64,000 nt of DNA from Octopus sinensis (lineage: Eukaryota). The stretch spans positions 99,324,001 to 99,388,000 of the forward strand of contig NC_042999.1 in assembly GCF_006345805.1 (NCBI RefSeq). Direction: 5' to 3'. The notes beneath the pieces were generated by a model, which had not been told where the DNA came from, did no database searches, and was given only the letters and a program-made list of their open reading frames with translations. Numbering within the stretch: the stretch's first letter is position 1; each line of letters begins with the position of its first letter. Shown piece by piece: positions 1 to 64,000 of this stretch. The position numbers were made by a program, and so were the translations under genes.

Positions 1-227
1 TTCTAACATATATTTTCTCGCTGTGTGTGTGTGTCTTTCTCTCCCTTTCTCCCCCTCTCTCTCCCTATTTCTCTCCCTTCTTTCTCTTTCTTTCTCTCTC
101 TCTCTCTCTTTCTCTGTCTCTCTCCACCCTACATAGAGGACAATAAAACATCCAGACAGATAGAAGATACAAAGGCGGATAGGAAAAATAACAATTAGAG
201 GGACAGGAAAAAAGGACGGGTCATTCG

Positions 228-295
228 TGGCCTTCTTTCGTCAGTCAAGTTACCAGATGACCTTACAGTTTCGGGCAGTTACACTTGAGACTCTT
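228..295 (-). ncRNA. Putative non-circularly permuted hammerhead ribozyme (diverged version B)
   Basis: Minus strand reads AGUC^UCAAGU-guaacugccc-GAAACU...ACUUGA-CUGACGA-aagaa-GGCCA. Stem I UCAAGU/ACUUGA, stem III AGU/ACU, stem II UGCCC/GGCCA with one mismatch. Aligns with the 10477-10567 motif. Confidence 0.55.
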
Positions 296-450
296 CGATC
301 TGGTTGCCGTTGAACTCAAACGCTGATTTCAAAAACGGAGACAGTGAAAACTACAAATAATATGGATAGCTTGTTAGCAATTTAACAATCCAAAGGCAAA
401 TTTTTCTTATAAGCTGACAATGTGAGTTGAGTTTAACCCTAGGCGCCGTA

Positions 451-514
451 ATAGCCTCCGATGAAAATTAAGATGCTCTGCACCAAAATTCGAACCCACC
501 GGTGATCTGGCTAT
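451..514 (+). ncRNA. Degenerate type I hammerhead-like motif (PLE type)
   Basis: ATAGCCT-CCGATGA...C-GAAC-C-CACCGGTG-ATC-TGGCTAT. Stem I ATAGCC/GGCTAT, palindromic helix III insert, GAAA changed to GAAC. Confidence 0.4.
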
Positions 515-654
515 GTTCGCTAAGGAGCGTGCTTCCCTTGTCAGTCAGTAAGATAGTGCTTCTGTGGCTATTGAGTTGTTTTGACTCTTATTTCTAGCAA
601 TGCTGGTACTACTCAGTACCTCCTGTCACTCTAATGACGTCTATAAATATTAAT

Positions 655-775
655 GTATGTATGTATGTATGTATGTATGTATGTATGTATGTATGTATGT
701 ATGCATGTATGCATGTATGTATGTATGTATGTATGTATGTATGTATGTATGTATGTATGTATGTATGTATGTATA
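655..775. repeat. (TATG)n microsatellite
   Basis: Direct reading. Confidence 0.97.
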
Positions 776-1178
776 GCAGGAGACAGTTCAGCAATGGAGT
801 GTAACCGTTTTGATCCAATGGTTTCTTACTCTGGCATTTCTCTGACGTGTTGCCAGGTACAGTGTTTAAGCAAAAAAAGTCAAAATAAAACGTCATCCTC
901 TATCGTTGGGGGAAATCTTCCGAGTAACAAGCTACTAGATCGACCTAAACAAGTGACATACTTTCTCTATATGTTCGTTATACATATATGTCTAGGTATA
1001 CAGATATACATTTTATTATCTTTTAAACAGTTTTAATTTAGCTGTAATCGTAGCAAAATTTTATAATAATAGCTAATACTGGTTACGTTCATCATTATCA
1101 TTCAACACAGGGAGGTCCTTGTTTGTTTTCCATTACCTTTCTATGCATGTGTCCTAAACTAAAATTTTCATATTAATT

Positions 1179-1743
1179 CATATACTTTCATAATACATTG
1201 TCAGTTTATTGTACTTCAATTTCCAAATTTTTTCACACTCTGCTGATCTGAATTTCCATCCTACTATTTTAAAAAGCGAGGATACATTTGACAATACAGT
1301 TCTTGAATACTTTGACATCGATCAATCTTGAAGTTTATTTAATCGAGCTCTCCTCTTTCTTTCCCTCATTCAGTTCTTCCTTCTTTTGTGCTATCTAGAT
1401 TCTACCCATTCCCAAGTTTTAACATTGTTGCTAACCTAAGAATTTTCGGTAATTCTACTTATTCTCTCGCTCTTACGTCACATTTTTGTTTTGTCTAGTC
1501 ACAACGCAAACGATGTCATAAGTATTTTATGTTTCTTGGTTAATCGAGCCGTGGGGTCTAGATTTTGAATATTAGAAAATAACGCATCATATTAGCGGAA
1601 ATTGCCTGAGATGTTTTGTGCACATGCTTTCTCGAGATTTGATGCACATATTATTCTAAAAGAAGCTTAAAGCTTCCATATGTCCACTATTAGACACATT
1701 CGGACTGAAGTGACAGTTGATATATCAACAAGCACTATATATA

Positions 1744-1789
<46 letters not shown>

Positions 1790-2304
1790 TATATATATAT
1801 GTATATAGTGCTTAAAGCTTCTTTTAGAATAATATGTGCATCAAATCTCGAGAAAGCATGTGCACAAAACATCTGAGGCAATTTCCGCTAATATGATGCG
1901 TTATTTTCTAATATTCAAAATCCAGACCTCACGGCTCGATTAACCAAGAAACATAAAATACTTATGACATCGTTTGCGTTGTGACTAGACAAAACAAAAA
2001 TGTGACGTAAGAGCGAGAGAATAAGTAGAATTACCGAAAATTCTTAGGTTAGCAACAATGTTAAAACTTGGGAATGGGTAGAATCTAGATAGCACAAAAG
2101 AAGGAAGAACTGAATGAGGGAAAGAAAGAGGAGAGCTCGATTAAATAAACTTCAAGATTGATCGATGTCAAAGTATTCAAGAACTGTATTGTCAAATGTA
2201 TCCTCGCTTTTTAAAATAGTAGGATGGAAATTCAGATCAGCAGAGTGTGAAAAAATTTGGAAATTGAAGTACAATAAACTGACAATGTATTATGAAAGTA
2301 TATG
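1179..2304. repeat. Long inverted duplication (~500-bp arms) centred on (TA)n
   Basis: 1179-1668 is the reverse complement of ~1813-2304, with 3 mismatches seen. The central (TA)n lies at ~1736-1806. Confidence 0.95.
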
Positions 2305-2510
2305 GAGAAAATGTATAGGGATTAACGGTTCATCATGTTGAACCGTTAATCCCTATACATTTTTCTCCATTTTTCCCCTCTTAATCCTGTCTGTCGAAGA
2401 GCGTAGGCTGGAAACGTCAAAGACTTTCCCATTCTTCCCAAGCGTTAAACTAATACACCTGCTTGATCTCTGATCTGTCTTCGTTTTTGTTTTCTGTAAA
2501 TTTGAATAGT
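2302..2510 (+). mobile_element. Non-autonomous PLE pseudo-LTR fragment with a 5' hairpin and a minimal hammerhead-like motif
   Basis: A ~30-bp hairpin at 2302-2370, then CTGTCGA-A-GAGC-gtag-GCTG-GAAA-CG-TC (2391-2418). Homologous to 48530-48680. Confidence 0.65.
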
Positions 2511-3204
2511 AAAGAAATCGTAAGGCATTATTTCTGTTAATTAGCCCATCGCTCCCTTACTCTCTCTCACTCCCTCTCTCTCTCTGTCTGTAGGTGTTTG
2601 CGCGTCTGTGTAGGTGTGTGTGTAGGTGTGTGTCTATAGATGTATGAGTTATATGTACACACACGTGCATGTATATAGGTTTTATCCACGATCATTGCGT
2701 CCCGTGCAACGTGAAACTATCGAATTTGGTAGATACCAAACATGTTTCTGTATTAGGAGTCATACTGATGAACTCTGACCTTTGCTATACACGCTTAGCT
2801 AACCCACATTCACCGCATTACATTGCTCAAGAACCACTCAAAACAAATTCAAAATAGAGACAAAATCTAAATACCCCGTAGTTCAGCCATTCTCTGTGTA
2901 TTTCATGAAACTATCCATAAGAAAGACGAAGTAAACCATCCGGAAAATGCAAACTATTTCGGAAATAAAGTAACAGCAGAATTCGAAGCAAATACTTTTG
3001 TTATGCGTCGACAGATTTCAACAAAATGTTTACAAAGTGAAATGGCTTCTTTTTTCTTCACGTGGAAAAAGTTTAATATTTCCGTTAGAACACTTCATCA
3101 GAGGATTTCGCTCGAAATGTTTTACTGCTCTTCTTCCTTACGACTGCACCTGAGTAGTTCTAATGCACCCGAGCACGGTATGTACCAGAGCACTGTATAT
3201 AAGC

Positions 3205-4566
3205 TCATTATTTTTATTATATGTTATACTTTTGCTTTGTATTTGTACAAGTTGACTCCAAGTCTCACCCAGAGACCTCAAGAGACAAGTTGGAAGTTCA
3301 AGTTGATATTATGACTAGGGTGCCATATATTTGGTTTTGCACAAAGTATTGTTCAAGAGAATGTTTAAGAAAACGTAAGAAACTTATAAGTTTGCTTTAA
3401 AATTTGGGATGACATAGACAGTATTTTACGTATGATATGGGCAGTTCCCATGAGCACTATTTTTTGAATTTCTTCCCGTTTTGGATTTCCTGATATCTGA
3501 GCTAGGTAGCAATCAGCCCCTTTGCTATCATTCCTAGGGCACCTATGACAACAGGTAATGTTTTAGTCTTGAGGTTCTATATTTTGCCAATTTCTATTTC
3601 AAGATCTTTATACTTGCTCAGATTTTGATCTTGACAGATACACTTAAGTTGAGTGGGACAGTCATATTGATGAAGAGGCAAACTTTTTGTCTGACGACCT
3701 TCAATATAATATTTAGCCTATTTGCATCTATTTTTCTGCCAGTTTGAACAATGGAGTTCCAGACGAGTGAGATGTGATCAGAGGTAGTTTGTGTGTTTGT
3801 ACCAGTTTTTATCATGGTGCAAGTCCAAGTCTTTGCAAATTACCCAGTGCTAGTCTATCCTGCCTGTTGAGATACTCTGTAGGCGCAAGAAAACTGCATA
3901 TGGAGACAACATGATCGATGGTCTCATTTTGTTGTTTACATACACATGTTGGGCTACTGCCGTTCTTTAATATGTTGACCTAGTAGCTCCTTGTAGGTAG
4001 GCGTTGATCTTGGGCTGCTATCATAAACCCGTCTATCGCTGATTTTAAACCAGAAGACACTAACCATTCAGGGATAAGGGCTTTGTCAACAACATTATTA
4101 GCTCTCTTTGGGTATTTGCCATTGAGAGGCAATCTTCATTGTTATTTCCAGTTGTAAAAGTCCACGACCACCCTCTTTTCTTGGTAGGTAAAGTCGTTCT
4201 ATATCTGCCATAGGGTGGTGCATTCGAGGCATTATCAACAATTTTCGTATTTTTCTGTCAAGATAACATATTTCAGTAATTGATCAGTTAATGATACTGA
4301 AACAGTAAGTTACGACTGGTATGGCTAAAGTATTGATCGCTTCGATCTTGTTTCTTGCATTCAGCTCTGTCTTGAGTACTGCCTTTACCCTGTGATAACT
4401 TTCTCTTCTGATCCTTTCTTTCCCTCATCACTGAATTTTTGATTCCGTCCCCTTCAAATACCCCTAGGTATTTGTAGCTCTCCGCTGGTTCTAATTCCTT
4501 TATGATGTTCTGCTGGGGAAGATTAATATTGGGTGTTTCTGTCCTTCTTCCTTTGATAAAGGTAGC
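3205..4566 (-). mobile_element. 5'-truncated R4/Dong-clade non-LTR retrotransposon (Zn knuckle plus restriction-like endonuclease), decayed
   Basis: Minus-strand translation gives ETIDHVVSICSFLAPTEY, IDANRLNII..LFINMTVP and KYKDLEIEI..LPVVIGALG. The 5' end abuts (TTA)n. Confidence 0.88.
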
Positions 4567-4626
<60 letters not shown>

Positions 4627-4655
4627 CATTATTATTATTATCATTATTATTGTTA

Positions 4656-4710
<55 letters not shown>

Positions 4711-4730
4711 CATTATTATTATTATCATTC
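4567..4730. repeat. (TTA)n microsatellite
   Basis: Direct reading. Confidence 0.97.
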
Positions 4731-4732
4731 AG

Positions 4733-4945
4733 TAGTTTTATTTTTATAGCGTGCTTTCACTTCACTACCGAGCGCAGCTCTGTGTGCCTTAGGTATGTGC
4801 TGTGATTTGTTGTGATGCTCTGATGTTTATTGTGTGGAAAGGGTTCTGCGTAGGATGTGTGCAGTGCCTAGTAGAGCAATTTTCTATATGTTATATGTGT
4901 TTGTAAGTCCTGGTGTTTTTGTTATGTATTTGTCTGAATATTTTT
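4733..4945 (-). mobile_element. 3' end of a second R4/Dong-type LINE family
   Basis: Minus strand encodes YITKTPGLTNTYNI*KIALLGTAHILRRTLS. Flanked on both sides by (TTA)n. Confidence 0.8.
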
Positions 4946-5005
4946 ATCATTATTATTATTATTATTATTATTGATGTTATGCTTTGGTTTTGTTATAACT
5001 TATAG

Positions 5006-5125
5006 GAGTTGCGCCCGAGTCGCCAAAACTCAACGAAGTTTTGCATCTGAAGATGCTAGCAAGTCAGGTGCCATGCAATTGAAAACACTGATGTCTGTGA
5101 GAGAGAACAAAAAACTCCACACAGG
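5006..5125 (+). other. Candidate exon (120 nt)
   Basis: Acceptor ...aacttatAG and donor GG|GTGAGT. One open frame: SCARVAKTQRSFASEDASKSGAMQLKTLMSVRENKKLHT. Confidence 0.4.
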
Positions 5126-5519
5126 GTGAGTAAGTCTGCATTTACATTTTAATTAATTTACATAAAACGTTATGCCATATCATACAAAGTGGCTGAGGTT
5201 AACCATCAACTTGACGCCTAATGGCAGTTTATTGGTTACGTTGTCGAACCATATGAAAGGAAAACCTACTCAAGGCTGCAATGGATAGTAATTAATTTTG
5301 TTTCTCATTGTTTAATGCTTCTGAAAAATATCGAAAAGTCAGATAAGATTTATTCATTAATGAACCGAAGAATTATTATTTATTGCATGTTTTTTTTTTT
5401 TATGTGTCTCGCCGTTGTGACAAAAAATTAGCAGCAAAGTAAAATGTGCGGTGGAATGACACAATCACAGATAAACATAATGTTAACACTCGTCATTAAC
5501 GGCATCAATTTCTTCCTAG

Positions 5520-5629
5520 GTCAGCATGACAAAATTATGACTGTAGAGCTGTTATGAAAAACCATCAATTGTATAGAAGTGTTGATTGTGGAGCAAGACA
5601 AAGAAGTATAGAAGGACTCATTCGTATAG
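5520..5629 (+). other. Candidate exon (110 nt)
   Basis: Acceptor tttcttcctAG and donor AG|GTAAGT. A further strong acceptor (T-tract then CAG) lies at 5746. Confidence 0.4.
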
Positions 5630-5807
5630 GTAAGTGTAACACGTGAGACAACTAAAACAAAAGATTCCTTGGGAAATATTCTAGCGCCATATTCTGCAAA
5701 ATCGCACGTGGAATATATTAATAAACTTGGTTTACTTTTTTTTCAGGAACAGCTGATACATGCAACAATGATGCAACAAAGTGTTTCCTAGTATTTCTGA
5801 AATAGTT

Positions 5808-6000
5808 AAGGTGTCGAACTGGAAGAGTCGTTAGCACACTAAGAAAATGTTTATCGGCATTTCGTCCGTCTTCACGTTCTGAGTTCAAATTCCGCCGAGA
5901 TCGACTTTGCTATTCATCCTTCGAAGCCGATAAAATCAGTTGAATCGACTTATTCTCTACCCCGAAATTGCTGGTCTTGTGTCAAAAGTTGAAACCAATA
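5808..6000 (+). mobile_element. tRNA-derived SINE (family 1, Nin/Deu-like central domain)
   Basis: B-box-like GAGTTCAAATTCC and the gactttgc..ttcatcctt core shared with many copies in the window. Confidence 0.8.
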
Positions 6001-6019
6001 TTTCTGAGGTTTTATAATT

Positions 6020-6210
6020 TTGAGTAAGATGTGGAATACATGTTGCTTGACTTTTGCTGCGATAACAATGAATCATCAGACAAACTTAAAAAATCAGCTC
6101 TAATTAAACTATAAATGTCATGCCTATCCGAATAAAGTGGTATAAGTATACGCTGCTGATAATGCAAGCCTAAACTATGGAAAACAACAGTGTTTATTTG
6201 AAACTGGAAA
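6020..6210 (+). mobile_element. Possible hAT transposase remnant
   Basis: YAADNASLNYG..NNSVYLKL resembles the hAT DNA..N.G region. Frameshifted. Confidence 0.35.
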
Positions 6211-6219
6211 TGGCTCTAG

Positions 6220-8395
6220 AAATCATTATTCCTCCATTCTCCAAAAATATAGACAGCACTCCTTTATCTAAAAACATAGATAGCACTATTCCTAGATACC
6301 CTAAAAAAGCGGTGGATGCTCTATTCTGTGGTACACACACCCATTCTCACTTAACGTTAAGAACTTAGCTAAATCCTTCTTTAAAATACTAGACTCTAAC
6401 TTCCCTCGGCAACATAAATATCATTCTATCTTTAATAGATCCACCCAGAAACTATCCTATTCTGTCCCACCCGACTTCGAATCTATTGTAGTAGCCTCTA
6501 ATAAGCAAAAGCTTTCCCTTTATTATCAAAACTCACATAATTACAACTCTAGTCATCGAACGCTCAACACACACATAGCTCCAGCACAGATACCATTACA
6601 TTAGACCACAACCACAACCCAACCCATCCTACTGACACTGCTCGGAACACCACCACAATCTCTACCACTTTTACATATAGTACAATTAATAGCAACAATA
6701 GTAATAATAACAATGATCATAATGATAACGTTAATAATACTAATAAGCTAAACTTTTTTACCCCTTTCTCTAACCTTTCCTCTGAGAATATTACCTCCTC
6801 CATTCCTGAACACAATCCCAAAATTCACATGATTGTAACTACCGTCCTGGAACCATCAGCCCCTTACAAACCCATTGCAGAAGATATAATGTAATTTGCA
6901 AATGCACTGTCCTTAATCTATTACACGACTTTACAGCCATATACATAGGGTACACCAAAAATTTTAAGCAATGGTATGCCGTTCACCTCCATTCTTTTAG
7001 ATACGACAAACATAGTAAATCTACAACACTTGCCAACCACATACATCATCTCGAAAATACAAATATCCCCTATACTTTATCATGGTCCATACTGGATTGA
7101 GGATTTCCCTACCGAGTTCAACGCTCAACCTGTAAGCTTTGCCTGAAGGAGGCGCTTCACACATTAGAGTACAACTCTCCAACACTGCTAGATAAACATA
7201 AGACACTAAGCACATGCAACCCCCGGTTTTTTTCACACATTCATATTCTACCACAAATCCAAATGCCTAAACGACCATACAGTATATTTCCACAATACTC
7301 CCAATAACCTTTTAAATCTACATTTTAACTCCTAATCCCTAATTCCTCTTTCATACTTGCACATCACAATAATTTAATTGTATTTGTATATATATATGTA
7401 CGTGTGTGTGTATGTATGTGTGCGTGTATGTGTGTGTATGTATATATGTAAGGTACCTGCGTGCGCAGGGGTGATAATACATACGGATACACGTATATAT
7501 GAGTGTGCATTTATACATATACATATGAGTACGTGTTGTATGTGTAGGTGTTTATGTGTGTAAATATCTATATACATATTTAATATATGCATGTGTATAC
7601 ATCTTCACATATATACATTCTACTACTAAGCACTGACCTGTCCTCTAAGCAATTTAACCTATATTCCCAAATTCTTCATTCCACCATTTTACTACTCCTA
7701 CCCCTCACTTAGGCTCTATCACTACATACCTGTCACTATTCTTTACCCTCCATATCTTTACACTCGCACATTTTTCTATCTCTATCACTCTCACCCTCAT
7801 TCCTTCTACCTGACACTCCTTTACTCTTTACCCCCTCATCTCTTTACACTCCCATATCTTTCTCTCTCTATCACCCTCACCTCCCCATTCCTTCAATCAA
7901 TTTATCCTGACCGACCACTAACCAATACACTTTCCCTTTCTTCATTTCTTTATCTCCCTCCCCGCTTTCTTTTTCCTTTTCCCTTTATTCTTATCTTTTT
8001 TCTTCTCTTCCTGTTTTTGATTTGACCTTACAAACACATTCCCAACTTTTAAGTCACTTCAAAAAACCCTCGATTCAATAACGCCGTTTACAAACTATGC
8101 TTGGAATGACCAATTTTAAATACTATTGGAACTTCCACACAAGGTACAGAAATCTTATATGTATACCATTCTGCATAAATAATGGAACTGCAGATAAAAT
8201 ATCCCTGCATATCTCACGTCTATTTTCATTCCTACACTTCACTCTCTATTTCGTATCCTATCTAGAATAACTATTCCTTAACCATTTTCTCACACTGTCT
8301 CCAATGAAGGGATATATAAAATATTCCGGAAACAGATGTAAGACCTCTTTATAAATGTTCTGAAATCTTTCACATCCTTGTATTTTTATCTCATT
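6220..8395 (+). mobile_element. Penelope-like element 3' half (thumb/linker, GIY-YIG endonuclease, 3' pLTR), decayed
   Basis: FSLNVK..FP..HKYHSIFNRS..LSYS, YIGYTK, STTLANHIHHL..WSIL and CKLCLKE motifs. Hammerhead-like motif downstream at 8297-8344. Confidence 0.85.
8297..8344 (+). ncRNA. Type I hammerhead-like motif (degenerate core)
   Basis: GTCT-CCAATGA-A-GGGATAT..ATATTCC-G-GAAA-CAGATG-TA-AGAC. Stem I GTCT/AGAC, near-palindromic helix III. Confidence 0.55.
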
Positions 8396-8403
8396 GTGTT
8401 AAT

Positions 8404-8475
<72 letters not shown>

Positions 8476-10485
8476 TATCGTGAACCTATGGTCATGTAAT
8501 GTCCTGCAGCTTGCAAATCTGGAAATGGACACCGACGCTGTAATATCTTTGATCAAAGTTGTTTTGAATCTATAATGATTTAGGACTAAACAACAAAAAC
8601 AGCAGTAATAAGCCATAATCACTTCTGTCATTGTAAACTAATGTATTGACGACAATGTTGGCGACCTACGTGAAATTTCTAGGTGAATATATTTCTTTCG
8701 AATTACATTATCAATATCTTTAGACAAAATATAATCGCCCCAATTTCTCAATTCCGTTTCTTCACTGATACATAAAGCCTGGGTGCTTAGAAAAAAATCA
8801 ATATATTTTAGCATAATTTCTGAAATTTTCACTGCTCAAGAAACGAGTACAAACCACGTTTCAGATTGTGCCATAATGTTCAAAAGTAATGCAGACAACT
8901 GAAGGAATCTATATGCGGTCGTTCAATCTACAAGAAATAGCAGCCAAATATCTACCTCAAATCACACCATACCACCTTAAAGAAAAAAATCGATCTTTAA
9001 ATAATGTAGTCTTTGAAAGTAATAGGGGATGATGAAGGCTGCTAAACGAATTAACAACAGTAACTATAATTACTACTTCATTGGAGGAATTTTGTCCCCT
9101 GTGACATTTCTAATGGAAAGCCGATGGCACCATGCAGGCGTCACTGCAGTCAGCTCTGCATCTAGTTGAATAGCCAGTACTTTATAACAAACAATTGCTA
9201 CATCTATAACGGAATTAAACTTTAAAATAAGCGTGTTTGAAAGTTTTTCAAAATAATACAAAAGCTTCTGGAATTGTTCATCTTGTTTCGTATTATTTTT
9301 TATAATTGTTAAATGTCAGCATTAGAACTGACTGTGCTTTGGATGATATTTTGATTCCAAAGAAAACGAGGAAAAGCAACTACTAATAACAATACCAACC
9401 GGCAATAACATATTTTTATTTCAAAATAAGGGGAAAGCTTGAGATATTAACATTTTCTATTGCTTTCATGGCAAATAATGAGAAAACAAATACGCGGATC
9501 AATTGTAAACACTAACTTCTAGCTATTTGCCAGTAGTGGTGAGTAAGACAAACATACGGAAATGGATAGAGATTTTAAACAATCACCTCATAAATTATGA
9601 GTTCAAATATTTGGAAAACATCTTATGAGCAGTATGTAGAATTCATCCCGTCTCATTTCAGCTTGCAGTCACATATGATAGACTTACGCATTATCCACAC
9701 AGAGAGATTTATCTCTTACACGCTTATGAAAAGTTAAGTTCCAGTATTTATGAATCTCTTGGAGTGCTAGCAAGGCCGGCTCAAGGTACCGGCAACTCGG
9801 GCAGTCATATATGTATGTATATATATATATATATTACTGTTTACCTATATAATCGGCGGCTACGTATCCACAATTGTCCTTATACGATAAGTATATTTTT
9901 TCTCTAGCATTGATGATACGACTCTATCTGTCTCTTTTTCTCTCTCTCTCCTCCCTTATTCCCCTTCCTTTCTTTCCCTCTCCATCCGTCTCCCCCCCCC
10001 CTCTACGTTTCTCTATCTCTCTCACCTCCAGCCCCTTCGATCTGTCTCTTTCTTCTCCTCCCTCGTCCACCTTCTCTCTCTTTTCATCTGTCCCTTTCTC
10101 CTGTCTTTTGTTCTCACGTGATCGCTAGCCGCTGTTGAGCGCTCTTTTCGTTTTCAGCAGCCGCAGAAGCAACACGTATTTGTTCGTCTCCCCGTGGCCA
10201 TTAGGCACAACTTCACAAGCCAGCCCCATACTCAACTCGTCCTGTCGAAAGACCCTTGTCCTACGTCCTGGTTTTGTTTGTTGTTTATTTTTTATTTTTA
10301 TTTTTATTTTTATTTTTACCGTTATTGTTTTTACGTTTTTGTATTCTTATTGGTGTCACGTATTCTGTATTTTTGTTTATGTACTTCGTTCGTTTTCCGT
10401 CCTCGCGTTGTATACATTCGAAGCTTTCTTCCAGGGGATCTAATGCGCTTGGCTTAGATTTCCCTTGGCGGGCTGGCCATATCGG

Positions 10486-10552
10486 AGCAATCTCAAGATT
10501 AATCAGCCGAAATTGCTAAGATGATCTGGTTCTTGACTGATGACTGAGGGCT
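10486..10552 (+). ncRNA. Putative non-circularly permuted hammerhead ribozyme (version A)
   Basis: AGCAAUC^UCAAGA-uuaauc-AGCC-GAAAUUGCU...UCUUGA-CUGAUGA-cugag-GGCU. 6-bp stem III, 6-bp stem I, 4-bp stem II. Predicted cleavage after 10492. Confidence 0.65.
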
Positions 10553-11270
10553 TCGAATGTCCCGTCCTGTGGTTCTTGTGTCGTCTCTGTGGTGTTTCAT
10601 GTTCTTGTCCATGTCTGTAATTATTTTTACTGTTTACCTATATAATCGGCGGCTACGTATCCACAATTGTCCTTATACGATAAGTATATTTTTTCTCTAG
10701 CATTGATACGACTCTTAATCTGTCTCTTTTTCTATCTCTCTCCTCCCTTATTCCCCTTCCTTTCTTTCCTCTCCATCCGTCTCCCCCCCCCTTCTACGTT
10801 TCTCTATCTCTCTCACCTCCAGCCCCTTCGATCTGTCTCTTTCTTCTCCTCCCTCGTCCACCTTCTCTCTCTTTTCATCTGTCCCTTTCTCCTGTCTTTT
10901 GTTCTCACGTGATCGCTAGCCGCTGTTGAGCGCTCCTTTCGTTTTCAGCAGCCGCAGAAGCAACACGTATTTGTTCGTCTCCCCGTGGCCATTAGGCACA
11001 ACTTCACAAGCCAGCCCCATACTCAACTCGTCCTGTCGAAAGACCCTTGTCCTACGTCCTGGTTTTGTTTGTTGTTTATTTTTTATTTTTATTTTTATTT
11101 TCATTTTTACCGTTATTGTTTTTACGTTTTTGTATTCTTATTGGTGTCACGTATTCTGTATTTTTGTTTATGTACTTCGTTCGTTTTCCGTCCTCGCGTT
11201 GTATACATTCGAAGCTTTCTTCCAGGGGATCTAATGCGCTTGGCTTAGATTTCCCTTGGCGGGCTGGCCA

Positions 11271-11335
11271 TAATCTCAAGATTAATCAGCCGAAATTGCT
11301 AAGATGATCTGGTTCTTGACTGATGACTGAGGGCT
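11271..11335 (+). ncRNA. Second tandem copy of the permuted hammerhead with an 8-nt deletion in stem III
   Basis: ccata-atc replaces ccatatcggagcaatc. The rest of the motif is identical. Confidence 0.45.
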
Positions 11336-11420
11336 TCGAATGTCCCGTCCTGTGGTTCTTGTGTCGTCTCTGTGGTGTTCATGTTCTTGTCCATGTCTGT
11401 AATTATTTTTACTGTTTACC

Positions 11421-11442
11421 TATATATATATATATATATAAT

Positions 11443-11502
<60 letters not shown>

Positions 11503-11884
11503 TATATATATGTATTATATTTCATATAATATATATATTATATATATATATATATATTAAATATATATATGTAGTGTGTATATATATATTCATATATATA
11601 TATTTATAATATAGATATATATATATATGTATATGTATGTATATATATATAAGTGTATGTATATATATATGCACATATATATATGTATATATATGTATAT
11701 ATATACATATATGTATATGTATATATATGTATATATATGTATATATATGTATACATATGTATATATATGTATACATATGTATATATATATATGTATGTAT
11801 ATATAGTATATATGTATATATATGTATATATATGTGTATATGTACGTATATATGTATATATATATGTATATATATATGTATATG

Positions 11885-11915
<31 letters not shown>

Positions 11916-11926
11916 GTATATATATG

Positions 11927-11957
<31 letters not shown>

Positions 11958-12286
11958 GTATATATATATATGTATATATATGTGTATATATATGTATATA
12001 TATGTATATATGTATATCACCCACACCCGGATATATCTCCGCAAACAATAACTCTCTGCTCGAATGGGCCTTGGTGCCCAAATCCTGAACTGAAAGACTT
12101 CACCAGGTGGTGCTATTAAGTTAGACATGGCCTGGGCCAATACTGGCCAAAACCTTTCTAAGTTATTCTAAGTTATATATATGTATATATATATATGTAT
12201 ATATATATGTATATATATATGTATATATATATATATGCATATATATAAATATATATATATGCATATATATACATATATATATATGC

Positions 12287-12327
<41 letters not shown>

Positions 12328-12370
12328 TATATACATATATATATACATATATATATGCATATATATATAC
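11421..12370. repeat. Compound (TA)/(TATATG)n microsatellite with a ~150-bp non-repetitive insert at 12018-12172
   Basis: Direct reading. Confidence 0.95.
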
Positions 12371-12371
12371 A

Positions 12372-13444
12372 CACATTTATTATATGCATATATTTTGAAA
12401 TATGAGTTCTTTCTTGGAAATACAGCATCACAGACAGCTCGGAATATTAATGGGATATTTCATTCTAATGTTATTACACAGCAGACAGTATCAAATTGGT
12501 TTGCAAAATTTCGTTCTGGTAACTTTGACCTCACAAATGAGCAATGCAGTCGACCAGAATCAAAGGTGGATAATGACGAACTGAAAGCTACCGTCGAGTT
12601 AGATTCATTTCAAAGTGCCCGTGAATTATCGTTCTTGTTTGCTAATAGCAAGCAAACAATATTGACTCACTTAGTTCAAATCGACAAAGCGAAAAATTTG
12701 GATGAGTGGGTTCCACATGAACTCAATGAAAAACAGCAACGTTCGGAATCCTGCAATATGCTACTCTCCCGTCACAAAAAAGAATCATTTTTTAATCGAA
12801 TATTAACGTGATGAGAAATGGATCCAATACAACAACCGTAAACGTTCAGCGCAATGGTTGGACTAAGACGAGCCACCAAAACGAGTCATCAAAAGAAGCT
12901 GATGATATGTGTTTGGTGGTCTGGCGCAGGTGTGATCCATTATGATTTCGTTAAACCTGGCTCATTAATCACAGCCGAAGTATACTGCAGCCAACTGGAC
13001 CAAAAGTGATTCAGAAACTTACAAAAAAGCAGCCTAGATTAGTCAACAGATCCACTCCTATTTTATTGCAAGACAACGCCAGATCACACATCGCAAAAAT
13101 GACGTTGGTGAAACTACAGGAGTTGGAGTTGGAAGTTCTTCATCATTCACCATACTCACCTAATCTTGTCCCCACTGAATACTACTTCTTCCAGAATTTG
13201 GATAACTTATTGATAGGGGAAAAATTCAATTCCGGCGATGCTTTAAAACAGGCCTTCCGAGATCTTAATGACTCTAGATTGCCAGGCTTTTACAGTTCCG
13301 GGTTTGACAAGCTACCGCTGAAATGGCAAAAGTGTATTAACAATATGGATGCATACTTTGATGAATAAAACTATTCCTTGTATTTATAAAACATTTGCAA
13401 ACATTTTTCTCTTTTCTACAAATTTCATACTTGACGACCTAATA
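12372..13444 (+). mobile_element. Mariner (DD34D family) transposon, transposase pseudogene
   Basis: HTH region [20 protein letters not shown] (frameshifted), LLQDNARSH and YSPNLVPTEY (34-aa spacing, third D changed to E). Ends ...gacgaccTAATA. Confidence 0.92.
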
Positions 13445-13538
13445 TATTAATAAAATATATTTTAACTATACTCAGTGCATTTTCAACTTCTATTTTTCCT
13501 GTATTGCTACCCCCGTGGAATAAAACTTTGTTTTCTCC

Positions 13539-13539
<1 letters not shown>

Positions 13540-13590
<51 letters not shown>

Positions 13591-13622
13591 ATATATATAT
13601 ATATATTATATATATATATATA

Positions 13623-13701
<79 letters not shown>

Positions 13702-13732
13702 TGCATGTATGTATGTAGGTGTGTATGTATAA

Positions 13733-13774
<42 letters not shown>

Positions 13775-13890
13775 ATATATTCATACATATATATATATAT
13801 ATATATATATACACCCATATATATATATATGTGTGTAAATATATGTATATATATGTATATGTGTGTATATATATGTGTGTATATATAAAA
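13540..13890. repeat. Compound (CT)/(TA)/(TATG) microsatellite
   Basis: Direct reading. Confidence 0.95.
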
Positions 13891-14175
13891 TTAAGAATGA
13901 GAGAAACAAATTTCAAAGGTCAATATTCATTCAATCCATTTCAAATTGTCGGAATTCTCCACAATATACATAGATATATTCATATATACAAGAGGTAAAA
14001 ATTCATAAGAATTTATAAATATATAAAAAATTATAAACATATAAAACTTTATAAACATATAAATATTAAATACATAGATGTACTTGCGAGGTTGAATGTC
14101 CGTATTAGAATCAATGAGGAGGGTAGATGAGAAAGTTAGTATAAAATGATTTAAGAGGAATCCTGAATAAGTGCA

Positions 14176-14268
14176 AAGTTTGACGGCCGTTTCGGCAAGA
14201 TATAGTTTGGTATGGGCGAGCTAACTCCAGCCATAGCAATTATCTATACTTCTCTCATCAGAGTTAAA
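14176..14268 (-). ncRNA. Type I hammerhead-like motif with long stem II in the PLE 3' region
   Basis: CUGAUGA-G...(extended hairpin)...C-GAAA-CGGCCG-UC with palindromic ACGGCCGU. Stem I is poorly paired. Confidence 0.5.
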
Positions 14269-14988
14269 AGATTCAAAATGTTGTTAGAATTTTAAGAGAC
14301 ATGAAAGATTTGAGAATTTTTCAAAAAACGAATGATTTGTCGGGTCAATAGTGTACATGCAGATGATATAATTAGAATAAAGTTGACGCTATATGACGCT
14401 ATATATAATATATGACGCTATATGACGCTATATATAATAGCATTTTAAGATGAATCCAAAATATAAAGGGTAACTAGATTTAAATCCTATAGGCTAATTA
14501 TTTTAGGGGAAGAAATTAAAAGTTGAAAGATATTTATGTCTACAAGTAATTATGACATCCGATATCTTATTAAGTAAGCTTTTTTTTGTTGGCACGGAGT
14601 ATGTGAATCATCTCCTTCGTGCATAAAGTGCAATTTTTAGTGTGTGTATTATATGCTGTGGTTTCCGTTAGGATAGGCCAATCTAGACTGAATTCTTTAT
14701 TGCGCATTTTAAAATTATTGATGTGGGTTGCTAGTGTGGTTGAATTTTTTGTTTCGTGATTGATAAATGAATTTGTGTGCCCTGTATCTAATCTTAAAAT
14801 CTGTCGTACTTCCTATGTATATCTTTTTAGGTTCGTTAAGGGTTGAAACCTGAACTTTATATACATTTATCCTTAAACAGAATCTTTTAAGGGACATAGC
14901 TCCCTATTACTACAATTACTTGTTTTATTTCCAGTGTTAACCTTTCTATTTTTAATATCAGGGTTCTTCTTATTATTCTTCATATTAA

Positions 14989-15207
14989 CCCATTAAATCC
15001 CAGAGTACTTAAATTTCTGAATATTTAAAATTTTTACAGATGATTGAAAATAGGTTAAAATGAAAAAAATAACTATTAAAACTCCTTTACTTCAAATAGA
15101 AATGGAAATACTCGGTGTCCTATATATAGGACACTGAGACAATGTGATATAGCTTATTTAATGTTCTCATTTAGTGTCCTATTTATAGGACAGTGGGACT
15201 TAATGGG
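14989..15207. mobile_element. piggyBac-type MITE inserted in the PLE
   Basis: TIRs CCCATTAAATCCCA / TGGGACTTAATGGG, flanks TTAA and CTAA, two subterminal GTGTCCTATWTATAGGACA palindromes. Confidence 0.8.
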
Positions 15208-16569
15208 CTAAGGTCAGCTATATTATCATCTCTATTGATGCTGTTATTTCTAAGTTTAAATCTATTGTTGGTCGCGATTATAGACCCTACATTGGGTGTG
15301 GTTGAGTACGCTAATTTAAGGCAGGATCTATTAAATATGGAATGATATTTATGGCCTAGTGGGAAGTTCCTATCGATAATTGTAAAAAATAATTTAGGAA
15401 GGTTTCTGACCAGGAGGGAAAAGGGAGGTGTGAACCATATTATTCCACCCCACCCACCGATTTGTTTCTATTCTGCCCAGTATAGTTATTGTTATTATAA
15501 TTAAATAAATTATAGTATCTTATACAATTTTGTTGGTCCCTATATTCGGTGGGGTTGTTTATGGGAGGTGTGTCGAAGTTTAAATTCGCAATATTTGAAA
15601 AACGTTTGCCTAATTTATTTTTAAATATTGTGTTCTTAATATATATATTTTACTATTGAATCCATTGTCTTATAGTACTGTATTATAAAGGGGCGCAAAA
15701 TCATCGAAGATCTTTTCGTTTGAGGATAAAGTAGATATTCTTACCGATACACCTTTGATAATCCCCTTAATGACACTTTTGGGATAATTAGATAAGGCGT
15801 GGATATACTTAATAGCTTTATTAGGCTTATGGTAAGGATAGACTAAGCCGTTATCTAAATTTATTGTTACGTCCAATATGTTAACATATTTAGTGACATT
15901 TTCGAATATAATATCTAAGTTGTATATCTTAAAAAAAATTAATAAATTATCCGATCAGCTGATTGTGCAGAGGAGCCAGATATAGCGAATAAGGCATCGT
16001 CTCTATACAGACCTCAGTTGATATCAGGGAATTCTTCCTTAATTTTTGAGAGTAAGAATAGGCCAACAATATCTATGATCTGGGCAGAGTCCGAGCTTCT
16101 CATTGTAATATGAAAATCGTCATGAAGGTCACATCGGGACCAAGTTCTATTTCTGAAGGCTATCGTTGTTTTTCTTGCGGTAAAAATAATATTTTTCTCT
16201 AATGGTGTAATACTAGCAAAATTCTCCGCAAAAGTAATTGCTGTGTTGAGTAAATCAGGCTTGACAGATTGGTAGTAATTACTAATGTCGAATTGCATAA
16301 AGCAGGCTATCCTTGTATTATTCAAAGAGCAAAACCAACTTATGACATCTCCCGTGGACATCCAAAGTGGGAGGTGGTTCGTGTTTCTTTTAACACAAAG
16401 GATAATTCTATGAATGATAGACTTACTAATTCTATCCAAGTCAGATTTGGTTGGGTAGATTAGCCTAACTTTGGGTTTGCTCTCAAAGTTAGCTCTGTGG
16501 TCCTTAAAAGTGAAAATGTTTCTTCTTATTATTAATTTAATATTTCTGAAGCTCTACTCCTTCATTATA

Positions 16570-16661
16570 TGTGTGTATATGTGTATATGTGTATATATGT
16601 GTGTGTGTGTGTGTATGTGCGTGTGTATATATATACATATATATATATATATATTATATAT

Positions 16662-16703
<42 letters not shown>

Positions 16704-16737
16704 ATACATACTTATACATATACATACATTCATACAT

Positions 16738-16777
<40 letters not shown>

Positions 16778-16800
16778 TGACTGGCAGATTATATATATTT
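16570..16800. repeat. (TG)/(TA) microsatellite
   Basis: Direct reading. Confidence 0.95.
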
Positions 16801-16804
16801 TGCA

Positions 16805-16975
16805 GCTTGCAGTGTGGCCAAAAGGTTCAGAAATTCGTTCCCGCAGTTACGTAGTCCAGGTTTCAATTCCACTTGTAATACCTTGGGCAAACGTTATCTT
16901 TTTAGCCTTTGGTTGAGTCAAAACCTGTGAGTGAAACTGGTTAGACGGAAACAGTATAGAAACCTCTCGGGTGGA
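16805..16975 (+). mobile_element. Degenerate head of tRNA-derived SINE family 2
   Basis: Similar to 52695-52820 (ccttgggcaa..tgtgagtg..tgg.tagacggaaac). Confidence 0.6.
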
Positions 16976-18099
16976 TTGTATCTGTGATTCAGTGCCTGAG
17001 AATTACCTTAAATATGCAGGTACCTGTGGAATGCCCCGCTACTTATACGTTAAATAACAAATAATTTAGTTGATTGTACGACCGAGTCATCTTTATCGTT
17101 TAACGGAGTTTCCCTGCTCTGCAAGAATGGGAATTTCAAAAAATCCTGTTCTACACATTTACATATGAAGGAATACTCACACAAAATAAATAAATAAATA
17201 AAAAAACAAGCATTAAATAAAAGTGTTCTATTTCCTCTAGAAAGCTACTGAATAGTATGAAGACATTTTGCTTTTCTGTCTGGTATGATTTCACTATATA
17301 AAAAATAGTATTTAATATACGATAAAATAGTATCCTATTTTGGATTGGTTTTAAATATTGATTTTCAACGTTAAACGCGTATTGATTTCTGAAATTAAAT
17401 GTTTTTAGATATTAAACAGCAGTGGAGAAGTTAACTGGTTAAATCGTGTTAAATTTCATACAGGTGAGTGATATCACACTTGCATCTAATATCAACGCTG
17501 CTATAATAATCCTGAGGTGTCTTTATGCTTGTAGCTAGTATTGCTTTCCTCTTCATGGAACTTACTGTTGCAGAGGGTAATATTCTTCAATGTATTATAC
17601 CGTTACACTGCTTATACATATCTTAAGCATGCATTAAATTGATGCTAGGAATGCACCATTCAAAGTAATATTTTGATGTTAGAATGATATAAGTAGCCAT
17701 TGAAATAACTGAAAGAGACCACCGAGTGTATCTTTATCTTTCATTCTTTTGGGGTTAATAGAGAACCAGTTTAATGCTGAAGTTTTCTCTGTCTCTCTAT
17801 CTCTCTCTCCCTCTTTCTTTTTTTTTCTCTCTCTCTCTCTCTGTTCCAGAATAAACTACACTGTACTCTGAGAGAGTTTGCTGGAGATTACTTACAGAAT
17901 TTGCTTCAACGTAGGGCGAACAATCTCTCCGTATAGAACCCCACCTAAGCAAGCAAAGAATAACTGAATATATAAAAAAAACTCCATGGAACTTAAACAA
18001 GAAATGAAAAAAATAGTACAGCTATAATTAATTAGTTACAATCTTAGTTCAGGATCAATAAAATAAATTTCGAAGTACCAATAAAGTAAAGCGATCGAT

Positions 18100-18230
18100 C
18101 TCATAAATTCAATGCATCCTTTAAGGTAGTGAATTTGGCATATCTTGTTGCTGTGACATTTTAAATAGTCGACATCTGGACAACTAAATGTCTCCTTTCC
18201 CGGGAAATATACCTTAACAACAACAACAAC

Positions 18231-18232
<2 letters not shown>
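18100..18232 (-). repeat. Inverted copy of candidate exon 19835-19947 plus its upstream (GTT)n
   Basis: 18100-18212 is the reverse complement of 19835-19947 with 4 mismatches in 113 nt. Confidence 0.93.
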
Positions 18233-18263
<31 letters not shown>

Positions 18264-18264
18264 G

Positions 18265-18299
<35 letters not shown>

Positions 18300-18440
18300 A
18301 ACCATCATCATCACCATCATCATCACCATCATCATCATCATCACCACCACCATCATCATCACCACCACCATCATCATCGTCATCACCATCATCATCATCA
18401 CCACCATCATCATCACCATCATCATCATCACCACCAGCAC

Positions 18441-18478
<38 letters not shown>

Positions 18479-18821
18479 ACATCATCAACCTCATCATCAA
18501 CATCATCATCAACATCAACATCATCAACATCATCTACATCAACATTATCAACATCATCATCAACATCAACATCATCATCAACATCAACATCAACAACATC
18601 ATCAACATCAACATCATCAACAACATCAACAACAACATCAACAACATCATCAACAACATCAACAACATCAACAACATCAACAACATCAACAACATCATCA
18701 TCAACAACATCAACACATCATCATCAACATCATCATCAACAACACCATCACCAACAACATCATCATCAACAACATCATCATCAACAACATCATCATCAAC
18801 AACATAATAATAATAATAATA

Positions 18822-18858
<37 letters not shown>
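18215..18858. repeat. Compound (ATC)/(ACC)/(AAC)/(AAT)n trinucleotide array
   Basis: Direct reading. Confidence 0.97.
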
Positions 18859-19752
18859 TCCTAACCTAAGCACAAAAATACTTTGTCTTGAATTAAAAAT
18901 TATAATAATTATATTAAGGAACGTGAGTGGCAGGATTAGTTCAGCGCTAAACAAATTTATTAGTGAAATTTAATATCGCCCCAATCCCAGTATTGTTGGT
19001 GTTACTTACTTTAGATTGAACCCTGACGGAGCTTATCCATCATCAAAGGCATTCCAACCATGACCATGCTAACATTTTAAGCGTTGTAGGACTACATTAT
19101 CTAATATGACCTGTCCTTATATAAAGATGACATTGATAGATTTAAAGAAGATTTGGTTGCTATTTCTAGCAGGTCAAGCCACTATAATGAGGCTTTCTCG
19201 TTGGCCCTGGATTCGCGGAGACCGTACCAGTCAATTACTGGGACTAGATTAACTCGACTGTATACCAAATGTGTGGTTTTCTGCACCCGTCCTTCATAAG
19301 GAGGCAGAACGGCAGTATTAAGTTAAAACTCTGCGTTCTGAGTTCAAATAATGTTGAAATCAATTTTATCCTTTATCTTTTCGGAGTCGATAAAATAAGT
19401 TACTGTAACTGATCTCAGTGACAGTACTCTCACCTAATGCTGGCGGCTTGATTAAAACGAACCCAGTATTTGTGTGGTACTTTATTTTATCGACTCAATC
19501 CCAAAAGGATGAAAAGCAAATTCGACTTCGGCAGGGTTTGAACTCAAAACGTAGAGAACCGCAACAAATAAGATAAAATACCTTCTGGTATTTGTTCAGG
19601 CTCTTTTCGTTCAAAGTGTTTAAATCCCAGCAAGGTCTGCTTTTCATTCTCTCGGATTCGATAAAATATGACATTAGTCAAGTTTTTGGTCTTTAAAATA
19701 AAGCGTTCCTCGCAACATATTTCTGACGTTGAGCTTACGTTAGAAATTATTA

Positions 19753-19810
<58 letters not shown>

Positions 19811-19834
19811 GTTGTTGTTGTTGATGTTGTTAAG

Positions 19835-19947
19835 GTATATTTCACGGGAAAGGAGACATTTAGTTGTCCAGATGTCGACTATTTAAAATGTCACAGCAAC
19901 AAGAAATGCCAAATTCACTACCTTAAAGGACGCATTGAATTTCTGAG
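19835..19947 (+). CDS. Candidate internal coding exon of an unidentified gene
   Basis: AG acceptor after a (TTG)n tract and donor GAG|GTGAGT. The only open frame is VYFTGKETFSCPDVDYLKCHSNKKCQIHYLKGRIEFL(R). Confidence 0.45.
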
Positions 19948-21889
19948 GTGAGTCATTGCCTAACAAATGGAATTAAGAGTGACTTTTAAGTTAATTATAT
20001 GTCTAGCGAGGAATCAAAGATGGCTTCACCCCTGAGTTACGTGCAGCTGTCTCACTGAGGGTAAATGAAAACAGTTGCAGTAAGAGGTCAACAAACGACA
20101 GATCTCCATGCATGAACGATAAACCAACATCACCGACACATTAGCGAATAATAGATGCGCCTATATTTTCTATGAGAGCGACTACATCTGCAGTAGCTGC
20201 AACGATTGCAACAGTAGCAACAGCAGTCATACCAGCTGCATCAAAAATACTAAACTTACTAATATTGTTTCTGGTGATATAGAAGCCAACAAGACTGTGT
20301 TTGCACAAATACTGTCAGGTGCAGCAGCTGCAATAGCAGAAGCAGTAGGAGTGGCAACAGCCAAAGTAATAACAGCAGTAAAAGAAGCCTGCGACGACTG
20401 CAGCGACGTGAGCTAATAGAGGAACTGTAGGTTGTTACTTGACCTACAAGAAATATCAGTTAAATCTCTCTCATATCACAGCTAAATGTATTTTAGAAAA
20501 ACAAAGGCAGATATTTTTAATAATGCTATCTGAGATATATTGTATCAGAAAATCCTGGAAAGTCATTATTAGAGTAGTTTTGTTCATAAGTAAACCTGCC
20601 TCGTCAATGTTACCTTGGGCTACAGCAGCGATAGAAGTGGTAGCAGAGTCCTTTATCTATAATGGAGGAAACAGCTTTGTGGTAAAACTCTTGACTTAGG
20701 CAATAACAAGAAGCGGTCTAAACCTCAACATTACCTGTGCCAAGAAAGATAGAAATTAAGCCCCCGGAGGAGTAAATCAAAGGAAAGGAAAGGTTATAGA
20801 GCCTTGAAATAATTTTTCTTTTTTAGAATCAGCTGGTAGATTGGATCATTCCTCAAAACATGGACATTTGTAAGTTAGATGTCCGGTTTAAAACAGAGGG
20901 AGAAACGAAGATATACCACCTCGTTTCAGCGCTTGACAAAATACTCTGTTGTACTGTTATATCAAAGGAGATGGGTTGTATTCATTGAATCAAATAATAT
21001 CTAACCTGAGGTCTTCTTTAGCCACATGACATCCTTTTCCGTAGAATATGAAGGTGTGCTGGATCTCAAATTCGAGACAATTACTAGAATCCTAGGTGTT
21101 GCTCATACTCCTCTCTGCTACCGTTTCATATGTAGATATCGTTACTATCATGGCATCAGACATCATGTGAATCGAAGTAACGAGAGTCTTAGCAGAGGAA
21201 TATGAAGTGTTAATACGTATATCGATCAGCTAAAACAACAGAATTTGAAACCAGAATGCAAAGAGCCAAGTGAAATATTAGATAGCATTTTGTCCGACGC
21301 TCTAACGATTTTGCCAGCTCACTGCCATCCTCTGCAATAAATAGCGACAAATATTCAACAGCTATATCCAAATAAATTACAGTAAAATACTTCAACTAGT
21401 TCTCTTATGCTTTCGCCTTCCTTTGTTTTACTATCACATGTGTCATTGTAAAACATGAATTTCTAACAGTGGAAAATGTTAAAAGTTTAGTGGTGCGATG
21501 TATTACTCAGCACCTCAGAACGTAGAGATGTAACTAATGCCACACTACTCTAGTAGGCACTTGTTTTATTGACTTCTGAAGAATGGAAATGAGAAATTTG
21601 AACCACAATCTAAAAAAAAAAACAAAAAAACAATTCAACGAAATATCACGACGCCATTTTGTGGGCAAAATATATATTTCTTACAATAGCACAACCCAGC
21701 ACTTTTGGGGAAAGGTATAGTCCATTGCATCGTTCCAAGTACTTCTCTATACGCTGCAAAACATTTTATCCGATGCGCTAACGATTCTGATGATCCATTA
21801 TGTTCTTGTAGTTTTACGCTGTTATTGTTGTTTTTTGTTTTTGTCTTTTATGATGATAACATCGGCGAATAGCGAGAGTATATGGGTAT

Positions 21890-22130
21890 ATTGTGATGGT
21901 GATGATGATGATGATGATGAATTTTCTTTTTGGTGGGAAGCAGATTGATGAAATGGTATTTATGAAAATGATGAACACGTTGACGATAGCCATGATAAGA
22001 ATGACGATTGAGATGATGATGATGATGATGATGACGATGATGATTGTCATTATAATGATGGTGATGATGATGGCAAGTAGTACGATAGAGACGATAACGA
22101 AGATAGAGATTATTATCGATGGTATGGATG
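21890..22130. repeat. Degenerate (GAT)n low-complexity tract
   Basis: Direct reading. Confidence 0.85.
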
Positions 22131-22374
22131 ATAGTGCAGTTTGCCCTTTTAATGGCATTAAATTTATAATGATACAAGCGAAACTATCTACCACAACTAC
22201 TAATACTACTATTACTGCTCTTAGTTTTTTCTATGACATTATAATTGCTAACTCCGTTGCTGACCACTGTCTTGTCAATGTTCGTGTTTTCAGAAACACG
22301 ATGAAGAGATTAAGAACTAATTTTAGTTTTATATTAATAATGATTTCTATAATAGGCAGAAGGTCAGAAATTTT

Positions 22375-22560
22375 AATGGGATTGTATAGTCGATTAAGTC
22401 AGCCAAACTACTTGAGTGGTATTTATTTTAATGACTCCTGAAGGATGAAAGACAAAATCAAACCTCAGCAGGATTTGAACGCAGAATCATGCAAGTACTG
22501 AACTAAATATCACAAGGCATTTTCATTACCTCTCTACCGACTGTACCAAGCAACTGCAGT
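22375..22560 (-). mobile_element. Degenerate SINE family 1
   Basis: gaaggatgaaagacaaa..ggatttgaac core. Confidence 0.6.
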
Positions 22561-23226
22561 GAAATCTTATTATCGTTAATTGAATGAATTGTCTTGCATA
22601 TTTAGTTTAGATTTTGAGTTCAAATTTTCCAAGGTCGATGAAATAAAGTACAAATTAAGATTGAAGATATTATAATCGAATATAATCCTCTCCTTAAATT
22701 CGAGGCTTTGTGCCTCAAATTTGTCAGTACGACATAATCGTTTTGAAGAATTTATAAATAATTTGTTACCTAAGCATATGTAAAGTATTTATAGAGTGGA
22801 AGAAACAATGTTGTGTAACGATCATGTCTTTTCTATGATATTTTATTAACGAAAGGAAAACGCTTCAGTTTAGTTCCGCAGATTCGTTATTATGTTTTTA
22901 TTTTAAAGTGTTGTTTATATATTAGTATATAACAATGACTGAAGGCAACAGCTAGGCATGCTATATCTATGATCCAGCATGGCTTGCTTTCTTTCTCAAC
23001 ACTATACCTGGTTTCCTATCTCATGGCCGCACTGAATCATAAAATTCCATAGGATCTTTGCATTATCATTTTCGATGGTGCCTTCGGGTTTATGTTCGTA
23101 CCACTTTTTTGCTCTGTCAAGTCTATACTTGTTGCAAAGTGTCTAATGGACAAGCCGTGCTATATTATCATGACGTCTCTTATATTCTTTCTGGGCAAAT
23201 TGTTGTTGTTGTTATTATTATTATTA

Positions 23227-23307
<81 letters not shown>

Positions 23308-23516
23308 GTTGCTATTATTGTTGTTGTTGTTGTTAGTACGTCTAGCAATAGGCTTAGTAGTATTTCATCTCTCTTCAAATTCCGCCGGGGTCGGTTTTGC
23401 CATTCATCCTTCTGGGGTACGGGTGGGGCAAAAACTAAATACCAGTTGAACACTGGAGTCGATGTAATCGATTTAATCTACCCACCCTACAAGCTGCCCT
23501 TGTGGAAAAAATTGAA

Positions 23517-23565
<49 letters not shown>

Positions 23566-23614
23566 TAATAATAATAATAATAATAATAAAATTATAATAA
23601 TGATGATAATAATA

Positions 23615-24024
23615 ATACCTACTTCAGAAGCAAAGAAAACTGATACAAATAGCCGCAAAACACAAGCAAAACAAAAAACAGACAAATACAAACAAGAAAT
23701 CATACTACCTAACAAATATGAAGAAGAAGAAGAAACAACAAAAGCTATAAAACAAATGAAATCCAAACTAAAACTAGAACAACAGCGGACCATGATAAAA
23801 TGATGCAAGAAAAGCCTCTTCATGGCAAATACTGGACTAAACTAAACGCAAAAGAAATACACAGAGAAAAATCCCAGCAATGGTTGAAAAGCTCAGGACT
23901 CAAAGGCAGAGACGGAGGGATTTTTAATTGCAGTACAAGACCAAAGCCTCCCCAGCAGAAATGACCAAAAACATATCATGAAAAGAAACAACAAGTAACT
24001 GCAGAATATGTCAAGATGGACAAG
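23615..24024 (+). mobile_element. R4/Dong-type LINE fragment (post-RT region to start of Zn knuckle)
   Basis: QEKPLHGKYWTKLN..SQQWLKSSGLK, EGFLIAVQDQSLP, CRIC. Preceded by (TAA)n. Confidence 0.85.
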
Positions 24025-26027
24025 CATGTCTGGCTTTGGTGTAATTCTCTTATTTCATTTGCTTTATCTAGTGTGATTTTGCTACTCTTAACTATTTTTC
24101 CTCTTTTCGAGGTCGCTTTGGCACATTTTTCGAAGCCAGATTTCATGTTTATTTATTTGGTAAACCCATGTTCTGTCTGTAGTAATGTTTCCAGCTGTTT
24201 TATCATTTGTGGCGTACAGTGTTAGGTCATCGATATATAACAGGTGGCTGATTGTTTTGTCGTAATAGTTGTATTCACATTCAGTTCCGTTTAGCATATC
24301 AGATAAAGGTGTCAGTGCTAAGTAGAAAAGGAGTGGAGAGAGAGTGTCTCCCTGGAACATGCCTCTTCTAATGGAGATTGCTTTGGTTTTTATGGGTCCC
24401 TCTTTTATCTGGAGCTGTAGCCCTGTCCGCCATTTATTCATAGAATTGTTTTTATATTCTATGATTATAGGTGCTACCTTGTTCATGGTTAGTGTTTCTA
24501 GGATCAACGTGTGAGAAATATTGTCAGAAGCCTTTGGGTAATCAATCCAGGCCATACCCTTCTTCTTTCTGCGGCTGTCTGCAGTTATGGCTTTATTGAG
24601 CATTAGCTGATCTTTACAGCTGTATGAGCCCTTGCAGCATCCCTTTTGCTCTTCTGGAAATAGGTTGTTTTCTTCCAGATGCTTGTTTATTCTCTGCGAT
24701 AATATTTCAGTAAAGGCTTTGTAAATTGTAGGGAGACAAGTTATCGGTCTTTAATTTTGTGGGTTTTCCGTTTCAGTGGATTTGAGAATTAGGATAGTTT
24801 TCCATTCCGTGAGCCATTCAGGCATTGCCTCTGTCTCTGCTAGTATTTCATTAAATTTCTTAGCCTGATTTTTTGTGTTCCTGTCAGGTATTTTAATCAA
24901 AAGTTAGGGATCTTATCGTGAGCTGGTTCCTTCCAGTTGCTTATTTTTTGCAGTGCCTGTGTCCAGAGTTGTTCGGGTGCTGAGTTCGTTGTTTTGATAG
25001 ACCTTTTCTGAGGTTGTTCATTTGCCGACCATATTTCTTTCCAAAATTCTTCCCCTTCATCTGCTGTTGGTACTGCATTGATCTCTATTTTGTTTTTGCC
25101 GGGTTCTCGGTAGAATCTTTTGGGGTTGGAGTTGAACTGTTTGTTTTGTTCAAAGAAACGTTTGCGTTTCTCATACCGGCGAATTCTTTGTGCTTTGGCG
25201 AGGATGGCTTGCTTTAGCTGTTCTTTTACCTCCTATATACCTTGTTCAGTAATTTTGTAATTACGTAGTATTTTTTTCTCTTCTTCTTGTTTAGTAGTGT
25301 CAATTGTCTACTAGTTTCATTAAGGATTGACAGATCTTTTCTCTTTTTTTCTATACCCAAACAAACCTTAGGGCTTGTTTGGGTGGTGGTACTCCTGCTT
25401 AGGTGGGTTGAGGGAGTATCCAGTCTCTTTTGTGGCCACAGCGGCTGCTGCATGTATTATATCGTTTAGCTTGATCATATTGTTTCTGTGGCTAATAGTT
25501 CTGTTACGGCCAGGTTCAAGATATTAATTACTGATGTTGTTTCAGTATCAATTTTAATTTCTTGGAGGTACAATTGGTGGTCCATATTGAGATCTGTGGC
25601 TTTCAGTTCTTTGATTATGCTCATTTTTAGAGTATCATAATCATTAGTTTCCCCTTCACTGTTTCCAGGTTTTAGATTTGTTTCGTATTCCATCCTGTTT
25701 ATATTTGTGTCTGTGGTGTTCTGTTTTGGTGCATTTTGCTCATCATTATATATTCTTATGATCTGGGTTTGTTGTCTTTCGATGTTTATTTCGTTTATGT
25801 TGAACAGATTACGCCTGTCTTCGTGTTTTACATTCCCAGTGCTTATGATGTTATTTGGCATTGCTGTGCGGTTACTATCAACATTTTCCTAATATATCTT
25901 TCCTTTTAAGCGTTCCATTTCCATTTCTGATATAGTTTTGTGTTGAGAATATATCTTCGAATGTTAGCTAGTTTATTAGGGTTCGTTGTTGTGTCCAAAT
26001 CTTTATGTAAATTATTTTTCTTCCAGA

Positions 26028-26030
<3 letters not shown>
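24025..26030 (-). mobile_element. R4/Dong-type LINE fragment (N-terminal region and RT), decayed
   Basis: RPITCLPTIYK, EQKGC, WIDYPKASD, RRGMFQGDTLSPLLF and SHLLYIDDL. The 5' end abuts (TTA)n at 26030-26085. Confidence 0.92.
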
Positions 26031-26088
<58 letters not shown>

Positions 26089-27204
26089 TTTTTTTCAGAC
26101 TCGACTCACAAATTTTCAAAGTGAGTCCTTTTCGGATGGCCAAAGAACTTCATGTGTAATGTATCCGTGACTGAACCACTAAAATTATAATACTATACAG
26201 CTATTTCGAAGTATCCTGGAGCACTGCTGGATTTGTGGATGAAAATACAAACTACATCTTTGGGGTTTTGTTTTTAATATTATCAGTCAAGTGTTGTAAA
26301 CAGTTCAAAAGTTCAATAAATTGGTTTGTCGTGAAGAGGTAGAAAATTTTAACGATTCAAGTCGCATTCAAGTTTCGTCCAATTAATGAATCTTTGCTGA
26401 TACGGGCTTGTTTAGATTTTCGACAGTTATCTTATCACTCAGTGTATAAACCAAGACATCTGGGCGTCAAGTTTGGAATCTACGCCAGACATCGTTGTCG
26501 ATGGATGTTTAGTTTTACTGGTCGGTACACAATCTTCGTGTCATGATTTTCTAAGCAATAATATCCAGGGTCATTTTATTCAGTCCACTGAGAATGATAA
26601 TCCAATTATAAGAGCAGTGTCCAGTTCAAGGAAAAGAGAAAAAAATAGAGAAAGAGAGAGAGAGAGAGAGAGTGAGTGAGTGAGTGAGAGAGAGAAGGTA
26701 GGGGAGAGGAAAGAATAATGGTAACTGCTACTAGCCTCTATTGCTTGTTTGAACAGTTTTGATAGGAGCTTTTAATACATGTAATTTTGACGCCAATACG
26801 TAGAGTTTCCAATACTCAAGGTATGATAGCAATAAATTATACTATCCGTTGAAATATGAACGACCTGCAATTGATGATTTGAAACAAAGCTTTTACGTCA
26901 TTTCCTTGTCCATTCTGTTTATCACAGTTAACGTAGTTGCACAGTGTAGCCATTTGTTAACGAATAATAAAATTCAACAACCATTATTTCAATATTTATA
27001 ACAGAAATAATGAGAAAATATCCCTTTGACGCGCCCGGACTTGTTATCAAGAGCCTATACAGGTTTTCTTACAGTCTGACATGGCTGAAGTTGTGAAGAT
27101 CAATAGTTTGACAAAATTAGTAACTGAAGACACAATTCCAGTTTGCTTGTTCATCTAGTTTATTAAACTGGGTATTAACAACATGGTTGTAAGCAGTTTT
27201 CAAC

Positions 27205-27236
<32 letters not shown>

Positions 27237-27271
27237 ATCTATCTATCTATCTATCTGTCTGTCTGTCTGTC

Positions 27272-27307
<36 letters not shown>

Positions 27308-27914
27308 GCCTGCCTGCATGTACGTATGTATGTCTGCCTGCCAGCTAGCTACCTGTTTTTCCGTCCATTAAACTCCATTTCATTCCCGCTTCCATTTTTT
27401 ATCCCCTAAGCTTGCTTGTGTATGTATGTATGTATGTATGTATGTATGTATGTATGTATGTATGCATGCATGTATGTAAGTATGTATGACTGCATGCATG
27501 TGTATGTATATGCATCTACACATACACATACGCTTGGTAGCGTCTTGCATATGAAATACTATATGAAATATAGTGAGTTGAAAAACTACAATCATCTGAG
27601 ATTAATTATATAATTAATAAACCCAAACTCTCTTGATATATATTTCTTTTTAAAAAGGGAGAAAACTCTAATACGATCGATTGATCGATTTTGATTTGAC
27701 ATTATAGATTATGTTTAAAGCATACCAATGAAAGCAAAATTAGATTACCTCAGCAGAATAACTCCAGCATTTCTCGAACTAGTGCTTCCGGTCCGCTCCC
27801 GTTCCCCGGAAAAGATTCTGTTCCCCAGAAATCACTGCACTAATTGTTCTATAAAATATAACAATGTTAAAATGTAATGGGTAATGCGAATTTCTTTTTT
27901 TTGTTTTGTTTCAG

Positions 27915-28049
27915 ACAATTTGTCATCCCGAGTACGGAGTACGGGCAAAAACTCAGCGAGAGCTGCGCTAACAATACTCCGATATTACACCATACATTAG
28001 CAACGTTAGATATGACGGCGAGCATTCAACCACAGTTACTCTATAATTA
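27915..28049 (+). CDS. Candidate terminal coding exon
   Basis: Strong acceptor (T-rich tract, ttgttttgtttCAG). The phase-2 frame QFVIPSTEYGQKLSESCANNTPILHHTLATLDMTASIQPQLLYN* matches the phase of exon 19835-19947. Followed by ~1.4 kb of repeat-free AT-rich sequence. Confidence 0.3.
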
Positions 28050-30165
28050 AATGTATCAGAATAAGAGCAGCCTATTCTGAATATGGCCACATATTTTCTA
28101 TCATTCTCAAATACCTCCCCTTAATTAATGCCGTTATTGATGTTGGTGGCTAATAACATACTTCCATATTTAATGTTATCAAATCAAAATTTGTTGAAAT
28201 ATATCTAACGCAATTATTTCTAATTGATATATTTTACTAATACCTTCTAATGCAGATTAATGGCTAAGGAGAACTAATAGCAATTGAATTAATGTTCAGT
28301 CCACAAGTAAAGACATCGGTAATAAAAATTAAACAATGTTGAGAGTTGCAGTGGTAACAAGAATGGTAAAGCCAAAAGTATTTGAACCTGCATTGTGACG
28401 AATATGTAAATATTTGATTTCCTTGTAGGCAGTTATAACAATCATTCACCATTATATATACATTTTCCATATTGAATTATCAAATGTGTGCGTGAAACCA
28501 TCAAATTTTGATTACCAAACATGAATTTTCATATAAACGAATAAATATTTTCGTAAATAAGGAAGAATTATTTTTTGCCCAAACTGTATTAAACGCACAT
28601 TTCATGAAATCTTAAGACTTATAACCAAGAAAGAATATCCATATAGGAAAACAAGATAATTCTCTTTGCACTGAAAATTGTAATATAGTAGCTGCAACAA
28701 AGGAAAAGTATTGTTCTACCTGGCAATCCATTTAAACACAAAATAAACGATATGGTGAAAAATACAGGAAAGAAAGCAATAAGTTTTGAAACAACGTTTT
28801 GAATAAATAAATGGCAAAGTTTTAGTGTTTCTAGACCAACACCGTCTATCGGCAAGATATGGCACATTTGATTTTAATGGGAAAGCTCAGGAATTTAATG
28901 CAACAGCATTAAATCTATTATTAAAGGCTTCATATACAGCATATTTTGTGTTTTAAAAGAATTAAATCTAAACACGCAAGTCACGGACGTAAATATTTTA
29001 AAAGGTCATAAGAAAGTGTAAGCAACAATTTCAAAATTGACTTTATGGAATTAACAAATTCTAAAAAAATTTCAAGTTCTTTTAAGCAGCATCTAAACTT
29101 TCTAGGAAATCATTGCGAAATATACTTGAAATAATACGTACTTTCTGCATCAATTCAAGGAGTTTTCTGGCAGTTAATAAAGCATTTAAATGAATAGTTT
29201 ATCCTCAAACCATGCCAACCAACAAAATGTGAATTAAAGATCAATTCAGTGCAAAAATAGAAAAAGAAGAAATATTACAGCTAAACGATCTAGAAGTGAT
29301 TTCCTTAATTGAACTTTCATGCGACGCTGTTTTGAAGCGAAGATATGAGGTTGATGTGAAAGTGGATTTCCTATTTTGGTTTTCTTAAAAAATAAAAAAG
29401 TATTGAAACAGTTTTATGAGGAGCAAGAATTAAGGCGAATAATTAATTTCTATTTCCTCAAATGTACAACTGTATTGTGATAGCAAGCAATGCCACGAGG
29501 AGTTGTTTGCTATCACACACCTGTGCACATAAAACAAAATGATAAACTTCACACATATATAGCATACACTGCATACATTTATACACCCATTGCCTCGGCG
29601 TAACTTCAGAAAAAAACCTGTACACATACGTCCACTTATATGCATGAATATGCACACACTTATACAAATTCAGAACACAAAGACCAATATGCAATTAGAT
29701 ATATTACTCACTACAAACTCACACGCACGCCCATCCAAAAGTATTCACTCATAACAAGAAAACAAAAATTCCACTCCACCCAAGACAAAATACCACTATT
29801 ATCACACCAAATAGACACACACACGACAAACAAATAATGGGCATAACAACAAAAATACAACACACCAAAATTATTCATTCAAAAAAATGATTATTCATTT
29901 AAAGCATATTAATGCACTATAGTTATGTACTTAAGTTCACCGCTTTCACCAGTCATAAGCATTCATAAAAATACTCACCCCAATATTTCTCATTTAGTTT
30001 CTTTGACCAATGGCAAAATGACAAATAGTCATACTAAATTGCCAATCAAGCCACATGACTTCAATCTGCCGCGCACACATGCACACAAATACTTCTTTGA
30101 ATAAATGTAAAAAAAAAAAAAAACCCCAAAACCCAACAAATTCTAAAGAAATACAAACTCTTACA

Positions 30166-30545
30166 AGGCGAGCTGACAGAAACGTTAGCACGCCGGGCGA
30201 AATGCGTAGCCGTATTTCGTCTGCCGTTACGTTCTGAGTTCAAATTCCGCCGAGGTCGACTTTGCCTTTCATCCTTTCGGGGTCGATAAATTAAGTACCA
30301 GTTACGCACTGAGGTCGATGTAATCTACTTAATCCGTTTGTCTGTCCTTGTTTGTCCACTCTGTGTTTAGCCCTTGTGAGTAGTAAAGAAATAAGTATTT
30401 TATTTGCCACTACGTTCTGAGTTCAAATTCCGCCGAAGTCGACTTTGCCTTTCATCCTTTCGGGGTCGATTAAATAAGTACCAGTTTGTCTGTCCTTGTT
30501 TGTCCCCTCAGTGTGTAGCCCCTTGTGAGCAGTAAAGAAATAAGT
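30166..30545 (+). mobile_element. SINE family 1 with internally duplicated body
   Basis: aggcgagctgacagaaacgttagcacgccgggcg..GAGTTCAAATTCC..catcctttcggggtcgat, body repeated twice. Confidence 0.93.
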
Positions 30546-30844
30546 AATACAAACTCTCTCAAACACACACACACATACACAAACATCAAAGTATATAAAT
30601 ATACCACAAATACCAGTTGTAACAGTTTTCACCCGAGGATCGCAGTGAAATATAACTAGAGTCGCGAAAAAAACCTCTGTTTCAATTTCACTAATAATAA
30701 ACCATATCCATTATAATAAGTGCTGAACATTCCACACTGATTCGGCTGACGTACGTAAATATCCCCTCCCTACATACGCACATATATAGAGTTAGATGGA
30801 TATTGAGATAAATGTGTGTGTGTGTGCATCTATCTATATATAAT

Positions 30845-31246
30845 TCTTTATTGCCCACAAGGGGCTAAACATAGAGGGGACAAACAAGGACAGGCAAAGA
30901 GATTAAGTCGATTACATCGACCCCAGTGCGTAATTTGTACTTATTTAATCGACCCCGAAAGGATAAAAGGCAAAGTCGACCACGGCGGAATTTGAACTCA
31001 GAACGTAGCGGTAGACGAAATACCTATTTCTTTACAACCCACAAGGGGCTAAACACAGAGAGGACAAACAAGGACAGACAAACGAATTAAGTCGATTATA
31101 TCGACCCCAGTACGTAACTGGTACTTATTTAATCGACCCCGAAAGGATGAAAGGTTAAGTCGACCTTGGCGGAATTTGAACTCAGAACGTAACGGCAGAC
31201 GAAATACGGCTACGCTTTTTCGCCCGGCGTGCTAACGTTTCTGCCT
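30845..31246 (-). mobile_element. SINE family 1 with internally duplicated body
   Basis: Reverse complement of the same family as 30166-30545. Confidence 0.93.
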
Positions 31247-32831
31247 GATGACCTCATTTCTCTGTATATGCACATACTTACTGTATTTACATGGATACAA
31301 CATGGTCTCAAAGGTAGAGCGAACTGCGAGTTTAACTAGAGTTAATTATAATTTTGGTAGCAACTTATAAATCGCGTAAAACATAAAACGCCAAACGTAT
31401 AAAACCTAATAATGAAAAACACTAACACTGCTATCGTTTTTCTTTTGTAGCTAGTCACATTAACATAATAGCTATCGAGAAAAAGCTTAGCATGGGACTT
31501 AAAATGAGTTTGTCATTTAAAAATAATCAAAGATGATTCACCATATGATGTTTCAAATAGCCTCACTTATTATCTTTCTTTAGCTATTCATCAGTGTCCC
31601 ATTTCTTAATCTTATTCATTTTCAGTAGAAGTAATCTTCGTAGTTACAATCTGATCATTTCACGATAAGTTATCTTCTATTTCATTCAGTTTTTCTTTTT
31701 ACTGATGCCAATTTTCAAAAAATATATCGTAATACGCATGCGAAAAAGCAGTGATGTGAGTAAAACAAACTTTTAATCATTTCAAATATGTTCAGGATAT
31801 ATTTGACCCGTACAAAAGCTGTCTACTCAGCTTTTTGCCGTTGAAAATATTTCTTGCTTTAGCCAATCGGTACTAAAAGACCTCAAAGGTCGTTTCGAAT
31901 GCATCTTTTGCTCCTTGGCTGTCATTAGCACCGTTAAAATTTCAAGAAGCTTTCGGAAATCACTCATATGCTTAGCATTCTAAGCCACGTTAATCCTAGT
32001 GGAGACAACAGCAAGGCTGTTCTTTTTTGTGGGGATGTGGGTGTGAAGGAATATACAATATCAGTTGCTACTTGTCTTCACTTTGATATAATATTTTCCA
32101 AGGTAACATCCAGGGACTACAGAATAGTTATGAAACCATATAGATTTACAGTTTGATGAATTTTCGTATAGTCCAGTATGTGCTTCATTGGATTAATAAG
32201 GGGAGCTCTTAAGCGGTCTCTCCCCAACACTGCGGATTACTTTAAAAAGGTTTCCAGGTCGTTTATCCTATACTTTTCTCAGTCATTGGATTATGCTTTC
32301 GTCATACATTAAATGTTTCGGAAGGCTTTCAACAATAAGTCTGGAAAAATCATTTTCACTTATTGGAAAAGTCTTGTTTTCAAACAAACAAACAAACAAA
32401 CAAACAACAAAACAAAAGAACAAAACAAAATGAAGAATTTAATTTGATTTCATTCAATTATATGATACAAAACTCCAGTAAAATGTTTTTCCATGCACTT
32501 TTATGGTAACATAAGCAGGTTTATATCCTATTTTTATCTAAAGCTTTATTCCTTGTCATGAATAAGTAAATCCTGAGTACGTCACTCACGTTTTCAATGT
32601 GAACAATTCCAATACCAATCTGCTTAGTTTTATTATGAATTCATGAAATAACAAAATTTAATCATCTAAATAAGAGTGATGTTTTGTGAAACTTTTACTT
32701 TCTGATATAGAGCCAAAGAAAACACTTTGAAGAATTTCTGCTACCATCCATTTGAAAAATTGGAAGATTGACTCCCTACATGGCTGTCAGCTTTTAGTAT
32801 ATTCTTTCCTTTATGACTATATATTGTTACA

Positions 32832-34637
32832 ATACATACATCGTTTCTCTTGCATTCCACTCATTCAATCACTCTTGGATTTTGAGCCTGCATTTCATTC
32901 AGAGGTGGTTCACCATGCAACTGGGCCATATTCTTTGTCTCTATAATTCAAAACAGCCCACCAAAACAATAAATTTCTAGAAATTATACTGCTGTTCTTT
33001 TCAACAATTTCTTTAAATTTAAATCATGCATGGGCAACCATTTTCGAGAAGCAGGCCATATGAGACATGGGCCATCATCGGGCGGGCCGCACTACTAAAC
33101 AAATTCAAGGTAACTTTTCGTTCGGCATGCTACTCAGTCAACTAGGCGGGCCACAATTTGCCCATGATTGCTTCTTTAAATGTTGCGTTGCCATAGATCT
33201 GTGTTGTAGAATTATGCTTTAGTCTTTCTTTCCATTGCCTATTACTGTTCCCAACATTACCAATACTCTGTCGTTGTTTATCTCTGCAAATTCTATGACA
33301 AGCAGTTTAAATTTTTCACATCCGTAAAGTTGTGATAGCATACATCAGGGACTCAGCTTTCACGTTTTAAACTGTTATATTTTATAATTAAATAATCACT
33401 TTTAAGAAATTGAGTGTATAAAGTCATCCTAATGTGCTAACAAAATTAACAATTACCGCTGGATGTATTCAATACACATATGCAATTTCATAACTGCAGG
33501 CAATGAAGTGTGTGCATCAGTCGGCAGCCTATTGTACCAGCAAGTATAATGATATTTCAAATTTTGACACCCATTTCATATCAGATTGCATGCATTGTAT
33601 TCGAGTAAATACACAGTGTGTGATTGTGTACATACATAAATACATACATACATACATTTGTATGCATATGTTTATTGAAGAGACCACTATATTCCAGTTT
33701 AATCTATTTTATTAATGATTTTTTAAAATATTCTCTTACTTGTACTTCATGTTTAGTTGAGAACGCACACACAAACACAGTCAAACACAAATACACATTC
33801 ACTCACACACACATATACCTATACATACATACATACATCGTTTCTCTTGCATTCCACTCATTCAATCACTCTTGGATTTTGAGCCTGCATTTCATTCAGA
33901 GGTGGTTCACCATGCAACTGGGCCATATTCTTTGTCTCTATAATTCAAAACAGCCCACCAAAACAATAAATTTCTAGAAATTATACTGCTGTTCTTTTCA
34001 ACAATTTCTTTAAATTTAAATCATGCATGGGCAACCATTTTCGAGAAGCAGGCCATATGAGACATGGGCCATCATCGGGCGGGCCGCACTACTAAACAAA
34101 TTCAAGGTAACTTTTCGTTCGGCATGCTACTCAGTCAACTAGGCGGGCCACAATTTGCCCATGATTGCTTCTTTAAATGTTGCGTTGCCATAGATCTGTG
34201 TTGTAGAATTATGCTTTAGTCTTTCTTTCCATTGCCTATTACTGTTCCCAACATTACCAATACTCTGTCGTTGTTTATCTCTGCAAATTCTATGACAAGC
34301 AGTTTAAATTTTTCACATCCGTAAAGTTGTGATAGCATACATCAGGGACTCAGCTTTCACGTTTTAAACTGTTATATTTTATAATTAAATAATCACTTTT
34401 AAGAAATTGAGTGTATAAAGTCATCCTAATGTGCTAACAAAATTAACAATTACCGCTGGATGTATTCAATACACATATGCAATTTCATAACTGCAGGCAA
34501 TGAAGTGTGTGCATCAGTCGGCAGCCTATTGTACCAGCAAGTATAATGATATTTCAAATTTTGACACCCATTTCATATCAGATTGCATGCATTGTATTCG
34601 AGTAAATACACAGTGTGTGATTGTGTACATACATAAA

Positions 34638-34654
<17 letters not shown>
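32832..34654. repeat. Direct duplication of ~825 bp, period 997 bp, bounded by (ATAC)n
   Basis: 32832-33657 and 33829-34654 look identical. Contains a hAT/Charlie-like end (CATGCATGGGCAACC..GGCGGGCCGCA). Confidence 0.93.
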
Positions 34655-34669
<15 letters not shown>

Positions 34670-34706
34670 CATACATACATACATATACATACATACATAT
34701 ACATAC

Positions 34707-34752
<46 letters not shown>

Positions 34753-37569
34753 TATATACATATATGTATCTGCAAATGTATGTGTATGGACATACACACA
34801 TACAATTACACGCATTCATTCATAGATTTACGCGCGTTGTTACACACATATGCCACTAATATTGAATCTCTGCCCGAGTGCATAACATTGCTGCAATGTG
34901 TTAATTTCGTTTCACTTTTTCCATCGACTAATTGGATGATTAATCGATTTTATTGAGTCAATAAATGAGTGGACGAGAAATTTAGCACACTGGAATAGAG
35001 TTTGTTAATGACTTTGTAGGTCTTCACAACCTGACAGAACAAGTCACATTTCAGGTAGAACATATTATATCGCCAGAAAAGCATGGCTGACACTAAAGAG
35101 TAGGCTATTGTCGATGCTGCTTATTAGCCCCAGATTAACCGTATCCAATGACAGCGCCAGGCCAGAACAAACCCGGACATTGCACAGGCTTGCAAAATTT
35201 AATCTTAATGAAAAGTTGTACACATCCTATTAATTTTGTTAGTGATTTTACGTTTTTAGGAGTCAACGCTTTTTCCAGTGCATTTCTATGGTAAATCTCT
35301 GTAGTTTTTCACTGCAGGTATTTATTCGCATCAGTTTATTAAGCAGGAATCATATGATAACTACCACACATAATATTTCCAACAAATGTGTATTTCTTTC
35401 CTGTTCTTTTAATTAAGTTTTTCTATATTCCTGCATTCACAGGTTTCCATATGTAGGATTAGTCAGTTTTCAATTGCAAGCGCAGAATATTAACTTTACT
35501 ACGACCCAGAATACTAGTTTCTCATTTCTGTCTTTGTAGTAATTCCTCTGTAGTGAGCCCATGTCGTGTACTTTGTCGTTTATTAACATGTAAGTTCCTC
35601 ACCTCATTTATTCATCGTTTAAGGGGTGTAAGCTACAGCCTCCCGTACCTCCGATTTAGCCAAAGGCTGATCTTTATGCAATAAATTCCGGTGAAAATCT
35701 TTGATCAAGAACTAAATGTTGACATTAGTTTTCAGGCAGAAGTAGTTTTACGACATATGATATTTATTTAGAGCTGCAGTTCAAATTGTATCAGCATTAG
35801 ATATTTAGCTTTATTGCTAAGCAATTTGCTCCATGATCCTTGGATTTTACGGGCAATTTGAAAACTGCGAACAAAAAGCAGCTCCTCCCTGAAATTTTGC
35901 TCGTATTTCTCGCCATACCACGTTCTTCTGACTATTTTTATTGTATCCTCGGAACATTGAAGAGTTATCTATGCGATACTAAAGGCTTAAGTTCGTTGTA
36001 ATCGTTTGGCTCTGATTTACACTGATTAGGTATACCCATAAGAAGTTTTGCTTAAAGATATTGCCAAAATTATTAGAATATTCGGCTTTAGAATGACTAG
36101 AAGATCTCGTCTTCACAGAGTTTCTTCTTAAATACATTCAAATTTCTTCAGTAATGTATTAAGTGATGTGTGAGTATCAAAATTCTCAGCAAATATTTTC
36201 TTTAAGCGAGTAAACATTTTTGCAATATTTCTCATGTTTCAGCATTAGCCATTTAAGGTTTATTGCTTTATTAATTAGTTTAAACAATTTTCTCCATGAT
36301 CCTTGGATTTTACAGGCAATTTGAAGACATACCGAGCAAAAAGCTTATTCTTTGGCTCTATATAAGAAAGCAAAATTAATTTTAAATTACATCAAATTGC
36401 ATTGATTTTAAATTTTATTAAAAATATGGGTTCTTAATAGGTACAGGGCGGAAGTTGTTGCCTTTTTAATTATACATTCTCGTATCGTGTGCGATAGACA
36501 ACTTTGTGCTTTAGACCAGTCATCTTAGCTGGGATACAAAACGAGGTTATGAGTGAAATGTTTGGCATAGATGAATGGTATTATTCCACCCACCCTCCCT
36601 GTAGTCAACCACTTGTTTGTTTTCTTCTCTTGTTTCTTCTCTTGTTTCTTCTACTTTTCAACTTTCCTAAAGCATAATTAAACTAAGACTAGAATGAAAA
36701 ATTTCAAAATGTCGGTAAATGAATGTATTTTTTTGCACAAAGCCGGTATAAATCACTAAGGGATAAGTAAAACAGGGGAGGAGTGAGGGGTATATGAGAT
36801 TAAACGACGTTTATACTTTTATTTGTGGCTATTAGTAGTGCTGAGGTAAGAAAATCTACGCGACTCGGAATGATGAAAATATGAAATTATATTGATATTT
36901 TTAATTTGTCAGTCCACACACACACACACTTTACACTCGTACACACACTTTCATATGTACACAGAAAATAAGGCAGAAAACTAGAACTAAATGTAAATAT
37001 TAAAAGAGAAAAACAATATGGATAAAAAAATTTTATACAGAATTTCAAAATATCTGTTGAGATAAATTCAAGGAAAAAACTTGAAATTGATATTCTATTT
37101 TTTAATCAAAATGTTCAACTGACATTTGAAGATAAATTTGTTTCAGTATTTACAAGGTTTTACGTAGATTTGTATATTTAAACATCAGCATCAGCAACAT
37201 ATTGGAAGGTGCCCTAATATATTTGATAGGTGTCCAGGATGTGTTGTGTAATATATATATTATATATTATATATTTATTATATATATTATATATTTTTAG
37301 TCAGATTTTACAGATCTACTTGTATAGGAAACTTGTTGGCTGCAACCGTAATATGAAATGATCTTTTCGAGAAAAATTACTCGTAATATCTTTAATAAAA
37401 TATTATTTCCTCGATAATTATCGATATTGATGAATTGACAGAAACATTTTGGAATTGAATTAAACGAGTTTGTGGTATTAAGAAACGTCTTTGTTCCCTG
37501 ATATCCAAAATCACAGGATGACTACAGCTGGAATGTATTTGGTCCTTGTTCAGTTCTGGTGGAGTTTTG

Positions 37570-37947
37570 GTGGAGAGTAACTAGTCGATTACATCAACTC
37601 CAATGCTAAATTGGTACTTATTTTATCGACTCCGAAAGGATGAAAAAGAAAGTCGACATATAAAGCTGCTAAGCATTTTGTCCGGCGTGCTAACAATTCT
37701 GCCAGCTCGCCACCTATGGCATTTACTCAGTAATCCTCTCTATTGGAAGCACATGGCCTTAAATTTGGGGTAAGGGATTAAGTCGAATACATCGACCTCA
37801 GTAATTAACTAGTACTTAATTCATCGATCCCGAAAGGATGAAAGGCAAAGTCGACCTCGGTAGAATTTGAACTCAGCACGTAGCGACAGACAAAATATCA
37901 CCAAGTATTTCGTCCAGCGGGCTAAAGATTCTGCCAGCTCGCCGCCG
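37570..37947 (-). mobile_element. Two consecutive SINE family 1 copies
   Basis: gaaaggatgaaa..aaagtcgac and ctgccagctcgcc motifs, each occurring twice. Confidence 0.85.
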
Positions 37948-37978
37948 AACATACACTTAATAATAATACTAAATATTA

Positions 37979-38190
37979 AGGCGGTGAGCTGGCAGAAACG
38001 TTAGCGCGCTGGGCGAAATGCTTAGCAGTATTTCGTCTGCCGTTACGTTCTGAGTTCGAATTCCGCCGAGGTTGACTTTGCCTTTCATCCTTTCGGGGTC
38101 GATAAAATAAGTACCAGTGAAACACGGGTCGATGTGATCGAATAGTCCCCTCCCCACAAATTTGAGGCCTTCTGCCTAAAGTAGAAAGCA
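37979..38190 (+). mobile_element. SINE family 1, full length
   Basis: aggcggtgagctggcagaa (A-box-like), GAGTTCGAATTCC (B-box), core and tail. Confidence 0.93.
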
Positions 38191-38924
38191 ATAATACCAA
38201 ACATGTCCGGAGTTACCTTAAGTATTTACAAAAACCTTCTCTATAATATTACTCAATGTCAAATAAATCCTTTCTCACTGCATAATTTTATAACCTTTTC
38301 TAATTATAACATTTTAATTTTCACAGCATTAACTAACTTAACTTAATGATCCAGTACATCTAACTTCAATTGGTACTGTCTATAACAAAGTTTATCTGGA
38401 TGGAGGATAGTTGAATAAATAAGAAGTTCACTTCGTAATCACGATGTCAAGAGTTCTATCCCACTGTATCTTGTGAGTCAAAATGAACAGATGGAAGTTA
38501 TAGAGTAAATTGCATCTGTAATTCTGGAAAAGGTACAGCTGTGACGCACGTTGATTCTTTCAAGATAACGTTAATCGTACGTTAATTCAGTGGCTGAAAA
38601 ACCAAGTCCTCGTCGTCGGAAGCCGCTAGAGATCCATTAATTTTACCGAAATAAGCAGCATGAATTATCATTTTTCGATGAGTGTTTCATTAGCTAGCAG
38701 CAAAGGATTTAAAATCCTGACATGGAAGGGGATAGGTTCCATTGCGCTGATTTCGAGTAGATACGTTGCTACACGAGGAAGATTTCAAATGTTTCAAATT
38801 AATCGCGGGACGGTTGATTAGCCCAGATCCTCTCTGATCCTAATAGACCTATGGCCTAAGGTTTTCCAGTCATAACAATTCCCCGCTGTGTTTTACAACA
38901 CTATTTTCTTTCTTAACGCGTGAA

Positions 38925-39090
38925 CAGATTGGTGTTAAGGTGATTGGTAAAGCCTCAATGAATTTGCTTCATTCTTTTGGCCCTGTAGTGAGATATGTTA
39001 GCACTATTTTGTCGTGCTATGCCAAAAACATCCAATCACTGCTGGCCGCGGAAGGATACACGTGACCCAGCGGTGAAGCGCGTGTTTTGA
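38925..39090. promoter_or_regulatory. Promoter-like motif cluster
   Basis: CCAAT at 39032 plus two reverse ATTGG near 38928 and 38943, ETS-like GCGGAAG at 39048 and E-box CACGTGAC at 39059, in CpG-rich, repeat-free DNA. Confidence 0.4.
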
Positions 39091-40294
39091 AAGGCAATAA
39101 TCAGTTCCTCAGAAGATATCGAGATGTAAGCACATTAGTTGTTCGTCCAGACGACAAAACGTTGCTAAATTAACGCCGATACAACTATGAGATTTTTCAC
39201 CTCGCCTCACAACTACTACAAAACTCATTAGATTATTTAGATATGCAGCCAAGTACCGAATCTATTGAGGTTTATTACGAAATTAACCCTTGTCTCGCTA
39301 TACCCTGTTGCCTTGAACACTTACCTCTGATGTGCCATCTACTTTATGTGTAAATAAGGAATAAGTTGTGATGTTCATTCACATAAAAAAAAAGAAAAAA
39401 CATTGTCTTCTGATATTTATCTTTACATCCTTGTTAACATTTGTAACAAGAGATAAATTAAGAGTTGGGCTTTACCAGTTTAGGAAGTATATTTAGATGT
39501 GTGCACGTAAGGTTTGAAATGTATAAATGCACGTTTTACATAGAGGTAACGCCAAATATCAGAGGGTATGTTTTTGGTTAACCAACACAATTTATTCCTT
39601 GCTCACACATGAAGCAGCCGGCACAACAGAGAGGGTGTAGGAAGCATGAATTAATTCCTTAATACACATCAAGGTAGGCGGCTCTAGTACTTGGTTGCAA
39701 ATCTAAAATATCCTATTAGTTTTGAAGTGGTAGTGAGCCGAGGTAGAAATCCCATAGCGTGTCGAGATAGACGAGCTACAAGCTCGTCGATAGTTTAGTG
39801 TCTACATTTGAATGAAATAAAGCAAAGCAACGATGAAAGGGAACCAGGTATTAAGGTCCCGACATTTAGACCAGCGGCTGAATAAAACGCTCTCGAAAAG
39901 TGCGCGTTGTCATGTGTATTCCTCCGACGCTAGCTTTTAAAGAGCGACGGAACACGGCACCAGTGTGCTGCTACGCTGGAACGAAGTAATTCGACTGCAC
40001 TGCTATGCTACACACTTATATCTGGAACCTTCTTACATACACACAATCCTAGCCAATGTAGTATCGTCTTTCTAATCCTCTAATCCGACTGAGAGAGGAA
40101 GGGCGAGGGAGGGAGAGAAGAAATTATCTTGACCCCACTCAATCAGCAATGACCTTCACCTACTTGATAGTTCTTTTGTACCGATGTAAGCAAATTTTGC
40201 TTACACACTATACGACAAATAAGGTCCCATATAATAATCTACATTAGAGCACTAATAACAGGCTTTGAATCTAGTCGGCTTAACTTCGAATATT

Positions 40295-40692
40295 CTTTTC
40301 TACTCTAGACAAAAGGCCCGAAATTTTTGGGTATGAGGCCAGTTCAATAGATCGACCACAGTACGCATCTGGTACTTAATTTATCGACCCCGAAAAGATG
40401 AAAGGCAAAGTCGACCTCGGCGGAATTTAAACTCAGAACGTAAAGACAGACGAAATACCTGTTTCTTTACTATCCACAAGGGGCTAAACACAGAGAGTAC
40501 AAACAAGGACAGTCAAACGGATTAAGTCGATTATATCGACCCCAGTGCGTAACTGGTACTTATTTAATCGACACCGAAAGGATGAAAGGCAAAGTCGACC
40601 TCGGCGGAATTTGAACTCAGAACGAAGCGGCAGACGAAATACCGCCAAGCATTTCGCTCGGCGTGCTAACGTTTCTGCCAGCTCGCCGCCTT
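40295..40692 (-). mobile_element. SINE family 1 with duplicated body
   Basis: Ends ctgccagctcgccgcct. Core occurs twice. Confidence 0.92.
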
Positions 40693-40736
40693 TTAACTTC
40701 GAGTATTATGCCCACACATCTCTACTAATATGCACG

Positions 40737-41045
<309 letters not shown>

Positions 41046-41699
41046 CGCCTGCCCATCTACCGATCCACCTTTTTCTGTCGTTCTCTCTCCAAACTTGCTA
41101 CTCCTCACTTTCTATCTATTTTATTTGCAGGCAACTTCCAGGCACAACTGTTACCAATTAAAAGCTCCACATACAAGACAATAAGTGGCTTAGGTGGTCA
41201 CCAGGATAGAATGTGCACTGTCTCAGGTTCTTCCTCTCGAAAATTATAATGCAGCTGCCTTCCTCACTGAGATGAGGTCCTTTCTAGATCAACTGGCTTC
41301 AAGGCTTCATTAAATATCCTTGGACCTGTTGCTCATAATCTCTTTTGAACCGAGTCCAGTGGTTTGCCTACTCCATTGTAGTTTATATATTGCTCATAAC
41401 GACACCAGCGACCGCCTCACACCACTACGAATGGAGCCTTTATACACACACACATACACATTGTACGTATGTATGTATGTATGTATGTATGTATGTATGT
41501 ATGTATGTATGTATGCATGTATGTATGTATGTTTGTATTCTTTTCGACAGTTTAACAATCCTGCCCACCTACTGCCACTCCCCAATAAAGATGAAGAAAT
41601 CACTACTGGATGAAGTAATACAAGGATGATTGTAATAGAAGACAGTTTGTAGCCGATATAGAGATTGTTGTTTACTATGCAAGGACAGTTTAAGTGTCA

Positions 41700-41950
41700 A
41701 TGTGGTTAGGGCAGCGGACTCGCGGTCGAAGGATCGCAGTTTCGATTCCCACTAAAAGCTTCACGAGGCTCTGGCAGAGGGTGGTGGTGACCCCTGTTGT
41801 ACTCTTTCGCCGCAACTTTCCCTCGCTCTCTCTTCCTGTTTCTTGAGTAAAGCTGCAATGGACTGGCGCTCCGTCCAGCTGGGGGGAACACATACGCCAT
41901 AGAAACCGGGAAACCGAGCCCATGAGCCTGGCTAGGCTTGAAAAGGGCGA
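41700..41950 (+). mobile_element. tRNA-derived SINE family 3
   Basis: gtggttagggcagcggactc..tttcgattccc head and gcaatggactggcg..gaaaccggg tail. Related copies at ~43405-43620, ~49325-49570 and ~42130-42330 (-). Confidence 0.8.
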
Positions 41951-42328
41951 CGTTTATCGTTTTATGTATGTATGTATTCATGTACGTTTATGATATGTGT
42001 ACACACACACACACACACACACGCCGCACACACACATACACACATAGGGTAGAAAGACTCCGATTCGGTCATCGGATTGCAGGTAGAAAGTTACTGTCAC
42101 ATGTCCAGGCAAGGTTGTCGTCCATGTATACCAGCCTCCCTCTCCCTGCCACCGATGTTATCCAAGGGAAAGGCAAAGGCTGATACAACAGTGACGTCGC
42201 AGCTCATTTCTGCAGCTGAGTGAACCGGAACGACATGAAATAAAATGTCTTGCTCAAGAGCACAACACCCGGTCTGGGAACTCACTATCTCATGATTGTG
42301 AACCCGACGCTCTAGGCACTAAGCCATA

Positions 42329-42359
<31 letters not shown>

Positions 42360-42554
42360 GTTAGTGTCCTCGCTCGCCCTACAGCCAGCTGGAGACGTTG
42401 TTTCCTGGGGGTAAATAACAGTAACATTCATCCTAACCAGGACTTCCACATTATGTTGGCAAGTAATCTTTACTCTAGAATGCTGTTACTGAATGTCTGT
42501 CGTTGAGAGATTTAGAAATGATTATTTTTATATAAATATATTATTTTCTTCTTT

Positions 42555-42755
42555 TCTTCTTTTCTGTGCTTTAGTCATTTGACTGCGGCCATGCTGGAGG
42601 ACCGCCTTTAGTCGAGCAAATCGACCTCAGGACTTATTCTTTGTAAGAATAGTACTTATTCTATCGGGGTCTTCTGCCGAACCGCTAGGCTACGGGAACG
42701 TAAACACACCAGCATCGGTTGTCAAGGGATGTTGGGGGGGAAGGAAGGAACTCAA

Positions 42756-42822
<67 letters not shown>

Positions 42823-42992
42823 TATATGTTAAGGACGTCTTTCGGTTTCCGTCTACCAAAACCACTCACAAGGCCTTGATCGGCCCGAGGCTATAGTAGA
42901 AGACATTTGCCCAAGGTGCCACGCAGTGGGACTGAACCCTGGAACCATGTAGTTGGTAAGCAAGCGACCTACCACACAACCACTGCTGCACC
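42555..42992 (-). mobile_element. tRNA-derived SINE family 2, complete, with a short internal (TG)n
   Basis: Head ggttcagtcccactgcgtggcaccttgggcaa, internal microsatellite, tail cttgacaaccgatgctggtg..ctccagcatggccgcagtc. Confidence 0.9.
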
Positions 42993-43155
42993 TACACACA
43001 CACATTTAGTAGAGTTACAAGTATTATTTGTTAAGCAGTTTGATTCAGCTCAATGCGATTTAAAGCTTTCTAGGATTCTAGGATTCTTACGGAACCTAGC
43101 TCTTCGGGTGCAGTTAGCCGAATTTATGTAACAAATACATACATACCTACATACA

Positions 43156-43189
<34 letters not shown>

Positions 43190-46100
43190 CAAACACACAC
43201 ACACACATAAATTAAGAGGAATTAATCTTCGGATTTTTAAATATGCTAAGCCACTGGTTTTAATTGATTAACATCAACTTCTACCCTTATTATTTATATA
43301 TATATATCTATGTATGTATATATATATATATACATATATATATATACACACACAAACACACTCATACGTACATATCTATCTATCTATATATCTATATATA
43401 TTGTGGTGACGCGTGGCTTAGTGGTTAGAATTGGTCGGAAGATTGTGGTTTCGGTTCCTGGACCTGTTCTTGAGCAAAACACTTCATTTCACGTTGCTGC
43501 ACTCAACTGGCCAAAATGAATAATCCAGAAATGGACCAGCGTCCCATCCAGGTGGGGAATATATGCGCCACAGAAACCAGAAAACTGACACTATGAGTAT
43601 ATATGACTGGAGAAGGAGACCTGCTTACCAACATCTGTAATAGTTATTCGCAAAACCGAGTAATCCCAGAGTAAACATTTACACCCACAGTTATACTCAT
43701 AACCGTTTGCCTGTCTATATGGACGCATACATATATACTCTCACACACATGTGCTGACACATACATGTATTTATATGTACGTGTTGCTTATGTGTGTTCT
43801 TATGCATATACAGTTGTGTGTGTGTGTGTATCTGTGTGTATATCACTATAAAAATACAGTGACTCATTCCTCACTAAAATGATCAATGCTGTCTAATGTT
43901 ATCTCCCTTAAATACAGAAACGCAAATTTTATAAGTTAGCTCCCTTGTCCCGTATTTCACATATTTTCGTCTAATTTCAGTTTCAATTGAAATATTTGTA
44001 ATATTAAAACAATCAATAATTTAACGTTAGAAATAATTACGTTTGTCAGCACGCAATATAAGTTTATCCCAGTTCGTGTACATAGCAAGAAATACGATTG
44101 AGCTGTGTACTGTATGAATATATTAATCGAATGTGTCGCATTGATGTCGATCTCCCCCTCTTGATTAGTCATTCGAGCCTTCGATTAGCTATAAACATTG
44201 ACATTTAAACTGTCCTTGCATAGTAAACAACAAGCTCTATGTCGGCTACAAACTGTCTTCTATTACAACCAGCCTTTTATCACTTCATCCAGTAGTGATT
44301 TCTTCATCTTTATTAGGGAGGGGCATTAGGTGGGCAGGATTGTTAAACTGTCGGAAGGAATACATCGTTATTTAGTTATGGCCCTTTATGCTCTGCATTC
44401 AGATCTTACTGATGTCAAGTTTGCCTTTAATCCTTGCGGGGTTGATGCAATATAGCTCCAGTCAAGTGCAAGGGCTAGATTTAATTTTATAGAGTATTCT
44501 AGAAAACTAAGGCTAAAATCAATCTTTTAAATTTATTGCAGGTCGTTAAAAAGGCACCATCGGTAAGAGTTGGTTACGCACCACTAGCGCATAAAAATTT
44601 CCTCTACATATTGCAGGATTGAAAAGATTTTGAAAATTTATTTATTTGTTTCTTTATAGAATACCATCAGTTATCCATGCAGTAAGTATCACTTTTCCCA
44701 GCCATTGGTGTTACCCAGCACGAAGGTGGATATTGCTTGGTACCATTGTCGTCGCAGGTAAACTGAGGACATAATGAGTCGGAACAAACGTCGCAATATA
44801 TTTTTTCCAACGCATTTACAATCACCTGGACGTGTATTATATTATATCGACCTCGGAAGATCATTATCATTGCTACTGAGCTAGAAATTACATCCTCAAT
44901 AGAGTACCTGATTTAATTGTTATACTGTGTTATTAATTATGTCCAGTTTATATTCTAAGTTCATATCCTGCCGGTTTTGTAGATGCGAATTTGCCTTTGG
45001 CTTAGCATTCAGAACCTTTGCTTTATTACAATAAAAAGTTTACAATCTCCCAAGGAAAATCTGCTAGCTACCCAGGCTCGTCGCCAGACTTTGGTGCCTG
45101 GGGGAGCTTCAGAATGTCTTGGGTGGGCGCTAATTTGTAACTATAAAGGCATCACTGTAAATTTGAGGATATGCCACTGAATAGTGAGGGAGCAACGTTC
45201 TCCAGTGCACCCCATTATCGATGGGCATATATTTACCCTATGTGTGCCTTTTCACGCTCTCTGCACTCCTGTTTTTCGAAAACAAGTTGATATTTTGTCA
45301 ATTATACCATTTGAATTTCAAACCTGACAACACACCTAGCTACCCCTTACATAACCCTGATTCAACCCACTGCTCTATTCGGTTGCCTAACCTGCTAGAA
45401 ATGATGGCCAAATTTCCCTAATAAGGAAGGACACAATGGTTAATGTAGCCCCTGATATATATAATAAAAGTTAAAATGGACTGGCGTGGGACAACTCAAC
45501 CACAAAATAGAAAGGGTGTTAAGTTAGTGCTGAGATAAAACTCCTTAAAATTATTAACTATGTTCTGTAGAGTTCAAACTTTGCACTGTTCATTTTTATC
45601 TTATTTCTCACCGAAATCAATAAAAATAAGTACATGCTCTATCGATTTCATCGACTATACTAGCTCTTTACAAACAGCTAGCCTACTGGTGATAATGCAA
45701 GAAATAATGATCGATTTTTTCCCCCACATGTGCATATAACCTTGTCCTAATCTAAGAAATCATTATTTGTTTCTAACATTGTGCACAGTCGATGAAAATA
45801 ATTGAGCCAAAAGATAACTGGTACTTCATTTTATTGACCAGAAAATATACAAAAGTGTAGTACTGGTTACTGAAGTCTGTAAACAAATTTAAGTGATAAA
45901 ACTTATTACCTTATCAAAAATTGTTGTGTACACCATAAGTGGTACTACAGTCCCGTTGCTTTCATAAAATGCATATTGTTTTATTAATGTAGAACTAAAA
46001 AGATATTTAAAGTTCAGAATCTTGCTATATTCACAAATATAGTTTTAAAGTATTTAAAAGTATAATTCAATAAGCTAGCGTAGCAGAATTCACTTACACT

Positions 46101-46615
46101 TTTAAAGCATGTATAGTTTTTTTTGTGTGTTGTGTAACTAGGAAATACATAACAGAAAGCCGTGGCCGTTGAACTGTGTGTGGTTTCTGAGATTTATAAA
46201 CCTCTCACAAGTTTCACTTGTTTCATATTATAATTCAGCATGTAATAAGATGTCCATATGCAATGACATTCATTCTGCGCCTATGTGCATGTGCATACAC
46301 ACACATGTATTCATACATAGATGTATGCATATATTTGTACATGCATACAGGCGTACTCGCATACATTCACACATGGAAATATACGTATACATGTATATAT
46401 ACTCCAAAAAGCCGCTCGATGCCGTTGGTCAAGGACGTGCATCTTTAGTTCCTGACCTTTCTTGATACATGGACTGAGGAGTACATACACACATGCATAC
46501 ATACACACATACATACATACATACATACATACGCGCGCGAGCAACAGTATTTGGGGATGGTCATATTTTTTGCCAATTAACCACACGCACTATATACTTG
46601 GAATTCACTTCAGCC

Positions 46616-46654
<39 letters not shown>

Positions 46655-46989
46655 ACTACTACTACTATTATTAATATTATTAATATCATTGTTGTTGTTG
46701 TTCATCTTCTTACCTCCTTTGTATGAAATCTTTCGTCGCACATACTGTGACCTCTGCAGCGACTCTCCATCCCAAGTGTCCTCCTGTGTATATAGTGCTT
46801 CTATATAATCGGCAAAAAATAATAATAATAATGACCACTTCGAAATATAACAAATATTTATTTCAACACACGATTTCTCATCAGGAATTTCGAAAAAGAA
46901 ATACATGAACTTGTGTGTTTTTATATGTACACCCCCCCACATATATATATATATATAAGATTTTCTAAAAATCACTTGATACAGTCACA

Positions 46990-48450
46990 ATAATTAAAGA
47001 AATATGCTTTTAAAAACTTATTAACTATTAATTTTTTTTATATTTAACAAACTGTCACCAACCTTCGTTGAAGAAGTTTACTTGTATTGTGTATTTTGTG
47101 TCTAGAATGTATTTTGTAAGTGCTTCATTGTTCAACTTTTTGAATACACCTGTTCTGTGCTAATTGCGTATAGAGGAAGTTGGTTTTCGTAATGGTGTTG
47201 ACTATTTCTGATTTTGTTGCGATTTTTTAAGTATTTTTCTTTGTCTTTCGAAATTAAACTTTTTTATGTTTTATTTTGAAAAAAGGGGAATATTCTAAAT
47301 TTTCCACTTGCACAAATGTCTTGGCGTTTACTACATGGAATAGATGAATCTTTAATTTTCTATTAATACATGTCCCCCAAAATTATTCTAATTGCATTTT
47401 GCGTATGTGATGCTATAGATGAGGCTTTTTTCTTTGCAATTTATCTTTGCATTCATTTCTAACTCGTTCCCGCTCGTGAATCTTTTGGTTGTTCCTTGTT
47501 TAATTATTTTACATGTCCCAAAGCAAGGGTCCACACAGTTTGTCACCACTATTATTTCATTTTTCGATATGAATCTTGTTTTTGTTAGGCATCTCTTGAG
47601 ATTTGGAAGTTGTCTCTGGCTGTTGATGATAAGTAGTTTAAAAATTATCTGTAGGAGATTTGATCGTAGAATTAGGAGATATTGTCTGGCTGAGTCTAGC
47701 ACGTTGTAGTTCCTAAGACTGTAGGTGACTAGAAATGGAATATCTATATATATAAAACTCTAGTTGTGTGAGTGTCTGTCCCCTTCGATTTAGATTCCTA
47801 ACTCCTCCCACATTTTGCGGTGCAGTTTAACCAAATTCGGGTATCTTATAGTCGTGATTCATATCGAGCCCGTCTGACTATTAGCGCGCGTCAACGATGA
47901 GTCTACGATTTTAAAAATAATTTAACATCATTTTTTATTCCATTTTAATGCATAAAATGCATCGTGTGTCGATGGCGGCGGAGTTGGCGTCCACGCTCAC
48001 AGCTGCACCTGTTTGCTTCTCCCCCTTCCCTCCCTCGTGAAGCTGTGGGAAAGGGAGTGTAAAGAAATCAACGTCGTAATGCGTTGTGAAGGAAACCAGC
48101 GTTCTTTTAGAATAACGACTTCATGGCTTGAAGACACCAAAACAAAAATGACTAAGAAAGCCCGAATTTATAAGGGAAGTAACTCTCTAAAAATGCTTAT
48201 ATAGTTATTTCCCTTACAAACCCGAGCAACGCCGGGCGATACTGCTAGTATATATATATTTGTATTTCTGTTTTCATAATCAATGTGAGTGTTTCTCCGT
48301 AAGGCAGAGAGTAGGATTTCTTTTGCTTTGGTTAAGGCATGATTTATTAACCTTTTACGGGTATCACTGTTTTTGAGTGAACATATTTAGTATTACTAGT
48401 CGCTACTTTCGTTTACTGGAGTCTGTAACTATTGAGCATATAAGCCGATA
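46990..48450 (-). mobile_element. Penelope-like element fragment (Cys-rich linker, Neptune-like, plus GIY-YIG), interrupted by a Helitron
   Basis: IPFLVTY, IINSQRQLPNLKRCLTKTRF, CVDPCFGTCKII and INCKEKSLIYSIT..KC. Confidence 0.8.
47743..48248 (+). mobile_element. Non-autonomous Helitron (506 bp)
   Basis: A|TC 5' end, subterminal hairpin CCCG..CGGG, 3' CTAG|T, no TSD. The PLE coding sequence resumes on both sides. Confidence 0.88.
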
Positions 48451-48472
48451 TACATGTATATGTACACATAAA

Positions 48473-48527
<55 letters not shown>

Positions 48528-48529
<2 letters not shown>

Positions 48530-48686
48530 CTCTCCTTGTTTTTTTCTGTTTCCCTTTCTGTAGAAGAGCGTAGGCTCGAAACGTAAAAGACCTTTTCTAT
48601 TCCTGAGCGTTATGCTAATACATCTGTTTGTTTTGTACACCACCTGTCTGCGTCTTTTGTTTTTTTCGTAAACTCTCCCCACACAC

Positions 48687-48719
<33 letters not shown>

Positions 48720-48850
48720 GGGGGAGAAAAACAAAAGACGAAGACTTGTGGTGCAGAAAACAAACAGATGTATTAGTATAACGATCAGGAATTGAAAAAG
48801 TCTTTTACGTTTCGAGCCTACGCTCTTCTACAGAAAGGGACACAGAAAAT
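48528..48850. mobile_element. Inverted pair of non-autonomous PLE pseudo-LTRs in (TA)n, each with a minimal hammerhead-like motif
   Basis: CTTT-CTGTAGA-A-GAGC-gtag-GCTC-GAAA-CG-TA-AAAG at 48554-48589 (+) and 48802-48837 (-). Confidence 0.75.
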
Positions 48851-49867
48851 ATATATATATACATAGTCAATATATACATACTTGCATGTATACATCCATC
48901 CATATATATATATATATATATATAATGCGAGACTATTCTGTTGATGATGTTTAAATTCTAATGAAAGAGGTTGAAAACTTTTACACTCAATGTAATTCTG
49001 AGGTAGAAGCAGGGTAATGCAGTGAGTGACAAAGCTGTATCTTTCAATTATAGGTTCAATCCACCCGATGGTAGGGGAACCTATAGAGTTTCTATTTACG
49101 TTGATTCCCTCTCACGGTATGGGTCGACACGCAAATATTATCTGTCAAAGTGTGGAGTCAAACCCTAGACCTCATAATTGCAAAGAGAATTCTTAATCAT
49201 ACGACCTCACTGCAATTACACACGCACTCACACACACACATGCACACGCACTCGCAGTCACACACACACACATACACACGCACATGTATGTACGCGTGCG
49301 CGCGCATATATATGTACATATGCTTATGTGGAGACTTGTGGTCTAGTGGTTAGGTTGTAGCACTCATGATCACAAGGTCGTGGTTTCAACTATTAGACTG
49401 GGTGATGCGTTGTGTTCTGCAGCAAAACATTTTATTTCACATTGCTCCAGAAAAATTCAAGTATCAAACATGAGTTATCCCGGGACAGACCAGCGTCTCG
49501 TCGAGGGGATAATATATACACCACAAAATCTAAGAAACAGGACTTACAAGCTAATGCCTCGGGAAGGACATTTAATCCCTTTGTTATATATATATATAGC
49601 ATCTATTGTCAAAATATCCGACAAAAATGCAACGTAGCTCTTGGCTCCGGTATTTCAAACTCTGAGTCGTATTATGACATGCATGTATATGCGCGCGTGT
49701 ATATATACATATATATATATACACACACACATATATATATATATATATGCATATATATATATGTGCGTGTGAGTGTGTGTAAAGTGTAACTGTCCGAAAC
49801 AGTAAGGACTTCTGGTATACTTGACTGAGGAAAGAATGTTTTCTTACCCTCTATTTCGTTTTTGTTC

Positions 49868-49918
<51 letters not shown>

Positions 49919-51143
49919 ACATATATAATATATATGTATACCAAATTATAAGAAGAAAACAAAGAAATTCCTTTTAACACATATTTAATGATTCGGTACA
50001 ATTGCTTCTAAACCAATTCTATTTGCAACTCAGTTTACGCGAAAATTCGAAGTGAATTTTACGTAGTGTTTGCGGTTTTAGACATTATATGTTCGTTATT
50101 TGTATCTGTGTTTGTTCCCCAATAACACTTGACAACCGGGAATGGTGTGTTTACGTCCCCGTAACCGAGATAATAAGTATCAAGCTAAAAAATAAACATA
50201 CACATACAGATATATACATATATCTATATATATGATCATGTATATACGTATATGACTGAACGCATGTATGCATGTATGTGTATACAACTGCATGCGTGTG
50301 TGTGTGCGTATCTATCTATTTTGTGACGTAGTTAACGTAAACATGTAAATAGCTAACTAAAATGTAAACATCTCCGCTTATCATAAACTTCGTGGAGTAT
50401 ATATAAAATTTGTGTAGATCCCAAATAGCTACACACACGTATACAAACATATGCATATATATATATATATATATACCTATACACACATTCTAATGCATAT
50501 GCATATATGTGTATATATTTATAATGTGTGTGTATTATAGATGCATACATTATATATATATATAAAAGATGTTTACATACAATATATATATGTTATATAC
50601 ATCTACATGTATATGTATGTATGAATATATAAGTACCACAGAATTTGAATCAAACTGTTTTGATCCATACATGCACCCACACACACACACACACCAACAC
50701 TACCATCCATGAGACATCCTAACATAATCAATGCTGCTACTACTATCATCATCATCATCCACTGCCGCCACCACCACCACCACCTCTACAAAAACACCAA
50801 CACTATAATTGCTGCCATCATACACATCCACTGTCACCACTACCACCACTGCCATGATAACCACATCTACCACAGCTGTTTGCTTACTGCTTACCCACTC
50901 ACAAAATAGCTATCTACGTCACATTAACACTATGCAGTTAATAATTTCAAATGAAAACAGACAATATGATTGGTTAAAATTCGCAGATTTAAACTACGTT
51001 TAAACTTATAAAATATATTTTTGTCAAAAAAACTAGTTAAAATTATTGTTTTCTTTTGACACATTCTACCAGTATACGAAGTTTCAAATTATTTAGTTAA
51101 CTAGAAAAATCTGAAAAATCTGGCTTTCAAAAAGAAAAGATCC

Positions 51144-51270
51144 GGGTTTGGGTTTTAAGGTTAGGGTTTTAGGGTTAGGGTTTTAGAGCTAGGTTTTATG
51201 GTTAGGATTTTAGAGTTAGGGTTAGGTTTGGGGTTTTAGGGTTAGGGTTGGGATTTAGGATTAGAGTTAC
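51144..51270 (+). repeat. Degenerate telomere-like (TTAGGG/TTTTAGGG)n tract
   Basis: Direct reading. Confidence 0.8.
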
Positions 51271-51715
51271 GGAAACAAGCGAGAAATGAAGAAATTGGAG
51301 GTGGAGGGGTAGGGGGCAAAATTTTTTTTTCCGAAAATAGTTGCTGAAATCAAGAAATTGCCGAAGAAAGACTTTCACTTTTTCATGAGCGGCTATCGAA
51401 AACGCTGGGGTTTTAATATGACAAAAGAAAATACAAAAATGATGGGCTTTTATGCACATATGTACTAATGGATATCATATATATGTACAAAATGAAACTT
51501 GAGATTTCGAAAGAAATTGTGATGTGTGCCACTATTTTCCTTTTCACATCAAATTCCAATATAATCTGAATATATACATTCTGAAAAGTATTTGTAGCAA
51601 ATTTCATTAAAAAATACCCAAGTTATGAGGAAACAAAGTCAACTCATGTGAATTTCCAGAATCTTTTTAAATATCAAATTCCTATGTAAGCGGAATATAC
51701 ACAATCTAAAACATA

Positions 51716-52225
51716 CCGTAAATCCTCAAGTATAATCCGCATTATTTACCCAAAATTTAAAGGTCAAAATCCCTAGTGCGTACTATATATGGTTAAAAAG
51801 GGAAATTATTTTCTAAGCAATGTCCAAGTCTCTATTTGCTGTCAGGCAATGTTTATTCAGAGGCATTTTGTGATGTCGGGCTCGAAAATACCTTAAGCTA
51901 AGCCTGAAAGCAATGAAGTCATAAAAGAATCATCCATAACTTGCAATAAGCAACATTTATTAAACGTTATTACTGTTATTTCTTTATTTTCTGCAAACAA
52001 AATGCACAAAAAAGCTACACGTTTACATTATCTTATATATACAATAATAATAAAGGACGTTACCGTATACATTTTTAGAAACCAAGGACGTTATATACAC
52101 CTCCTTGACTGAAGTTAGAGAAGGGGTGCGTATTATACACAAGGTTTAGGTTTTCCAGAGGTACAGCCCCCTAAAAATCCCCTGCGTATTATACTCAAGG
52201 GCAGACTATACTCGAGGATTAACGG
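51716..52225. mobile_element. pogo/Tc2-type MITE (510 bp)
   Basis: TA|CCGTAAATCCTCAAGTATAATC ... GACTATACTCGAGGATTAACGG|TA, with repeated tgcgtattatac subterminal motifs. Confidence 0.85.
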
Positions 52226-52694
52226 TATTTTTTGAAAATTTCATTAAAAAAATTTACATTTTTCTGGAAGTTGTGAGGCAACAAAGTCGGTCGGGTAGGG
52301 GCACACATGTATAGGTAAACCGACATTTGTATTATTTTACAATAATCATTTCAAATCCTGCTCGGCTGGTTTTTGTCTTATCTTTCAGGGCCCAATAGAA
52401 TGAGTTAATCGTAATAAAACAGAGTTGTAAACACCCCTATACCTATCCATTCAAATGCTGACGTCAGTAAAGTTGGTCAAGGAAAACCGGTCTTTTTACT
52501 TTTATTGGAATTGATATTGTATTTATTTAAGATGCCAAAGGAGTTCTGTGTTTTTGTTTTTATGAAGACGCTTCATGAATAATCTAATCTTCTCACTCCT
52601 TCGGTCATTGTTTTTCTAAGATAAAAATAGTATGATGACTTATAAAATATTTAGAGGAATATTAGTTTTACAGGCCAGATGTTTAAAAAATATT

Positions 52695-52817
52695 GGAGTA
52701 GCTGATTCCGGGTTCAGTCCCACTGTCTGGCACCTTGGGCAAGTGTCTTCTACTATAACCTCGGGCCAACCAAAGCCTTGTGAGTGGATTTGGTAGACGG
52801 AAACTGAAAGAAGCCCG

Positions 52818-52820
<3 letters not shown>
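52695..52820 (+). mobile_element. SINE family 2 head
   Basis: ggttcagtcccactg..gcaccttgggcaagtgtcttctactata..gacggaaactgaaagaagcccgtc. Confidence 0.9.
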
Positions 52821-52881
<61 letters not shown>

Positions 52882-53951
52882 ACATATACATATATATACA
52901 TATATATACATATACATATACATATATATATACATATATATACATATACATATATATACATATACATATACATATATATATACATATATATACATATACA
53001 TATACATACATATACATATATATATATATACATATACATACATATACATATATATATATATACATATACATACATATACATATATATATATATACATATA
53101 CATACATATACATATATATATATATACATATACATACATATACATATATATATATACATATACATACATATACATATATATATATATACATATACATACA
53201 TATACATATATATATATATACATATACATACATATACATATATATATATACATATACATACATATACATATATATATATACACATATACATATATATACA
53301 TATATATACATATACATACATATACATATACATACATATACATATACATACATATACATATACATATATATACATATACATATACATACATATACATATA
53401 TATACATATACATATATATACATATACATATATATACATATACATATATATACATATACATATATATACATATACATATATATACATATACATATATATA
53501 CATATACATATATATATACATATATATACATATACATACATATACATATATATACTATACATATATATACATATACATATACATATATACATAATATATA
53601 TACATATACATATATATACATATACATATATATACATATACATATATATACATATACATATATATACATATACATATATATACATATACATATATATACA
53701 TATACATATATATACATATACATATATATACATATACATATATATACATATACATATATATACATATACATATATATACATACACATATATATATATACA
53801 TATACATATATATACATACACACATATATATATACATATACATATATATACATATACATATATATACATATACATATATATACATATACATATATATACA
53901 TACATATATATATATATACATATATATAATATACATATATATATATATACA

Positions 53952-54030
<79 letters not shown>

Positions 54031-54079
54031 CATATATATATATAACATATATATATATATACATATATATATATTATAC

Positions 54080-54110
<31 letters not shown>

Positions 54111-54359
54111 CATATATATATTATACATATATATATATATACCTATATATATATATACATATATATATATATACATTATATTATATACTAAATATATAAT
54201 ATACATATATATATATATACATATATATATAATACATATATATATATAATACATATATATATATACATATATATATATATCATATATAATATATACATAT
54301 ATATATATATAATACATATATATATATATACTATATATAATATACATATATATATATAC

Positions 54360-54408
<49 letters not shown>

Positions 54409-55589
54409 CATATATATATATCATATATATATATATATACATATATATATACATATATATACATATATATATATATACAATTATACATATTATATATATA
54501 CATTATATACATATATATATATACAATATATACATATATATATATCATATATATACATAATATATATATACAATACATATATATACATATACATATACAT
54601 ACATATATATATATATACATATATATACATATATATATATATACATATACATATATATACATATACATACATATATATATATATACATATACATATATAT
54701 ACATATACATATATATATACATATACATACATACATATATATACATATACATACATACATATATATACATATACATACATACATATATATACATATACAT
54801 ATATATATACATATACATATATATATACATATACATACATACATATATATACATACATACATATATATACATATACATACATACATATATATACATATAC
54901 ATACATACATATATATACATATACATACATACATATATATACATATACATACATACATATACATACATATACATACATACATATATATACATATACATAC
55001 ATACATATATATACATATACACATATATATATATATACATATACATACATATATATACATATACATATACATACATATATATATATATACATATACATAT
55101 ACATACATACATATATATATATATACATATACATATATATACATATACATATATATATATATATACATATATATACATATACATATATATATATATACAT
55201 ATACATATATATACATATACATACATATATATATATACATATATATATATATACATATACATACATATATATATATATATACATATATATACATATACAT
55301 ATATATACATATACATATATTACATATACATACATATATATAATATACATATACATACATATATATATATATACATATACATACATATATAATATATATA
55401 CATATACATATATATATACATATACATATACATATATATATACATATACATACATATATATATATATATACATATACATACATATATATATATATACATA
55501 TACATATATATACATATACATACACATATATATACATATACATACACATATATATACATATACATACATATATATATATATACATATAC

Positions 55590-55620
<31 letters not shown>

Positions 55621-56801
55621 CATATACATACATATACATACATATATATATATATACATATACATATATATATATATACATATACATATATATATATATA
55701 CATATACATATACATATATATATATATACATATACATACATATACATACATATACATACATATACATATATATACATATACATATATATATACATATACA
55801 TACATATACATATATATATATATACATATACATACATATACATATATATATATATATACATATACATACATATACATATATATATATATATACATATACA
55901 TACATATACATATATATATATATACATATACATACATATACATATATATATATACATATACATACATATATATATATACATATACATACATATATATATA
56001 TACATATATATATATACATATACATACATATATATATACATATACATACATATATATATATACATATACATACATATATATATATACATATACATACATA
56101 CATATATATACATATACATACATACATATATATACATATACATACATACATATATATACATATACATACATACATATATACATATACATACATACATATA
56201 TATACATATACATATACATACATACATATATATATATACATATATACATATACATACATACATATATATATATATACATATACATATATATACATATATA
56301 TATATATACATATACATATATATATATACATATATATATAATACATATACATATATATACATATTACATATATATATATATACATATATATATATACATA
56401 TATATATATACATATACATATATATATATATACATATACATATATATATATACATATACATATATATATATATACATATACATATATATATACATATACA
56501 TATATATATACATATATATATACATATACATATATATATATACATATAATATACATATACATATATATATACATATATATATACATATATATTACATATA
56601 CATACATACATATATATATACATATATATATATATACATAACATACATACATATATATATACATACATACATACATATTATATACATATCATACATACAT
56701 ATATATATACATATATATATCATATACATACATACATATATATATATACATATATAATATACATATACTACATACATATATATATACATATATATATACA
56801 T

Positions 56802-56834
<33 letters not shown>

Positions 56835-57620
56835 CTATACATATACATACATATATATTATACATATACATACATACATATATATATATACATATATATA
56901 TACATATACATACATACATATATATATATACATATACATATACATATACATACATACATATATATATATACATATACATATACATACATACATATATATA
57001 TATATACATATACATATACATACATACATATATATATATACATATACATATATATATACATACATACATATTATATATATACATATACAATATATATACA
57101 TATACATATACATACATACATATATATATATATACATATACAATATATATACATATACATATATATAATATACATATACATATATATATATACATATATA
57201 TATAATATACATATACATATATATATTACATATACATACATACATATATATATAACATATACATACATATATATATACATATACATACATATACATATAT
57301 AATATATATATATAATACATACATATATAATACATATATATATACATATATATAATATATACATATACATATATATTATACATATACATATATATATACA
57401 TATACATATATATATACATATACATACATACATATATATATATATATACATACATACATACATACATATACATATACAATATATACATATACATATACAT
57501 ATATATACATACATACATATACATATATATATATACATATACATATACATACATACATATATATATATATACATATACATATACATACATACATATATAT
57601 ATATATACATATATATATAA
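52820..57620. repeat. ~4.8-kb (TA)/(TACA)/(TACATA)n satellite
   Basis: Direct reading. Confidence 0.97.
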
Positions 57621-57777
57621 TAATAATAAATATAAGAGAGTGGTCACTATATGGCTCACTCCAGCACCAGTTAATCCAAAAGGTTTCAACCACTAAAAAT
57701 ACATGTTTCCCATGAAAGTCAGTACGATTGTTAGCTCACACGGACAGGGCAAATAAAAAATAACAAAATACAGATTA

Positions 57778-57858
57778 TTTTGGGACAATTGTTTCGCTAT
57801 TAATGAATTAAATGTAATTTTACTTACAAAAAATCCACTTGTAGCTCATCGGCCAAAA
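57778..57858 (-). ncRNA. Type I hammerhead ribozyme (U4C core), inverted copy
   Basis: Reverse complement of 58156-58237. Confidence 0.75.
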
Positions 57859-58155
57859 CTATCTGGATGAAATCCACTCAATCACACGCCAGATTTTACC
57901 ATAACGATAAATACGCGTGTGGTTCAATTGATTACATCCGACGTTATAATTCAAATGCCCCAACTAACAGCGCGCCAAACTTTCACGGAAAACAAATACA
58001 GCATTTAGAAATAAATGCAGCATAATTATAATTAATTAATAAGGGTGAGAGAATTAGATACTAATTTAATAGTATATCCTTTCAACACCAAGTGGCCTAG
58101 TATTTATCGTTATGGTAAAATCTGGCGTGTGATTGAGTGGATTTCATCCAGATAG

Positions 58156-58237
58156 TTTTGGCCGATGAGCTACAAGTGGATTTTTTTGTAAGTAAAATTA
58201 CATTTAATTCATTAATAGCGAAACAATTGTCCCAAAA
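58156..58237 (+). ncRNA. Type I hammerhead ribozyme (U4C core variant)
   Basis: UUUUGG-CCGAUGA-GCUA...UAGC-GAAA-CAAUUG-UC^CCAAAA. 6-bp stem I, palindromic ACAAUUGU helix III, GUC site at 58229-58231. Confidence 0.78.
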
Positions 58238-58521
58238 TAATCTGTATTTTGTTATTTTTTATTTGCCCTGTCCGTGTGAGCTAACAATCGTACTGACTTT
58301 CATGGGAAACATGTATTTTTAGTGGTTGAAACCTTTTGGATTAACTGGTGCTGGAGTGAGCCATATAGTGACCACTCTCTTATATTTATTTTGTAAAAAT
58401 ATTATAATATGTTATAAAATATTATAATAATCCAGGTTTCTCGGAGCACTAGGCCACTTGGTGTTGAAAGGATATACTATTAAATTAGTATCTAATTCTC
58501 TCACCCTTATTAATTAATTAT

Positions 58522-58581
58522 TTATACATATATATATATACATATACATATATATACATATACATATATATATACATATAC

Positions 58582-58628
<47 letters not shown>

Positions 58629-59176
58629 CATATACATATATATATCATATACATACATACATATACATATACATATATATACATATACATATATATATAC
58701 ATATACATACATACATATACATATACATATATATCATATACATATACATATATATATATACATATACTATACATATATATATATATACATATAATATATA
58801 TACATATACATATATATATATATATATAATACATACATATATAATATACATATATATATATATACATATACATATATATATATATACATATACATATATA
58901 TATATATACATATATACATATTATATATACATATAATATATACATATATATATATTACATATATATATAATATACATACATACATATATATATATATAAC
59001 ATATATATATATATAACATATACATACATACATATATATATATACATATATATATCTATACATATACATACATAATATATATACATATACATATACATAT
59101 ACATACATACATATATATATACATATACATATACATACATACATATATATATATACATATACATATACATACATAC

Positions 59177-59208
<32 letters not shown>

Positions 59209-59220
59209 ATACATACATAC

Positions 59221-59252
<32 letters not shown>

Positions 59253-59722
59253 ATAATATACATATATATATACATATACATATATATATACATATACATA
59301 CATACATATATATATACATATATATAATATATATATATATACATATACATATATATATATATATACATTATATATATACATATACATATATATATACATA
59401 TACATACATACATATATATATATACATATATACATATATATATATACATATACATTATATATACATATACATATATATATATACATATACATATATATAT
59501 ACATATACATATATATATACATATAATATATATATACAATACATATATATATACATACATACATATATATATATATATACATACATACATACATACATAT
59601 ATACATATACATATATACATATACATATACATATATATACATATACATATATATACATATACATATATATACATATACATATATATACATATACATATAT
59701 ATACATATACATATACATACAT

Positions 59723-59761
<39 letters not shown>

Positions 59762-59775
59762 TGTATGTGTGTGTG
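58522..59775. repeat. ~1.25-kb (TA)/(TACA)n satellite
   Basis: Direct reading. Confidence 0.97.
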
Positions 59776-59950
59776 TTTGTCCCCCTAGCATTGCTTGACA
59801 ACCGATGCTGGTGTATTTATGTCCCCGTTACTTAGCGGTTCGGCAAAAGACACCGATAGAATAAGTACTGGGCTTACAAAAAGAATAAGTCCCGGGGGTC
59901 TAGTTGCTCGATTAAAGGCGATGCTCCAGCATGGCCGTGGTCAAGAGTAA
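59775..59950 (+). mobile_element. SINE family 2 tail
   Basis: gcttgacaaccgatgctggtg..gatagaataagtact..ctccagcatggccg, matching the tail of 42555-42992. Confidence 0.9.
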
Positions 59951-60327
59951 CATTAAAAGTAAAATATGTTTTATATGACACATTAGGGTTAGGGTTACGG
60001 TTAGTGTCCGAAGGTTGAAAGTGTTTAGTTACAAAAAATTTATTTCTCGATCTGCCGTTCTAAGGGTAAAGATCCCTTATATTATTTAATTAAACTCTTT
60101 ACAAACTAGAAGGGTTATGGGTCAAGAGGAAAATACATCAATCAAATGTTGGGAAGGCCATCGGTTGAATAAAACAACATTGTTCCTCAACAGAACAATA
60201 AGGCTCTATAGTTAGGGGGAAATTTACCCATTCAGTTTCAAAACTCAGGTGGGGCCAAAAGAGGTCTCTACACATACATACGTATACACACACACACACA
60301 CACATACATATATCCAGACAACTTCAG

Positions 60328-60385
<58 letters not shown>

Positions 60386-61237
60386 TTATATATATATATA
60401 TATATATATACCGCTTGGATCGCTTTCAATGCCACTACGTCCCGTCCGATTCGCTCCAAAATTTACAGGGACATGTAGAAATAGGTGACGAAGCTCGTGG
60501 GCTACCTTAGAAATCCTATCTTAAAAGGTGTAGTTGCTAGGGGCCATCTTCCTCACTCACGCTATTTCCTCCAGTACACTCTCCTTCATTTATAACTTTG
60601 ATAAGGCCACTACCGTTATTTAAAGTATCTGTCACTCTCGCTATTTCCTCTCTTTTTCACTCACTCTGTTTCTTACCTTCCCATTACATCGGCGTTCTTT
60701 TACGTATCTGTCTGTCACCAACAACACACGAGCATGAGAACAAATATTATGAATCAGATATTCTTGCGTTCATTTATATTTATGTGTGTGTGTGTGTGTG
60801 TTCTATATATAAATATGTATATATAATGTATATATACAAAGTGTATATATCTGTATTTATGTATATTAAACTTTTTCATACTTATATATATTTTTAAACA
60901 AATTATAAATATAATAATTTTTATTTTCAATTTAATTTAAATTTTTCAATTTTATATATTATATTTTTTTTAATGTTTTTGTTTTTTCACTGTTTGATTT
61001 CCCTAAAAATTCCATTTTTCATTTTTATGATTATACCCAGAGTGCTCTAATCGAATATGAACTGTCTTACCATTGGCGGACGTTTGTTTTTTTTTATTTT
61101 TGAAACAAACACGTTGCCTCTTTCGTTTTAAAACAATACTACCTTAATACATTGGTCCAACAAACAAAACATCACCCACTCTCATTCTTTTATGTATTTG
61201 AGAATGTGTGTGTTTCCCTAAAACTTGAGAACTACAA

Positions 61238-61279
61238 GGCTCGGCTCGGCTCGGCTCGGCTCGGCTCGGCTCGGCTCGG
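61238..61279. repeat. (GGCTC)n pentanucleotide repeat
   Basis: Direct reading. Confidence 0.95.
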
Positions 61280-62120
61280 AATTTTAATTACATAGAGAAC
61301 TGTAGCGTGAAGGCAGCATATAAGAAAACCAACTCTTCCACAGTTGTTGGCAGTTTTACTTACTCCGCATAGCAACAATATGTGTGTTCGTCAAAGCAAT
61401 TGCTCCCCCAAAGCAAATTAGATAAAATTTGCGATACGTGGAACGTCAAAGCTGCTAACATAATCAGGACAGTAAAAATCTTCGGTAGGGGCTGTGTAAC
61501 CCTAACGAGGTGACGTGGTGAACGCTGGAGAAAGAAAGCTTTGTCAAGAGACAGACGGGAATGCATGAACGAAAAGAAAAAGAAATACATTTAGAAATAG
61601 ATCTATAGTTATTGAGGACAGAATTTCTGTTAGAAATAGAGAACTTTGAATTATGCATAAAGCGCTGACTTACATTCGGGGCTTCCAATTTCTCTGTAAA
61701 ATATAAGATTGTCTCAAAATCATCGCACATGTCACCATCGCTTACAAACGCCGGTGGAAGATAAACGTTCCAGAGGACATTCTTGTTCTTTCGTTCGTAC
61801 AAGGATCGTATTATGTTTCGGCTTAAAATAAATTACAGATATAAATATAATGTATAGAAATATATAAAAACCAGAATAGAAAATAAACGTCTTAGGCATA
61901 TAAAATGAGATAAAATGAGATATCAAGGTGTTATAAACGTGAAACTTACTAGAATATCATAGATTATATATATCAAGTCATGCAGTCAGTTCTGTCCAAT
62001 TTTACCTTTTTAGATTTGAATGAAATTTAATAGTATTTGCAAATGTCTAATTCAATAAAAAATTATTTTTATGCATTTGTGTACGTTTAAACCGATTCAA
62101 TATTGTTTTACAAAATAATA

Positions 62121-63459
62121 GACGGTGTCCACAAAGTCTGCGTACATGGGAATTAACATATACTTTTAAAACAAAACAATTTTATTTAATTATGTTAATA
62201 AATAATATTTTCAAAGTGATTTCCATCATTTTTCAATGCATAACTTGATGCGCCTTGCAAAATTCAGGTGAACTTGATTAAATAAGTCTACATTGCCATC
62301 AATTTCAGCACACTGACTGGTAATGCGTTCTCTCATGTGTTTTAAATCTGTAATCTTTATTGAGTAAACTTTCTCTTTCAACATACCACAGAAAAAGAAA
62401 TCAAGGGGAGAAAGGTCTGGTGAACGAGGGGACCATTCCATATGACCCCTTCTTCCAATCTAGTGAGGAGGAAAAGTGTCATTAAATCAATCTCTAACAG
62501 TTGTGGCAAAATGGGTAGGGGCCCCTTCCTGCTGAAACCAATTCGGAAGGCCCTCGCCTAGGCGCTCAATTTAAGATATTAATTTGTCTCTCAATATATT
62601 TGCATAAGTCTCATCCGTTACATGTTCAATGAAGAAGGGTCCTAGAACATGAGTTTTCCAAAAACCACACCACACCATCACCTTTTTGCTGTCTTGCTGT
62701 TTGGATAGATCCATCCAATGTGGATTACCTCGAGACCAGTATAGAAGATTCTGTCTGTTGACCTCACCATTTACATAAAACGTAGCTTTGTCACTGAACA
62801 ACACAAAGTTTTTCGTAAAATTGATATTTTCATCCAATTTATCTGAAAACCATTCGCACGTCTACATTCGTCTATCAGGATCGTCTTCATTTAAGTGATG
62901 CAATATCTGTAGGTTGTATCGATGAAACTTTTCCTCAACCAGCATTTTGTGGATGGTTGGTTTTGGAACACCTAACACCGTAGATGTCCGACGAAGTGAT
63001 TTTTGGGGGCTAGCTAGCAGAAACTTTAGCCTCGACAGCCTCTTTAGTTTCATCTGAAATCTTTGGTCGCCCGGAACGTGGTTTATCCGAAACACTGCCT
63101 GTTTCTTTAAATTTCTTGATCAATTTCCTGACGGCAGTAAAATAAATAGGTTGCCTACAAGGGTGTGGAAGATTAAATTCTTCCGCAATTTTGCGATAAG
63201 ACCATCCCTCTCGTCCACTTAATAATACTAACTCGATTCTTCCTTCTTTAGACAGATTCATCATTCGATCTGGGATTCTTTCTTCTTTAGACAGAGCCAT
63301 CATTCGATCATCTGTAGAAAAAATAACAAATAAATTTAGAAAAGTAAAGTATTTTTTTATTTAATTTAAACAAAAGTAAAAAAGGAAAATTATTGTTTCT
63401 TATATTTATTTGTTTATGTTATGATTTTATTCCATAAACCCAGACTTCGTGGACACCCT
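62121..63459 (-). mobile_element. Tc1/mariner superfamily DD41D (rosa/VS-type) transposon, transposase pseudogene
   Basis: ETGSVSDKPRSGRP, LFSD(K)ATF and WFQQ(E)GAPTH..WSPRSPDLSPLDF with 41-aa spacing. TIRs GGTGTCCACAAAGTCTG / CAGACTTCGTGGACACC. In-frame stops. Confidence 0.92.
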
Positions 63460-63488
63460 AAAATTGCTTTGATTAAAACCCTTTCAAC

Positions 63489-64000
63489 ATGGAAGTATCC
63501 AAGGAGCATTTAAGGCACATATAATTCTTTATGAGTACAATAAAGGTAACTCTGCAGCCGAAGTGACTCGAAACATACACTCAGTTTATGGGAAAGTGCT
63601 CGAATGAAAGAACTTGCAGGAGATCGTCTGCAAAATTGAAGATGAATATCGAACAGGATGTCCAGTTGAGTTTGATAAGCTCCTTGAGGCATTACTTGAA
63701 GAAAATCCGTCATTATCAGTTGAAGAATTGGCAATAAAGCTTACTTCAAACCATACAACAGTTCATCGTCATCTTCAACAACGTGGAAAGATTCCTAAAC
63801 TTGGAAAATAGGTGCCTTATGTATTGTCCGAAAGCAACCGCAAATCCCGAGTTAGCTTCTGCTCTTCTCTCCAGTCTCGCAAACTCATTTCACCCTTTTT
63901 CGATAGACTTGTGATGAAAAATGGATTTTCTATCGAAATGTTAAACGTCGTAAACAGTGGCTTGGTAAAAGGGAAAATTCTCAACCACAACCGAGAAGGG
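63489..64000 (+). mobile_element. Mariner transposase pseudogene, 5' part (runs off the window)
   Basis: MEVSKEHLRH..LYEYNKGNSAAE..RNIHSVYG, K*VPYVLS and CDEKWIFY, with frameshifts. Confidence 0.88.

Follow-up and report, generated by a model that had tools for sequence, protein, structure and literature searches.

Does a short stretch near the beginning of a 64,000-nt segment of the Octopus sinensis genome (NC_042999.1; hereafter the window, meaning this whole segment) encode a hammerhead ribozyme with a rearranged core and, if so, how is this core wired and would its RNA cut? The question was raised by an initial annotation, which had noticed that the region resembles, on the opposite strand, a second site some 10 kb away and had proposed that paired changes between the two reflect selection on a permuted hammerhead. 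The match is genuine: window 303-213 on the minus strand aligns to 10477-10568 with 75.3% identity over 93 nt (E 1.8e-9), and CUGANGA, GAAA, their spacing and CGAAUGNCCCGUCC are retained in both copies. The best explanation, which we consider fairly likely, is that the minus-strand site is a copy of one subfamily (A) of a repeat, itself likely a Penelope-like element (PLE), whose stem II pairs with an upstream strand and whose core is predicted to be self-cutting.

Both sites belong to dispersed repeats. A search of the assembly (2.72 Gb in 13,516 contigs) returned 1,866 first-look candidates for subfamily A, the best 40 at 90-100%, and 990 for subfamily B, to which the second site belongs and whose best 40 are all identical; subfamilies C, D and E were recovered as by-catch. 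Against this background, the paired changes described initially prove to be subfamily differences: that beside the cleavage site (AUC/GAAAU versus GUC/GAAAC) is seen as G16.2 in 26/29 and C15.2 in 27/29 other A copies, and that at the distal end of stem I (UCAAGA/UCUUGA versus UCAAGU/ACUUGA, pair 1.6/2.6) in 27/29 and 26/29. Reversion of the two mismatches of the window copy in the subfamily A consensus had been set as a test, with a divided outcome. The stem III mismatch does revert, site 293 being a pairing C in 25 of the 29 other A copies (A in two, G in one, one uncovered), but the C.C mismatch in the proposed stem II is kept in 26/29 copies on each side. Likewise, the remark that the flanks do not align holds only for this copy, which is truncated at 308, and not for the A and B consensuses, which are identical at 64/83 positions in the upstream flank, 52/71 in the core and 26/39 in the downstream flank. 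Because the flanks are equally conserved between A and B, the core does not form an island of conservation.

The strand initially assigned to stem II, which starts 5 nt past CUGANGA, is paired in 72% of cells across A-E (10 aligned copies, selected for their closeness to the respective consensus), compared with 93% for a different, upstream partner, which occupies 10471-10476 in copy B and has largely been lost to truncation in copy A. On its 5' side the motif extends ~60 nt further than first delimited. In the same alignment, four pairs of this upstream stem II show two-sided changes and both inner pairs are invariant G-C. The upstream stem comprises 5-6 of 6 bp, with G10.1-C11.1, in 9/9 family consensuses, and the canonical adjacent position offers a run of 0 pairs in eight of the nine and of 1 in the ninth. 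Within any single family the upstream pairing is no more than modestly improbable (shuffle P 0.04-0.37), and the best upstream register was searched for; we give it weight because its position is constant, directly after hairpin Z with 0-3 bases between. Strand swaps across families, between unrelated groups, yield 1-5 pairs.

The complete strand order is Y5'-X5'-hairpin Z-II5'-a5'-III3'-UH-I3'-short linker-II3'-GAAA-III5'-a3'-I5'-CUGANGA-X3'-Y3'. Stem I has 5-7 bp and stem III 4-5 bp plus an A-U pair, with two-sided changes in both, and the bases of CUGANGA, GAAA and the NUH triplet are kept in 9/9 consensuses and present in the window copy. Helices X and Y are 95% and 98% paired in the A-E alignment, with one-sided changes only, and hairpin Z reaches 85% over the six columns examined. 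In A, E, G and K, helices X and Z were read from alignments and folds. As a whole, the model is 94.5% paired versus 20-43% when slid, and its level of pairs with two-sided change is reached by 34/500 shuffles, although cell counts overstate independent events because the A-E sequences are related. When B is folded without constraints, XY, Z and the upstream stem II all appear (z -3.5; 0/200 shuffles as good). Covariation counts need to allow for the decay of CpG sites in D and E, where a CCGG turned into CCAG or CTGG imitates or disrupts pairs of helices II and a. A pairing of the 5' G-run with CCCGUCC lost its support once X, Y and Z had been found.

As the chain runs from A9 through X and Z to G10.1, a four-way junction is predicted inside the core, without any unpaired base in C, F and G; B has two unpaired bases and D one mismatch. 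In such a junction X and Z would stack mutually, and stem II would stack on the A9.G12 pair, as in any hammerhead. These comparisons make it highly probable that the architecture is a split core whose helices are kept through two-sided changes. Of the earlier proposal of a permuted core under selection across subfamilies, the S-G-C order and the linked changes in stems I and III stand, but not the plain permuted type with an adjacent stem II.

Table 1. Repeat copies and motif elements of subfamilies A and B located in the window.
Feature	Position	Strand	Basis or remark
Subfamily A repeat copy, 5'-truncated	133..308	-	match to A consensus begins at 308
Leftover of true stem II 5' strand (10.2-10.6)	304..308	-	position 309 is a foreign C replacing G10.1
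Helix a 5' strand (303-298); predicted kink-turn C-G-A (297-295)	within 291..303	-	
Stem III 3' strand (294-291), private C>G at 293	within 291..303	-	
GUC triplet; predicted cut 289/288; stem I 3' strand (288-283)	283..291	-	sequence; analogy to hammerhead core
Stem II 3' strand (278-273); GAAA (272-269); stem III 5' strand (268-265)	265..278	-	
3-nt bulge; predicted kink-turn G-A, A lost at 260; helix a 3' strand (258-253)	253..264	-	
Stem I 5' strand (250-245); CUGACGA (244-238)	238..250	-	
Helix X and Y 3' strands, including the strand initially assigned to stem II; partners absent from copy	222..237	-	
Head-to-tail array: two ~790-bp units of young subfamily B with short lead-in, then (TA)n	9834..11425	+	
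Complete B motif	10414..10560	+	alignment and folding
B helix XY	10414-10428/10546-10560	+	
B hairpin Z	10431-10468	+	
B stem II	10471-10476/10503-10508	+	
B helix a	10477-10483/10523-10529	+	
B stem III	10486-10490/10512-10516	+	
B stem I	10493-10498/10531-10536	+	predicted cut 10492/10493
B CUGAUGA	10537-10543	+	
Second B copy, 8-nt deletion spanning kink-turn and stem III strand	11247..11360	+	aligned part 11274-11351
A-type fragment, start 2-3 nt past predicted cut	49782..49836	+	

The window copy of subfamily A (Table 1) is 88% identical to locus L012 over 176 nt (133-308, minus strand). Through its 5' truncation it is without helices X, Y and Z and without position 10.1, so that the R10.1-Y11.1 pair beside GAAA is lost, and its motif carries two private changes, at 293 in stem III and at 260 in the kink-turn, where the A of a predicted G.A pair is gone, a lesion that had escaped the initial annotation. 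Its folding is no better than that of shuffles (z +1.0). Because of the truncation at 308 together with the stem III and kink-turn mutations, we judge this copy very likely dead, as had been suspected, and by itself it would make no cut.

No credible ORF was found in the B units (9834..11425; unit ~790 bp). Contigs from four sequencing runs (X1, X8, X14, X17) match the B region at window 10330-10660, and no listed run is on record as RNA; one of the contigs starts at 10493, but contig ends carry no weight as evidence. B and its relatives are present in runs under five organism labels, and loose ends of the contigs reveal further variants of this region. Upstream of the motif, a small GUC-GAAA-GAC hairpin (window 10244-10254) lies in a block conserved across A-D; in A, C and D the hairpin precedes the cut by ~190 nt. 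Elsewhere in the window, a MITE-like long imperfect inverted repeat with a (TA)n centre occupies 48567-48824, and at ~52800-59700 a simple repeat of low GC content and extreme GC skew continues for several kb.

What kind of repeat carries the motif? Excluding one double count and the stretch adjoining the window, 79 stretches of 10 kb, placed arbitrarily on the first 20 contigs, contain six copies of families A-H, which extrapolates to ~20,000 copies per genome (range roughly 8,000-45,000). In A-E, copies end at a fixed 3' position, after which (TA)n follows, are truncated to a variable extent at the 5' side and have tandem or inverted neighbours; fixed 3' ends, 5' truncation, partial tandems and inverted copies are the hallmarks of PLEs, and this high-copy, non-coding repeat is likely a non-autonomous member of the group. 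Sequence ties of A-C to an autonomous PLE were found neither among 50 GIY-YIG loci nor by tblastn, and the search for an autonomous partner of A-E was equally negative. The autonomous PLEs that were recovered encode 775-781-aa ORFs (RVT_1 and GIY-YIG), and the split-core motif is absent from them; motif matches at L268 and L295 are nested family-F insertions. A decayed fragment resembling the C-terminal part of a PLE protein is present in the window itself at 47367-47741 on the minus strand (tblastn E 8e-10).

Hammerhead-like motifs of another kind were encountered along the way. The family with the 781-aa reverse transcriptase plus GIY-YIG (L291, L292, L297, L288) shows, by eye, a type I hammerhead-like variant ~75 nt before its 3' end, in which UUGAUAA replaces CUGANGA (a U3-A8 swap), stem II has 5 bp and stem III is the palindrome CAUG. 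A motif resembling a canonical type I hammerhead lies in one of the arbitrary stretches (L134, minus strand, ~8070); its stems I and II have 5 bp each, its stem III is palindromic, and L304 and L306 hold related motifs.

The split-core layout is not confined to A-E. A structure search recovered the identical layout in families F, G and H, plus K, with little sequence likeness to A-E. With the descriptor, the fetched loci, 1.27 Mb that are enriched by design, produced 145 matches, and 2.32 Mb of shuffled DNA produced 2; the first 400 kb of the arbitrary stretches, whose copies are decayed, produced none. Family K matches the published end of Naiad_Obim, a 21-mer from that end occurring 280 times here and its reversed control 0 times; sequence matching to a published Naiad is confined to K, and A-H have organisation alone in common with Naiads. 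Two further split-core subfamilies occur in single copy, L334 (minus strand, near 2863) and L370 (plus strand, near 970), one with the kink-turn pattern and one with AGUA/GAA.

Could a simpler wiring account for these data? The first proposal was in effect a plain type SGC hammerhead, with the stem II 5' strand following CUGANGA after a 5-nt insertion. Runs of four pairs in B and of five in E can indeed be drawn, two pairs showing two-sided change, but, besides the lower pairing noted above, the run shrinks to two pairs in A and one in C and D (a collapse in C), the C.C mismatch is fixed in the consensus, and in B the strand in question sits within a 15-bp helix; moreover, known alignments tolerate at most 1-2 inserted bases at that place. 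We therefore regard this wiring as very improbable. That the whole resemblance arose by chance or by neutral drift within a repeat is in keeping with a core no better conserved than its flanks, yet it is hardly conceivable given nine families with different helix sequences, the shuffled controls and covariation across unrelated families. Metagenomes point the same way: a pattern scan gave 66 loci, none combining a 4-pair stem III with a stem I of at least 5 pairs, so these loci are put down to chance, and 0/66 have both stems. An Rfam scan showed no hammerhead or other ribozyme among the best 150 of 251 matches, and its miRNA matches were microsatellite-driven and below gathering scores. Other assignments were rejected by inspection: an HDV-like fold (a P1/P3/L3 double pseudoknot upstream of CGAAU), as CGAAUG pairs with an upstream CAUUCG that is 98% paired; a type I reading using the downstream GAAU; a ribozyme on the minus strand; and a twister.

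With the upstream-paired split core as the preferred reading, the manner in which the fold closes becomes the next question. The possible extra helix of the initial annotation (our helix a) exists, with 95.5% of cells paired in A-E and a fixed U.C mismatch in B; an apparent CCAUA/UAUGG compensation within it was discarded, being present in a single copy (L049) and gone in the D consensus. Helix a prolongs stem III and is connected at its far end to stems I and II through 0-2 bases; a helix joining the far ends of these two stems is also present in F, G, H and K. The joint between stem III and helix a shows the standard kink-turn pattern in A-E and K, namely a 3-nt bulge and then tandem G.A and A.G pairs. 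Families F, G and H are without a standard kink-turn, having an AGUA/GAA loop (F, G) or a near-symmetric loop (H), and look straight at this place. The AGUA/GAA loop is presumably loop-E-like. A 3-nt bulge followed by G.A pairs is the pattern described for kink-turns in PMC5435971, and A (3b=C) and B-D (3n=G) conform through different bases to the ion-folding rule as given in PMC4382518; at 3b.3n, E and K carry U.U. The counterpart of helix a in type SGC is the stem I-II interaction helix, reported as required there (PMC10085705).

Hence, in A-E and K, the kink-turn would bend stem III back and helix a would clamp the far ends of stems I and II, closing the fold within one molecule, a prediction that we rate as somewhat better than even if the motif is active; for the family of the window copy, such a cis fold is plausible as a model. 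Alternatively, the same helices might need two copies to form an active site, with the hairpin loop of one unit (cut site, I3', II3', GAAA) docking into the internal loop of another (II5', I5', CUGANGA), so that only tandem precursors would cut; this differs from the best explanation solely in cis folding. It would suit F, G and H, where stem III and helix a form a roughly straight 16-17-bp helix that cannot fold back with 0-2-nt linkers, as well as one published Naiad end in which a 9-bp stem III is joined to helix a via a single bulged base. Tandem insertions are frequent, small Penelope hammerheads are described as cleaving as dimers, and an equal distance puzzle is noted by Eckert et al. 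(PMC10085705). Conversely, the kink-turn consensus is kept in A-E, K and L334, and other published Naiad ends have a 7-nt bulge at that place, both as a cis U-turn needs; single-stranded linkers could also bridge the distance. On the whole, docking between two copies appears rather unlikely but is a rival to be taken seriously.

The RNA is predicted to cut itself just after the NUH triplet, which we hold to be quite likely, with genomic sequence offering indirect and mixed signs of it. In family F, 7/29 insertions begin at +7 to +12 past the predicted cut and none between +6 and -61, against an expectation of 0.6-0.8 under uniform truncation (P about 1e-5 to 1e-6; ranking of copies used only the sequence starting 9 nt past the cut; query source dropped, n=29). 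An unbiased search with the 3' part of B returned no candidates. The cluster sits at the first TA past the cut, as would be expected for run-off followed by joining to (TA)n, but it could also reflect stalling of the reverse transcriptase at the structure combined with microhomology. In family K, 0/20 insertion starts lie near the cut (first 20 of 280 matches), and the by-catch copies show a mild excess, with ~6 ends at 0 to +12 versus ~3 per equal interval nearby. B and F arrays run seamlessly through the cut sites, often exceeding one unit. For these copies a cut linear template is thereby excluded, and either circles or uncut multimers would fit. One route would be that two successive units are cut and rejoined into a unit-length circle, which a partner reverse transcriptase would copy from a fixed site into (TA)n, producing seamless arrays longer than one unit; we give this route about an even chance of being correct.

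These same observations bear on whether the fold is conserved without unaided cutting in cells, serving as a signal for reverse transcriptase binding or packaging, or cutting only with a partner protein. Arrays that span intact cut sites and the lack of a 5'-end pile-up in K would follow naturally from such a role, for which the Anolis Penelope hammerhead offers a parallel, needing protein to cut and being dispensable for insertion in vitro according to PMC11167929; in the permutation work available, the A9-10.1 opening is also without tested precedent. Nevertheless, all nine consensuses retain every catalytic position and the NUH triplet despite their different helices, and the 5' ends of F cluster shortly past the cut, so that we deem a role of this kind unlikely and retain the self-cutting core as the preferred reading.

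How does this motif relate to known hammerheads? Eckert et al. 2023 (PMC10085705) describe six permutations, in which block C is assumed never to be interrupted, and type SGC is reported there from metatranscriptomes only. Like that type (HRIMA-1 and variants in the same paper), the octopus motif has the S-G-C order, three crossing stems, a full core, a short linker between stems I and II and a helix clamping their other ends. Unlike it, block C is split, the stem II 5' strand comes first, the chain exits at A9/10.1 via X and Z, and stem III joins the clamp helix on both strands; the motif resides in an animal genome. By this comparison it equals a type SGC whose ends have been joined and whose chain has been reopened at A9/10.1, in other words a circular permutation of the non-circular type, and its S-G-C order, in place of the circular block order with nested stems, sets it apart from Rfam types I, II and III. 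Since the permutation rules assume CUGANGA and the stem II strand to be inseparable, current descriptors miss the split-core form, and no description of this layout was found in the literature on hammerhead permutations, Penelope and Naiad, a body in which subscription journals are mostly uncovered. If cutting is confirmed, this would represent a new hammerhead topology, and would place non-circular hammerheads at high copy in an animal genome, beyond environmental RNA; the exit arm at A9/10.1 is a possible new graft site for switches.

With Penelope hammerheads and non-LTR retrozymes, as presented in bioRxiv 10.64898/2026.07.22.740005 and PMC11167929, the repeat shares tandem arrays, 5' truncation, AT-rich targets and the placement of the motif close to the 3' end of a non-coding unit. 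Theirs are of type I (C-G-S order) with an adjacent stem II, whereas the units here, of ~790-850 bp, with many copies being dispersed fragments, each bear one motif that is not type I, and thus fall outside the retrozyme definition. Through insertion ends and circles, split-core repeats make the role of Penelope hammerheads testable.

The closest parallel is provided by the Naiad PLEs, with which the repeats share the (TA)n target, partial tandems and inverted copies (PMC8557442). In that study, Craig et al. 2021 report no canonical hammerhead in Naiads and flag eight as 'HHR_half_core'. By eye, the split-core layout is present in the Naiad_Obim end, in three near-identical supplement records and in three unnamed ones (search matches, no census); not every Naiad has it, because three other supplement records show a C-then-G order with an adjacent stem II. 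Judging from these ends, the split-core motif is likely the ribozyme that Naiads were reported to lack, which would explain their 'half cores'. The fullest version of this proposal, that it constitutes a seventh natural hammerhead wiring, opened at A9/10.1, closed by a kink-turn or by two copies, active in cells, supplying the missing ribozyme of many Naiads in invertebrates at large and making, from tandem transcripts, circles that are retrocopied into the genome, seems to us as apt to hold as to fail.
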